A stretch of 64,000 nucleotides of DNA, taken from NCBI GenBank assembly GCA_028534125.1, contig CM052816.1, forward strand, positions 81,222,001 through 81,286,000. The letters run 5' to 3'. Positions 1 through 64,000 of this stretch are shown piece after piece. The notes below the pieces were generated by a model. That model was not told where the DNA came from and searched no databases. It was given only the letters and a program-made list of their open reading frames with translations. Each line of letters opens with the position of its first letter. The stretch's first letter is position 1. This DNA comes from Lama glama. Taxonomy: Eukaryota. The translations under genes were made by a program, and so were the position numbers.

Positions 1-385
1 AAAGGAGCATCTTTCTCTTCTGCAACCTTCTTAACAGAAGAGTAGCCATGATGAATTGATGGCCTACTCCAGTGCCTGGAACTGTGTGGACAGCTCTACG
101 TACATTTATCCTTTGATCCTAAAAGATCCTGGGGTGTGTCAGAGCTCAGAATGTCAGTGCCCCAGTCTTCTTCTTCTGAAAAACACACCTTCTTTCTTTC
201 AGGCAACTGCTCCCATCACCCTATTAAGACCATGTTGATATAATAGGTGTTGATGTAGCAGGTGTGGCTAATCATAGTTCTCCACCCCTCTGGCCACAGT
301 AGTGGCTTAGAATACGCCACCCACCTGCCCACCAAGATCTGGTATGTGACCGCAAGTCAGGTGCTAATCATAGTTTTATTTGGCT

Positions 386-506
386 TTTTTTTTTGGTGGG
401 AGGTAATTAGGTTTTTATTTAATATTTTTAATGGGGATACTGGGGATTGAACCCAGGACCTTGTGCATGCTAGACACACACTCTACAGTTGAGCTATACC
501 CTCCCC
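386..506 (-). mobile_element. tRNA-derived SINE (Vic-1-like, camelid)
   Basis: Reverse complement GGGGAGGGTATAGCTCAACTGTAGAG...GGTCCTGGGTTCAATCCCCAGTA with A and B boxes and an A-rich tail. Confidence 0.85.
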
Positions 507-711
507 ACTGTGCTGCAGAAGGTTTTTAACAGAACATTGAGGGGGAGAAGCCTGTTCTTAGGAAGGTGGTGAGGGGGCAGGCTAAGAGGTGGGAGCTGGG
601 TCTCTAATCTCACTGAAGAGCACTGCAGAGAATGAAACAGACTCAAGGACACAAGAGTCACACTGAGAAAATAAACTTTAACAGCATTTAAATCCCTGAG
701 ACATACAATGA

Positions 712-922
712 ATAGTGGTTCTAAGTGTAGGCGTGGAGTCAGAAGGCCTAGGTAACCTTGGGAAGTAACCCCTCTGAGCCTGAGTTTCCACTTTTGTAAA
801 AAGAAGATAATAATAGTCCTTAACTCATGAGGCTGCTGTGAGGGTTGAACAAATTAATGCATGCGAAGCACGCTGAATGGTGCCTGGCACGTGGTCACGT
901 CACAATAAATATTCACTATTAT
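712..922 (+). mobile_element. MIR SINE
   Basis: Core ctctgagcctgagtttcc...tgtaaaa...ataata...gtgagg...gcctggcac. Confidence 0.75.
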
Positions 923-3900
923 AAGCTTCTCCAGTTGTCCATGAGGCTGTCTCCACCCGCTTCCTGCCTTTGATTTGGTTACCAGAGCAAATGGTTTCCA
1001 AGTTAGTGTTTGGTCTCTATTATTTACAACCTCAAGAGTCCTGAGGACTGTGGTCTTCATTTCCCTGAATTCCCAAATTCCAAGAGATGCTCTAGGAGAG
1101 AAAGTTTCCATAGGTAAGCCTGGGCAACTCTTGGATATTCATTGTGTTTTAATTTATCTGTGGCTCCGCCTCTTTGATAGTCTCATTCTATTTTAATATA
1201 TTAAGGCTCTGAGTGACCCTATAATTAAAAAGCTAGTTGAATTTTATTAAACCCACCCCTTCCCAAACTTAGTTAACTTCGGGTCCCTTTCTCTTCCCTG
1301 TGATCTTTTTTTCTTGTTCTACCAAATTAGCGTTCCACAGAGTACACTTTGATATGAGGAACAGAAGACAAAGATGAGAAAGCTGGAGAATCTGCTGAGT
1401 GACAAGGTGAACCCAGATCCATTTGAACCTAAAACACATGTTCTTTCCACATTTCAGTCAGTTCTGTGCACACATACACACGCAACACAAGTACCACTAA
1501 CCACTGGGAAGGGAAGTGTTAGACATTCTGATTTTGAGTTTACGTCTCTGGTTTTACGGTTATTTTCCCAGAGAACAAAGTTTTAAGTGCTTGCTTTTGC
1601 AGATTTGTATATACCATCAAAGTAAGTCGAATTAAAACTTTTTAAGACAATTTTGAATAAAAACGGTCTGAGACATGCAACAACCTCTGAAAAATTCCAA
1701 GAAAGATGGCATTTGTCTTCTGTTTGCCAGAGCCAATTGAGGAAGAAACGCTCCCTGGGGAGATGCTTTTAGTACAATTCCCACTGTCAGTTCCTTTGTC
1801 TTCATTTGTAGGGCAGCCAAATTATTGCACAAGTACTCACATTTCCCTCTAGGCCAAGTCTAGCTTCTGATTCTCCAAAGCTGTCTGTCTTGAACTGTAG
1901 GTCAAGTCTGGGCGATGAATATTATTATTATTATCAGTATTATTATTATGGATTGACATCGCTGGGCGCTAAGACTTACCAGAGGGGACTTTTGGGCCAA
2001 GGGAGAGGCCTGGGTCCACTGGAAGCCTTACAATCTAAATTAGACTGAGTTGTATAACAGTTTTAGGCATCTGATATGGAACTTGCCAAATTTCATGGCT
2101 TCAGGCACACGGAATGCACATCCCTGTTCCAGGGAGGCTAAATATTTTTCCAAATCAGTAGATAAAACAAACTCCCTGACCTCAACTTACTTCCTGGCGC
2201 CTGGAGTCCTGAGAAGCGGGTGAAGAGTGCCTGTCTGCTATCAAGTGACAGGACACATCCAGACTGGCTCCTGTGCTCAGGACCTCATGGTACCTGATCC
2301 CGTCTCCATCTTCCGAGCTAAGATTTTGGCCACAACTGAAAGATCTAAGTCCAGAGGGCAATGGGCCAGGGTTAGATACCATTAAATGCCATTGAATCAG
2401 CCTTGAAGGGCAACTGTGGCTTCTTGGTGCATGAGGCAATGCGCTGCAGCTGGAGGCGGGTGAAAGCTGGGGACCACAGACCCCGGGCAAATCACGTCTC
2501 CAGCGTCACATCTGAAATGGGAAGGTGGCTATACCGCTGTCTCTAGTAAATCTGATGCACAGATTTTAGACCTTACAGAGCCAACCAAGCAGGGAGTAAA
2601 TCCATCAAAGAGAGCCTGAAGCTTCCGGCCTAACACTTGGTGTGGTGGACCAACTGTTCGACAGTGACATCTGCTGACCGTGTTCCACACTGCCCCCTCA
2701 CAGACAGAACAGAATCAGCTAAGCTCTGGTTAAAATGTTCATGTTAAATGACTGGGGGCGGGGGTGGGGGGTGGCTTTCCATAGGTGGTCTAGAGAGAGA
2801 CTACAAGCAGAAGGGAGATGGCAGAGATTAAAATGCGATACAGAGTGTTACAGACAATAAAAATTAAGTTCAGAACATCACAAAGGCCTTTGAGTCTTTT
2901 CCAGGAGAGGCACTGTAAACCTGTACTAGGACCTTCCGATATTTGTCAGCTCATTCCAGTGGCATTTACTTTGAGGTTTTCCCTTGGCAGTCAGTTCCAT
3001 CTGCCTTTTGGACTCTGCATTTGCATACGTACACACACACATGCGTTTCTCCCCACTTTCTCCTCTCCCTGCCCTATCCTCTTGCGAATAAGCCATGTTT
3101 GATCTAGAAGCTTGGGTTCCTGTCTCTTCTTTTTATTGAGTCATCTCAATAGTTTTCTCTCTGACATCTCATGCTAAACACAGGGAGCCGTGCAGCCGCA
3201 GTCTCCCCTCACATCCTGTTTCATGTCCCTGCAGCTCAGCCAGCAGCTCAGGTCCCAAAAGACACACAACCCCACTTCATTCCAAACTGCCCTGAACCTG
3301 GTAGCCACCCTTCTCCCCACCAAGGCCACTGAACTGGCTACACTACTGAAGTGGACTCCCTGAGGGCACTGTTCACCCCACTGTAGGTCCTGACTGCTCA
3401 CCCTCTGAAGGCTGGGAGGGTGTCCCTTCCCCCGTCCGCATCCCTCAGGATCTACCTGGTACACTGCTGTGCATCCAAGTGGCCTTGGTAAATGCTTCCT
3501 GTGTGAATGAATGATCAGGAGGCTTGTTTTAATTCAAGGACATCAGGGTATTGAAAGGGTTTCACTCATAGCTATCGCCAGGCCCAAAAATGCAAAATTG
3601 GAAACATGGAAATTAAACATTTTCAGAGAAAAACTGAGTCTGTCTTCCTGGCATTTTCTATCATTATCTGTTAAAAAATTAAAATTAAAATTAAAAAATA
3701 ACAAGTAAGAAAACTCCTTTTGGACATTTGTCTCAGCTAAGATCACAACCCAGTGCTCTAAGTTTCTGTAATTTTTGCTTTAAGGAGTGAATGTGTTTAA
3801 GTTCTTCAATGGAACGCTCAAAGACTCCTGTGTACTGAGGGTCAGGAACTGAGTTGGAAATTGGCACCATCTCCCAGATCTCACACTGGGACCTGCTTTG

Positions 3901-5199
3901 AAAAGTGACAGCAGAAGGCTGAGAATTACAGCTTCAATGGATTTAAGAAAATAAATGAAACAGTGGTGGTTTGCTGCTAAAATTCTCCTTTACTAGACTA
4001 AAATTTTTTCTATCGATTTTCATTTCGTAGATAAAATGCACATATGAAAAAACAGTATTTGTTTAATGTTGTCACAAAGATGAAATGCACATAACATCTA
4101 GAAGTAAACATCTACTTTTAGTCCTTTTATGATCGCTGGGCTCCTTGCAGGGAGCCGATATAGATCTGAGGATGGGTTTTCATGTTGGCTGAGGTTGTTG
4201 AGTAATCATGGAAAATAAACCCTCCAAGCAAGATCTGACATAATCACTGGGTCTCACCCTTCTTGACTTCTTTCTAGGGCACGCAGGATGTCTGTCACTT
4301 GGAAGGGAGACTGATGCAAGACTGAATGGATGGACTAAAGCAGAGACCCACATAGAAAGATGACATGTGAGCAATTAATTCCACAAATGGTGCCTGCCAC
4401 ATCTTCGTGCTTTGTCTGGAGCCCCAGGGAGATAAAGCTGACTCACCACATAGCTACATCCACGGAGACAAAGGGATGATGACTCCCAGCCAAGTCCATC
4501 CTGTTTTGAAATGTTGAGGGGCCTCCTGACAAGGGGGTCACGTTGAGGTTTGCCTCCATGACTTACTCTGCAGAGGGGTGGTCACTGCTGGGGTAACCAG
4601 CTGAGAGGAGGGGGGATTCAAAATAGAAAAAAGGAGCTTAGGAATTCTCTCTTGGGATAGCACGTGGAAGCTTTCGGTATCTTTAATACCCCGGGAAGCA
4701 GGGAGCAAGGCAGCTCACTCCAGTGGACCATTAACAGGGAAGATTGACCAAAGGACTGTTGTACTTCCTGTTGTGCTCAGTAACTCTCTGCCTGGTGTCA
4801 CGTCCGAGCTCTTAGGAAAGACTCTCTCCAGTGACGTGACCTTGGCTTGGCGGCTATCGGGCAGGAGTGGAAGGGTCATGTTCCCTGCTTAGGCCAGTTT
4901 TGTTAAAAGGGAAATGACACTCTCCACTCTCACTCCCACCCCCACTAGACTGGAGATGGTGGCGGGCATACGTATGAGAGAGTGCCATGGAACAGTGAAC
5001 TTGGGGGACAAATCACAGGGTTATTGGATTCAGCTGTTCCTCTTTCCAGGAAATTTTCTTTCCAGGGTTCACCTTGAAGGATCTGGTTATTGTTTTTTTA
5101 AACAAAATTGGGGATGGGGGACAATTACTTACAGGCATCACTGTTTCCTAGATGAAATGATCTGATATGTAAAATAAAAGAAGTTGTTATAAAAAAAAG

Positions 5200-5727
5200 T
5201 TGGAATGGACTGAACTGTGTCCCCTCAAAATTCATATGTTGAAACCCTAACCCCCCTTTAGGACTGTATTTGGAGACAGGGCCTTTAAAGAGGTAAGTAG
5301 AGTCAAATGAGGTCATAAGGGTGAAGTCCTAATTCTATAGGACTGGTGTCTTCATAAGAAAATGAGGCGAGGGTAGAGCTCAGTGGTAGAGCATATGGTC
5401 CTGGGTTCAATCCCCAGTACCTCCATTAAAAAATTAATTAAATGAATAAATAAACCTAATTGTCTCCCCCTAAAAAAATTTTAAAAAGAAAGAAAACGAA
5501 AGCAAGCAGAGATCTCGCTCCTGCAGGCCCACAGGGAAGAGGCCATCTGAGGACTCAGCCTCCTACAAGCCAGGGAGAGAGGACTCACCGGAACCCCCCC
5601 CCCCCCGCCCCCGCACCTTGATCTCAGACGTCTATCCTCCAGAACTGTGAAAAAATAAATAAATTTCTGTTACGTAAGCCACCTGGTCTGCGGTATTCTG
5701 CCATGGCAGCCCGAGCAGAGCTATACA
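5200..5727 (+). mobile_element. MaLR LTR (MLT1A-like) interrupted by a SINE
   Basis: tggactgaactgtgtcccctcaaaattcatatgttgaa start; cctccagaactgtga...aataaatttctgtt...aagccacc...ggcagcccgagcagagctataca end. Confidence 0.8.
5364..5490 (+). mobile_element. Vic-1-like SINE nested in MLT1A
   Basis: gggtagagctcagtggtagagc...ggtcctgggttcaatccccagtacctcc; approximate TSD aagaaaatga/aagaaaacga. Confidence 0.85.
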
Positions 5728-7279
5728 GAAGGCAAGGCCCCCAGCTCCTGGAGTAGGTCTTGCCGTTTGCTGAGGTGCCTGTTAAAACATAAGTCTTCAC
5801 AGGATAACGCAACTTCCCCAGGGACCGACCGCCTGGGGAAAGAGGCATCTCAGCAAACCGCTGTTGGTTTGAACAGCGTGCAGTACGTGGGGAAAGGGAC
5901 TCCACGAGCGGAAAACAGCATCTTCGCGGTTCGACACATTTCCTTTCCCAGAAAACATCCGCATTTTGAGAGCGAATCAATTCCAGTATCTCTGAATACC
6001 TTGGTCACTTTTTCTAGTATTACTCAGTATGCTATGTATTCCTGCCTGCATCCGGGAGGGACTTTCAAATGCCAGCATGTTGCCTGGAACACACTAGACC
6101 CTCGGTCGTTATTTGAACTCAGCTGAACTTCAGAATAAAACAACAAAGACTGCATTTCTGAATTTTGAACTAACAGAGGGCAGGAATGAGGGTTGAACTC
6201 ATCCTTGTATCCCAACCCCAGGGCCCTTAAGAGAGGGTATGCAACAGCCACTCAATGAATGTTGGCTTATACATTGAAATTTAACAAAACAGATACCCAG
6301 CCATTAGAAATAGCTGATGAAAACTGCTAGTTCTTTTCACATTTGGATGAGATTTGCTCATGTTTGCCTCAGTTTGCCTCAAGTTTCTCAATCTGGGTTT
6401 TTTGTGTTGTTTTTTTTTTTTTGCAACATTCCTGGCATTGTGTCAGAAAAACATCATAAACTAGCGGTCTTAACACAATCAGCAGAACTTCTGAGTCACA
6501 ACTAAGACACAACCCAGGAATTTGAAATGCAAATAAACCATTTTTTCTTGAAGTATCTGAACCAAAAATACATAGTAAATACAATCTAGTAGCACAGATG
6601 GTTAAAGAGACTGGAACTTTAAGATACAGTAATTTTTTTCACAGTGTTGAATTAGTAAAGCAGACACTTTCTGCATCATGCTTTTTATTTTTGATAATTT
6701 GAAAGCTGCCTCTCACCCTTATACGTCAGAACAATGGGCTGAACTGGATATGCAATAATTTTCATCCCATAACAGAAGGTTAAATGATCTGTTTAATCCT
6801 TTGTTAAGATAAGTGATGTCTCTATAACTAAACTAAATCATGTTCCTCTCATCCATTCCTTGTTGAAATGTTTGTATTGTTATTTTGCTATGTTTTCCTG
6901 TACCATGATTTTGGAGTCATATAATAAAGATTTGCGGGGGCGGGGGGTGGGCAACAAAAGCTATCTGTCCTGGGGCAGGGAAACTCTTTTCTCTCCCTTA
7001 CCTGTGGATGAAACGTTGACACATAACAGTCTTATGATCGCTGGGGAAAATCATGGCCTCTAATTAGGGCTCCTTCGTGTTTGGAGCCAGATCTCCACAT
7101 TGTTCTTGGTCAACCTGTTCACGTACTGCAAACCTGATTTTTGACCCTTAAAAAAAAGAAGGAAAAAAAAAAGAACAGCTTTATTTTTTGTTTGGAGGGC
7201 TTTTGGGGGGGATTTTGGGTGGTGGGTTTTTTTTCTCCTACCACAATCTCCTTTATTTAGTCTGCCCATTTCTAGATGC

Positions 7280-7512
7280 TCACGTGTTGAAATTCAAGGA
7301 GAGATGAAAGCAATCAATCTTCAGAGCTCCCCTTCTCAACTTGCTTGCCATCTTGCCTTCATTTTTTTTTTAAGGGCATCAAGCACACCTAGCATTTATT
7401 CATCACAAACCTACAGACCTCTCAGTACACCCTCCTTGGGGCTCAGCCCCAACAATCCAGAGCTGACAACCTTGGGTGTATGTGCTGGAGGGATGGGGAG
7501 CGTCTCTTGGAG
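7280..7512 (+). repeat. Local direct duplication, copy 1 (~230 bp; copy 2 at 8355-8585)
   Basis: Direct alignment; 113-bp core with 2 mismatches. Confidence 0.95.
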
Positions 7513-7959
7513 TTCTGGCATCTTGCAGCCAACATTCCTACAATCACCTCTCTCCACACAGAAGCTGATTCCACAGAAGCTGTTTCAGGTGCAATGGCTT
7601 GGTCCACCAGCAGAATTTGAAATCTGGGGGCTGTGGGCTATGTCTAATGTTGACATTTTTTTTAATTCATTATCAATGCCAAAGAAAAAGAAAAAGGGAA
7701 GACCTGGGCCTACATGTCCAAATGGCAATAACTGGCCAAAGCCGAGTAGCAGCTGCTCTTTTGACCGGAGGGCACCCTTCAGTCCAGCTCAGTCCCCGCT
7801 GCTCCCGGAGCACAGCTAGCCCAGCGCATTCGTCTTCCTTACCTGTCTGGCTCTTGAAGGCCTTTGAGTCTGGGGCCTCTTATCGGCATCAAGATGCCAA
7901 TAAGGAGACTTAGTGAGAACAAGAACGCCCCTCCCACACTGACAGGCTGCTAATCTAAA

Positions 7960-8100
7960 CCTGAGTGGTCCAGGACGATAGCCGCTGGCCTCATGTGGCT
8001 ACTGAGCACCTGAAATGTAGCTAGTGTGACCAGTTTACTTTTTACTTAATTTTTCATAATTGTTTAAAATAATGGCATAAAGCTCTGTTGGACAGTGCTG
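7960..8100. mobile_element. hAT-Charlie MITE remnant (MER3/MER33-like)
   Basis: catgtggctactgagcacctgaaatgtagctagtgtgac ... ttggacagtgctg. Confidence 0.6.
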
Positions 8101-8354
8101 GTTGAGGTCAAGAGAGATTAAAAGATTGAAAGCTTTTGTTACCCACATGCAGATGTCGGTCCATTATTCTTTCACTCAGGATGGAGCAGACACCTTCAGT
8201 TTAGATCCTGTCCTGTTAGCTCCCCTCCACCACAAGCACATCACCCCCTCTGAGCAGAAAGGTTGATCAGGCCCAGAGATTCCAAGTCCCCAGGGTCTCA
8301 TCCTCTCTCATCTGCTCCCAATGGTCAGTGCACAGAAAGTCACTAGGATGTAAT

Positions 8355-8585
8355 TCATGTGTTGAAATTCAAAGAGAGATGAAAGTGACCAATCTTCAGA
8401 GCCTCCCTTCTTGACCTTTTTGCCATCTTGCCTTCATTTTTTGTAAGCGCATCAGGCACATCTAGCATTTATTCATCACAAACCTACGGACCTCTCAGTA
8501 CACCCTCCTTGGGGCTCAGCCCCAACAATCCAGAGCTGACAACCTTGGGTGTATGTGCTGCAGGGATGGGGAGCATCTCTCGGAG
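8355..8585 (+). repeat. Local direct duplication, copy 2
   Basis: Aligns to 7280-7512. Confidence 0.95.
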
Positions 8586-11063
8586 GACATCAGTTGAGAA
8601 GCACAGAGGGTAACCGGGAGGCAGATACATGGGCCCCTCTCCACTTGCTGGGCTAAACTGTGCTGGTATGTATTCTATGGACCAGCTTAGAAAACCAAGT
8701 AAATGCTTGAGAGAAAGGGACGAGAGACATCTCCATGAATAGGGGATGGGTTGATCTTAGGGCTTTTTCTTAAGAGAGTCCACAGCCTTATTAGGAGGCC
8801 AGTGGAAGGCAGGGACCCTCCAGGGTCAGTAGCAGTAGAGGGGACAGTCCCCAAGGCATAGAGGGCCGCTTAGAGAGCAGAGGAGATCAAATGCAGAACC
8901 GAACTCCATCTGGAGGCAATGGTTTCCTAAAGCTGGGCGGTGCCTGTGCTTCTGTCAAAATGCTTGGAACTTCTCTACCGCCCTCTTCTGCTTCTAAAAC
9001 TCCACCCAAACCTCTCCTCTCAGACCCCTCTGGGTGGGTATAAAACAAATTCTAATCAATATATCAAGGATGGAGGACAAGCTCACGGCCGATCTGCAGC
9101 CTCTGCTCTGGGACGCCGTCCTCAGTCCCTGGGGCTGTCTCCCCGCCGCAGACTTCAGGGAGGCCTGCAACTCCGAAGCAAAGCGTGTGCGGCTTTATCT
9201 TCCTTGCGTTTTACTTTCAGAGTTTTATTTTCCTCCTTCCCTTACAGCGTTCCAACTGCTGGGCTAAGAACTCACGTTACTGAGTTCCTAGACGCCGAAG
9301 CTCATGTTTAATCAATCGGCAGTTCCTGCGCAGCCCACAGCCCCGCGCCCCGTGCGCTTGCTCGGAAGTGGGCCGTGGCCCGTAACTTACTTTCTGAGGA
9401 TTCCGACGAAGCTGCCTGACTCTAAGACTTGTGAGACGTGGGACATTGAAGCTTGCTGCCAGAGGCGTCTGTAGAATGTTGTTCAGTGGAAATCGAGTTG
9501 CAGAATTGGAAGTCTAGAAGAAACCCGAGTCTGCTCCCGCCAAAGGCAGGATCGAGTTTAAACCGCCCCTGCGGGAACTGCAGCTCCTAACACTCCGCGC
9601 CTTCTGGCTCCTTCACCCTCCAAGATGGGCACGGGTAAGAAGAAAATACATAAATATTTTCTTTGCCCAATTCACTTATTCAACTTTTCGTTTTATTATT
9701 TACTTTCCTTTTGGAATCAGCAACTATGCCATAACACAGTTTCTAAGTGGGCCTCACCTTGTCCTTGACAAACCAAGAAAAGATGTACAGGAAAAAGCAA
9801 ATGAGATGAGACTGAGAAGAGCGGGCGGCAGGAAGGCTGGTGAGGAATCAGGCCTGGACCCGCTGTCTGCCTCCCACGCCTCCCTGCGACTCCTAGGAAC
9901 CCGGGCACTCAGAGCACCTGCTGGCCTGAGAGGAACCCGATGGTCTGGGTGGACCGCAACTGCCTTTGCCTTTGCTTTGCAAGGGAGGTAGGAGCAAGAT
10001 GGAATTTGGAAGAGACCTGGGTTTGGAACACAAGCTTTGAGCATGCGCTCTTTCCCTGGCCCCCAGGGAGCAAACACAAGCTGTTGCAAATCACTGTGGT
10101 TACCAAAAGCATATGAGCAGCGGGAGGGAACTGCTCTTGGCCTTGGCTGTACTGCCGGGAATTAAGGGCCACGGACAGGAGCACTGGAGCGCTGGAGCGC
10201 TGGGGTGAACATACTGAAAGTAGTCTGAACAGAACAGAAAATAGGAGCAAGGAAATAAAGTATTTGTTTAGGTATTTCATAGATTAATTATGACAGTCCC
10301 AATAAAGAACATTTTCATTAGATCTTAATCTTTTCCCCAATATTTTCCTGATGCAGAATGTATTCAATAGTGCAATTAGACACCAAATATTATACCATTG
10401 TGAAAATGTATAGAATGCAGTAAATTTCCCACTAATTTCATTTTTCGTATCCAAATTCTTAATTCAGTAGTGAGTACTACTGACAAGGTAGAAATTTAGT
10501 TTGATAGTCTTTGGCTCTTGAAGAATTTTTTAATAATCACTTCATCAAACTTAAGAGGTAAGAATTGTATTTATTTTATAGCTCTTTTTTCTTTTAGTAA
10601 TACTGAGTACTGATAACAGGACTATAAGATAAAAATCAAACATTCAAAAAGTAGGTGACATTTCATTGTTTTCCCAGTTTGTTCTTATTTTTTGTTTTCA
10701 TTTGGTTTCGTTTGTTTTTTGTGGAACGTTGACACTTCAAAAATTTTTACCCAAGGTCTGATTGTAACTTTGCTACCACCTTCTGGCAAAATAATGAACA
10801 TCTTATGATCTTTGATTAGAATGAGTTTCCACAGTTTTGTTCACTTCATGTTGTAAATTTCTTTCACCTGCATCTATCACAGCTAAAAACAAAAGCTGTT
10901 AAAAAGCAAAGATGGCAGAGGAAAGCAAGGTCACAGACTCTCTCTTCTCCAATACCTAAAGAAATGAATTTTTTTTAATGTCTTTACCATCCAATATTCA
11001 AGAGTGACAATAAAAGAACAAAATGGTGTCCCAACAAATCAGGAGAAAATCTGGGAGGAAAAA

Positions 11064-11825
11064 TGTTAAATGAGAACGTGGCACCCCCCGAGGACACTGA
11101 CGCTGCAGCCTTCCTCACTTGCTGGGTAGCTCGAGGCAAGAGGCTGAGTAGAGCTCCTCCTTGTTCCTTCCAAAGTCTGCTCCTTGTCGCACCTCATTTC
11201 CCTTCCTTCCCCCTTGAAAAACTGAGACTGGAGGGAAGGGGGCAGGGCACAACCATTAAAAGGACGACACAGCAATTCTCACCAAGATGGTGGAAGATTC
11301 AACTCCCAGTAGACCTTGAGCTTCAGTATACACTCATTGAAATACAATAGCTGCTAAACGGCCCTCCCACAGGTGCCAGGAGCGGTTCATAAAAGCTCAA
11401 AAAGTAGCTAATGGCCCAGTTCCTGGGAATCCTAGCCCCTTCCCCAAAGTCGTTGGAATAATTTTCCCATTTGTTAGCATATGAAGTTATTGAGCCCAAA
11501 AAAACTAACAACCCCGAACCTCTAGGCCTTTTCTCTTACTTTTTGCAGTGGTTCACACTCTGTCTATGGAGTGTGTGTCTACATTTACTTTAAACTAAAC
11601 ACCCACCCCCATGCCTCTTGGCCTCTCTGGCCTTCTGAGATGGCCTAAGCTCAGTCTATGGAGTGTGCATCTCTCTGATTAAATCTACCTTCACTCAACT
11701 ATGGCTCACTCTTGAATTCTTTCCTGCGCAAAGCCAAAGACCCTCACTTGTTGGCGTGCATCCCAGGGACTCTCCACAGACCGGGATATGGCCATCCTCT
11801 CATGCCCCACATTTTCCCTCTATCA
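11064..11825 (+). mobile_element. ERV1-like solo LTR
   Basis: TG...CA ends; ATTAAA followed by U5-like ctcttgaattctttcctgcgcaaagccaaagaccc; internal gtctatggagtgtg duplication. Confidence 0.6.
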
Positions 11826-11834
11826 AAACTACAC

Positions 11835-12840
11835 TAGAGATATCTGGCAAACGCCACCTTAACCGTGCTGTCAAAGTTATCACCAGTAATGCGACAAATA
11901 AACATCATGTACCTCCTGATGAGATGTACCAAGAAGGCTACATTGTTACGGAAACGACAGGCCAGCCAAGAAACAAGCACCACTCGGAGTACTCAGATGT
12001 ATTACGCCGGCGGGCTCAGAGGGGCTTCTGTTCCGAAGCTCTGAGCACCTCCAAGACATGTGCATGAGGTTTTATAGGGTAAAGTACAAGCTTGGGGTAT
12101 TCGGCCAATAGGCATGGAACAGCTTTAGCAGCATTATCATCACAAAAGTGGAGGTGGGGAGGCAGCAAACCAACATTCCAAAGCCAGATATGTATCTTTG
12201 AAAGTCCAGCTGCCTAGCAAAAAAACATGAACAGCTAACCAACACTAATTAACCTAGATTTACAAGTTAGTCCAGCAGAACTCAGATCAGTATTCCGATA
12301 CTTAGATTTGTGAGTTATCTTGTTAGACCAGCCCAGCCTCTCCTTCACATTCCTAGACTTGTGAGTTATCTTGTTAGACGAGCCCCGCTTTTCCTTCACA
12401 ACATCACTTCTGCAGTATCCTTGCTGAAAAGGCAGAACCTGCATTTAATCATCAGCATGCATCAGACAACCCAAACTGAGAGACATCCTACAAAATAACT
12501 GACCAGTATGTTTTAAAATGTCAAGGTTAAGAAGGATTATGTAAGTGTTTCAAATTAGAGGAGCCCAAGAAGACATGAATGGAAAATGCAATGTGTGATC
12601 CTGGATTTGGTCCTGGACCAAAAAGAAGGACATTAGTGGGACAACGGTACAATTTGATTAAAGTCTGTAAGATTACATCATTGTATCAATGATAGTTTCC
12701 TGATTTGATAATTATATGGTCATTATAATTATATGGTTAGTATCAGATACAAACATTGTAAGAATCTGAGTGGAGTGCTTACAGAAATCCTTTGTGCTGG
12801 TTTTGTATCTTTTTAAAGCCTGAAATTATTTCAAAAAGAA
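11835..12840 (+). mobile_element. Old L1 (L1MC/ME-type) 3' region, split by the LTR at 11944-12400
   Basis: caccttaacc...atcaccagtaatg...catcagacaacccaaactgagagacatcctacaaaataactgacc. Confidence 0.65.
11944..12400 (-). mobile_element. Young ERV solo LTR, 457 bp, 4-bp TSD ACAT
   Basis: ACAT|TGTTACGG...TTCACA|ACAT; TATAAAA on the minus strand near 12070; CpGs retained; ~50-bp tandem duplication at the U3 end. Confidence 0.85.
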
Positions 12841-12869
12841 CTTGAAGTTTTTCACACTACAAATTATTT

Positions 12870-13665
12870 GAAGGCTTTAGAGCCCTCACTAAGCCTCCAT
12901 ATTACTGTCGCTTACAGACCTCCTGGTCACTCTTTCCTTGTGTATCAAAGATGACTACATTCATTCAGTATCCTAGTCTCCCCTTTCCCTGACCTAGTCA
13001 TCCAAAACAAATTTCCCTACAACGTATAAAATAGATAAACAAGGACCTGCTGAATAGCACAGGGAACTATATTCAATATCTTGTAATAACTTATAATGGA
13101 AAAGAATCTAAAAAACTAGATAGATAACTGAATTACTTTGCTGTACACCTGAAACTTTGTAAATCAACTATACTTCAATAAAAAAATAAAATAAAATTCA
13201 CTGGAAAAAATAATAATAAAACAAAATTTCCACCTCTCCTCAGCCACCTCTGAACTCTTGAATTCAAGTACCCAAATTATAGCTTATTAATCCAAAGTCT
13301 CACTCCAAAAATTTGAGGCATCCAACTCATTAACATTACCATGTTTCCAGTGTCCATCACCTATCCCCATCCCCCACACCATATACTATCTTCCTTCTTT
13401 AACTACCTTACATTCCAGGTCCAACACTTTATTCTCTTGCAAACATTCAACTCCCTTGGCCATCTCACTCTCTATTCCATTCACTTTCAAGACTCAATAC
13501 TGCTTAAATCCACTAGCTACACAAACAGCTAAATATTGCTAGGGAAGAAAAAATCATACATACATGCTGACTGGTCCCATGTCAAATCATGGACACGAAT
13601 GAACACTAATACCCAAGTAGGCATTAACACTGCCAGACAACGCTTCTTCAAAATCTTGGTCCCAC
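12870..13665 (+). mobile_element. L2 LINE fragment containing an L1 3' end (13018-13217)
   Basis: L2-like gctgactggtcccatgtcaaatcatg; L1 tail agcacagggaactatattcaatatcttgtaataac with approximate TSD aaaacaaatttcc. Confidence 0.65.
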
Positions 13666-14021
13666 TGTTGAAGACAAATGTTGAGGAAACCAAGTTTGGG
13701 TTGTATTGGGATGAGGACTTTGGGCGATACTTCATTGCTGGCATTCCAATAATTGTTGGAAAAGGAAGACAGTGAAAGTGTGACACAGAATGTCTTTGTA
13801 ATTTTTTTTTCATCTAGATAATTGTAATGTATTGTCATGATGGAAATAAACAAACAAAAATTTCTTCCGGATTTTGTAAAATGAATTCCAGACCTTTTAG
13901 GTCACACTTTTGTTTTTATTCTCAGGTACCAAGCAGCCTTGTTAGCAATTCTTTCTGACATTACTCTGCTTCAAGATCAAGTCCCAGATTCAGAAAAGAC
14001 ACTTGGAAAATGATACATATC

Positions 14022-14785
14022 TGTGATATAAGAGATATATATATTTGGTCTCCATCCTGTTTCCTGAAACCTGGAATCTCTGAAGTGATAAGTGTCTTGT
14101 ATGCTAATGAGATGACTGGAGGCTGGGGACTCCTGGACAGCCTCAGAGTAGAGGCTGGTTGCCAGGGAACCAAGCTGTGCTTAGAGGATTGGAACTTTCA
14201 GCCCCACCACATAATCACTGTCAATGATTTCATCAATTCTGCCTATAGTGTTTAAGTCCTCACAAAAAACCCTCCCTGAAGGATTTGGAGAGCTTCCGGG
14301 TTGGTGAACGTGGAGGTGCTGGGAGGGTGGCGTGCCTGGAGAGGGCATGGGAGATCCGAGCCCCTCCCTCATACCCTGCCCTATGCATCTCTTCCATCTG
14401 GCTGATCCCTGAGTTGCATCCTTTTATAATGCACTGGTAATCTAGTGAGTAAACTGTTGTCCTGAGTTCTGTGAGCCGTCCTAGCAAATTATTAGACCTC
14501 TGATTTATAGCTGGTCCCTCAGAAGCTCACGTGACAATCTGGCTTTGCCAGCACCTGAAGAGGGGTGGGGGCAGACTAGTGCAACTGAGCTCTTAACCTG
14601 TAGCGTCTGACACTAACTCCAGGTAGCGTCAGAACTGATTCAACTGTAAGGCACCTAGCTGCTGTCCATAAAGAATTAGAGAATCGCTTGATGTGGGAAA
14701 AATAATAATAATAATACATATTTGAAGACCAGAAGTGTGAACACTGTGTATAGACAAGGGAAAACCGAAGAGTTTTTCCAAACAG
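14022..14785 (+). mobile_element. MER21-like LTR
   Basis: tgtatgctaatgagatgactgg...ggctggttgccagggaaccaa...gagagcttccgggttggtgaac...ctgagttctgtgagccgtcctagcaaattatt. Confidence 0.75.
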
Positions 14786-14797
14786 TCCTGTTAACAC

Positions 14798-16894
14798 CAG
14801 CGCCAATCAAAACTAAGTACTGGTCCAAAATGAATTAACCACAGAATTGAGAGTAGGTGCCCAGAAACACTTATAGGAACTTGACGCTGGTACACATCCA
14901 AGCAAGGGTCTGTAGCAAAGGGCAGAGAGCACTTAGGAGTTGTCCCACTCGCACAGGGAGCTGCATGCCTGAGCCGACTAGGAGTCATGAACAGCAGGAC
15001 AATGTATTACTTTAACCTAAAGCATGTACAAATCTTAGAAAATGTAAGCATTTCTTTTCATAACATAATTTTTACGATAATGTTCATTTTTAATCAAGTT
15101 AACTTTTTTCAATTTATGGGTTTATTCTATTACCTTAAGGAGGTAATTTACATTGTTTATTAATTTGTTTATTTCTTTTTATGATTTTAAAGGACGATGT
15201 AAACATGTAAACATTCAATAATGTTTACAATGATGATAGTAGACAAAAAATCTTGGCAGTTTGGTTACTTTCCAGTCAAATAATCATCTATTTTTACTAT
15301 TTTTTCCAGTTTGAAATAATTTCAAACTTTCAGAAGAGTTGCAAGAATAATACAAAGAATTCCCATATACCCTTTAACCTAGATTCACCAATTTTTAGTA
15401 TTTACCAGTTTGCTTTATAGTTTTGTCTATACAGTCAGATGTTCTTAGTACGTTTACTGACAGAGCTAATGTTTTGATGTTAAGAATATTACTTTTATTA
15501 TGTGATTTAATATAGAAACTGATTGTAAATAACTATTATTGGTTGCTGAAGTACTGTGGTTACTGAAGTGGGTAATTCTGTTGAGAACATTTGAACTCAG
15601 GAACAAACTCATAACTTAAAAAGCTGATTTCTACTTTTTAGAGATACGATTTGAACAGCCGTGTTTACTTATTTACCTGATAGCTTCAGTACTTTTAATG
15701 ATAATATGTTCATGCAATATGTTTTCCAATGGCAAATGAGATCTAAGAATTATAATTTGGAAAAACAAGATTTATACAGACTGTAATAACATTTACCATA
15801 ATTTAACAACAATTATCAATCAATAATTTTAGATACTGAATAGAATGTTTTTAATTATATTTCCCATCAAAAGATGGAAATGGAGCCTGAATCCATTTCT
15901 TTCATCAAAATATAACTTAATTTTAACTATAATTACAGGATAAGTTGTATGAATTGACTACTTATGAAGAATTGAAGATCAATTTCAGAAATATAGCCTC
16001 ACTTGCTTCATTATACACAAAAGTTAAAAATTAGTACTTTGAACATCCCTGTGAACTGGTTTCTCCACTATATATGTTACTAAAACAAAACAAACAGTTT
16101 ACACATACATTATCCCCTGTCAGTAACATTGTCATTAATTCAATCTAGATTAGATAAATTTTAACGAGTAAGAAACAAGTCCATTTAGCACATTAAAAAC
16201 TTAATTATTTTTACATAACACTGATACATATTTATACCAAATACTTGGTATAAAACTTAAATATTGGTACATATAGTGTTTGTTCAAAACTGCATTTAAA
16301 TACGAAACAGAAACAGACTCATAGACACAGAATACAAACTTGTGGTTGCCAAGGGGGCGGGGGGTGGGAAGGGACAGACTGGGATTTCAAAATGAAGAAT
16401 AGATAAACAAGATTATACTGTATAGCACAGGGAAATATATACAAGATCTTATGGTAGCTCACAGCAAAAAAAAAAGTGACAATGAATATATATATGTTAA
16501 TGTATAACTGAAAATTGTGCTGTACACTGGAATTTGACACAACATTGTAAAATGACTATAACTCAATAAAAAATGTTTAAAAGAATTAAATTCAAAAACT
16601 GCATTTAAAAATTTAACATGGGAGAAATAGCTATTTCAATCTAACTTTGTTTAGTTTTGTTGACATTTGGCAATGAACTGTGTAGTTATTTTCTTTTCCT
16701 TACCTTTTGTTTGTTCTGATTATATTCATTAAAATGTTATGGCCTGTTGAATCTAATAAAAAATTGCAACTTGTATTTTGTGTGTATTTTTGTATAACTT
16801 TTCTAATAATTTTTTGTTGTATTTTACAAAAATATTGGTCCACAACCGATTGGAAATGACACGTCTTTCACCACAGAGAATTTGCGCAGAACTG
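14798..16894 (+). mobile_element. Decayed hAT-Charlie DNA transposon with transposase remnants
   Basis: Degenerate LAYLxDIF-like and CExGFS-like coding remnants at ~15660 and ~16050; terminal caccacagagaatttgcgcagaactg; boundaries approximate. Confidence 0.55.
16301..16594 (+). mobile_element. 5'-truncated lineage-specific L1 3' end with perfect 15-bp TSD
   Basis: AAAACTGCATTTAAA at 16286-16300 and 16595-16609; L1 tail gtatagcacagggaaatata...caataaaaaa. Confidence 0.9.
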
Positions 16895-18554
16895 CTATCG
16901 CCTTTGACACTCCCCAGCTGGCCACTAGGTGGTGACCAAGGATTTTCTCCCTGAGTGCCTGCATGACCTTTGCAATGGCACCTCCCACTGAGAAGTAATA
17001 AAGCATTCCACATGCTACAGACTTTTCCAGTGTCGACTGGAAGAACTGTCATATCTTTCCTATTTGTCAAACCCACAGAGAAGGCAATTCAGTCTCCCTC
17101 GTATGGGACATTTGTAAATGTTGAGATTGACTTACACAAAGACAGGTATTTTCATATAAATACATTTTGCTGTTGATAGGCTCCCTGCATGAATAGAAGC
17201 ATACCTATACACAAAAACTGCTGAAACCATTGTTACCAAGAAGACTCTTATCTGAGGTCCCTTTGTCCAATAATAATGACCAGAGCCAACTACACCCAGC
17301 CCAAATTATAATAGAAGTCTGTTAAGCCTTTTCAATGCCCATATCTCCCAGAGTCAGCAAGGCAGTGAGATGGCAGGACAGAATTCTGAAAAATGACTGT
17401 CTGAAATCAGTCCGTAGAAAGGACTCAAGAGGCCAGATGGCTTGCCTGTTGCTCTCATGAATATGAGATCCAGAGCCAACAGGAAGACTCTCCCCACATT
17501 AATAGAGAGCCCATGACACTTCTTGCCACTCCCTCAGGAGCCATTCACAGAATATTCCTATATTGGAAGATATGGTGGATGCTGCTGAAAAGCAGAAATG
17601 ACATATGACAAAAGCTTCTCATTTACAAGCATGAGAATCCAAGCCTAATGAGCCCTACCATAACCTACAACCTACGTCAAAGTTTACCAGAGTAGGTCAT
17701 TCCTTCAGCCACACCGGAAGGGTGACAACAAAGACCTTCTTATCACCAACATCTGTATAAACTGATAAGGACTTTAGCTTTCAGTACGTTTCTCCCCTGT
17801 AAAAATACTGGCAGCAGAGCACACAGCAAGGAGAATGAAAACCAGTCTAGGGTCAAAAGGTGACATTATCTCACGTAATAAATTATCCAGGCTTCCAGGT
17901 CTGCCACTTGCAACTGGGATTCTGATGTCTGACTTGAATGCCTGCCTTGAGGACTTACTCTGTCCATTCTTCAAGGTGGTCAACATCTACCACCACCTTC
18001 AGGCACTCAGAAACTTCCTCATCTCCCTGTCTAACGCTGACCACGTGTGCTTGAGCCAACTGGCCACCAACTTTAGGGGCTGAATGTGCTGGGAACCTCT
18101 TCTCAGTCAAAGAAACCATTTGGCGAAGTGGCAGCCCCTGGTCATCTTCCCTGCATAGCAGCAGGCAGTAATCTTGGTGACCGCCAGTCATCTCATGTTC
18201 CTCCCAAAGGCTTTGATGCTCCTTGATGTTGAGATGGTACAAAGAATATGTAGCCTTGGAGCAGAGAGGAGTTTGCCTAGTTAAATTAGTGGACCACACA
18301 TTGAAGAACTTTTCTTTCTTGGACTGATGATTTCTAATTGATAATTTTAGGAGATGTTTATAGTCACTGATGACTAATAACCAAATGAAGGGGAGGAACC
18401 TTGATTAGATACTGCATCAGGGGAAGAAAAAACATTTTGGGGAACAATTGGGGAAACTTCATTATAAACTGATTATAAAATTACCGAATTTTTCTAAGTT
18501 GTGATAATAGTGAGATTAGGTAGAAGAATGTCTATTCTTGGGAAGGACACTGAA

Positions 18555-18960
18555 GTTCAATGGCTATCTCAAGGGAAAAGATCAACGCAACTGTCCGGAT
18601 TGTGAACAGAGCTAGTTTTCTTCCATGGAGCACCATTACTTGCAATCATGAGCAACAAAATATGATTATTCGGACTTGTGGAGTTAGCAGGCATTTCTCA
18701 AAAATGAACAAACCGAACGTGTCACTTAAGGAAAACAATCAACTGCATTAAATGCTTTCAATTCAAGCTTTTGAGCAAAAATTATAGTGCAACTGACCTT
18801 TAAGAAACCACCATTTGTCAAGTTTTGTGGTTGCTATCCCAGAGTATCCACAACTATCTGAAAAGTCTATTAAAATACTCCTCCCTTTTTCCAACTACAT
18901 GTTTCTGTGAGGCTGAATTTTCTTCGAATATTTCAACCCAAACAATGTATTACAAACAGG
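18555..18960 (+). mobile_element. Charlie1-like transposase fragment
   Basis: ORF 18825-19046 contains LFPTTCFCEAEFSS, matching the hAT dimerisation motif FPTTYLCExGFS. Confidence 0.7.
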
Positions 18961-19139
18961 GCAGCAAAAAAGAGACAGAAGGTTGCAAATTAATAGGTAG
19001 AAGACATAAGGGTGTTCCTTTTACTGCTCGTTCAACTTTTCTTTAGGCTTGAAAATTTTCAGAATAGAGTATGTGGAGAGAAAAAATCAAGTTCAAGGTC
19101 ACTGGGATGGAACACAGACATTCTTCAAGTAGTTACTAG

Positions 19140-20290
19140 ATGTAAGAGTGAGAGGGGCCACTCCCATTGATGGCCCCATGGGTCTAACACACTTAGAAGC
19201 TCCTCCCACAAACGCTCTCTAGGCTCCTCCAAGAGACTGGAGACATCTTAAAATGTGTTCCTTTGTTTATAGGTGCTCCTAGAACAGGCCTTGTAACCCT
19301 AACAGGAAAAAGTTGAGATCTAATCCTGGTTATGGAACTGGAGGCAGTAGGGGGTGTGGTGGCCCACCTCTGGGGGCAATAGAGGTCCAGGGAAATTTGG
19401 AGCCCAAATGCCATCTCCTTTCCCAACCAGTACCCTTAGAGATGTCACAGGACGGAGCATTTAAGTGGTGCGACAGCTATGCAGGCCTCACAACAAACCC
19501 TAAGCTTGTCCCAGAACTGCTCTACGACCACAAGTGAGGGGCCTCTTCAAAGCTGCCACAGAGGCTTTCCAGCTCCTTGTGTCTTATTCACAGCTTATAC
19601 CTTTTCTTTCCCTAGAACCTTCTCAGGTCTGTCGAAAGTGAGGTGTCTGCAATATCTTTAGAGTCACCACTAGCCATGATGAGGTGCCATTTGGCCTATC
19701 CAAGTCTTGCCATCCTGGGCAGCCCTCGGTGCTACCACACTGATTGGTCTACGTGGTTGTGGCACCACAGGGTACCCCATTGCCCCCAAATTGACATTAG
19801 CCCATCCTCTCCAAATCTCAAGTCACAGTTCTGAGGGTCCATTTCCTGGGGCCACTTCTGGTACTTATTACTGTAGCAGTCCCAATGCCAACAGGAAGCA
19901 ATGGCACACTCACACTATGACTTGATGAGAGTTTAATAGGGGCCATTTACAGATACGAGTAGAGTATACGAAAACCACAGGGACAGCTAACACATTAGGC
20001 TCAAAGGGTTGGGTAAGAGTGAGTACTGTAAATCAGGAGAGAATTGGAGAGAAGTCCTCTTAAGAAGCCACCTCTAGTCACAGCCAGCCCAAGGTGACCT
20101 TGAAGGGAGGGAGGGAGCCAGAGGAATAAATATCTGACCTCTGTTCCTCCATCTCTCCCATTACCTACTGGGAATCTGTCCTGGCCAAACCCAGTCCGGA
20201 GCCAGAAATCAGGGGAGCCGGCTGCCATGTCCATCCAGTCAACAACCAGGCCAGAGGGTGGAGTGTGGACCTGGGTGAAACCCGAAGACA
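19140..20290 (-). mobile_element. Old ERVL-type internal fragment plus LTR33-like LTR
   Basis: gccacttctggtact...ctgtagcagtcc junction; gagagtttaatagggg..tttacaga. Confidence 0.4.
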
Positions 20291-20714
20291 GCCCACGCAC
20301 AGCGCAGAGCCTCAGGGTTCCAATTTCATCATACCCATTCAAGAGTTGGGAGGAGGGAAGAGAAAGAAGCCTCATTTTACCTAATTCTCTTCTCCTTCCT
20401 AGTATCTTCATTGCTAGTTAAGTTCTTCCTGCACAATCACAAGGCCCATGCTACCTGAAGTTGGTGGCCAAAAGGAAATCCTAGTCACTGTACCAAGGAA
20501 TAATTCAACCTACCTCTACCTCAGTTCTGGCTACTGGCAAAATCTAACTGGGGCAAACCAACACCAACTTTCTTAGAGTTTAGCTTTGATTAAAGGGTTC
20601 AGCAAAGTCACCCAACCCTGGCAGACATGATAAAAGTGCAGCTATGGACAACAGCCCCTTCTGCTGCTGGGAATGTGAGGAAATAGTTTTAAGAAACTCC
20701 GAACAAAGAACAAA

Positions 20715-20795
20715 GGGTAGGGGTGAAGTTCAGTGATAGAGCATGTGCTTGGTGTGTACAAGGTCCTATTCCCAGTACCTCCATTAAGGGGGAAA
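20715..20795 (+). mobile_element. Degenerate Vic-1-like SINE
   Basis: ttcagtgatagagcatgtgctt...aaggtcct...cccagtacctccatt; flanking aaactccgaacaa/aaactccaaacaa. Confidence 0.75.
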
Positions 20796-21339
20796 AAACT
20801 CCAAACAAGATGTGCTGGGTCAGGAGCTAATTCTAGCTCCTATCAGGGTGAAGGTGAATTCAACAGTCTATTGCTAAATCTGTGAACCAGGAATCTTGCT
20901 GTTGGCAAGGTCTATATATACCACAGGAACAGAGTGAGGCAAACACAGTCTAGGGTTTTGGAATTAGCCAGATGTGGATTCCAATTGTTTCTGCCACTTA
21001 CTGTCACTTTGACAAAATCAGCTGTTTACTCCAGAAACTTCAGTTTCCACCTGTAAAATGTACTTCCTCATGAAGTGATACTAAATGGGAAAGTAAATAA
21101 AATTCCTAGTATCTGCCACCATCCACACTTCCCCACCTTCACACTTAACAAACGGGGGTTATTATCCCACTGGGTAGTTACAGTAAGGGGTGGTTTAAAT
21201 AAACTTACAGAACAGTGCTGCTGCCTTTCCTAAACAAGGGAGGGTCTAACCCAAATTCTTTCTAATCCTTACAGGAAAGAGTTGTAAGCAGTCTTACACC
21301 CCAACTCCCCCCACCCCCTAGATTGCTAGGGTTGAAAAG

Positions 21340-21730
21340 GTTGCGGGTGTCAGCGGGGATGGCGGCGGGGCGGGGGCGGGTGGGAGTGAAGGCTGTGGGG
21401 GAGGCCCCGGCGGGGGGGCCTGGGGGAGGGGCGGCCCAGGACCGGGGTCCAGCGGGGGTCTGGGCAGCGGCGGGGAACCGCACGCGCGCACCGGGCGCTT
21501 GGTGAGCCTGTCGGCCTGGGGGTGTAGAGCGCGAGGGCAGCAGCTGGGCCAGGAGTTCAACCACCGGCCTGTGTTGAGCCAAGTACCCTTGAGCGACGGA
21601 CGCTTCAAGTTCCGCATCCACCGCAAGGTGCGGAGCTGGGGAAGCGGAACTGAAACGTGAAGGGTAGTGGAAGGGGACCAGAGGGAGATGGGGGAGGACA
21701 GCCAGGGTAGCCCACATCACCGGGTACCGA
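21340..21730. promoter_or_regulatory. Orphan CpG island with G-quadruplex-prone tracts (NEURL4-derived)
   Basis: Dense CpG, GC boxes (GGGGCGGGG) and multiple G3-G7 runs at 21355-21480. Confidence 0.6.
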
Positions 21731-21935
21731 GAGAGAACTGACAGGACACCAGCTGATGGGCAGGAGGGGAGCATGAAGCTGAAACACTCAGGCTCATGAA
21801 GAGACAAGGGAGAGCCTAAGTTTCCCTCAAGATCCAGGAGCAGGGAAGGGACACGGGGCTCACCCACTGCCATGACTAGGAAACAGACATCCTGGGACAA
21901 TTTCGGGGGGTGGGGGAGAAAAAAAGAAAGAAACG
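21345..21935 (+). pseudogene. NEURL4: NEURL4 5' fragment retrocopy: 5'UTR, exon 1 (ATG 21359, exon end 21627), retained intron-1 portion, A-rich tail
   Basis: Frame 21322-21627 reads ...[63 protein letters not shown] versus recalled NEURL4 [64 protein letters not shown] (NHR1 domain). ATG-GCG-GCG-GGG (MAAG) is out of frame by a 5-nt duplication. Flanked by AAAGGTTGC direct repeats (21336-21344, 21936-21944). Confidence 0.88.
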
Positions 21936-24404
21936 AAAGGTTGCAAAACCCAAACTACAATGTATTTTGTAATTTCTTTTAAAGCTAACACATCCATCAA
22001 CCTCCTGGAGGCAATTTTCCAATGGAAGTTGCTTGCTGACGACGCTGCTCTGAATACCTCTTTACAGCAAGTGAGTTTGCTTTCTACTTAAAAATTCAAG
22101 AACCATTGCACAGGACTCCAGTGTGTTGGAAATGCTCTCAAACGTTTCTAAGAGCTTTCTCTGCCTACCAGTTAAGGACGCTGTAGTGAGCAAGATATAT
22201 TTCTCCATATTTGGGGGGTCATATATCAAAAAAAGATGTATTTATGAGTGCTTGGATACCAAAGGACCCTTGTTTCAGAAACAAGATTTTTAAGGAAAAC
22301 CATAGGGCTTCTGAAACTATTTTTTGATTAATAATTTAAAGGGTTAGTCTTCAAATTTCAACACCAGGAGGTACTTTTGATCTAGATTGAGAGCGGAAAT
22401 TCTTATAAATTCCTCAAAATCCTCAGATTGCTGCCAAATGCCTTCTCACTACCCCTCTCATCCTTTTGTATCACTCAAGTGTGAGAAAATGAAAAAGTCT
22501 TCTTTTCATCTTCCAAAATCAATAGTGAATAGAGGCAACAGAACTCATGCCTCAAAAGCAGTAAACTGGAGAGGCTCGTAACTGGCTCATGTACCAAGCT
22601 TGACTGCAAACAGGAGCCAAGCACAAAGACAGACAAGATGGACAAGACTGTGGTCTGAACTTGAGATGCTCAGCTGTGTGTGAGGGGAAGGAGGGGAGTG
22701 GTTTGAGAACCAAAATAATCAGATTCATGTTAAAATAGGGTACAGCAGGAAATAATTTTCTATGAAAGTATTAAAAGTACTCACGACTCAGGTGGAACTT
22801 AGGAAAGTCACGAGAAAGTGACTGAACTTGATGCTGACACAAAAGATCAGTTTAAATACGTGCTGAACACAGCCAACTCTCCGTCACTCAGATGTCGCAG
22901 TTTCACACACTCCATCCATATCCCACATCCTTACACAGCCACCATTCCATTTCTTTTTCGTTCACAACCAAGCTGCTCAGCCTCCAACTCGTCACTCAAC
23001 CAGCCTCTGCCTTGCCCACTCTTGTCAACACCCATTACCTACAAACCACCACATCATCAGAAATGTCAGTGTTGTAAAAGCCAAGGAAGAAGTGAAGAAC
23101 TGTGTCAGGCTGAAGACTGAAGAGACGTAACAACCAAAAGAATTGGAAGCTTTTGCTATAAAGACATTACTGCAACAACTGGTAAACTTTGAATGGGATC
23201 TCTGGGTATATGGAATTCTCTGTACTATTCTGTTTGGAAAATAAAGCCAGAGAAGGGGCTAGTATAAGCCTGGGGCTTAATTAGAATAAGGCCTAAATGG
23301 AATTCCACCTCACTTTCCAAAACACGAGCTACAATACACAGTTTTAATTAAGTTCTGGCTTGAATGGCAGAAGCCCCTTGTATACAGCATTTTTGTTATC
23401 AAGACAGGTTAAAGTATTCAACTGCTGAGATTCAGGACAAGTGTTTTATTTTCTAGCAGTTAGAGAAAAGAAGTGGTTTAAATCATTCCCAAGTTAATAA
23501 GTTATCTAGCAGAAAAATTAACTATTAAACTCTCTATTAAGAGCCAAAGAGTAAAATAAGAGGGGCATTTCACTTCAGGTAGAAACAGTATGTCATTGTT
23601 AGCCCAGAACTAAAATAGCTGTGGAAAGAGAGGGCTCGGAAGGTCTGAACTCTAATGAATTTATATGAAGTGGGCACGGCAGGAGAGGGGGTGCCCTGCG
23701 TAGCGAGAAATTTTACACAGACAGCCGTTGTCGTCAATAAACTGTTATATAATAAATAATTCTACTTTTTTTTTAATGTTTCATGCTTTTCACACTCCTT
23801 TTCTATCCCATAACTCCTTTGAGTGTAAAGTCAGTGACTAACTGTGTAAGTCCCAAGTACTATTTTATTCCTTTTTACTGGATTTTTGAGTCAGCATGTT
23901 TTACTAAAATTTACAGTTAAAATTAAGTGGAACAAAATAAGAGTCATAAGTAACCTTTCATGGATCTCTCTAACCCTGTGTTAAGTTTCCCTAAATGGAA
24001 ATTTAAACGAGAGATCTCAATATGTAACTAGGCAAAAGTACTAACCAAGAAGGGAAAAACAGACACTTCTTTATAGAGTCTGAAATACCCAAAGGTGTCC
24101 ATTATGCAGCTAATTATAACAAGGAATAATCAGACCACAAAGCACTCACACAGGTAAAGAAAAAAAGAGACCATATAGACTTCGTATTTGCACTTTTCCA
24201 TTTGGATCGAGTAGACGGAAAAAATGGACTCACAACATCCAGTCTCAGAGGTCCTCAGACTAAACCCTCTAAGGCTAATTCACATTCCAAAGCATTCACA
24301 CAGAAAGGGCTCTTGTTTGTTAATAAAACCCATTTAACAGATAACTTAGCCACTCATCTTCAGGTTTGTGAAACTGGGATGACACATAGGGTACATTTCT
24401 TGTT

Positions 24405-24410
24405 TTTATT
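24405..24410 (-). terminator. Candidate distal polyadenylation signal AATAAA of SUB1
   Basis: tttatt on + strand; downstream on the minus strand: tgtaccctatgtgtc. Confidence 0.6.
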
Positions 24411-27130
24411 TCAACATTTAAAATATTCACAGATGCAGTATTATATTCATTGACATCTCCATGGAAGATGTACCAAACAAAGCAGACAGGTATTCCACAA
24501 TTACAGAATTACATATTTGTTACTATGTGAATGTTTACCCCTAGAGTTTATCTGGTAAAACACCACTTGGAAAAAAAAATAGGCAAAAACGAGTGTTTCA
24601 CTGGATTAATTTCCATAAAAAGTGAGTTGCAAAGAATTTCAGGAGAGATATTTAAATATCAGCACTTTTCTTTAATTTCAAACTTTGATAGTCCTCTTCT
24701 AACATACAACCACCAGGAACACTCAAATAATTAATACTCAATTCTTTCTTTTCCCCTCAATAGCCAAGCCAGGATGTACACACCTTTTTCCCTATGCCTT
24801 TTTTTCTAAACACATTATGTAAAATAGTTTGACCATCATAGCATCTTGACTAGCTAATGAGGTAGGAGTATTCTTCAAAAGAAGTTCTTAAGCATTTATG
24901 AAGCAAAACAAGAGAGAATAATAAAATTAGTTTTTCTTATTTAGTGGTTGTTCTTTAAATAAAATGCCAAGATTATTTTAAAAGACATTTAAAAGACAAA
25001 GAGGAAAAACCTATCAGAAAGGCCCTGCTACTGAGCACATTCAGGGCTGGTGTGAAATTCATTTTGGCATTACAAGGTAAGAAACCACTGCCTCAAAATG
25101 CCAGGCTTTCTTCCTGGAAGAAATCTTGCAAAAGTTTAAACAGAAAACAGAAGTACTCTTATCTTTTCTTTCCAGTACAAGTTATTTTTGTCTCTTCTTT
25201 TAATCCAGTTCTCATCCTTTTCTACACACAAAAAAGATTAATTTTTGTAAATTGCACATCCAATAATGTATTGAAATGAATTTAGCAGTAGTAACCTTAC
25301 CAAAATCTGCCAGAGAAACACTCCTTATGTGGAAGTTTTAAGGACATAAATGCAACAGCTAGAAAATGCCTAGGTAACAGATTTCAGCACCATCTCTGTA
25401 TTAGCAGATTGCTTCAAAATGCATAGACCCACCTATTTCATATAAACCTAGGAAATTACCCATTAATCCCTCTTCATCTATACCAAAATCAAAGTTCTGT
25501 GTTCTAACTACCCTTTCTGTATATATAACAAGGATTACTTTACAAATCTACCCAATTCAGCTAATTGGGACATACGTATGTTCCCTAATAAGGGGAAAGT
25601 TTTCAATCAAGTATGATTTGTCTAAAATACATATTCTGAATACTTTGGTACCTATTATTTGATGAAGGTTAAAATACCAGGAAAGATTTCTTTATTTCCC
25701 CAATTATGTACATATTAGGATTACTACTAAAAAAAAAGAAACTTAAAAAAAATCTTAAAAATGTAAAAGAAGTACTGAGAAAAGCTGCCAGAAAAAAAAA
25801 AAAAACTGATAACTCTATGTGGCCTGGCAGATGGTTTTGTAATCAAGTCCTTGACAATTCTACTATATAATGTTTTAGACGTAGTAATCAAACTTCGTGT
25901 AATAGTGCAACTCTCTGATATGGCAGTAACCATTTGAAATTAGCTACCAAAATAATTTGTCAACAAGAATTTTTTTTACATGTCTTTAAACCTTTCTTTT
26001 TACTATCCTATCTAGAATTGTGTCTTATCAACGTGATCAAAATATCATGTGTTATCATTTAGTGTGAAGAGAATTCCTTTCCTCTTCATTGCCACCTTCT
26101 TTAATTTCATAGTTCCCTTACATTCTTTTCCTAAGGCACACCATGCCCTATTTATTGCTGCAAAGCCCCTGAAATCTGTGCCTCAATCTGTGTCTGCCTC
26201 ATCACTATGGTTCAATGAAAACCACTTCAGAGTGCCTGCTACAACTTAGTAACATTAAGTCTAGAATGCCATTGTCCAGTAGATTAACTGCCAAAGAACC
26301 AAGTCTACTGAAGCAAAGGCCAAAAAACACAAGTATGTGCTCTATATGCTCCTTCCCCTAAAAAGTGACCACACTATCTACCATGACAATAAAGCTGACT
26401 GATCTCTCTGGCTATATGTAATCCATACTCAACGCTACAAAATAAAATGTTATGCCAGTAAGCTGTCACTATTTTTATTAAATCCTAGGCTAATTTAACA
26501 GTATCTGATTTTATAGACATCATCCCATGGTGAATATGCTTAATAAGTGAAAGCAAATCAGACATCTAAGTCATTATTTTCTGCAGACTAAGCAGTAAGA
26601 TAACAACTACACAGAACACTACAGGTAATGACGTACACCTACTTGCTCAGAGTTTTCATACAAGCCATGTTGTTTATCAAACTATATGTCCTAATATTTA
26701 ATACAGTAGAGTTAGTGATTGCAGTTTTCATATATTTTAATTACAAGTACCTTATTGAAATAACTAACATTCTGACAGTTTCAGACTTTCCAAATTAGCA
26801 TAATATATTCAAGAAATATAGCAAAAAGTGAAACAAAAACTGAATATGACAAGGTAAGTTATTAAAAGAAAAATGAAGTAAAGAAAAAAAGGGAAAAGCA
26901 GAAATATCATTGGCATGGGGAAAAAAATAAAAAGTCCAGACATTTGGTTAGAAGAAAACAGATCAACAATTACACAAATCAAAAGCTTATAAATTCAATG
27001 CAATGCAAATCCTTTTGAATGTAAAAGCTGAGTTGAAACTACAAGGTCTATAAACTGTTATTTTTGGCCTTAACAGTACCAATTCTTCTGATCAAAGAAG
27101 GCCACAACAGTTAGGATTGTATTACTTGAT

Positions 27131-27136
27131 TTTATT
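27131..27136 (-). terminator. Candidate proximal polyadenylation signal AATAAA of SUB1
   Basis: ~230 nt after the stop; TGTA immediately upstream, tgttgtgg downstream. Confidence 0.55.
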
Positions 27137-27363
27137 TTACACTAGGTGGTGGGCACAAAAGCAATCCTCCTTAATAAAGTTGACAATTAGCTTCACTCAG
27201 AACATTTTTAATAATGCACATTTAAAAAAAAGTATTCATCTTACAAATTGTTCTGCAATCCAAATATACAATAGCTTGGAAAACAACATTTAGAAAACAA
27301 AAGCCAATGTAAAAAGACAGATTAAAACAACTAGAACAGTACAGATTTTATATGGCTCTGATG

Positions 27364-27443
27364 TTACAGTTTCCTTACTGCATCATCAATGTCAGAAATC
27401 TGTTCCTTCAGCTGGCTCCACTGCTCAGGATTTAAAGAAATAC
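27364..27443 (-). CDS. SUB1: SUB1 last exon coding part; [26 protein letters not shown]
   Basis: Acceptor ttttttag|GT; TAA at 27366-27364; 80 nt. Confidence 0.97.
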
Positions 27444-30400
27444 CTAAAAAAAAGTTTTAAAAATCAAAAATTGAAAACTTAAGTTTTCCTGAGGATTTGT
27501 TAATACTTCCAACTAAAATACTGTTTTATCAAAACTGCCATTTTGAATGGCACAATGGTACATTAAGAATCAAATCTCTTCCGTTTGTTAATTACATATT
27601 GCTCACAATGACCTCAGCAGGTCAATCTTATATCCAGTTTTACTCTCAACACTGCAACCTGCACACAATGCCTATTACACTCAGTGAGAACACATGACGA
27701 TCTGAAGATTCATCTCACAAGTGCTGGCAAACTAGTAGGCTAAGTGGCCAGGCCCAGACTTGGTATCTGACATCCCATTTCTACAACCAGTTAGTTGGTT
27801 CAAACATTAGTGTGCTCAAAATTTCCACAGGAACTCAGCATAATGACTCCCCTGAGTTCTTCCAGGAGCATTCATTTCACTTTGGAAAAATCAGAAGCAT
27901 GATCCAAACAGGACTCGTCAGAATGTTCATACTGGTTAAGAGCGCACTTTGCAGTCATGCAGTCAGGGTTCAAATCCCATTCGCACTATCGCTAACTATG
28001 GCCTTTAAAAAATTACAGTACCTCTAAGCCTCAGTTTCCTCACCAGTAAAATGATTCTTGTAACTCAAAAGGTTGTTGTGAGTAATTAGCTAATGTGGAT
28101 AAAAACTCAGCATATCACCCAGCACATAAACATTTAAAACATTAGCTAATGATGTGTTGTTCCTATTTAAGATGTTAATGAATGAACAGAAAGTACTCTG
28201 TACTTCAAACGGTCCAATGTTCTAATCCTGGACTCATATAAACAAAGGAACTAGAACTGGAAGAACTAATGTATTTCTCAGGAAACTGCTGGGAGGATAT
28301 GAAATTGAGAGGAAGGAGGAGAATGCACTGGGATAACACTTAGGAAGGGCTTTAAAGTTAATCAAATCATTTTAGTAAGCAAACAAGTGGTATTTTTTAA
28401 AAAGACATTCAGGCAAAGTAGAAACAAGTAAGGAAGCATTTTTCCACTAGCTAAGGATCAACCTAAAGTGGCTAACTACACAAATATATGAGTTTCTGTT
28501 GGTACACAAATGTTCTCCAGCTATTTGGTGAAAGAATAAAGTATGCTTCTGCGATGCTGACATGCTTGGGACTGGATGAAGCACAATGGAAGGATGAAGA
28601 GCCACTTAAAAGATACCACCCTAAAGAATATCCTTTTGGAGATGCTCCAAAAGGAAACACTGTAAACCAGGATTTTCCGTTCCCAATTCTATACCATCCC
28701 AGTCCCCCCACTCTACTTCAGAACTGATGTGATCTTTTTAAAGGTACATTCAAATAAATTAACAGTCCAGTGAAGTGGTTTTAGTGGTATTACTGAGGGG
28801 TGGGGATGCAGTGGGTATTTCAACAGCTATACTGAAGACACCTCATTACAATAACTAAAGTGTCATGTCCAAAAAGGCTACAGAAGAGAAGCAATCAACT
28901 CAGTGAGGATCTTCCATGCCCTATGCACTGCCAACATTATTTCAATTTCAAGTAAAGTCCAAACAACTTCAAGCTTAAATAATTTTAAGTTTAGTCCCAA
29001 TATTAGGACTAATTCAGGAAATTAAATCTCACCTTTTCTTCCTGGTTTCATTTCACCTTCCGGATCCATCCAGTATTCTCTAATATCAATTAAGACTTTC
29101 CCTTTAAAGTCCCGAACACTGACATACCTCATTTTCCCAATCTGTAAAAAGAAACAAAAACATAAAAAGCTGTTCAACAGTGATGTCCATATTTATATCC
29201 ACACTTGCTGAAAGCTTACTCTTTTAATAGCAAAAATAATTGCTATTCTTAATATCAAAACTACACCAAAGGAATTATCATTGTTAAAAAGAAATCTTTC
29301 TAAAAAGGATGAAACTAAACAAAGCACATCTCACGTTTTCAATCATTTTTTGCATTAAAAGAACCATTAGTAAAACAGTATAACCACTATGGAAAACAGA
29401 ATGGAGGTCCCTCAAAAAAAATTGAAATAAAACATATGATCCAGCAATGATCTAATAGCCCCACTTCTGGGTATATATATCCAAAAGAAATGAAAGCGGG
29501 GTCTTGAAGAGGTATTTATTCACACACCCATGTTCACAGCGCCATTACTCCAACAGTCAGGAGATGCAAGCAACCCAAATGTTCATCATCAAATGAACAG
29601 ACAGACAAAAATGTGGCACATATGTACAACAGAGCATTATTCAGCTTTAAAAAAAAGAAGGAAATTCTATCACATGCTACAATATGAATGAACCTTGAGG
29701 ATATTACATGCTAAGTGAAATAAGCCATCCAGATATACATTGGATGATTCCACTTATATAAGGTACTTAAGAGTAGTCAGATTCAGAGGCAGACAGAGTG
29801 GTTACCAGGGACTGGAGAGAGGGAGAACGGGAGAGTTGTTATGCAACAGTTTCACAAGATGAAAAAGTTCTGGAGAGCTGTTTCACAACAATGAGAACAT
29901 ACTTAATACTACTGTATGCTTAAAAATGGTTAAGGTGGTAAATTGTATGTTAAGTGTTTATTATCACAATAAAAATCACTGGAAAACAAAATCTTGTACA
30001 AACTATAACTGAAAGAAATCTCAAGACTTAGCTACATTGGTTTAGCAACCATTCTAAGTAAAAGAATTCAGAGGTCCAGTCAATGATAACATGAGACAGC
30101 TTTTCCTTTTAGACCTTCATTTCAAGTAACATCTTTAATACTATCTACTTAGCCTCAAACTGAGAACTTAAAATTCCACAGAAAACTATTTTTCTTCCAC
30201 TGCTGCTCAACACAAACTACAGAGTTGCACAGGGAAGGAAAAGGCTTTACTCAACAGTGTCTGTAGGCACTTTCCAGGATGTCATGCTGCTACAGTGTTC
30301 AGTTCAGCACTTAAACCAAGAAATCATGCTTTCTAATCAAAACCTCTAATACCCATCTTTTACTCATTTTAAACCTACTCTTCAATCTTACTTATTTAAA

Positions 30401-31629
30401 ATACTAGCTACGATTCTGTGCTTAAAACACATCATCATGTAAAAGTTCCTTCCCCTACAAACCTGAATCCCTTAATTACATAATTCCCTTTACTGGGATA
30501 CCAAGCATTGATACAGTACAATCATAGTTGTGCTGACACAAGTACACATTTATGATTTCCATCTTGCCTAGGTCCTCTCAGGCTCCCTTTTCTTATTCAT
30601 CTTCCTTTAGTTTCTCGTTCTCAAATAAGTTTCTCGTTCTGTTGGTATGCCCCCTACTTGCCATACAGTCCATCAGGTATAGGTAAGTGCCTTCAAATCT
30701 CTCTTCTCTATATTTACCCATATCATCATCAATTTATAAGTTCCTTGCCTTTTGTACCCCATTTCTTGCATATACAGTTGACCTTTGAACAACTCAGGGG
30801 TTAACTTCAGTATAACTGATAGTCGGGCCCTCCACATCCTCGGATTCAACCAACTACAAACCATGTAGTATTTAGTACTGAAGAATATCCACGTATAAGT
30901 GGATCCAAGCAGGTCAAACCTGTGTTGTTCAAGGGTCAACGGTACATTCTTTCCCTTTCCATGGTTTCTTACCTACCATTTCCAAACACGTCCATTCTCC
31001 TCCTTCTATAAAGCATCTTCCCTAATCTGCATTTTGTAACTTTCCCCATGTTTCCTTTTCCCCTTTATTGTTAACCTTTGAAGAGAGAGAACTGCTGTTT
31101 GCACTAATTAAATCAGTGCCTGTCATATTATTGAGTTCCCAATAAACTGTTCTAATGGATGAACTGAATAAATAAGACCAAAATAATTATCACACTGACA
31201 CTCCCGATAGTGATTTGTAATACTGATTTAACAACTAATAAATTTTAAGTATCTTAGGCAGCTACCTCACTGAAATGAACAGTATGTTTGGTTTTTATAC
31301 TCACCCACGCGATAGCTAAACAAATAAAATTAAAATATACTGAAACGCTACCAAATTAATATTGATTCGGCAAGTCAAGCAAGCATTCAGTGTGGGTTTA
31401 AACAGTGGAAGAGACTTCAGGTGGTGGGATATGACCTTGAAAAAAATGACAGGCCATTTATTAAGTAAAAGGAAGAAAAAAGTGATGAGGATATAGACAA
31501 AGGAAAGCAGAAGGATACAATACTGATGACATTCAAGGACTGGCTGAATAGATGGAGCTGTGCTGAAAAAGACTTGAAAAGCCAGGAAGAAAATTTTGAA
31601 GCCTTCATAGGTCCTTGGACTAAGGACCA

Positions 31630-31662
<33 letters not shown>

Positions 31663-34600
31663 AGCAGAAGCAGAATAATTATATCTCTACTGCAATGTTT
31701 GCCCATAGTCCTGAGAAATCTGATGCAGAAAAACAGGGATACAACTTTAAAATCTCACTGGAAAAAAGAGTTCAAAATCAAGACTGAAAGCAACCTATTT
31801 TTTAAAAGAGACAGTACATTTTAAGTATATTAATGGCATTTTACCAGTCTTCAATCAGTAACAACGAATACTCAGTTATTTTCTGTAAAGAGCACAGTAC
31901 AGTAAACACAACAAACGGTTAGTGGGCTACTTTTACTACGCTTGTCCCCCAGAAACTTCTCACAAACTTCCTCATCCACAATTTCTACAAGGTGTGTATA
32001 AATGTCTTTGTTTGCTACCGATGAACTTAGTAGAAGCATTTTCTTCCTTACAAACATGACTGATCATCCACATATTTCAAGCTTAGGGAATTTACAATCT
32101 AAAGTTCCTAGTCACGTTTCAAATAACTTGTGTTCAATTACACTAAGTAAGAAATTATTCAAACTCGGAAAAGAGTATATAGGTCAATAAACTGACACAC
32201 TAAAATCTGCCAACAATGCTTCAGAGAACACCAGCACTAAACAGCTGTAGGGGTAGGAGAAAGGGAAAGCCTGGGGACACAGACTAACGTTGCTCTACCA
32301 CAATCTGAACTTTCACTGTACACTAAAACTAACTGTGCATTTTGTATACTATCCCTTAATATACCTAGCGTTCACTTTAGCATAGAAAGAAAGCTTTAAA
32401 GCAAATCTCCAAATAAAGATAGGCCATACAGAAAACTGCACCATTTTTATTCCACGACTTTACAATCTCCAAGCCCAAGGTAGCAAATCCACAGTATGCA
32501 CATTCATTCCTGAGGCTAAGCAATGGAGGCATTAAAGGGAAAAGAATTAGAAGGATACTTTGCTCCAACATCAGGAATAAGGCAAAGATGTTTGCTCCCA
32601 ACATGTCACTTCAGTATTTTAGTGGAAATACTAGCAAAAAAGCAAGCAAAGAATTAAAAGGATGATGTAAAACTCAACAGATAAAATCATCAACACAGAA
32701 AATTCTAAGAAGTCATAAATTGCAATATTTTTTCAATCCATGTCCTAGAGTAATAGAAAAATAAGCAAATGGGACCTAATTAAACTTAAAAGTTTCTGCA
32801 CAGCAAAGGAAACCATAAACAAGACAAAAAGACAACATACAGAATGGTAGAAAATATTTGCAAATGATGTGACCAACAAGGGATTAATTTCCAAAATATA
32901 CAAACAGCTCACAGAGCTCAACATCAAAAAAACAAAAAACCAAAAAAACACAACACCACAATCAAAAAATGGGCAGAAGATCTAAACAGACATTACTCCA
33001 AAGACACAAAACGGCCAATAGGCACATGAAAAGATGTTCAACATCGCTAATTATTACAGAAGTGCAAATCAAAACTACAATGAGGTATCATCTCACACCA
33101 GTCAGAATGGCCATTATCAAAAAGTCCACAAATAATAAATGCTGGAGAGGCTGTGGAGAAAAGGGAACCCTCCTACACTGATGATGGGAATGTCAACTGG
33201 TGCAGCCACTATGGAAAACAGTACGGAGGTTCCTCAAAAAACTAATAGAATTGCCATACGATCCAGCAATCCCACGATCCAGCAATCCCACTCCTGGGCA
33301 TATAGCTGGAGAAGACTTTTTGAATCAGAGTTTTAGAATGAGAAAAGATACACGCACCCCAATGTTCACAGCAACACTATTTACAATAGCCAAGACATAG
33401 AAGCAACCTAAATATTCCATCAACAGATAAACGGGTAAATATGTGGTACACGTACACACACATACATACATACACATGCACACGCACATGCGCACACACA
33501 CGCACACACACAATGGAATATTACTCAGCCATAAGAAAGAATGAATGAATGCCATTTGCAGCAACATGGATGGACCTAGAGATATCATACCAAGTGAAGA
33601 AAGTCCGAAAGAGAAAGACAAATATACATCACTTACATGTGGAATCTAAAATATGATATAAATAAACTTAATTTAAAAAAAAAAAGACTCAGAGACATAG
33701 AAAACAAACTTATGGTTACCAAGTAAGCAGGGAGGGGGGGAGGAATAAATTAGGACCTTAGGATTATCATATACACACTACTATATATAGAATAAGATAA
33801 AACAAGGACCTACTGTATAGCACAGGGAATTATATTCAATATCTTGTAATAACCTACAATAGAAAAGAATCTGAAAAAGAACAGATATACATATACAAGA
33901 ACTGAATCACTCTGCTGTACACCTGAAACTAACACAACACTGTAAATTATACTTCAATTTAAAATAAATAAATAAACAAACAAAAATAAATGAATGAACG
34001 GAGAAAGATACTGTATTCACAAACAGGAACTTTTAATACTGTCAAGTTGCCAATTCTCCCCAATCTGAATCAAAATCCCAGTAGGCTTTCTGGTAAAAAT
34101 TGACAAGCTAATCATAAAATGTGTATGAAAATACAAAAGACATAGAATAGCAAAAATAATTATGAACTTGAAGAATAATGTTAAAGGACTTACACTACCA
34201 GATTTCAAGACTCACCATAAAAGCACACACAGTAATTAAGAGAGTGTGGTACTGGAGTAAAGTAACAGGGGGAGAGGGTGATAGCTCAATGGTAGAGCAC
34301 GTGCCTAGCATGAACGAAGTCCTGAGTTCATTCCCCAGTACCTCGATTTTAAAAATAAACTAAATAAAAAATACCTTAAAAGATAGACATACAGATCAAT
34401 GGAACAGAACAGAGTGTAGCAATAAATACATATTTTATATGTTTACTGATTTTCTTTTTAAGATCCAACATGATTCAATGGGAAAAGAATAGTCTTCAAC
34501 AAATGGTAACGGTACAACTGGATTATCCATATAGAGGTGAAAAATTAGTCTCAACCCTTATTTCACACTATACACAAACTAATTCCACATGGATTAGCAA

Positions 34601-37600
34601 TCTAAACATGAAAGTTAAAACTATAAAAATTCTAGGACATACAAAACAAACCATGGTACCAAAGGAGAAAGGTCAGGGAGGGATAAATTAGGGGTTGGGG
34701 ATTAACAGACACACATTACTATATATAAAATAGATAAGCAACAAGGACCAACTGTATAGCACAAGTAACTATATTCAATTTCTTATAATAACACATAATG
34801 GAAAAGAATCTGAAAAGAAAATATGTATGTGTATATGTATGTATAACTAATCACATTGCTGTACACCCGAAACTAACATTGTAAATCAACTACACTTCAA
34901 TAAAAAAACTTTTAAGAAATCATAAAAATTCTAGCCCCCTCAAAAAAAAACTGGCAAAATTTTTGTGAAAAATAAAAAAAATTAAAAAAGTAATTTTTGT
35001 GGCCTTGGGGTAGAGAACTATGTTTTAATAGGAAACAAAAAGCATTAACTACAAAAGAGAAAAATTGATAAAAAGACATCTTCAAAATTAAAGCTTTTTA
35101 AAGGTACTTAAGAAGTTAAAAAGACAAATCACAGACCCAAAGAAAATATTCACTTTACTTGCATCTGACAAAGAACTGTATCTAAAACATATAAAGAATT
35201 CTTAAGCTCAATAAATTAAATGAACTTTTTTTTTAATAGGCAAAAGACTTGAACAGATTCTTCAAAAAAGATGTGTAAGACACTGGGGAAATACAAAGTA
35301 AAGCTAAACATCCATTAATTAAAGTGGATAAATTTTTTTAAAGACTGGCAATACCCAGTGACAACGTGGAGCAACTGGAATCTCATACATTGCTGGTGGG
35401 TGTGCAAAATAGAAGAGATACTTTAGAAATCAGTTTGACAGTTTCTTATAAAGTTAAACATACATTTAGCCTATGACTCAACAAATACATCTGGTATCTA
35501 CCCAAAAAGCAAAAATGTCCACAAAAAATTTGAACAAGAATATTCACAATAGCTTTTTTCTCAATAGCTGAAAAATAGGAACAATCCGAACGTCCATCCA
35601 AAATGAATGGATAATGGATCAGCAAACTGTAGCACAATCATACAACGGAATATAAATCAGCAATAAGAAGGAACAAACTACAGATACTCAAAACAAGGAC
35701 TGATCCCAAAACACTATAGTGAGCAAAGGAAGCCAGGCACAAAGCAATATAAACTATATGATTCCATTTATGTGAGGCTCTAGAACAGGCAAAATAAATT
35801 TATAGTGACAGAAATCAGACCAGTGCTTAGCTAGGACAAGGGAATGGACTATAAAGGGAGGCCAGAGGGAACTCTCTGGGGCAATGGAAATGGCTTCACT
35901 ACAACAGCCTGTACATTTATTGCAGCTCATCATATTATGCTTCAAATGTGTGTGTTTTATTGTATATAAATTATATGTCAATAGTTTATTTTTAAAAAAG
36001 AAAAGAACTTGTCCAATAGTGACCTCTCCCTTGAGAAATAAAGCTGACAAACTCTTAAAAAAAACTCACAGAAAAATGATAGATAGTAGTAGTACAGATA
36101 CAATGATTAAAAGTAGAAAGAATAAAGATCACTGCACTTACATGTCATAGGAGAAAGTAAGAGAATCATGTCACAAAATGTTTTTACATGCTTATAATCT
36201 GGAGGTTAGCAGGGAAAAAAATAACATGTACATCCTACAGAACAGTGAATCTCAAATTTTTTTTGATTTCCTGTCCCCTTTGAGGAACTGATTAAGGTTA
36301 TAAATAATCCCTTCAAATACAAAAATATTCAAATAAAATAATAATTTCATGGTCTCCCTAAATGAACCTCCGAGGTTAAGAACATTTGACTCTGCAATAA
36401 CATAATTCAAAGTAACAAGTGTATCCTTAAAATCACCAAATCAACTAAAGTAGTATCACTGATCTTATGTGCCCGTCTCTGAAGAATGGGGATCACAGTC
36501 CCCTGCCTCAACCATTCTGACCTTTTAAGACACAAGTGCTAATTACATGACAGTCCTCCAGTGCAGCTTTAACATCACCTAAGTCATCTCAAGAGGATTA
36601 TATCCCTAGCTCTTAAAATTCCGAGCTGAAGAAACCAGACAAAAAACTAGCATCTAGTAGTACTTCCTCTCTCATCAGTATTCTGCCCAAACCATTCTAC
36701 AGTTTGTAGTGACTTTCTCTGGGTACAAGTCTCTTCAAATCAGAAGCTTTCATTTAGACAGTTGCTTATGTTTGACATACTGGTTTACCAGAATTTAAGA
36801 TCATTTCCTCAAGTTCTGTTCTCAAGAGACTGATATTTAGGTTTAAAAAAAAAAAAAAGTGCTGTCTTACGGCTACTAACCAATACCTGAACAATTTTAA
36901 TTTAGAGTTTCGATCTATTTGTCTTTAGTAAAGTACACCTGGTAATCTGGGTCCTTAAAAGATTCTAGTAATTTCAAAAGAAGTTCTACCCTCAAACTGT
37001 CTTCAAGGCATTTTTCTTGGAAAATGAAAAAAATACAGAAAACATACAGCCCTATTTTTAAAAATACAGAACTTTTTATAAAACCTTACAAAACATGAGA
37101 GTAACTTATTTTCCTTCCAAAAACCCTATCCTTCACCCATCTTTGTAATGAAATTATCAAATCATTATTACTAATAAAAACGAAGTCCTCATTTTATTTA
37201 ATATAACCAATATACTCTAGTGTCCTCTTAAACCAATTAAAATTCAGTATTAACCACTAAAATATTTTTCTATGGCCAAAATACTATTTCAAGGAAAAAT
37301 CTCTAATGGCAATGAAATTAAATATCACATCTTAGAGTGGCTACACAGACTGCTTTCACAGACTACTAGATCTGTGAAAAGTCACTTTGAAAATAGTTTA
37401 TCCTGTACAGCACAAGGAACTAAATTCAATACCTTGTAGTAATCTATAATGAAAAAGAATATGAAAATGAATATATGTATATATATATATATGACTGAAA
37501 CATCATGCCATACACCAGAGATTGACACACTGTTAACCATACTATTCAATTTTTTTAAAAAGGATTAAAGAAAAAAGGCCTATGGTTACTCCAAGAGGCA

Positions 37601-40600
37601 CTTTCAAAAGGATGAGGCTTAGGAACCTTCAAAATAAAGGTTTAAGAACTGAATTCACTCTTTTTGGTGAGATAACCTCCTCATAAAAGTAGAACTGCTT
37701 TCCCAAAACTGCTCTAACAGTATTAAATCTCGAAATGTGGCTCCTGGTTTCTTTATCTGTAAAATCAGGGGTTAAGTCGACAAGATAAAACCCATTAATA
37801 GGCCACAGATGCTCTATTATTATCCAAGTAAAGGCAGGCATACAGTAAACAGAATTGATCAGAGAAAAGCCCAAGATAGTTGCCAAGTAAATACTTAGTA
37901 CAAACATACACAGAAGGAAGATGTAATACTCTTGCAGATTTTACTTTTAATTCTGCCCCTTAAATTAGCTTCCCACTGCACTTAGAATAAAACTCAAACT
38001 AAAAATTCCCAACAGGAAAGCCCTGCAAATCTGGCTCTTCATGGTCCCTTCCAATTAGATCTCCTACCTATACTCTCAGCCACTTTCCAGGCTCCAGCCA
38101 CAGGGGCTCCCTAATTCCTGTGCAATTCAAGCTCTTTCCCACTTCAAGGCACTGCACAAGACCCTCTACTTTGAAAATGCTTCCCTCCCCCATTCCCCTG
38201 GCTTGGCCAGCTTCTCCTTCATGTCTTAAGCTTCAATTGTCACTGCCTCAGAAAAAGGTTCTCAGAGCACCTTCTCTCTCATAATAATCTGCCCTTCGAC
38301 TTCTCAGCCCTTAACATAACTTTAATTGTACTATCTACTCAAAGAAATGAAGGCTCTTTCATAATTCTTCCTTACATATAAACAGCACGATCTATAATCA
38401 TCACTATTCATCTTTTGGAAAAACCATCAAAGCCCTTATCACCTCACATAATTTATCCCCACTGCCTCTCCCCATAAATCCTTCTTGTACCATGAGGCCA
38501 GTATCAAGTCTCCCTAAAACAAGAAACCCAAGAAAAGAAGCTATACCAAGTCTGGGTAATTTGATCAACTCCCTCTAATGAACTTCTCTCACTTTACCTC
38601 TCTACTCAACCTTACTACCCACAATATATAAACAGAGGGCAAGTTTTAGTAAACCCACTCACCTTTCCTGTTATCAAGCCAAAACAGAGCAGGTCGTATT
38701 ACTGCTTCCCTTCCAGGAATATTCTATCCATACTTCACAGCCCAATACTAAACCTACTTCTTCCAAACTGCTTTCTAAATGTGCAGTTCTCAATCTCTTT
38801 TTTGGGATTTCTCCAACTTTTAAATTTTCATTGTTTTAAATATAGCAAAATTACAGAATTCTAGATTTTAAGAATACTCTACCATCATGTAAGTTGCTTT
38901 CACTTCTACTGACTTGTTCTTATATTCCCACAAGTATCTTCAGTCAAGAGGATGATAACATACATGATAGATTATTATGCATTATCAGATTAAGGTACTT
39001 TTAACATTCTTCAGATCAAGTCACGTAATTAATTCCTCTGGATCTAATGAAATAACATTACCTGAAACATGTTATCATCTCTGCTGCTGCTGCTCTGCTT
39101 GGAGGATGACAAGGCTCTTGAAGTTTCACCAGTTTTTTGCTTCTTTACAGGTTTTTCTGGAGCAACTTGCTTTTTCCTCTTTAACTTGAAAGAAAAACAA
39201 GAATATGGTTAAAACTCGCATAAGAACAAAACACAACTCAGGTTAAAAAGATTCCACTACTTTTGAAGACTTAAAGGATCAAAAGGCTAATTAAGAAAAA
39301 AAATTATAAACATATACATACGCAAGTTTCACTTGACAACAGAACTGTGAAACTAACCTAGCACTGTTATCCAGCACAGTGCTTCTGAAGTGTGTTGTCA
39401 GAAACCCAAAAGAGGGGAGGGGACAGCTCACTGGTAGAAGACTGTGCCTAACATACATGAGGTCCTGGGTTCAATCCCCAATACCACCATTAATAAATAC
39501 ACACATACATACACACATACATACATACATACACCTGATTACCCGCCCCCACACCCCCAAAAAAAGAAAAAAAATTGAGAAAAAAAGAAACCCAGAAGAT
39601 ACTTCAGGCATTAGACTGGTATTCAGAGAAAGTTATTTTATACACTGAATTCCACATAAGATTTCCTTGGGAGAAAAAATGATGGCGGGAAGGGGGCACC
39701 TGCTACTTTTGAATAAACTTTTGGAAATCACAAGTCTAGTAACTAGTCAGTTACTTATTTTTACAAAGAAAATATACTAATTAGGAAGAATAAAACCAAC
39801 TTATGATTATTTACTTATGCCTGCCTATTCCAAAAGGGACTTAAATTGGCTTAGGAGGGTTATGAGTAGGCTAAGTTAAGAAAGCTATTTTGTACTGGGC
39901 ACCAGAGGATCACAAAACTTCCTCACCAAAAAAATTAAAAATTAAAAAAATTAAAAATTAAAAAAATAAAATAAAAAGTACTTAAAAAATTTCCTTACCA
40001 CACACACACACACAAAATTGCTCACTGAAGATAGACAGCAATGTGTTGGGCTAGCATTCAAAATCAAAACAATGTTTTAAAAGCAGCATTACTATAAAAG
40101 CTTTTTATAAGGCCTCATTCTCGCTACTGCCCATGCAATCTAGTAATTCCAAATCCAAACAACAGGGGGCAGTCATGTTCCTTAATGGAAGGAAGGGATA
40201 CACTATTTTAACATTTTACTAAACTAGATGAAGCTAGGTACGACATAATGTATATATTCATGTACACAAACTGAAAAAGTGGATTTATTTAATGTAAATA
40301 CAGGACTAATAGTACTATTTGAGACAAACGGCAAAAATTAACTCAGCTCAATACGCAGAAAGCAATTACTCTTTGTATCAGGGTCCAGACAGTCCCTGTG
40401 GACTAGTACGTGCCTAGCACTTAACAGCTCAATAAAAATTTGTCAAATGAATGTATTCAAGTGCATATTTAAAAATTAAGGGACATTTCCTTCTCGAATA
40501 CAGCTGTGCATGCTCTTAGAAGCCTTCTTTCAACCTTCCAGGTGACACCATATTCGGTATTTCCCTATAAAGGTGCATCTCCTCCAGGATTCTCATATAA

Positions 40601-41418
40601 ACTCTCTTAACTAACACTGCTAACTGAGCTCAGACACACAACTATCTAAGCTTTCAGGAGATACAGGACAGTTCTGCATGGAAGAGGCCTTGACCACAGT
40701 GTGAGATGCTCAGTTAAACAAAACGCAGTTAAACTTTTAGCACAGTTCTTATCTAATGCAGAAAAAGCCTATTCTATCAAAATGGGTAATTTCATGTTAG
40801 CTTTGTTGGGTGTTAACTAAAAGGAGGGAACCAGAGTAAATAACATTCTGATTTAAAAAGTACCAAGCCTACATTTTATGCAATCCTCGTAGGGCTGCAT
40901 AAACATCAATGGCCAAGACATCTGTCAAACTGACAACTGCTGTCAAGGAGTTCAGATAATCTGACTCAACTACTACACAGAATACCTACAGATTAGGCAG
41001 ATTACTAAATAATGGCACACAGTGGCTTTGGCCTAATTCTAGTGCTACCCTCCTAGAGTCTAAAGACAGTGGTTCTGCAGCTTTAGGGCTCCTGAAAAGC
41101 CTCAACAGGAGACTTGTTATGTCGGAGGCTTGCTCAAGTATGACTTAGGGGCTTGGCACGTGCATGTGTCTACAAGAAGCACACAGGAACTTTCATCAAG
41201 TGGTCCAGGAGCCACTGCACTTCCAGAAACACCTATCCAGATTCTCGTTTTAAAATTCTGATACGCTTCACTGTCCTTCAGAACTGGATGTGGGCAATAA
41301 TTATGAATTAAGTATCAAGAAAATGACATGGTGCAGTTATAGTCACCTTTTTGTCAACTTCACTGTCAGAATCACTGCCGGAAGAGCTTGAAGAAACAAG
41401 TTCCTTTGACTTAGGCAT
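27364..41418 (-). CDS. SUB1: SUB1/PC4 activated RNA polymerase II transcriptional coactivator p15; spliced CDS join(41347-41418,39062-39184,29033-29141,27364-27443), 384 nt = 127 aa + stop
   Basis: Four exons with GT-AG boundaries and consistent phases (0,0,1) translate to [127 protein letters not shown], recognised as PC4. Confidence 0.98.
27930..28150 (+). mobile_element. MIR in SUB1 intron 4
   Basis: tggttaagagc...gggttcaaatccc...ctctaagcctcagtttcctcacc. Confidence 0.7.
29033..29141 (-). CDS. SUB1: SUB1 exon 4; [36 protein letters not shown] (PC4 ssDNA-binding domain)
   Basis: Acceptor tttttacag|ATT; donor AAAG|gtgaga; 109 nt. Confidence 0.97.
29365..29975 (+). mobile_element. L1M (MA/MB-type) 3' end in SUB1 intron 3
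   Basis: cactatggaaaacag...ccacttctgggtatat...ctaagtgaaataagcca...aaaatggttaaggtggtaaatt...cacaataaaaa. Confidence 0.85.
30775..30942. mobile_element. Tigger-family MITE (MER8-like)
   Basis: TIRs CAGTTGACCTTTGAACAAC / GTTGTTCAAGGGTCAACGG with TA flanks. Confidence 0.85.
32545..36005 (+). mobile_element. Nested L1 cluster: old L1M ORF2/3' end with a younger L1 (~32745-33995), a SINE (34268-34375) and an L1 tail (34636-34921)
   Basis: ORF2 C-terminal peptide [34 protein letters not shown] (ORF 32969-33181); TSD ataaaaattctag at 34623-34635 and 34922-34934. Confidence 0.9.
34268..34375 (+). mobile_element. Vic-1-like SINE
   Basis: gggtgatagctcaatggtagagcacgtgcctagcatgaacgaagtcctgagttcattccccagtacctc. 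Confidence 0.85.
37398..37560 (+). mobile_element. Short L1 3' end
   Basis: ctgtacagcacaaggaacta...aatgaaaaagaatatgaaaa...tacaccaga. Confidence 0.75.
37960..38340 (+). mobile_element. L2 fragment
   Basis: gcttcccactgcacttagaataaaactcaaact...aaggcactgcac...tcactgcctcaga. Confidence 0.6.
39062..39184 (-). CDS. SUB1: SUB1 exon 3; [11 protein letters not shown]...RDDNMFQ
   Basis: Acceptor tctttcaag|TTA; donor CAG|gtaatg; 123 nt; lysine-rich region. Confidence 0.97.
39414..39585 (+). mobile_element. Vic-1-like SINE with (CATA/CA)n tail, 14-bp TSD
   Basis: agaaacccaaaaga (39400-39413) / agaaacccagaaga (39586-39599); B box gggttcaatcccc. Confidence 0.9.
41347..41418 (-). CDS. SUB1: SUB1 exon 2 coding part (exon 41347-41419); [24 protein letters not shown]
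   Basis: Acceptor tttctttcag|A ATG; donor AAG|gtgact; 72 coding nt; serine/acidic N-terminus. Confidence 0.97.
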
Positions 41419-43129
41419 TCTGAAAGAAAAAATACATTACATAAATAATTTAAGAATTGTTCTACAATTAACTCTCCCCCAATCAAAGATTTAAGAATCC
41501 CATGGTTCATTCTACCATTTTGCGGTACTGGAGCTGTTTCACTGAGCACAATGCTAGAATTTATACTCTTAATCTATGCTCTTCCAAATTGAAAATAACA
41601 CGCAGAGTGAAGTGTTCTGAGCCCAGCAAGAACTAAATGTCATACCCATCTCATTACTCCTACACCTCTCTCTCAAAGCCAATGGGTCTTTTTATACATC
41701 ATTTTAGCAGGGTTAGATGTTTATGGATAGGGTAAATTGCAAGAAGACAGCTGACAACAATCACTGTTAAAACCAGGAAGAAATATGATTAATTACTCTC
41801 AGTACTGCTTTATACAATTATTCTCTGCAGGAACTGACCCCAACATTCACACAGCATGGCAAACAACTGTACTACACAGATGTCGATATCTAATTGATTT
41901 TACCATTATAATCCTATTTTTCATATTTTGTATATGTTCTTAATATTTTTTGGCTTTTTGACCATGCCATCAAAATATCAAGTACCAATTCAGAGTTATA
42001 CATAATTCACAGTTAATTACATTTTACGCTGATTTTCTACTCTGTAATACAACTAAAATTTGAAGAATGTGCTTATGGGAGGGGCAAAAACCTTCTACAA
42101 ATTTCTACTGTGACCCTAGTTCCCCAGGCCCCCCATGCAGAGGTATCGGGCAGAGCCCTGCTTTCACATGGATGTTTACATTGCCTGAGCACAAGGCAGA
42201 CTCTTTGTGCCTCTATGTTTCCCAAATTTCAAGGAATTCCAAGGCATACTCTACCTCTTTTCAAAGCACTCATAATACTAGGTAGTAAAATGCTTTTCAA
42301 AACAAGTATCTTTGCTCTTTCCATCTCCATCTCAGAAGAGACTGATTCCTATTAATTTTTTTATGCCCTAAAGGGCCCAATATACGCAACACACACTGTT
42401 ATGTTTGCTGAATTAAAAAAAAAAAGACTTCAAAAAAAATCATAAATAATTCAGGTCTCGACTAAACTTGCACTAGCACTGGCACTGAATGTGTCCCACA
42501 ACAGGAGGTCAAGGTAAAGGAGATGGGCCATCCTTGGCCTAGCCCCTAATTCAAAAAGCTCAAACCATGCCCAACCCAGCCATGTTGATTTCCACTGGCA
42601 ATTTTTTGATGACAAGAAGAGTAAATTCAGAGGGGAGCAGCAACGTTCATAAGCACGTTTTATACATTAGTATTGTCACTGCTCCACTTTACAATCTAAT
42701 CTCCAAGAACAATTTATTTATTTTTTAATGCCAGCTGCTAATAATGCTAAGAAACATTTTTCAAAGGTAATTAAATTAAACATAACCTATTTTCACTTTG
42801 AAACGGCCAAGCATAACCCTACCATCTGTTCATGAAAGACGCCTGGGGGCCTAAGATCATTTCAAAGAACCACCAAAGAAACACCTTGGGTGTTTAACCC
42901 AAATAAGTCCATCCAACACAAAAACAAGATAACGGTAACCAAAGCCAGCCTCTTTGAACCTCTAACAAAATACCCTTTTACTTAATGAGCCTTTATTGCT
43001 CAAGGAAAAAAAGGGGTGGGGGATGCAGACTCGTAATCCTGACAAAACGATACTAAAAGCGGTGGTGTAGAACATACGCAAAACACAGCTAAGAAAATAA
43101 ATCTTCGATCTTTAATGATGGCATGGAGG

Positions 43130-44080
43130 AGGATTAGAAGACACGAGGTGAAAATAAACTAGGACTAAAGGGCCCATGATTTCGGTACAACACGAGGGCG
43201 ATAAGCACCGAAACGGAGGAAGAGGGTCGCGCGGTGCCAAGAAGCCGCCAGGACCCCAGGACTGGGAACGGCTTGGGCAGGGGGAGACAGGTTGGTCGGA
43301 GGGGGCGTGGGAGGCGGCGAAATGCGGAGGAGACGGCGTGGGGAGAGGAGGGACTTGCACCAAGCGCCATTTTCTTCTCTCGAAGCGCTCACTACCCCCA
43401 ACCAACCAGCCGTTCTCCCCATCCCCGAGCCCCCACCGCACCCCCCACCCTCCTCCGACAAGGTCTGCGCCCTCCCGGCCCCAGAGCGCCCCCCATCCTG
43501 GGGACATAAATGGGGGCCCCTGAGAGACCTTGGGGAGGCGCAGGCCCCGCACGCGCCCCCGCCCGGGCCCCGGAGGCCGCTGCGTTGTCCCAGGGGCGCC
43601 CCGGCCCCCTCCCCGCGGCTCCTGGTCCCAGCCCTGCCGCGCCCCGCCGCCCTGGGGACCAGTCTCAGGCACAGAAGGTTCTGCAACGCTTGAGGCGCGG
43701 AATCGGGGACCGAGAAGGTGGTTCGAAAAGCCGAGGAAGGAAAGGGAGAGATCAGGCAGCGCCGCCATTTCCCGCAGCGGTCGCCGACGAAAAGGAGGGC
43801 CGCAGGCGGCAAGCGGCCCCGCTGGGAAGGTGGGGGTCGGCCGGGTGGGAGTTCGAGGGGTGGGGGCGGGGTCCCGAGCACTCACGCTCCGCTCCTGTAG
43901 CCGACCTGCTTTCTGCTCGCTCGCTCGCTCGCGACTGACAGAGAACCGGAACTGACGGCAGCCAAGAGACGCCGGCCCCGCCCCGCTGGGACTGCGGACA
44001 CGTGATGGGGCGTGGCCTCCTCGCAGAAACCAACACCGAGACCCTTTCCAGGGCCTTAAAGGGACCGCCCCTGGTCCTGA
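43130..44080. promoter_or_regulatory. SUB1 CpG-island promoter
   Basis: Very GC/CpG-rich; GC boxes at ~43975-43985 and ~44007-44017; E-box CACGTG 43999-44004; CCGGAA ETS core 43946-43951; YY1-like CGCCATTT at ~43365 and ~43763. Confidence 0.9.
43886..43950 (-). other. SUB1: SUB1 non-coding exon 1 (5'UTR); TSS approximate
   Basis: Donor GGAGC|gtgagtg at 43886/43885 inside the CpG island; ctctgtcagtcgcgagcga resembles the recalled human SUB1 5'UTR. Confidence 0.8.
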
Positions 44081-46140
44081 ACAGAAGCCAGGAAAGTGAA
44101 ATGTCGCAAAGATTGGATCTGACTTGTGAGTGAATGTGGGAACGAATAAAACAGGAATGACAAGCACTGAGCTTTGCAGTTGTTTCATAAACGTTTCTTG
44201 TATTAAAGTGAAATGCCCATACTGAAAAAGATCAACACTTCTGGCCCATTTTCTGAGAAATGATCTTTGTAGGCCACCCCTTACTCCGGTATTTGACCCT
44301 GGCAGGTAAAATCCAAAGGAAAGGAGCCAAAGTCACAGCGTTCAAATCCAGGCAGTGCCAATGAATGCAGAAGTACATTGCAATGAGGCACTTCACGTAA
44401 ATTACTCATCCTAACAAGCACTTTTCAAAGTAGGAATGATCAGTCTCTCCATTTTATAGATGAAGAAACCGAGGATCAACAAGGTTAAATAAGCTCTGCT
44501 GTAGGTTGTACACGGAGTGAATCATGATTCAGATCCTACACTGCCTGAGTCACACTGCTGCAGACTGAGGGATATTGCAAAAGCTCTAGCCCACTCCTAT
44601 GCATGCAGTGTCAGGCTAGATGACCACCTTTAAAAAATGAAACACTGTATAATTCGTTTTGTAGAACCTTCCAAAATGACAGGAATAATCTATGGAAATC
44701 TAGATCACGTTACTCTTGGGGAATATAATTTGGAATGAGTATGAAGGAACATATTGGGATGCTGAATATGTCTTGATCTGGGTAGCAGTTAGACAGGCAT
44801 ATACAGATGTAAAATTTTACTTAGTATTTGTGCATTTTACAGTATATAAGATACACTTCACTGAGAAAGTTGAAAAGTCAAAAATAAAAATATGAAAATT
44901 AAACTGTAAAAAGATAAAACTCACTCAGTAACCACTGTTCCAGCATGGTTGTTTGCTAGCCTGGAGTCTGCAAACCCAAAGGCAGTTACAGAAGCAACCC
45001 CTCTGACCAAACTCTGGCCAGCTGACCACAGTTCCCTTGGGGCTAACAGTGCCCCGGGGCACTGTAGCGGGTATTTGATTGGACTGCTCTCATAAAGTGG
45101 GGTAACTAGTGGCTCACCAGGTGTCCTGGGCCCTGGGAGCCTGGGAGCCATGGTTCTCTGTCAAAATCTGGATGCTGGCTGAGAAAGGACAGAGTTCAGG
45201 GCACTGGTTGGAGTCATTTGACCCACAACCTCCCCTCCCTCTCTTCCAGGACAGAAAGAGCTACAACTTTCTTTACACAAGTACAGGAAACTGCCCAGAG
45301 ATCCTTTCCCAGTTTATTCACTCATATATTGAGCACCCACTATATGCCAGCACTGCTCTAAGTGCTGGGAATTCAGGAAAGAATAAAACTGAAAGGGTCA
45401 CTGTAAACTCATGGAGAAGACAATAAGCAAGTAAAGAATTAAATAGAGATGGTAGTTTCAGATAAGTTCTATAAAAAAATGAAAGAAAAACAGGATGATG
45501 CAGAAGAGAGTGTTTGGGTGAGGTTAATTTAGATGTGAAAGTATTTAAAGCCAGGAAGTGCTGGCTTTGCAGAGCTCCAGGAGCCCAGGTCTAGCCTTTC
45601 TCTAGATCCAAGATAGCACCACTGCCTCTTCCTCCTCACCCATCCCTACTATTAATAAGCACCAAGGAATCCCGCAGCTTCCCTGCAGTGGTGTCTATAC
45701 CCCGAGAAATAGATCTGTGCTACACACGAAATAGCGCAGGACTCCCTGTAACTGTGAAAGGTAAACTACAGCTGCAAATATTATAAAATTCCGGAGAGCT
45801 GGGCTTCTGGGTTGGAACAGACCGGGAACACTTTGAAGAGGAAAACAGCCTTAAACTTGACCTAGGGAGATGAGACAGAACATTTGGAGTGGGAAAAGAG
45901 GAAGACTCTCAGGTAGGTACAACCGCAAAACGAGTAAGGCACATGGAAAGGCCATGAGGAGTCAATCCTATTGGAGCAGAGAGTTGGCACAGTGGAGGAG
46001 TAGGAGATTCATCTGGAAAAGTGGGGCGAAGCCAGATGACAAAGGGCCCTGAATGAAGTCCGAGGAGTTTGGATTTTATCCCACGTGAAAAGGAAGAGAG
46101 TGGGGTGTGGAATGTCTGAGGTGATACAAAGATAGAGCTT

Positions 46141-46607
46141 TATGGGGTTCAGGCAGGCAGCCCCAAAATATACCAATTTGGCACATTGATTATTTTGAAT
46201 TAAAGTTACTTGAGAAACAGCTGATACAAGAAGAACCTCCTTGTCCCCTTGGAAGCAAGAAATAAATCTCCCATGTGAAAGGTACCCTCCTTGTACCAGG
46301 AGACAGAGAGACATCCTTATTATCAGAAACAGGGACTTCAAGGCCAGGAAGGTTAGATCACCAAAACTTGTTACTTTACTAATTTACTACCCCAAGCCCA
46401 AACTTTTTTTGCCTTGTCAATTCTTCAGAAATTTATTGTTTATTTGTCTAAAAGGTATTTAAAAAAAAACTGCCTCCTTTGGTCACTTCTACCCATTCAT
46501 ACAAATTAAATTTGTTTTTCTCCTGTTACTCAGTCTCTTGTCAATTTAATTATTAGAGCAGTCAAAAGAATCAAGAGTAGTAGGGGGAAATTTTCCCTTC
46601 CCTGACA
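46141..46607 (+). mobile_element. ERV1 solo LTR (MER34-like)
   Basis: ccccaaaatataccaatttggcacattgattattttgaattaaag ... attttcccttccctgaca. Confidence 0.7.
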
Positions 46608-47674
46608 GGTTGAAGAAAGAAGAAGGAAGAGCTGGAAGCTGGAGACATCGTAGAGGAGGGTGCTCTAACTGCCATGGTAGGAAGTGATGAATTCCTAGGA
46701 TGTCAAAGTGACTTTCGTTTGGATTTGGTTTCAACTGAGCTGTCTGTGCACATGTCTGGGTCCAAGAGAGGGAGCACTAGTAGTAATAAGTTTAAGTTCT
46801 CAACTTAAACCACAGGGGTCCAAGTAACTCTCTTTGAGACCCATTTGCCTACATTGAATGCAGAGGGGAGACAGCCAACCTACATTCTTTGCCACTGATT
46901 GTTGCCCAGCTGCGGTATTGTGTGGGCTCAAGGTGGCACCCAAAAATAAACTCCTAGGCCCCAATGTGCAACAAGAGAAGACACTATACCCAAGAGCGAA
47001 AGAGGCTCGGAGACTCCAGCAGAGCAACACTTGGTAAAAGCAGTGTTCAGTGGTGACCACCAGGCTCTGGGTCAACCTCATTCCCTGCAGAGGGAGATTC
47101 AAGAAGTGCATTCTCATGGCCGCTCTCGTAGAAGGCATATGTGGTACAGAATCTCAAAATATGAAAAGGAACAGGAGGTAGAGGAATGGTTAGGGATTTG
47201 GCAAAGTAGAAGCAGAGTGCAAACCATGGAAGTCTGAGGGTTCCAGGGATGGGGGTAAAAAAGAGGGTGAACAACTAAGTCTACATATGGAGCAATTAGA
47301 TCCACGGCACCCAGCCACTCCACCCTCGTCGGAGAAGGGAGTTATATCTTCTCTGGGAAAACCAGAGAGGGATTGGTGTGTGTGCAGACACTGAGGGCCA
47401 CACAGATGACAGGGGACTGATCCAAGTCTGAACATCAACGTGAAAACATTCCTCCCCAGACGCTTTCGCCTTCTAATGCTGTCTGACTTTTAAAAGATTA
47501 AATGCAGACAACAATACAAATTAATCTCTTTTAAAAAAATGTGTCATAAAACTCTGAGTCATAATAAAATAAAAGTAAACATGAAAATAAACATGGACAC
47601 AGTCTACTTGCTGCCCTCTAGACACACACACACACCTTCATCCCTCTCTCTCACATGCACCCACCTAAAGAAAT

Positions 47675-48189
47675 TGTAGGAGAGGCAGAATTTGTAGGAG
47701 AGGGTTTGCCTCCACCCTCTATGGGTCCTTACTGGGCCTGAGAACTCAATTGACTTCAAACTAAGAAACAGGAGGAAAGCATATACAAATTTATTTAGTA
47801 TATGATTTACATGACACAGAAGCCCTTATAAGGAATGAAGACCCAAAGTAGCAAAATCTAGATGCTTTTATACTGGTTTGAATTAGAGGTAATTGTGGTA
47901 AAGTTAGTTACGTGGAGAGGCTATACAAAAATAAGAATTATTTAAGAAAAGGTCTATTTGTATGGAATTTTCTCAGTCTCAACTTCTAGTCTTGCTGATA
48001 AAAATGTTACTTTCCTTCTGTATGTGGGAAGACAGCTTCCATATGGGGGTTTCATCCCCTGCTTTTACAAAGAAAAAAGAGAGGGTCCGAGTAGCCTTCT
48101 TGCACCTGCTGTCTAAGTGCCTTTAGCTCAAAATAATGTTGATATCAATTTTAAGGCATATTTTGCGATGACAGATCTGGCCTCCAGCA
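47675..48189 (-). mobile_element. ERV1 solo LTR with 4-bp TSD AAAT
   Basis: AAAT|TGTAGG...CCAGCA|AAAT; ctttagctcaaaataat...gcatattttg (MER34-like, antisense). Confidence 0.75.
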
Positions 48190-51099
48190 AAATCATGCTA
48201 AATATTCCAGGTAAACCAAGTGCACATAAATGAATACAGCATTTATTCCCTTGTACCCTTGCCCCTTTAACAGAAGTTTTCATTCAGTTTCTGTGTCACT
48301 GAGGGAACTGGGCTGTGTGCCTGCGGTAGGTTAGGGTTTCAATTCTCTGAGCTTCAGGAGGTGGAGAACGGTTAAGGAAGTATGAATTTTTAGAAGCAGA
48401 GAGATGTGATGCTTTGCATGCAAATTTAGTTGGCTCCATTTTCTTGGGTTGTGGTTCCCGGTGAAACCATCAGCAAATCCTGGTTCATAACTGATTTCTA
48501 TTTTTTTTAATTCAGTATGATTCAAAAGGTAAACAAAAATTAATTTTTACATTTGAATGAAAGAGGGAAATTTTTATGGACAGCAAAATAGGACGACGGT
48601 GGCTTTCAAATGATAGGAAGGAGGAGTCATTCACACACATTTGCCTAGGATGGGAGTGGGGAATTGCTCCTTTTATAGAAAGTAAGTGAACTGCACTGGA
48701 GTATCTGCAGGTAGACCAGAAAGGGAGGCGGTTTGGGGAGCTGGGAGGAGGTAAGAAAGAATGAAGGAAATAGCTCAGTACCTGGGAAAGACCAGAGCTT
48801 GAGGAAGACAGCTAGTGAGAAATTTCTGGCGACCTGGAGGGGTTGGGGGGCTTTTAAGTGGTTCCCTGCATGTCATTGCACTGTTAACACCCTCCAATCT
48901 TTATTTCTTCCTAAACTTCAGAGAAAGATTTATACAAGCAGCAGGATATTATTTTGGAACATTATCCAATGTGGCTCCAGCTCCAAGCACTTCCTACATT
49001 CTGACCCCCTTCGCCCCCCCATCCCCATCATTCTACAAAGAAAAAGATGTCAGAACAGAGCAGTGGACCTGAGTCTTGGTTTGGGCTATTAAAGTCTTAG
49101 GATTCCAGGCATAAATTGTAGATTTTAAATAATATGTAATTAGTCAAATTTTATTCTTTCTGCCCCTACTCCCACCACCCTCGAGATTCTCCTTAGACTC
49201 CATACAAGGGGAAGGGAAAGTCAGAGAGAAAAGAAAGGAAATCTCTCCTCAGTGCCTTAGAGAAGCAGCTCTGCTCCAGCCCCCAGACCAGCCCTGGGGG
49301 AGGTCGTTAGGGAGTTTGGGGATCTGGGAGCAGAGCAAACCACTTCTGTGCTTTCCAGATGGGCATGCTCCCGGAGGTCCTCTGCACCCCACGGGTGCGA
49401 GTGGGGATGTCTGTGTGAAACATCAAGGATGGCAGGCCTATGGCAGTCTCGCTGAGCCCCGGGAGCCCTTGGGATGCTGCAGGGCTCAGCAGAATGTCTC
49501 CTCGCAGTAAGGACAAGGAGATCTCACCAGCCGTGCTCTGGAGAGTGGACAGGACAAAAGACATCTCAACAAGTACCAGGGCGAAGAAGTAAGAAGGACA
49601 AGAACCAGACAAGATGAGCTCTTCGCTGAAGACCGGCATGGACAGATGGGGGAAAATAGGCAACACCCCATCCCCGCCCTTGAAGCTCTGACACCCTCTA
49701 ATCCCACCCCACCCTTGCCCAGAATTTAAAGGAGAGAAAGAGAGAAGGGAAGAAATCATGGCTTTAACCTGAATTTGGCTACGATGAAGCTTTTGACTAG
49801 ATGGAACAGTCATCATTAAATACAATCATAGAAAAATTAGGAAAGTCACATTTCTCTTCAGTATGATTCTGTAGCGTGAGAGCCATACCTGTAACACACA
49901 AAGAGGCAAGAACAAGAAATAAGGAAGTGGGGCAGCGCTGTGTGCGAGGGATGGGGTGCGCACAGGGGGAGGTCAGTAGCCCCTCACTTAGGCTAAAACA
50001 GGGAAGCAGACCACAACACCAAATGACTAGATCTTAACTCCCTCCAGAAGATTTTTTGAAAACTAAAGGAAAATGCTGGAGGTCCCAACAGCACCCATTC
50101 CATTTGAATATTAAAGGATTTGTGGCATGGGATGCCTGGAGGTCATGGGGACACCTAGGATGGGGCCAACTGGATCTTGCATGCAAATGGGGAAACAAGT
50201 GACAGGGAGCCCTGGGCATCCCCCCCAGTGCAGTGATTCTGGAGAGCTGAGAGGGGAGAGGGTACATGTGTCGTAAAGAGTGTGGTAAGGAGAAAGCATC
50301 TATCTTCGCAGGTATGAGTTACGTTCCTTAGACATGGTGAAGTTAACAAAAGCTAAGGGAAAAAAGTCATGCTTCTCAGTCTTGGAAGGAGATGGGAAAG
50401 TAGTGTCCTGATCTCCCTTTCCCATTCTGCTAAGATACTGGAGAGTTAGGCCTAAGGACAGAGTGGGAAGGAACCACCTAGTGTTCTGTCGTCCCGGGTT
50501 TCAGTGGGACATAACAATTCAACTCAATGGGATGAAACAATCAAAAGCAAAGAGAGCAAAATTCCTCTGTCAGCAGCTGTAGGCAATGTTGGTCATCTGA
50601 AGCCCAGAATGGACAAGCTGGTATGAATGAGACAAGTGAAGGAAGGGCTGCATTTGCTGCTGGATGGGCAAGGTTATGACCTATTCACTAAAATTTCCTT
50701 CCATCACAACCACGCCGCTGCAGGCCTTGTATTTACCTGCTGGAATTAACTTTCATGGTACAGCATTAAAAGTTAATAATTTGTAATTCCAAAAGTTTAA
50801 TACTCCTTCTCACTCAAGTAATTATAAATAAACATGAATTACATGTAAGGTCATATGCAATGAGTAACAGGAATATATTGGAGGAAGCTATTTAAATACA
50901 AACTGCAAAGCATTTTTCCCCTAGGGTGACTTTTCTGAACTTGGTAGTAAAGCTATTCTTAGATCCAACTTTCATTAGAAATGCTATGTCACCTTTTATA
51001 GAATGCATTTTATAGTAGCAAAAATATATATACCATTTTAATTCACCTTACTATCCATACCTGATTTATTTAATGTTCTATAAAATAGTGTAATTAGTT

Positions 51100-51480
51100 T
51101 CTAGTAAATATGCTATAACTTACATCCAAATGAATGTTTTCCCCTTCAAAACTCATCTTGGAAGCTATATAATCATCACAGTGACTCTGACATTGGTCAA
51201 AGTTAACTTTTAGAACTCTGTTTTGAGAATAGCTGTCAGAGCTTGAGGCATGGTCTTTTATATGTCACTCAGGACAGGACTTCCTTAGCTTTTGAGGTCA
51301 ATTTATATTTGTACAGAGCAAAAAATTACTCAGATTCATGATCAGTAACATGAGCATTTAAGACACTCATAAAATGATATCATTATAGGGTCACTAATTG
51401 ACTCTAGTGGCAATTCACAAAAGAAACTTGCATGTAAATGTATTATCACTGTCTGAACAAGTGTGTAACCTTCGAAGAGG
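51100..51480. mobile_element. Mariner-like fossil (MARNA-like)
   Basis: cccttcaaaactcatcttggaagctatata...ttttagaactc...tcagagc. Confidence 0.45.
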
Positions 51481-52740
51481 GCAGACCATTTAGGTGTCAT
51501 AATGCTTAGGTGACCTTTTTTGGAGCGCTCAATACCATCACATGCATCCTACGTTGCTATGCCTATGACAGTCAATGGAACCAATATTAAAGTCTAATCC
51601 AAGCCTTCTGCTCTTTAGCTGGGGCCCAATGCTAGGGTTCACCTGGCTGGTTGACCATCACACCCCCGGGGGGCTATCCAGAAGCACAGCTTGAACTGTA
51701 TCAGCTGACAGGTTAGGCATAGCTATTGAACAGGCAATCAAATACTGTCATGGTCTCTGCTGAAGCAAGAACTCAGTCCACAAACAGCCCTGCAAAACCA
51801 CTTAACCAGAGACCTCAGGCTGAATGATGCCCTTGTTGAGAAACCCAAAAACCCCAATCTGGCAACACCTCAGAATACTGGAGTTCAAGATAGCTGTGTA
51901 GGATATCTGACTCTAGACCATCACAGAAACCAACTGTCCAGGGTCAAGATGACAATGTTACTTTATCTCATTCAGAACTACAGTCTTTTCACATCACTGT
52001 ATCTTCAGTAAATGTGTGTCGTTCAAAAGCAATCAGCTTATTACTTTCAGTTTCAAAATTTTGAGTATGATTAAGGAACCAAGACAGATGCATAGAGAGT
52101 ATAAGAAAGGAGAATTGCTGAAGAATTTGTTTAATAACTGTAACAATTGAAGTTCTTTTACAGAATACATTTTTTTAACTATCTGGGGAGAAGTCATTTG
52201 CCAATGATTTTTAAACCATTTAAAATAACCTTTTAAATAGCCTTTTAATAGAGGAAGATTATTCATTCATATTTTTCATCAAATATAACTAAAACAGAGC
52301 TGATGTTGCTGATTTCTTCACTTTGCTACGTCCCTCTGTGTGTAGGTCCATGTTTCCCTTATTGGTTCTATATCTTAGTCTGACTTTATTAGACGTACTT
52401 CTACATGACTTTCCAAATCCAGCATTGCTGAGGATAGAAAGCCAACAATAGCCCAGGGGCTAGTGTGAAAGAACAAAACTAATTCCTGTGGTTGAGGCCT
52501 GATAATCTAGCAGAAGTTCCTGAGGGACAAGGATGCCCATACAAGGTGTTACTAAAAAAGCAGACCTTTTTAATAACAGAGATACCAGAATCTATACACC
52601 TATAAATCACCTACTATGTGCCAGGCACATTACACACCTTATCTCTGTGAGTGTTCACATCCACCCTGGGAGGATGGTATTTTATCCTGTTTATACAAAG
52701 AAAGGAACTACAGCCAGATTGCCAAAAGGAGTCACCCAAG

Positions 52741-53241
52741 TTAGTGGGTTGAGTTGTGTCCCCTCAAAAGATAAGTTCAAGGCCTAACCCCCAGTATCTG
52801 TGAATGTGCCAATTGGAAATAGGATCTTTGCACATGTAATCAAGTTAAGATAAGATCCTTCTCAACTAGGGTGAGCTGTAAATCCAATGACTGGTGCCTT
52901 ATAAGAGAAAGGAGAAGGAGATTTGAATATAGAGACATGGAGAAGAAAGCCTTGTGACAACAGAGGCAGAGATTGGAATAAAGCATTTACAAGTATAAAT
53001 AAATAATAAATAAATAAATAAATAAATAAATAAAACCACCAAGGATTGCTGGAAGTCCCCAGAAGCTGGAAGAGGCAAGGTAAGTTTCTTCTCTGAAGCC
53101 TTCAGAGGTAGCATGGCCCTGCCAGCTCTTTGACTTTGGATTTGGGGCCTGTAGTGCCTAGAACCATGAGAGAATAAATGTCTGTTGTTTTAAGCCACCC
53201 TGCTTATGTAATTTGCTTCGGCAGCCCTAGGACACTAAAGG
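52741..53241 (+). mobile_element. MaLR LTR (MLT1B/C-like) with (TAAA)n, inside a MIR
   Basis: gtgggttgagttgtgtcccctcaaaagata ... agaataaatgtctgttgttttaagccac...gcagccctagga. Confidence 0.8.
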
Positions 53242-53846
53242 ACCAGCATCAGGCAGTGGGTGAATAAGGATGCTGGAGTTTGATCTCAATTGTCTGCACC
53301 CCGAATGTCAAGCATTACCCATAGTCCGTGATATCAAGGAGGGTTTTTATTGCCACCTCGTTCCCAGAACTATTCAGGGCTGCTCCAGGCTTCATAAGCT
53401 GAATGTAAGTGCCAAGCTGGCTGAATTCAAGGTAAGAAGAGTAACAGGTGCCCAGACTCTGTGTTATTGTCACTCAGAATTGATACATGGGGAACTATAT
53501 AAAGTGACAGAAAGAATGCTAAACAACCAAGTCCAGAGACCGAAAGTGATATTGACCAGAAAAGGGGCAGGACCAGTCTTTTCACCTCTGTGGATCCCAG
53601 TTTCCTACTTTGTCAGCAGTCAGACTAAATACTTCATGTGATTCCAGACAACTGTAACCAGTTGGCGGGACCCACCATGGGCTGTTTTTATTTTCACTCT
53701 TGTTTCTTTGTTCAGACTGTATATTTTATTTTGATTGTTCTTTTTTTAAAAAAACGTTTTAGCATTGGATTGGTGACACCCACAATTAAAAGTTTCTTTC
53801 CGTAACTGTTCATTCTCAGGCATGAGGAGTTAAAATAATGAAACTA

Positions 53847-54257
53847 CAGGCATAACTTGTTTGCAGATACTTTGTTTCTTACAAACTGAAGGTTTGTGGC
53901 AACTCTGCATGGAGCAGGTCTATTGGTATCATTTTTTTCAACAGCATTTCCTCAGTTCATGTCTCTGTGTCACACACTTTGGTAATCCTCGCAATATTTC
54001 AAACCCTTCACCAGCAATTATGGCTCACTGAAGGTTCAGGTGGTTAGCCTTTTTTTAGCAGTAAAATATTTTTAATTAAGGTATGTACATTGTTTTTTCA
54101 GACATAATGCTGTTGCTACTTAATAGAATACAGTATAGTGTAAGCATAACTTTTATATGCACTGGGAAATCAAAATACTTATGACTCACTTAATGGCAAT
54201 ATTTACTTTATTGCCGTGGTCTGAAACTGAATTAGCAGTATCTCCAAGATATGCCTG
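53847..54257 (+). mobile_element. Internally deleted Tigger1
   Basis: TA|CAGGCATA ... TATGCCTG|TA TIRs; tacaaactgaaggtttgtggcaac. Confidence 0.85.
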
Positions 54258-56706
54258 TATTTCAATTTCGATGCAGTGCTCCTTTTAAGTTGACAGCAGG
54301 CCACACTTTTAAGGAAGGACCCAAGCCGGAACAATGCCCCGGTAGCCACAGCAGATGCAAAAGAGAACTGGGCTGTTTCGAAATAAGAGCAATGAACCAT
54401 CCCCAAAATACGTATAGCACAGTGATTAGCCTCTTGAAACCATCAACCGAGCAGAGTAATATAAATACTAAATTGGGCTGTTTTCCAGGACGACCTTTCT
54501 TTAAGAATGTAAGGTAGACAAAAACGCATCTGCTTCTGCCGCTGTAACTCTGAACAGAGTCAGGCAAACTCCCCCGGTGACACAGCCTGTTCAGTCCTAC
54601 AGGTGTCGAAAGTAGGCATCCTTAGCTAAGAAGAACTAGGCTATTTTCACTTTGACTTGCCCTTCTTCGTGTGTGCCCAAAACAGGGCTATTTTTAAAGT
54701 GTTCTGAAATAAAAGATTAACACAGCTGAGGAGCTTTCGAGGCACCGTCTTAAACCCTGCTTCCGTTTCTTCTCTTGCAGCTACACGGGCAAGGAAAGAG
54801 AAGGGCAGGGCAGGTGGGAGGAAGGTGGAAACTGGAGCCCTTCCTTCTGACATCCCTAGTGAATTCTCCCCAGACGTGGGGGAGGAGGAGAGCCCCACAG
54901 CCTCGAGACATCACAACAGCTTCCTTGTGTCATTTTAGATACACAGCCAGGATTATTATCAACATTATTATTGTTGTTATTTTTGTTTTTTTATTATTCT
55001 GGTGAGGGAGAATCTGATTTCCTGAGCTTAAATATAGGATGCCTGTGATTATACACACACACCCACCCCACATACATACTAAATAAGGCTATCAAATTGC
55101 TGCTGAATAAACAAGGAATGTTTCCCTACCACTGTAGCAGGTGTCAATGAAATTAATACATACTGAGAAAGTTCTATTAGCCGGATATTCTCAGCCATTT
55201 TGAGACCAAGGTTATTCATTCAAAAGATAATTAAAGTGACTGCTAATTGGGTATAAGTTCTCTTTGGGGTTAATTTCAGAACATTTCATGTTCAGGAAGT
55301 AGTGATGATTTCTGCACAACTTTATGAATGTACTAAAAACCACTGAACTGTACACTATAAAAGGGTGAATTTTATGGGATGTGAATTATATCTCAATGTT
55401 TTAAAAGATAATTAAGGAGTGGCTAGTATGTGCCAGAGTGCCTGTGCCAGGCGCTGGGTAAAAAACCACTAATACTTTGAGCCTCCTACTACATGTCAGA
55501 TCCAATGCAAAGTCCTATGTATGCATCCTTTTCTTTAATCTTTACAACCTCCCTAAAGGGAGGAAAGATCGGTACTTCATTTTACAGCTTAAGAAATGGA
55601 TTAAGAGAGTCTTTTGCTTAAAACCACACACGTAAAATTAGGTAGAATCACACAAAACTGCCATTTTGTAGGCTGCTCTTGTGTTCAAATGTCAGTTTCT
55701 CATGGCTCAAGGTAGTAAGTAGCTCTGCTGTCCAACTTCTTAATCGCACACATCAGAAAATCACTCTAGGGACATTACGCAGTAAAGAGCCGCAAGACGG
55801 TGAGAGCCAAGTGTCCTGAATGACAACATGAAAGGGCTTCACGTGAACCAGATGTGAGTTTCCACCATGTGAAGCCACAGGGAATCTGAGTTTCACCCAC
55901 CATGGCCCCAGCACCACTCATCCTAACCAGTGTACAGGTCCGCTGGACCCCAGAGCCTGGGCCCCTGCTCACTGGTAAGTTGCTTCCTTCATGTTGTTTA
56001 GAACCTGGTGAGAGACACGTGCACAATATGCTAGGGTACTAGAATCAAAGACAGAAATAAGTATGTTCCACGAGAGCAGAACCAATAGTGTGTCCTAGGA
56101 TTAACAAAGAGAGAGAACAGGAAAAGGAGTAGCTCCACCGAGGAAGGGGCTTATTCCTCTCACAAAGCACGCAGTCTGGAGGTAAGCAGACCAGGGCTGG
56201 AGCCCTGTCCCCACTAGGGACCCGAGGCATGTCTGCCTTTCACCTCCTCCACCCTTAGCATGTGGCATTCTGGGAAGAAGGGTAAGTCTGAGGATGAAGG
56301 AGCATGCCTGTTAAATTAACCCCCCTTTAAAGAGCTTTCCCTGAAGTCCCTCCCAGAAATGACCGTTGGCAAAAAAGTGTCAGTGGCTGCTTGTAGCCTC
56401 CAGGGAGGTTGTGAAATGTGATTATTTTTAAGGATAGTCACATTTATCACATTTTATACAAAATTAGAGCTCTGTAATGGAAAGTGGAAAATGAACAACT
56501 AAGGCTATCTGCCTTATATAGGAACAAAGTTCAAAGGCCTGGTAGACAAAATGTGAGCACCTGTCTACTACAGGGGTCAGCCAGGATTTGAAACCAGGTT
56601 TGACTGCTTCAAAACCAGTCTGCTCAAGCCCGGGGCTCTGCTGATTCCTGCATGCACTGTATGGTTTAGACAATCACATGCACTGTTTACTAAAATACAG
56701 GGATAG

Positions 56707-57201
56707 TGTATTGGTTTCCTCTTGCTGCTATAACAAATTACCACAAACTTGGTGGCTTAAAATAACACAGATTTATTCTCTTCCAGTTCTGGAGGCCAGA
56801 AGTCTGAAATCATTCTCTTTGAGCTAAAGTCAAGGTGTCGGCAGGGCGGTTTCCTTCTGGAGGCTCTGAGGGGAGGGCCTATTTCTCTGTCTTCCTCGCG
56901 TCTAGCTTCCAGAGGCTGCTCACAATCCTTGGCTCATCAGCCCCCCCCTCGAATCACTCCAACCTCTTGCTTCCATCATCACATCTCCTACTTCTGTAGT
57001 CAGATTTCCTTCTGCCTCCCTTTCACAGGGACACATGATCATATCTAGAGCCCATCTGGATAATCCCAGATAACCTCCCATCTCAGAATCCTAATTAACT
57101 TCATCACATCTGTAAGTCCTTTTTGCCACATAAGGTAAAATCCTCAGGCGCCAGGGATTAGGACATGGATCTCTTTGGTAGGCATTATCTAGCCTGCCAC
57201 A
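56707..57201 (-). mobile_element. MaLR LTR (MLT1C/E-like), 5-bp TSD gatag/aatag
   Basis: tgtattggtttcctcttgctgctataacaaattaccacaaacttggtggcttaa ... agcctgccaca. Confidence 0.85.
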
Positions 57202-57433
57202 AATAGTAAGTTAGAAAGCGCAAGAGAAAAAGGCTGACCACATTGGCAAATGCCTTGAATAAAGAACAAGCTGAGAACTGAGAATCCTTCTTCTGAGGGA
57301 TTCAGAAAATCAAAAGAGGCATACTGCTTAGATAGTCAGAAAGAGGAGTATAAATGATTTGGAAATGGAAAAATGAGAGAGACATCTTAGGGAATCAAGT
57401 AAAATAATCCCGGGCTAAGAACAGGCTGAGTTA

Positions 57434-58125
57434 GCTATTGACAATAGCCATGACATGGGAGGAAACTAAACGTCCACTGACAGATGACGGGATAAAGAAG
57501 ATGTTGTATGTGTGTATATATACATACCCATAGGAATACTACTCATCCATAAAAAAGAATATAATAATGCCATTTGCAGCAACATGGATGGACCTAGAGA
57601 TTATCATATTAAGTGAAGTAAGTCCGACAGAGAAAGACAAATATCACATGATATCACTGATATGTGGAATCTAAAGAAAAAATGACACAAATGAACTTAT
57701 TTGCAAAACAGAAATGGACTGACAGACATAGAAAACAAACTTATGGTTACCAAAGGGGAAAGTGAGGGGAGAGATAAATTAGGAATTTGGGATTAACATG
57801 TATACACTACCACATACAGAATAGGTAAAAAACAAGGTCCTACCATATAGCACTGGGAACTATATTCAATAGCTTATAATAACCTATAATGAAAAAGAAT
57901 ATATAGGAGTATATATACACACACACATACACACACACACACATATAAAACTGTATATATATATATATATATAACTGAATATATGTATATATAACTGATA
58001 CATAAGTATGTATGTATAAATATAAGTGCGTATATATGTATATAACTGAATCACTATGCTGTACACCAGAAACTAACACAACATTGTAAATCAACTGTAC
58101 TTCAATTCAAGAAAAAAAAAATAAT
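57434..58125 (+). mobile_element. L1 3' end with (TA)n/(CA)n microsatellites
   Basis: gccatttgcagcaacatggatggacctagagattatcatattaagtgaagtaag ... poly-A. Confidence 0.9.
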
Positions 58126-58319
58126 AATAGGCTAGGTCAGAGCTGGAAGGAAGGATTTGAGATCAAGAGACTTTGTGAGGGTTTATCTCCAAAACTGGGC
58201 AAAAGGAGATTCGAGATCACGCACGGTCCTGGGGATGTCTGCTGACAATGCTTTTGTGTCCTCCTGTGTCCTTCCAGTGATGCAAGACAGCTCCAGCCCC
58301 TCATGAAGGTTGGGGAACC

Positions 58320-58475
58320 TCAGGGCCAGGACTAGAGTAATGCAAGAGAGGTGCCTGGGGAACTCTCAGGCTGGGGCTGCCCCGAACCTGAACTTGCGGG
58401 ACCCTGAGCGGGAATGCCTCTGTGAAATTTTGTGCCCTGAGCACCTCACTTTCTCTTACCCTTGCCCCAGCTCCG
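58320..58475. mobile_element. MER45-like hAT MITE
   Basis: cagggccaggactagagt...aaattttgtgccctgagcacctcact. Confidence 0.55.
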
Positions 58476-59079
58476 GGAGCTTCTAGATAAGCAACGCTGG
58501 CTTAGGCCTTGCGGAGTACACCAAGGCCTACGTGATGCCAAGAAAGATTCTTTAAGCTACATACTTGATCCACCTTCCCCATCTTGACCCCTGGCAACAC
58601 TTTAATTTCTGAATCCAGACAATTTTGATGAAGCCAGACATCCCCTCACCCAAGGGAGCCCTCAAACAAACCTGGAAGTCTCCTGCCATTTGCTTTAAGT
58701 TAACATTCCTCAAAGTTCAAGTGCCTTAAAAAAAAAAAAAAAAAGTAAAAGAAGGCCCCTCCTGGTGGATTCCTCCCCGTACTGTGGCCTGCAGGACCCT
58801 CGAGCACGCACGGCTCATTTGTTGATCCAGTGGCAAAACAAAGCCTGTTGAAAAAGACTTGAGGGTTAAAGGTATCAAGGTCTAAATAGGAACAGTTGTT
58901 TTTATTTCTTTTAAAAACATGCAGCTTCTCCTGAGGAGGCTGTCTTGCAGAAAGGAGAAAGAGGGCCGAAAATGCAGAAGAAAGAGAGAAGCCAGGGATG
59001 TTTGTAATTACACTGTAAGTTCATGTTTCCCACAAGAATGGGGAAGAGGGACCACTCTGAAGGATTGCCGACTTGCTGT

Positions 59080-59300
59080 TGGGCAGGGCTTCTCACTCTG
59101 ACACTGTGGCATGTGGGGTCAGAGAATTCTCTGTTGGGGTGGTGGGGGGAGGCTGTTCTGTGTGTTACGGGAAGTTTACCCACTGGATGCCAAAGGCGTC
59201 CCTCCCCTAGTCACGACAACCAAAAAATGGCTTCAAATATTGTCAAATATCCCCTTCCAGGAGGTCAGGGGAAATGATCCCTATTTAAGAATTCCAATTT
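59080..59300 (+). mobile_element. MER20-like element
   Basis: cagggcttctcactctgacactgtggcatgtggggtcagagaattctctgtt...ctggatgcca...gacaaccaaaaa. Confidence 0.7.
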
Positions 59301-60708
59301 TGGGGAATTGTCACTGCTTCAGTTGACTTAATCAAAGTGACTTTCCCATTATGGGACATTCCTGTGAATTCTGAATGAGAAGAGAGGAGACAGCATTCTT
59401 TACGATGACAGATCACAGAACAGTAACTCATCATTCGAGTCCTTCTAAAATGATATCCAGAGGAATATTACAGCTGTTTATTTTATATATTACATGGGAG
59501 CTCTGACCTGGTGAAGGAGGAGGGAGTCAGGGGCCCTTGCTATACCCCACGGAGAATACCCACAGAAAACTTCCCAATACCACAGACACAAAAACTCACC
59601 TGCTAACGTTCCCTTAACCTGCCCTTCCTGTCTGCAAAATGATGTCAACTGCTACAACTAATAATCTTGTTCAATTTACAGTTCAGGGCATTTCACTGCA
59701 AATCATCATATAGGTGGCAATTTTTTTTAAGTGCTGAACTTCACATATATAGTAGGATATATATAATATTATAGTTAGATAGATAGATAGATAGACAGAC
59801 AGATAATATTGTTTGTGCGTGTGTGTGTATCACAATTTCATTCGCTACAGCAACCCAGCTATAAGATCTAGTTTTCTCTGAGTACCAAAGGTTATAGTAA
59901 AATAGTGTTCGTATAACTTTGAGTGCTTGGACACAGTCATCTCACTGCACACTCAAAGAAGGCAGGAAAGTGATTAGTGCCATTTCTTGTGTACCTGGCA
60001 TCTATGATGGTACAGGGATAATGGTCCCTTAACTGCCTTTGTCACTAAAAAGAACCTGTCAGGACTATCCCTCTCTGTAGCCCCTATGTCCTGTCTCATG
60101 GCTTTCAAGGTAATCGCATTGCTCAAAAGGAAGCCTAGACCAGCCAGCTCAGTCCACTCCCCGACTAATTCTAGCTGCATCTGCCGCTTTGCAGCTCCCT
60201 CCTCCCAGGAACATCAATTTCAATTGCTTTCAGCCAGGCCTCTGAGCATCCTTAAAGCACTTCCCCTGCTGTCTCCTATAAAGCTGGCTCAGTGATGAGC
60301 TCCATATAGAACAGAGATGGACCGCTGTTGCCTTGACTGTCTCCCCCATGAATAGGCCTGGGAGGAGGGCTGCTATCTGGCAGATTCCCCACGAGACCAG
60401 GAAAAACAAACAGCATCAGAAGAGTGAACAGACAGAAAGCTATATAATCGGGGGAAAGAACATGATAAAAAAAAAATCTCTTTCAAAGCAGGCTGCCGTA
60501 AAGACGCCTAGTCCTGTTTAAACTGGGGTATCGATGCGCAGTGTGCTTCCTTCCATGCCTCATGTTGGTTTTTCCTGCAGACTTGTCCTCAATGAGACCG
60601 AGCCTGAGAGCTAAGCCACCCCCATCAGCTGTAAATATCCTCCCTAACAGCAAATAACATCAAAGTATAGGGTGCACAGAGGCCGTTTATCTTTGGACTT
60701 CAGGGTAG

Positions 60709-61160
60709 TGGTGTTATTCAGGGTTCTCCTTTAAAGGAAGCAGAATCAATAGGGTATGTGTGTGTAGAGCGAGAGAGAGCAGGAGAGAGAGAAGGAGTAG
60801 TGAGAGAGAAAAAGAGAGAGAGATTGATTTATTTTAAGGAATTGGCTCACACAGTTGTGGGGGCTGGCAAGTCTGAAATCTGCAAGGCAGGCTAGAGACC
60901 CAGGGAAGAGCTGATGCTGCAGTCTTGAGCATAGAGGCAGATTCTCCTCTTGCTTGGGGAATTTCTGTCTTTGCCCTTAAGGCCTTCAACTGATTGGATG
61001 AGGCCTTCCCACATAATGGAAGATAATCCGCTGTACTCAAAGTCTACTGATTTAAATGTTAATCACATCCCCCCAAATAAATGCCTTTACAGCAACACCT
61101 AGACTGGTGTTTGACCTAAATATAGCCTAGCCAGGCTGACACATAAAACTGACCATCACT
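60709..61160 (-). mobile_element. ERVL LTR (MLT2-like)
   Basis: cagggttctcc...atttattttaaggaattggctcac...ttcaactgattggatgaggcc...gacacataaaactgaccatcac. Confidence 0.85.
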
Positions 61161-63254
61161 GCAGTTCTAAAATCCTACCTGGTGGAATAGGACTAGATTC
61201 AAGAGGACTTGAATCAGAGCTCAGGTACGGGTAACCACCTCTAGGGAGCCTCTCTGTTTTGGGCTGGACTTGGGGAACCCATGGGTAAATGGGAGGTTCT
61301 GCCTTCCACACGCCTTCTCCACTCCCATCTCATTCAAGCCTGCGCCACCACTCCAACTCCTGCTGGAGTGCCCCCGTTTCCTCCCCAAGTGATCATAACG
61401 CCTGTACAAACCCCTCCTGCATGAAGGCTTGCTGGGTTTTGTCACTCATTCAAAGTCAAGAGGGTCGGCTAGACCCTTCGAGTGGTCTAGACCAAAAATC
61501 ACTGCAGTGCCAAGGTGGGGAGCCAGGAGCTATTTTGGGATGAAGGGGCCTGGGTTGGGCTCACTAGCCAAGATAAGTGCAACGGCAGAAAGACCATTAT
61601 TCTGGGAGCAGGGCAACCTGGCCCCAGATTTGTCACTGACAAATATCGATTAAGCATTTTACATCTCTAGGTCTCAGTTTCCTTGTTTGTAAAATTATAG
61701 GGTTCAGTCCAGTGATCTGTATGGTCTATTTCAGCTCTAAGTTTCTTCGATTCCATTGGCCCATTGGCATGCGGGCTCTGACTGCCAGTCGCCCCACCCA
61801 GTCCATGGCCAAGCTGACCCATATTGTAGGAGAGAGCATTTTGGAAGTTTATTATTCATTTTTCTATCAGTTCATGTACGAATTCAATAAATGTGTGCCT
61901 ACCCTATGGATAAAAGTCTTCTACGGTATTATGACAGATACAAAGAAATGAAATACAGTATCCCTGCTTCAAGGAAACTAAAACCCAGCTGGAGACCGAT
62001 TCAGTTAGGATGTATTTGGCTGCAAATAACAGAATTCTTGACCCACAGTGGCTTCAGCCTTGTAGATCTTTGTTTCTCTGCAATAGCAAGAGGTTTGGAG
62101 GCTCACAGGTCCACGACTGGTTCTGGGGCTCAATGACACCTGGTGTCATCAAAGAGATAGCCTCTTTCTGAATATCCTTTTGGCTTCTTGTCCTTAGATT
62201 TGTCACCTCATGGTCACATGGTGGCTGCTACAACTCTAAGCTCTACATCTTCATGCCCCCGCTCCAAGAATGAAAGTAGAAGACATAAGGAAAAAAAGCT
62301 TTTTGCAATGATAGGCTTCAGTCTTTTTCTTAAAGGAAAAAAATTTTGCCAGGTGCCCAACAACCGACTTGCCCTTTATCTTCTCAGGGGGAATTGGGTC
62401 ACAAGCCCAGCCTTAGTCTAACCCTGAGGAAGGGAAGTGGGAGTCCATCAGGATTCATCTCTGGGTATTTCTATGATAACTGACCAAAGGAGGAAGAAAA
62501 TGGCTCACAGGGTGAAAATGTGCGTATCAGTTTAAGAATGGATCAACAATACACTTCTAGAATAAGCCAGAATCAGCCTTGTTGGTAGGCCGGCGTCCAG
62601 GTCCTGGTCTCCCACGTCTCCGTGTATCCATCTACATGACATTGGTTAGGACACAAGCAAAAGGCCTGGAGTCCTTTTTCTTTCCTCTGTAAAAGTAGCA
62701 ATGGATGGAGGGCATCTGGGTGAATTCTCCACTCCTTCCTACTTAAAAATAAATTCTGCTCTAGTTCTAGACACTGGGGTAAAAGTATATGATAGCAGAT
62801 AATTAATGAGTCAAATTTGGGCCCTGGCACTGTCTGTCCTTTATCTCCGAAGGCCAGGCCGGTCCCTCCAGCCCTGCAGCCTCATCCTCTGAATAATAAA
62901 GAGGCTTCAGAGTGAGAGGAAGCTCACTTAGGCTTTCAACTCTGGCCTGGAGACACTGGGGAAATCACTGGGGTGTCCCAGTTTCCTGCCGTCTAAGATG
63001 CCAGCAATCGTATCTACCTCACAGGGCTATTGAAAGGACTAAATGAAAGAAAACATACAAAGCACTTAGCACAGTGTTTGGCACATAGTATTTGCTTTAG
63101 AAATGTTGCAGTTAAAATTATGATCTTATTTCTCTAAATGGATTATAAGATTGAAGCAAAGACTGCGTTTACTAGCCTGTTTACATTCTTTCTTTCCTGA
63201 CAGCCCCCACTTCCCATCCACCTAGTTTGATATGTCAGATGTCATATGAATGAA

Positions 63255-64000
63255 TGCCATCTCACACCCATTAGGATGTCTATTATCAAAATAATAATAA
63301 TAATAATGATTGCTGGAGACATGTAGGTGAAATTGAAACCCTTGTGCAGTATTGGTGGGAATATAAAATGGTGCAGCAGCTATAGAAAACAGTGTGGTGG
63401 TTCCTCAAAAAATTAAAGATAGATTACCATCTGATCCAATAATTCCACTTCTGAGTATATACTCAAAATAATTGAAAGCAGGGACTTCAGTAAATATTCA
63501 TACACCCGTATTCGTGGAAGCATTATTCACAATAGCCAAAAGATGGAAGCAACCCACATGTCCGTCAACGTGGATGAATGTGTAAACGAAATGTGGTACA
63601 TAGATACAATGGAATATTAATCAGCTTTTAAAAGGAAGGAAATTCTAACACATGCTACAACATGGATGAACCTGGAGGACAGTATGCTAAGTGAAATAAG
63701 CCACTCACAAAAAGATACATGCTGGATGATTCCACTTACATGAGGTACCTAGAGTAGGCAGGTCCTTAGAGACAGAAAGCAGAATAGTTTCTGGTAGGTG
63801 GTTTCTCCTGGTGGTTGCCAGGAGCTGGAAGGAGGGAAGAATGAAGAGTTGTTGTTTCATAGGTATAGATTTTCAGTTTTGCAAGATGAAAAGAGTTCTG
63901 AAGATTGGTTGCACAACAACGTGAAGCTAATTAACAGTGCTGAACTACATGCTTACAAATGGTTAAGATGGTCAATTTTAAGTTATATGTATTTTACTAC
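63255..64000 (+). mobile_element. L1M (MA/MB-type) 3' end, running off the window
   Basis: tgccatctcacacccattaggatg...ccacttctgagtatatactcaaaa...atgctaagtgaaataagcc...aaatggttaagatgg. Confidence 0.85.

Follow-up and report, generated by a model that had tools for sequence, protein, structure and literature searches.

Results

The locus downstream of SUB1

The window (the whole stretch of 64 000 nt of Lama glama DNA that was analysed) contains exons of SUB1/PC4 on its minus strand and, ∼5.4 kb downstream of the SUB1 stop codon, an insert of 591 bp (21345-21935) which lies in the opposite orientation, antisense to SUB1, ends in an A-rich tail and is bracketed by an exact 9-bp repeat, AAAGGTTGC. 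A sequence-only reading of this DNA had taken the segment for a retrocopy of the unspliced 5′-end of NEURL4 inserted just downstream of SUB1, and the position relative to SUB1 was as described. The features of the locus are as follows (positions in the window).

21336..21344, unstranded: left target-site duplication AAAGGTTGC, an exact copy of 21936-21944, abutting the first base of the insert
21345..21345, plus strand: extra G at the 5′ junction where the parent has C in the alignment; a single base, hence weak evidence
21346..21358, plus strand: 13 nt of NEURL4 5′UTR, 12 of 13 identical to parent L002:1501-1513
21359..21627, plus strand: NEURL4 exon-1 coding sequence, frameshifted; 233 of 263 aligned bases identical, 25 gap columns
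21628..21913, plus strand: first ∼294 nt of NEURL4 intron 1, opening with the GT of the 5′ splice site
21914..21935, plus strand: A-rich tail GGGAGAAAAAAAGAAAGAAACG, read as degraded poly(A); 14 A in 22 nt, directly abutting the right duplication
21936..21944, unstranded: right target-site duplication AAAGGTTGC, an exact match to the left copy
27367..27456, minus strand: open frame containing the last coding exon of SUB1/PC4 (translated end before the stop), picked out by motifs which we take to be those of SUB1
29031..29144, minus strand: SUB1 exon encoding the PC4 domain (PF02229, 56.8 bits, E 4.1e-12)

The PF02229 match was the only genomic one among the 18 candidates scored. Below the SUB1 stop codon the nearest minus-strand AATAAA hexamers are at 27131, 26474, 26151, 25691, 24405, 23864 and 23445, and the stretch from 23445 down to the insert contains no further one. 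A search of positions 19000-24500 for snoRNAs and other Rfam families gave 0 matches at gathering thresholds.

Boundaries of the insert

The insert stands out by composition: the GC content is 0.74 over 21345-21627 and 0.59 over 21628-21913, versus 0.44 and 0.40 in the 1-kb flanks. An ATG at 21359-21361 follows the left repeat by 14 nt, the exon/intron junction AAG|GTGCGG occupies 21625-21633, and the core of the tail, 21917-21935, is AGAAAAAAAGAAAGAAACG (14 A in 19 nt). The frame homologous to the NEURL4 peptide, that of 21361, is open for 112 aa from stop to stop and has no Met. In all these respects (repeat, base composition, tail, start, encoded peptide, junction and the reason why a list of open reading frames passes over the homologous frame) the sequence-only reading agreed with the coordinates that we obtained.

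The AAAGGTTGC repeat belongs by length to the 5-20 bp class of target-site duplications and is located exactly where homology to the parent ends. The repeat alone would be unremarkable, because in the 901 nt examined chance alone would give ∼1.5 exact 9-mer pairs; two others, one 9-mer and one 10-mer, are present in G-rich runs. Its placement precisely at both ends of the homology block is non-random, the chance of such a coincidence being roughly 4e-6 to 1e-4 when 1-25 placements are allowed. The left duplication is preceded by GGGTTGA, so that the bottom strand reads CTTT/TCAA with a 9-bp duplication or TTTT/CAA with a 10-bp one; the target site is one mismatch away from the L1 endonuclease consensus, TTTT/AA.

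The parental gene

In the 2.35-Gb assembly the insert has a sole other match, C24:7202051-7202635, with 84% identity over query positions 2-566 of 591. The match is colinear and takes in 13 nt of 5′UTR, the whole of exon 1 and ∼294 nt from the start of intron 1; on the parental side it opens with GGTGTCAGC, 13 nt ahead of the ATG, and closes inside the intron after those ∼294 nt. The parental gene encodes a multi-NHR protein, with twelve NHR (PF07177) pieces on one strand at C24:7202196-7211686. Its exon-1 peptide is 99% identical to camelid neuralized-like protein 4 and 96-98% identical to NEURL4 of other mammals; the named NEURL4 proteins read on VNSWSG after RIDRK, at which point the parental locus has GT. 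On this peptide similarity and domain content, the parent is NEURL4. Thus the recognition of the NEURL4 N-terminus in the sequence-only reading, along with the continuation VNSWSG given there, held against named proteins, and the colinear genomic match which that reading had predicted exists at a single locus.

Among the observations that the same reading had named as speaking against a retrocopy are a lack of similarity to intron 1 and homology running past the direct repeats as in a DNA-level duplication; neither was borne out. Positions 21628-21913 align to parent L002:1796-2089 with 255 of 284 aligned bases identical (K2P 0.11), and the intron sequence is contiguous and colinear with exon 1. 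In the alignment no homology to the parent was found beyond the direct repeats, nor any similarity between parental sequence upstream of L002:1501 and the DNA to the left of the insert. A genome search with the 400-nt flanks returned nothing but each flank itself; because both flanks are single-copy, the insert is not a segmental duplication. Parent and copy are on different contigs, C24 and C1, respectively. Exon 2 of the parent, which begins ∼890 bp beyond exon 1, has no counterpart in the copy.

At the position of the tail the aligned parent carries different sequence that is not A-rich. The tail was also considered as diverged parental sequence; by eye ∼12 of 22 bases match the parent, versus 89-90% elsewhere, and this was rejected, although the first 5 bases of the tail (from 21914) may be parental. 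With 14 A in 19-22 nt, the A tail is short and not continuous, as expected of an old copy.

Decay of the coding sequence

The copy ever held only 94 of the ∼1560 NEURL4 codons, and its ATG frame stops after 49 codons. The indels in exon 1 comprise two insertions, of 5 bp and 1 bp, two gaps that together remove 16 bases (2 + 14), and a further deletion of 3 bp. Changed codons in exon 1 number 21 of 87 on the lineage of the copy and one on that of the parent; in the intron part the changes are symmetric (4 versus 4 of 93). This pattern, read directly from the alignments, fits a pseudogene that was copied from a constrained gene. The copy lacks the intact open reading frame under purifying selection that would mark a functional retrogene; because it is frameshifted and holds so few of the parental codons, we characterize it as a dead pseudogene.

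When the 112-aa frame was searched against a protein database, 16 proteins matched, none above 73% identity and all with the NHR family, and no orthologous copy was among them. The 16 hits correspond to parental NEURL4 exon-1 frames; the lack of an orthologous copy carries little weight, as frames such as that of the copy are rarely called as genes.

Mammalian substitution rates are 1-2.2e-9 per site per year. With these rates, and with the intron K2P of 0.11 split equally over the two lineages, we infer that the copy is very roughly 15-50 Myr old.

Raw substitution counts in exon 1, which has 72 W and 204 S sites, were equal for W>S and S>W (11 each); the intron had 19 W>S and 6 S>W, an asymmetry that is an unpolarised count. 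When changes on the lineage of the copy were polarised with an outgroup peptide, exon 1 had 10 S>W versus 6 W>S, intron changes being too few, and the idea of GC-biased substitution in the copy was dropped.

A CpG-rich block carried along

Sequence criteria for a CpG island are a length of ≥200 bp, GC content of ≥0.5 and a CpG observed/expected ratio of ≥0.6. The block 21345-21627 qualifies (283 bp, GC 0.74, observed/expected 0.75, 27 CpGs), whereas the observed/expected ratios in the flanks are 0.04 and 0.28. Of the 34 parental CpGs in the exon-1 block 22 were kept and only 4 became TG/CA, and the GC content of the copy has not been lowered. Transitions were found at 5 of 74 CpG sites versus 12 of 202 other sites; though these numbers are small, an excess of CpG transitions of at least 3-fold is rejected with p = 0.009 and one of 10-fold with p = 1e-12.

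In methylated DNA a ∼10-fold excess of CpG transitions is expected, less in very GC-rich DNA. The lack of an excess here suggests that the exon-1 block has been hypomethylated in the germline. A bolder version, to which we hold only tentatively, is that the transcribed half of the NEURL4 CpG island was moved into AT-rich, CpG-poor DNA and may have stayed hypomethylated there for tens of millions of years.

Discussion

Probable origin by retroposition

In line with the sequence-only reading, we consider the insert to be, with high probability, an L1-type target-primed retrocopy of a short, unspliced, 5′-complete NEURL4 RNA, i.e. a ‘semi-processed’, 3′-truncated retropseudogene. In the proposed course of events a LINE-1-type endonuclease/reverse transcriptase would have nicked the target at ...TTGA|AAAGGTTGC... 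and carried out target-primed reverse transcription of a short NEURL4 RNA. The template would have begun 13 nt ahead of the ATG, at the transcription start or close to it, run through exon 1 and continued, unspliced, ∼294-306 nt into intron 1, and it would have carried or acquired an A tail. The product would be a 591-bp retropseudogene with a 9-bp target-site duplication, coding-dead on arrival and frameshifted later. In full-length retrocopies an untemplated G at the 5′-end is usually put down to the cap; from the position of the 5′-end and the one extra G we infer that the template started cap-proximally. Removal of introns, the mark of a classical processed pseudogene, is not seen, as the 5′ splice site and ∼294 nt of intron 1 were kept. 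Because intron 1 sequence is retained and exon 2 is absent, we file the copy as semi-processed (unspliced) rather than classical.

How the RNA acquired its 3′-end is less clear-cut; the sequence-only reading had allowed for a prematurely terminated RNA as well as for priming on an intronic A-tract. Of 16 signal hexamers searched for, AATAAA among them, none occurs in the interval 10-40 nt before the 3′-end, be it in the copy or in the parent; the closest ones upstream are GGGGCT at ∼58 nt (copy and parent) and AAGAAA at ∼120 nt (parent), and AATAAA is absent from both strands of the insert. Because no signal hexamer lies in the 10-40 nt range, ordinary cleavage and polyadenylation at the 3′-end of the copy is unsupported. 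It is therefore quite possible, if somewhat short of probable, that the same L1-mediated retrocopying used an RNA whose 3′-end did not come from cleavage and polyadenylation at a poly(A) site. This could have happened by three routes: (a) reverse transcription was primed on the poly(A) of an L1, a SINE or an mRNA, with an immediate template switch to prematurely terminated NEURL4 RNA; (b) such a prematurely terminated RNA received an oligo(A) tail from a surveillance (TRAMP-like) polymerase; (c) the T-rich primer paired with an A-tract inside the NEURL4 intron. Intron-bearing retroposons with tails ascribed to non-canonical adenylation are described, and template-switch chimeras cited, in the available part of Weber 2006 (PMC1687206). 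Against route (a), the NEURL4 part and the tail have no trace of an L1 or SINE between them: query positions 2-566 are all NEURL4 and the remaining 25 nt are the tail, which also sets the insert apart from template-switch chimeras of the U6-L1 type. The data favour neither of routes (a) and (b) over the other. For route (c) the parent does carry an A9 tract (GAGGAAAAAAAAAC) ∼50 nt past the end of homology; however, the ∼47 nt between the end of homology and this tract are absent from the copy. They are ancestral, being present in the translation of the NEURL4 intron of another organism (P0121), and because they are missing from the copy, route (c) needs an extra deletion.

The retroposition reading also fares better than a DNA-level event in which a ∼570-bp promoter-proximal fragment of NEURL4 would have reached the site without an RNA intermediate, by capture at a double-strand break or through another DNA mechanism. 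A DNA copy would retain the intron, as is seen, and would require no poly(A) signal; still, we regard this as improbable, given that the fragment starts 13 nt before the ATG without upstream promoter DNA, that the A-rich tail is not in the parent and that a 9-bp duplication brackets the insert at a TTGA|AAAG site. As a rule, break-repair capture does not produce target-site duplications beside an A tail.

Short words from the insert and its surroundings were also looked for in sequencing runs. In 14 DNA runs (5 organism labels, 6 studies; one may be the source of the assembly and 13 are not so marked) we found 0.93-0.97 of the 31-mers sampled from the insert and its flanks, a stretch of 1591 nt that includes both junctions. 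Of 176 sampled words ∼7 were estimated to span a junction; the best of the runs not marked as a possible source, X2 (0.97), misses only ∼5 words. Among RNA runs, X15-X17 contained 0.27-0.32 of these words and X18, classed as RNA only by guess, 0.22, shares which are attributable neither to the insert nor to a flank, one 500-nt flank making up 31% of the stretch and the insert 37%. An intermediate share (∼0.6), as expected of a close relative with an empty site, occurred in none of the listed runs, and these give no evidence of absence. A mis-join of a NEURL4-like block into the region downstream of SUB1 is very improbable even for an assembly with over a million contigs: the block is ∼11% plus indels away from the real NEURL4 locus and so is separate genomic sequence, a mis-join would not produce a tail and a perfect duplication at the joints, and the word shares of the 14 DNA runs, suggestive though not proof, point the same way.

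A possible role beside SUB1

The CpG-rich block could be an orphan promoter directed towards the 3′-end of SUB1. We think it unlikely that the transplanted CpG-island fragment has in fact stayed free of methylation and works as an orphan promoter or regulatory element. By sequence the exon-1 block still qualifies as a CpG island amid CpG-poor flanks, with no excess of CpG transitions, both as such a role would have it; on the other side, the copied part lies downstream of the start site and does not include the upstream promoter, the transition counts are small against an expected excess that is lower in very GC-rich DNA, and hypomethylation of dense CpG DNA can be intrinsic and free of function. 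The mobility of CpG-rich 5′ sequence as such has precedent. The available text of Carelli 2016 (PMC4772013) reports CpG islands at many new retrocopy promoters, and inheritance from the parents for ∼3% of promoters; as in those retrocopies parental CpG-rich 5′ sequence was here moved to a new site by retroposition. In the cases described there an upstream alternative start was used, so that the downstream promoter was included, and the retrocopies were defined by expression data; in contrast, the NEURL4 copy holds only transcribed sequence downstream of the presumed start and is known here from DNA sequence.

Comparison with known retrocopies

The closest relatives of the insert are semi-processed retropseudogenes, L1-made, intron-retaining and 3′-truncated; the part of Kazazian 2014 (PMC4151081) available to us gives as examples the TMF1 insertion in CYBB and rodent preproinsulin I. 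Like these, the NEURL4 copy is of L1 type, holds intron sequence, is 5′-complete and 3′-truncated within an intron, and has an A tail, a duplication and a site away from its parent. The TMF1 insertion is described in the same text as ending after an intronic AGUAAA signal and carrying eight spliced exons, whereas the NEURL4 copy has no signal hexamer in range, made no splice and comprises only exon 1 and the start of intron 1. With classical processed pseudogenes, as portrayed in the accessible portion of Casola & Betran 2017 (PMC5470649), the copy shares a target-site duplication, a poly(A) remnant, a dispersed site and decay by frameshift; the classical form is intronless, 3′-complete and often 5′-truncated, while the NEURL4 copy is unspliced, 5′-complete and 3′-truncated. 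snoRNA retroposons of types 2 and 3, as far as the available text of PMC1687206 describes them, are likewise L1-made, include intron sequence of the host gene, often have tails without a canonical signal, and bear a few untemplated nucleotides at their 5′-ends. Unlike them, the insert has no snoRNA in it or near it, and its 5′-end adjoins the start codon of a gene rather than a snoRNA end.

The GENCODE pseudogene resource, in the part of its paper (PMC3491395) that was available, counts just eight partially processed pseudogenes in human. Our literature search returned no paper joining a retrocopy with intronic polyadenylation, and in no title or abstract were NEURL4 and pseudogene paired. The semi-processed, 3′-truncated form is rare but named and already in print, and the NEURL4 copy adds a new example to it.

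Significance

The coding sequence of the copy is dead, and the locus does not alter current understanding. It is a clean, well-bounded example of a rare form of retrocopy, unspliced, 5′-complete and ending in the first intron, which pipelines that use spliced mRNAs or proteins as queries tend to miss; that intron-containing retrocopies may be overlooked is noted also in the consulted part of Casola & Betran 2017 (PMC5470649). We see in it a fossil of a short promoter-proximal NEURL4 transcript, and in its presence a sign that the L1 machinery had access to such RNAs in the germline. The insertion, scored as present or absent and delimited by a clear duplication, is a potential phylogenetic marker in the lineage of its host. 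If methylation data confirm it, the apparent absence of CpG decay has a bearing on the self-maintenance of CpG islands: were the transplanted block to have remained hypomethylated, the locus would be a natural experiment in which CpG-island state is autonomous to ∼280 bp of sequence.

The insert and its target site

Downstream of SUB1, a NEURL4-derived insert was characterized by the following features (window coordinates):

21345-21935, plus strand: GC-rich block of 591 bp in AT-rich surroundings (the insert)
21336-21344 and 21936-21944: direct repeat AAAGGTTGC, exact at both sites, bracketing the insert
3' end of the insert: A-rich tail AGAAAAAAAGAAAGAAACG, 14 A in 19
21359-21361, plus strand: ATG, its own frame open for 49 codons, then a stop
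21625-21633, plus strand: AAG, then GTGCGG (exon/intron junction)

The GC content is 0.74 in the first 283 bp of the insert and 0.59 in the remainder; the 1-kb flanks have 0.44 and 0.40. The NEURL4-like peptide is encoded in the frame next to that of the ATG, in a 112-aa open stretch without Met. Repeat, tail, GC content, ATG, peptide frame and AAG/GTGCGG junction are all as the sequence-only reading had described them. On the minus strand, a stop-free frame of 230 aa (21262-21954) spans the whole insert; the purine-rich, GC-rich composition of the plus strand most likely accounts for it.

Chance alone would give about 1.5 exact 9-mer pairs in the 901 nt considered, and two further exact repeats (one 9-mer, one 10-mer) were indeed seen there, both within G-rich runs. 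What makes the bracketing repeat significant is that its two copies coincide precisely with the ends of the homology, a placement with a chance of roughly 4e-6 to 1e-4. The target site reads ...GGGTTGA, AAAGGTTGC, AAAACCC..., with TTTT/CA or CTTT/TC on the bottom strand, one mismatch from the L1 endonuclease consensus. The copy opens at its 5' junction with G (21345), opposite C in the parent; this would fit a cap-related, untemplated base, though a single base is weak evidence.

We found that 14 public DNA runs (5 organism labels, 6 studies), one of them a possible source of the assembly, contain 0.93-0.97 of the words sampled from insert plus flanks; therefore, the copy-specific sequence is real and common to close relatives. 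Three RNA runs (X15-X17) contain 0.27-0.32 of the sampled words, a share not assignable to either insert or flanks.

The parent gene

The window corresponds to C1:81222001-81286000 of the assembly. In a search of the whole assembly (2.35 Gb) the insert matched only itself and C24:7202051-7202635 (84% identity, query 2-566 of 591). The latter holds the 5' end of a gene for which twelve Neuralized-homology (NHR, PF07177) pieces were found on the same strand (C24:7202196-7211686). The remaining NHR matches in the genome lie at four further loci, each with one or two domains; six NHR domains are not known from any protein other than NEURL4. The first exon of the parent (94 codons; positions 1514-1795 of the extracted stretch L002) encodes a peptide with 99% identity to a camelid protein named neuralized-like protein 4 and 96-98% identity to NEURL4 of cattle, bats, horse and seal, from which the host would probably be a camelid or a near relative of camelids. 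Peptide and NHR pieces together identify the parent as NEURL4. Named NEURL4 proteins continue from ...RIDRK into VNSWSGSIEIG, in line with the VNSWSG given in the sequence-only reading; at the parent locus GT directly follows the RIDRK codons, and the VNSWSG exon starts ~890 bp downstream. At 1873 aa, the named camelid entry P0002 exceeds other NEURL4 proteins by ~300 aa and has, in addition to its NHR domains, a GPS2-type domain (PF15991), as if the neighbouring gene had been fused into the gene model.

The match is colinear, as had been anticipated, over 13 nt of 5'UTR, the complete exon 1 and ~294 nt at the start of intron 1. Identity is 245/276 aligned bases in exon 1 and 255/284 in the intron (window 21628-21913). 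Homology stops at the direct repeats: no copy-parent similarity was found upstream of GGTGTCAGC or past the tail, and searches of the genome with each 400-nt flank returned only the self-match.

Two unnamed protein entries from assembled public runs of other organisms, P0115 and P0121, have frames running from the NEURL4 Met through the exon-1 donor into intron 1. Their source could be either genomic contigs or intron-retaining transcripts; if they are transcripts, unspliced NEURL4 5' RNA would exist today.

Mechanism and the RNA 3' end

The insert shows four features that count as hallmarks of L1-type target-primed reverse transcription, following the lists in Casola & Betran 2017 (PMC5470649) and Kazazian 2014 (PMC4151081): a target-site duplication around it, an A-rich tail that the parent does not have, a start beside the start codon without promoter DNA, and a location on a different contig from the parent. 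Such a process would have generated the insert from an unspliced NEURL4 RNA ending ~300 nt into intron 1. The proposal of an intron-bearing retrocopy is thus supported by the intron match, the homology ending at the repeats, the tail and the duplication.

Several routes may have given rise to the RNA 3' end. A surveillance polymerase may have adenylated a prematurely terminated RNA, or the template may have switched from the poly(A) of another RNA; precedents among intron-bearing retroposons appear in Weber 2006 (PMC1687206). A weak, unrecognised cleavage site is also a candidate. We found none of 16 poly(A) signal hexamers within 40 nt upstream of the 3' end in copy or parent, the nearest being GGGGCT ~58 nt upstream in both; AATAAA is absent from both strands of the insert. 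Priming on the parental intronic A9 tract, ~50 nt past the end of homology, is a further candidate but requires an additional deletion in the copy of ~47 nt that are ancestral, being present in the NEURL4 intron of another organism (read from P0121).

Decay and age of the copy

We compared copy and parent with P0121 as outgroup, in the frame that runs through NEURL4 exon 1 and on into its first intron.

Codon differences by lineage
Exon 1: 87 codons compared; copy lineage 21, parent lineage 1, outgroup only 2, all differ 0
Intron 1: 93 codons compared; copy lineage 4, parent lineage 4, outgroup only 33, all differ 7

Such counts are expected where the exon is constrained in the parent but evolves neutrally in the copy, and the intron neutrally in both; they also indicate that retroposition is much younger than the split from the outgroup. 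Indels disrupt the reading frame, and because the copy never had more than 94 of ~1560 codons, it is a dead pseudogene. From the intron divergence (K2P 0.11), split over two lineages with an assumed 1-2.2e-9 substitutions per site and year, we estimate an age of ~25-50 Myr. Set against the outgroup branch, the divergence points to a somewhat lower age, and the rough overall range is 15-50 Myr.

In the intron (21628-21913 versus L002:1796-2089), 19 differences are parent A/T to copy G/C and 6 the reverse, with GC 0.585 in the copy and 0.539 in the parent; on polarising them with the outgroup peptide, too few sites were left to tell which lineage had changed. A 5-bp insertion in the copy at 21364-21380, GGCGG by one copy-parent alignment and ambiguously placed within a G-rich run, gives GGGGCGGGGGCGGG where the parent has GGCGGGGTCGGG; the run resembles two adjoining GC boxes (Sp1-type).

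The exon-1 block has the sequence properties of a CpG island (283 bp, GC 0.74, observed/expected 0.75), with observed/expected values of 0.04 and 0.28 in the flanks. The copy has kept 22 of 34 parental CpGs, and only 4 have turned into TG or CA. Transitions were seen at 5 of 74 CpG sites and 12 of 202 other sites, rejecting a CpG transition excess of at least 3-fold (p = 0.009) and of 10-fold (p = 1e-12). Methylated CpGs mutate about 10 times faster, yet no such excess is seen; small as the numbers are, the block has probably stayed free of germline methylation from its arrival onward. This state may be either function-free or the mark of an orphan promoter; CpG islands at retrocopy promoters are treated in Carelli 2016 (PMC4772013).

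The SUB1 neighbourhood

29031-29144, minus strand: SUB1 PC4-domain exon
ending near 27367, minus strand: SUB1 last coding exon

The insert lies ~5.4 kb past the SUB1 stop, in opposite orientation, and is probably outside the SUB1 transcript, since the last minus-strand AATAAA ahead of it is at 23445. Adjoining the insertion site on the minus strand (21951-21972), AATACA is followed by a GT-rich stretch, TTGTAGTTTGGGTTTTG, resembling a weak poly(A) site on the SUB1 strand, possibly by chance. The two strands of the whole window together contain 161 copies of AATAAA; dinucleotide-preserving shuffles average 80 (0 of 100 reached 161). Tandem runs lie near 53005-53034 and 33963-33990, and the excess is likely to come from A-rich repeats and microsatellites.

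Comparison with known retrocopies

Unlike a classical processed pseudogene, in which introns are removed, the insert retains intron sequence and, by its target-site duplication and tail, fits an L1-made retrocopy of that sort. Such retropseudogenes are already named 'semi-processed' or 'partially processed' in PMC4151081 and PMC3491395, the latter giving a GENCODE count of eight partially processed pseudogenes in human. A 3'-truncated TMF1 copy ended in an intron, according to Kazazian 2014 (PMC4151081); the insert differs from the subtype described there in that none of the 16 signal hexamers searched lies in the 40 nt before its end. The insert belongs to a known, rare kind of retrocopy, of which this locus is a new example.

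Follow-up and report, generated by a model that had tools for sequence, protein, structure and literature searches.

The NEURL4 Fragment beside SUB1

The window, by which we mean the whole 64,000-nucleotide stretch of Lama glama DNA that was analyzed, contains SUB1, whose coding exons run along the minus strand between 41418 and about 27366. An AATAAA hexamer at 24405–24410 on the same strand lies 2956 nt after the stop codon, and we take it to be the likely distal SUB1 site, presuming a ~3-kb 3′ untranslated region as in human. Just past this 3′ end, on the plus strand and convergent with SUB1, a copy of a 5′ fragment of NEURL4 spans 21345–21935.

The copy is flanked by a target-site duplication (TSD). 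The 5′ member, AAAGGTTGC, occupies 21336–21344 and is identical at 9/9 positions to the 3′ member at 21936–21944, which was found by repeat comparison. Directly before the 5′ TSD is TTGA, an L1-endonuclease-like site. In its first 283 nt the insert resembles NHR1, the first NHR domain of NEURL4 (PDB 2E63, KIAA1787; E 2.7e-14), with the match covering residues 1–59 of the 170 in the 2E63 chain. This exon-1 copy, at 21345–21627, opens with 14 nt that precede the parental ATG at 21359 and continues with a Gly-rich leader and the start of NHR1.

The exon is followed by about 290 nt from the 5′ part of NEURL4 intron 1 (21628–21918); its first bases, GTGCGG, are those of the native donor, which scores 8.4 bits. 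The homology to intron 1 reaches 21867 when the insert is compared by tblastn with gene calls of other species that read through into the intron. The tails of six of seven such calls match the intron part of the insert (best E 1.8e-11), and that of P0018 is identical at 26/37 residues in one frame; the stretch 21868–21918 is placed in intron 1 by position alone. The possibility that 21628 onward is a decayed exon 2 was rejected, as the likeness of its first residues to exon 2 is shared by the read-through calls of intact genes, which match far further. The exon-2 residues of P0002 likewise gave no collinear match past the donor in tblastn. Because intron 1 comes directly after exon 1, the donor is the parent’s own and the template was unspliced.

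The insert ends in an A-rich tail at 21919–21935 that is short and degenerate, with A at 13/17 positions. None of 12 types of poly(A)-signal hexamer occurs in the 60 nt before the tail, so priming on an A-rich tract of the intron would be as likely an origin as intronic polyadenylation. Homology to NEURL4 in foreign flanks adjoining SUB1 is the mark of a retrocopy, and together with the TSD and the A-rich 3′ tail it gives the insert the features of an L1 retrocopy. It is distinct from a processed pseudogene, in which introns are removed and exon–exon junctions formed, in that intron 1 is retained. Judged by its sequence, the insert is to be read as a TSD-flanked copy of an unspliced NEURL4 RNA fragment with its native donor, likely pasted in by L1 given the TSD, tail, and target site. 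The earlier note had described a retrocopy with an imported donor, and the TSD, the NHR1 match, and the intron-1 read-through matches bear this out.

The flank at 21305–21325, which ends 10 nt short of the 5′ TSD, is the reverse complement (17/21) of 21898–21918, the bases of the insert directly ahead of the A-rich tail. No match of this sort within 128 kb is better, and 6/2106 control windows score as high. The complementarity could be a trace of RNA–DNA pairing at insertion; each arm, however, is a run of G/C, and the comparison was post hoc.

Survival of the CpG Island

The exon-1 copy, with 27 CpG, is a CpG island of 283–316 nt that has a GC content of 73–74% and an observed/expected (o/e) CpG ratio of 0.75–0.79. 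The ratio is 0.75 in the exon copy; it falls to 0.04 over the kilobase upstream, to 0.28 on the downstream side, and to 0.19–0.30 in the intron part, and it is 0.77 at the SUB1 promoter. GC boxes lie within the exon-1 copy at 21368 and 21374. Clear CpG transitions account for only 3 of the 14 replacements, and six of the ten Arg codons are still CGN. Under methylated decay, so few CpG losses have a P of 0.012–0.046 at middle assumptions, in a small test that uses inferred parental codons and ranges from 0.48 to <0.001 across assumptions.

The survival of the island fits an unmethylated, promoter-like state and suggests that the island is hypomethylated in the germ line. Counted against promoter activity is the parental sequence imported upstream of the ATG, which is only 14 nt long. 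The earlier proposal that the retrocopy supplies a promoter stands as a suggestion, to which CpG survival and the RNA-type runs that hold part of the stretch both contribute. Within 21484–21627, about 10 of the 14 inferred replacements are transversions, 4–6 of them C<->G, and the numbers are small; recombination-linked mutation at an open island may be the source of this excess.

The Imported Donor and the Downstream Splice Motifs

The imported donor, AAG|GTGCGG, is at 21627/21628. An acceptor at 21984/21985 sits 40 nt past the 3′ TSD and opens a candidate 86-nt exon (21985–22070, plus strand) that ends in CAA|GTGAGT at 22070/22071. A candidate 101-nt intron (22071–22171, plus strand) leads to a further acceptor at 22171/22172. 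These motifs had been noted before as the parts of a chimeric transcript, and each was found where it had been placed. The ‘ctaag’ that had been called a branch-like site misfits the yTrAy motif, which is absent from positions −45 to −15 of both acceptors, 21985 and 22172.

The donors at 21627 and 22070 score 8.4 and 8.8 bits on approximate splice matrices that are other than those of MaxEntScan, and 77 and 59 sites, respectively, are as good in 128 kb. Three SUB1 donors score 7.9–10.3 bits, a range into which both donors fall. The acceptors at 21985 and 22172 score 4.4 and 6.2 bits, values that 780 and 485 sites reach within 128 kb. The candidate exon pairs a weak AAG acceptor with a good donor, and its acceptor is below all four SUB1 acceptors that were scored (5.1–12.9 bits). 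A competing plus-strand acceptor at 22067/22068 reaches 6.4 bits and does have a branch motif, CTGAC at −29, and a second AG 5 nt beyond the acceptor of the 101-nt intron scores 5.1 bits.

An acceptor as good as 21985 occurs within 70–400 nt of 1020/1268 arbitrary points. The full pattern of acceptor, exon, donor, intron, and acceptor is found within 600 nt after 70/1264 arbitrary points (5.5%) at thresholds taken from the observed scores; when the donor threshold is set at 7 bits it follows 183/1264 (~15%), and within 2 kb 460/1236, the start points being overlapping ones. Such frequencies place the downstream motifs, as a set, only mildly above what chance would give. A metagenome scan for a 24-nt piece of the candidate exon returned 0 matches.

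A hairpin is predicted across the imported donor at 21600–21660 (−27.4 kcal/mol, z −3.7), with the donor paired at 7/9 positions. Values of z ≤ −3 were obtained in 1/33, 1/38, and 1/22 comparator windows. The hairpin is largely ancestral, as parent-like variants fold at −15 to −35 kcal/mol. Several copy-specific changes add pairs to it, a level that 31–70 of 3000 random controls reach in a biased test. The predicted structure would carry low weight for splicing.

Sequencing Runs That Share Words with the Locus

For 21345–22400, 24 sequencing runs are listed by their content of 118 words. Four runs of unstated kind, from one study of organism C, hold 0.89–0.94 of the words and are probably DNA; shares this high mostly confirm the assembly, though not at the G-run base. 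Eleven runs classed as RNA or RNA? from four studies hold 0.20–0.31 of the 118 words, five of them recorded as RNA and six only guessed to be so. The five recorded RNA runs are all labelled reproductive system and come from two 2025 studies, maybe one campaign, as studies P1–P3 may also be. The RNA count leaves out X12–X14 (RNA?, 0.18–0.19) and X19–X24 (unindexed raw reads).

The predicted share is 0.28 for exons 1 and 2 in the same species, 0.19–0.26 for three exons at 2–3% divergence, and 0.28 for coverage of the whole region at 4% divergence. Depending on the species of the run, the observed shares can be accounted for equally by spliced RNA, by unspliced RNA, or by coverage of the whole region. 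Parental NEURL4 mRNA was also considered as the source of the words and rejected, its expected share being at most 0.01.

With such shares, the copy itself might be silent, the RNA being minus-strand SUB1 read-through or DNA carry-over and the splice motifs being unused chance matches. Whole-region coverage at 4% divergence would give the 0.28 share, and the frequency of the splice pattern after arbitrary points (5.5–15% within 600 nt), together with the acceptors as good as 21985 that lie 70–400 nt from 1020 of the 1268, is what chance matches would produce. The locus is also 2–3 kb past the SUB1 hexamer, and read-through past poly(A) sites is documented in germ cells in the available text of PMC11615739, so that SUB1 itself becomes a candidate source of the RNA words. 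A silent copy does not fit the survival of a CpG island beside a CpG-depleted flank or the fact that the donor is the native one, and the top RNA holders are reproductive, a confinement that would not be expected of housekeeping read-through. On these grounds we consider a silent copy a serious but doubtful explanation. Strong minus-strand acceptors of 11.0–11.9 bits are present at 23618, 22673, 21752, and 21635, and SUB1 read-through RNA could use them to form transcripts antisense to NEURL4 exon 1.

A Strong Acceptor Upstream of the Insert

A strong plus-strand acceptor at 21274/21275 (21245–21275; 10.5 bits) was absent from the earlier note. It is located 70 nt upstream of the insert, is the best nearby, and has a CTAAC branch at −26 with no AG between; a branch motif together with a clean AG zone is found in 5 of the 86 sites in 128 kb that score at least as high. 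A second upstream acceptor, at 21321/21322 on the plus strand, scores 9.6 bits. If acceptor 21275 were used, the NEURL4 piece would become an internal exon of 353 nt with its 3′ end at 21627, and this length, which is long for an internal exon, is counted against such use. The description of the NEURL4 copy as a ‘first exon’ is challenged by acceptor 21275.

The RNA to which such an internal exon (21275– or 21322–21627) would belong is a non-coding plus-strand RNA started upstream, for example from 9100–9650. This orphan CpG-rich stretch (o/e 0.74) includes an ATG, at 9625, and the donor at its end, 9634/9635, scores 9.7 bits. It contains CGGAAGT, which we take to be an ETS-like motif, and the top plus-strand acceptor score within 1–24400 falls inside it at 9248 (16.7 bits). 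The stretch is a possible promoter or exon of an unannotated plus-strand RNA, or an LTR edge. Besides the strength, CTAAC branch, and clean AG zone of acceptor 21275 and the donor that ends 9100–9650, an upstream origin is in keeping with the gain of upstream exons by 75–93% of multi-exon retrogenes, as given in the available text of PMC4772013. Nearby strong AGs are, however, not rare, with 129 sites in 128 kb scoring at least 9.6, and an internal exon alone leaves CpG survival unexplained. An internal exon of an upstream-started RNA is accordingly quite unlikely in our estimation.

Convergence with SUB1

The distance of 2.2 kb between 22172 and the SUB1 hexamer, as it had been noted, is correct. 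Between them, plus-strand hexamers occur at 22770, 23240, 23524, 23736, 23751, and 24322. The best candidate for a plus-strand poly(A) signal is 23736–23756, which has two AATAAA and a T-rich downstream sequence and lies ~0.65 kb before the SUB1 hexamer. Further minus-strand hexamers are found at 23869 and 23450. Since all six plus-strand hexamers precede the SUB1 hexamer, the mature RNAs would be without overlap, except where SUB1 transcripts run on to the hexamers at 23869 or 23450. SUB1 is presumably highly expressed and terminates toward the NEURL4 copy, which is counted against transcription of the copy.

The same arrangement gives no support to the earlier suggestion of a tail-to-tail antisense regulator, as every plus-strand hexamer falls short of 24405–24410. 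A plus-strand RNA selected to regulate SUB1 3′ end choice or level would draw on the convergent orientation of units 2.2 kb apart, whose termination zones would overlap. The hexamers at 22770–24322 would nevertheless keep the mature RNAs apart, and interference would more probably be exerted by SUB1 onto the weak unit, so that selected regulation of this kind is highly improbable.

Coding Potential

The parental ATG opens a 48-codon reading frame (21359–21505, plus strand) that is out of frame with NHR1 and stops 122 nt before the donor. Under the 50–55-nt rule of nonsense-mediated decay (NMD), a stop in this position is a predicted NMD trigger if the RNA is spliced. The NHR frame of the copy is open for 102 codons without an ATG; a protein gene would have its start codon in the conserved frame, and here the parental ATG is in another. 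In comparison to the parental segment, 14/48 residues are changed and one whole codon is deleted in NHR1. The 49-residue segment is exact in 18/105 stored proteins, and for the copy pN is at least 0.128 in this otherwise invariant segment, which is not the pattern of purifying selection. Changes at 14/48 residues of an invariant segment mark an old copy that is free of protein constraint. Read from its sequence, the NEURL4 copy is dead as a protein.

Seven copy-specific marks are borne by 0/105 stored proteins, and the 94-codon frame matches 0 Pfam families. A peptide from the window gave no match in homologue searches, and as the same searches also missed the in-range relatives P0003 and P0011, their blanks carry no weight. 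A metagenome scan for the parent confirmed 0/599 pattern matches. The spliced NHR-frame peptide proposed earlier does reach a TGA at 22051–22053; its frame is without ATG. A micropeptide gene is not sustained, given that the ATG is out of frame, 14/48 residues are changed, and two-thirds of the NHR domain, all but its N-terminal part, are missing.

The distance from ATG to donor (269 nt) is one short of a multiple of three, G runs lie at 21367–21370 and 21372–21376, the NHR frame runs uninterrupted through 102 codons with an NHR1 deletion of a whole codon, and the late stop, 17 nt before the last junction, would escape NMD, so an assembly error or G-run polymorphism could hide a chimeric peptide of ~112 codons (the NEURL4 N-terminus plus 22 new residues); this is scarcely credible against the 14/48 changed residues, a match limited to residues 1–59 of 2E63, copy-specific marks that recur in 0/105 stored proteins, and an assembly that the best four holders (0.89–0.94 of words) mostly confirm, though not at the offset base.

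Proposed Mechanism

The reading that we favor is a dead copy with an open island. L1 would have inserted a copy of unspliced NEURL4 RNA consisting of exon 1 and part of intron 1. The surviving CpG island would likely stay unmethylated in the germ line and, acting as a putative promoter, likely drive low-level non-coding plus-strand RNA in reproductive tissue. The imported donor would then be spliced onto whichever local acceptor is available. For this reading as a whole, with the native donor spliced at some rate, we see about an even chance. Plus-strand RNA from the copy is, by itself, fairly probable, and use of the 21627 donor falls somewhat short of even. That both junctions, 21627^21985 and 22070^22172, are formed exactly as the earlier note proposed is unlikely. 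These gradings are the authors’ judgement. Any such RNA would most likely be neutral, a by-product that yields no peptide and has no effect on SUB1.

Comparison with Known Retrocopies

The TMF1 semi-processed pseudogene in CYBB (Kazazian 2014, PMC4151081) is similarly an L1-type, incompletely spliced copy that is 3′-truncated inside an intron, and it shows that copies of this sort can be exonised in part. As described in the available text of that report, the TMF1 copy comprises eight exons joined by spliced junctions and has an AGUAAA signal followed by a tail of 100 nt; its host gene takes it up as an exon in antisense orientation. In contrast, the NEURL4 copy consists of a single exon without a spliced junction, its tail is 17 nt long, and neither a poly(A) signal was found nor is a host gene known. 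It shares with semi-processed copies the end within an intron and differs in the spliced junction and in the intronic poly(A) signal (0/12 hexamers in 60 nt).

A parallel for promoter activity is PPP1R26P1, or CpG85, in RB1. The available text of PMC3839921 describes the island of a truncated retrocopy as a promoter and start exon joined to local exons, and attributes its CpG survival to germ-line hypomethylation, an argument that may extend to the NEURL4 island. The NEURL4 copy likewise has a CpG island inside the copy. The PPP1R26P1 island derives from parental exon 4, lies in reverse orientation in RB1, is subject to imprinting, and has a genuine exon of the gene as its splice partner (PMC3839921). 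The NEURL4 copy instead has the parent’s own exon-1 island and own donor, and its splice targets would be cryptic and its activity putative.

More generally, half of the novel promoters of human retrocopies are in CpG islands, the testis expresses most retrocopies, and 18–40% of multi-exon retrogenes gain downstream exons, according to the available text of Carelli 2016 (PMC4772013). An out-of-frame copy with its flank, a putative and probably non-coding transcript, and a testis bias are likenesses to that survey and to the Type III of Baertsch 2008 (PMC2584115). In the available text of the latter, retrogene splice sites that coincide with those of the parent were not seen, because introns are removed first; in the NEURL4 copy, an unspliced template brings the parent’s donor intact. 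Each ingredient has already been described, and the parent’s own donor is the distinctive point. The locus is a plausible source of a non-coding chimeric RNA of a known kind. Searches for NEURL4 retrocopies or pseudogenes, NEURL4 in camel, and camel testis lncRNA with SUB1 returned nothing on the locus by title or abstract start, and the supplementary lncRNA tables of camelid transcriptomes could carry it under an anonymous id.

Standard retrocopy pipelines accept only copies with multiple exons and little intronic sequence (bioRxiv 2020.06.07.139212, available text), so single-exon, intron-bearing copies such as that of NEURL4 would be missed. Should the junctions prove real, the locus would represent a clean one-step route from an unspliced RNA copy to a new spliced gene, in which a CpG island and a working donor arrive together; ordinary processed copies are incapable of this. 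The boldest outcome is that the island and the native U1 donor founded a lineage-specific spliced gene of reproductive tissue from cryptic intergenic exons, kept for tens of Myr and either modulating SUB1 termination or making a new 112-residue peptide; this we hold to be improbable. Unless splicing or a function is demonstrated, what remains is a pseudogene of the ordinary kind, in decay and accompanied by an orphan CpG island.

Other Elements of the Window

Five tRNA-derived SINE copies are present in the window, at 432–503, 5369–5425, 20715–20790, 34275–34346, and 39411–39499, and their type resembles that of camelid SINEs. Rfam and ARAGORN reported only three tRNA-like SINE heads in the window and 0 at the NEURL4 copy; ARAGORN calls the SINE at 432–503 a tRNA-Ala gene, probably falsely. 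A local duplication of 233 nt with 91% identity is formed by 7280–7512 and 8355–8585, which are 1075 nt apart.
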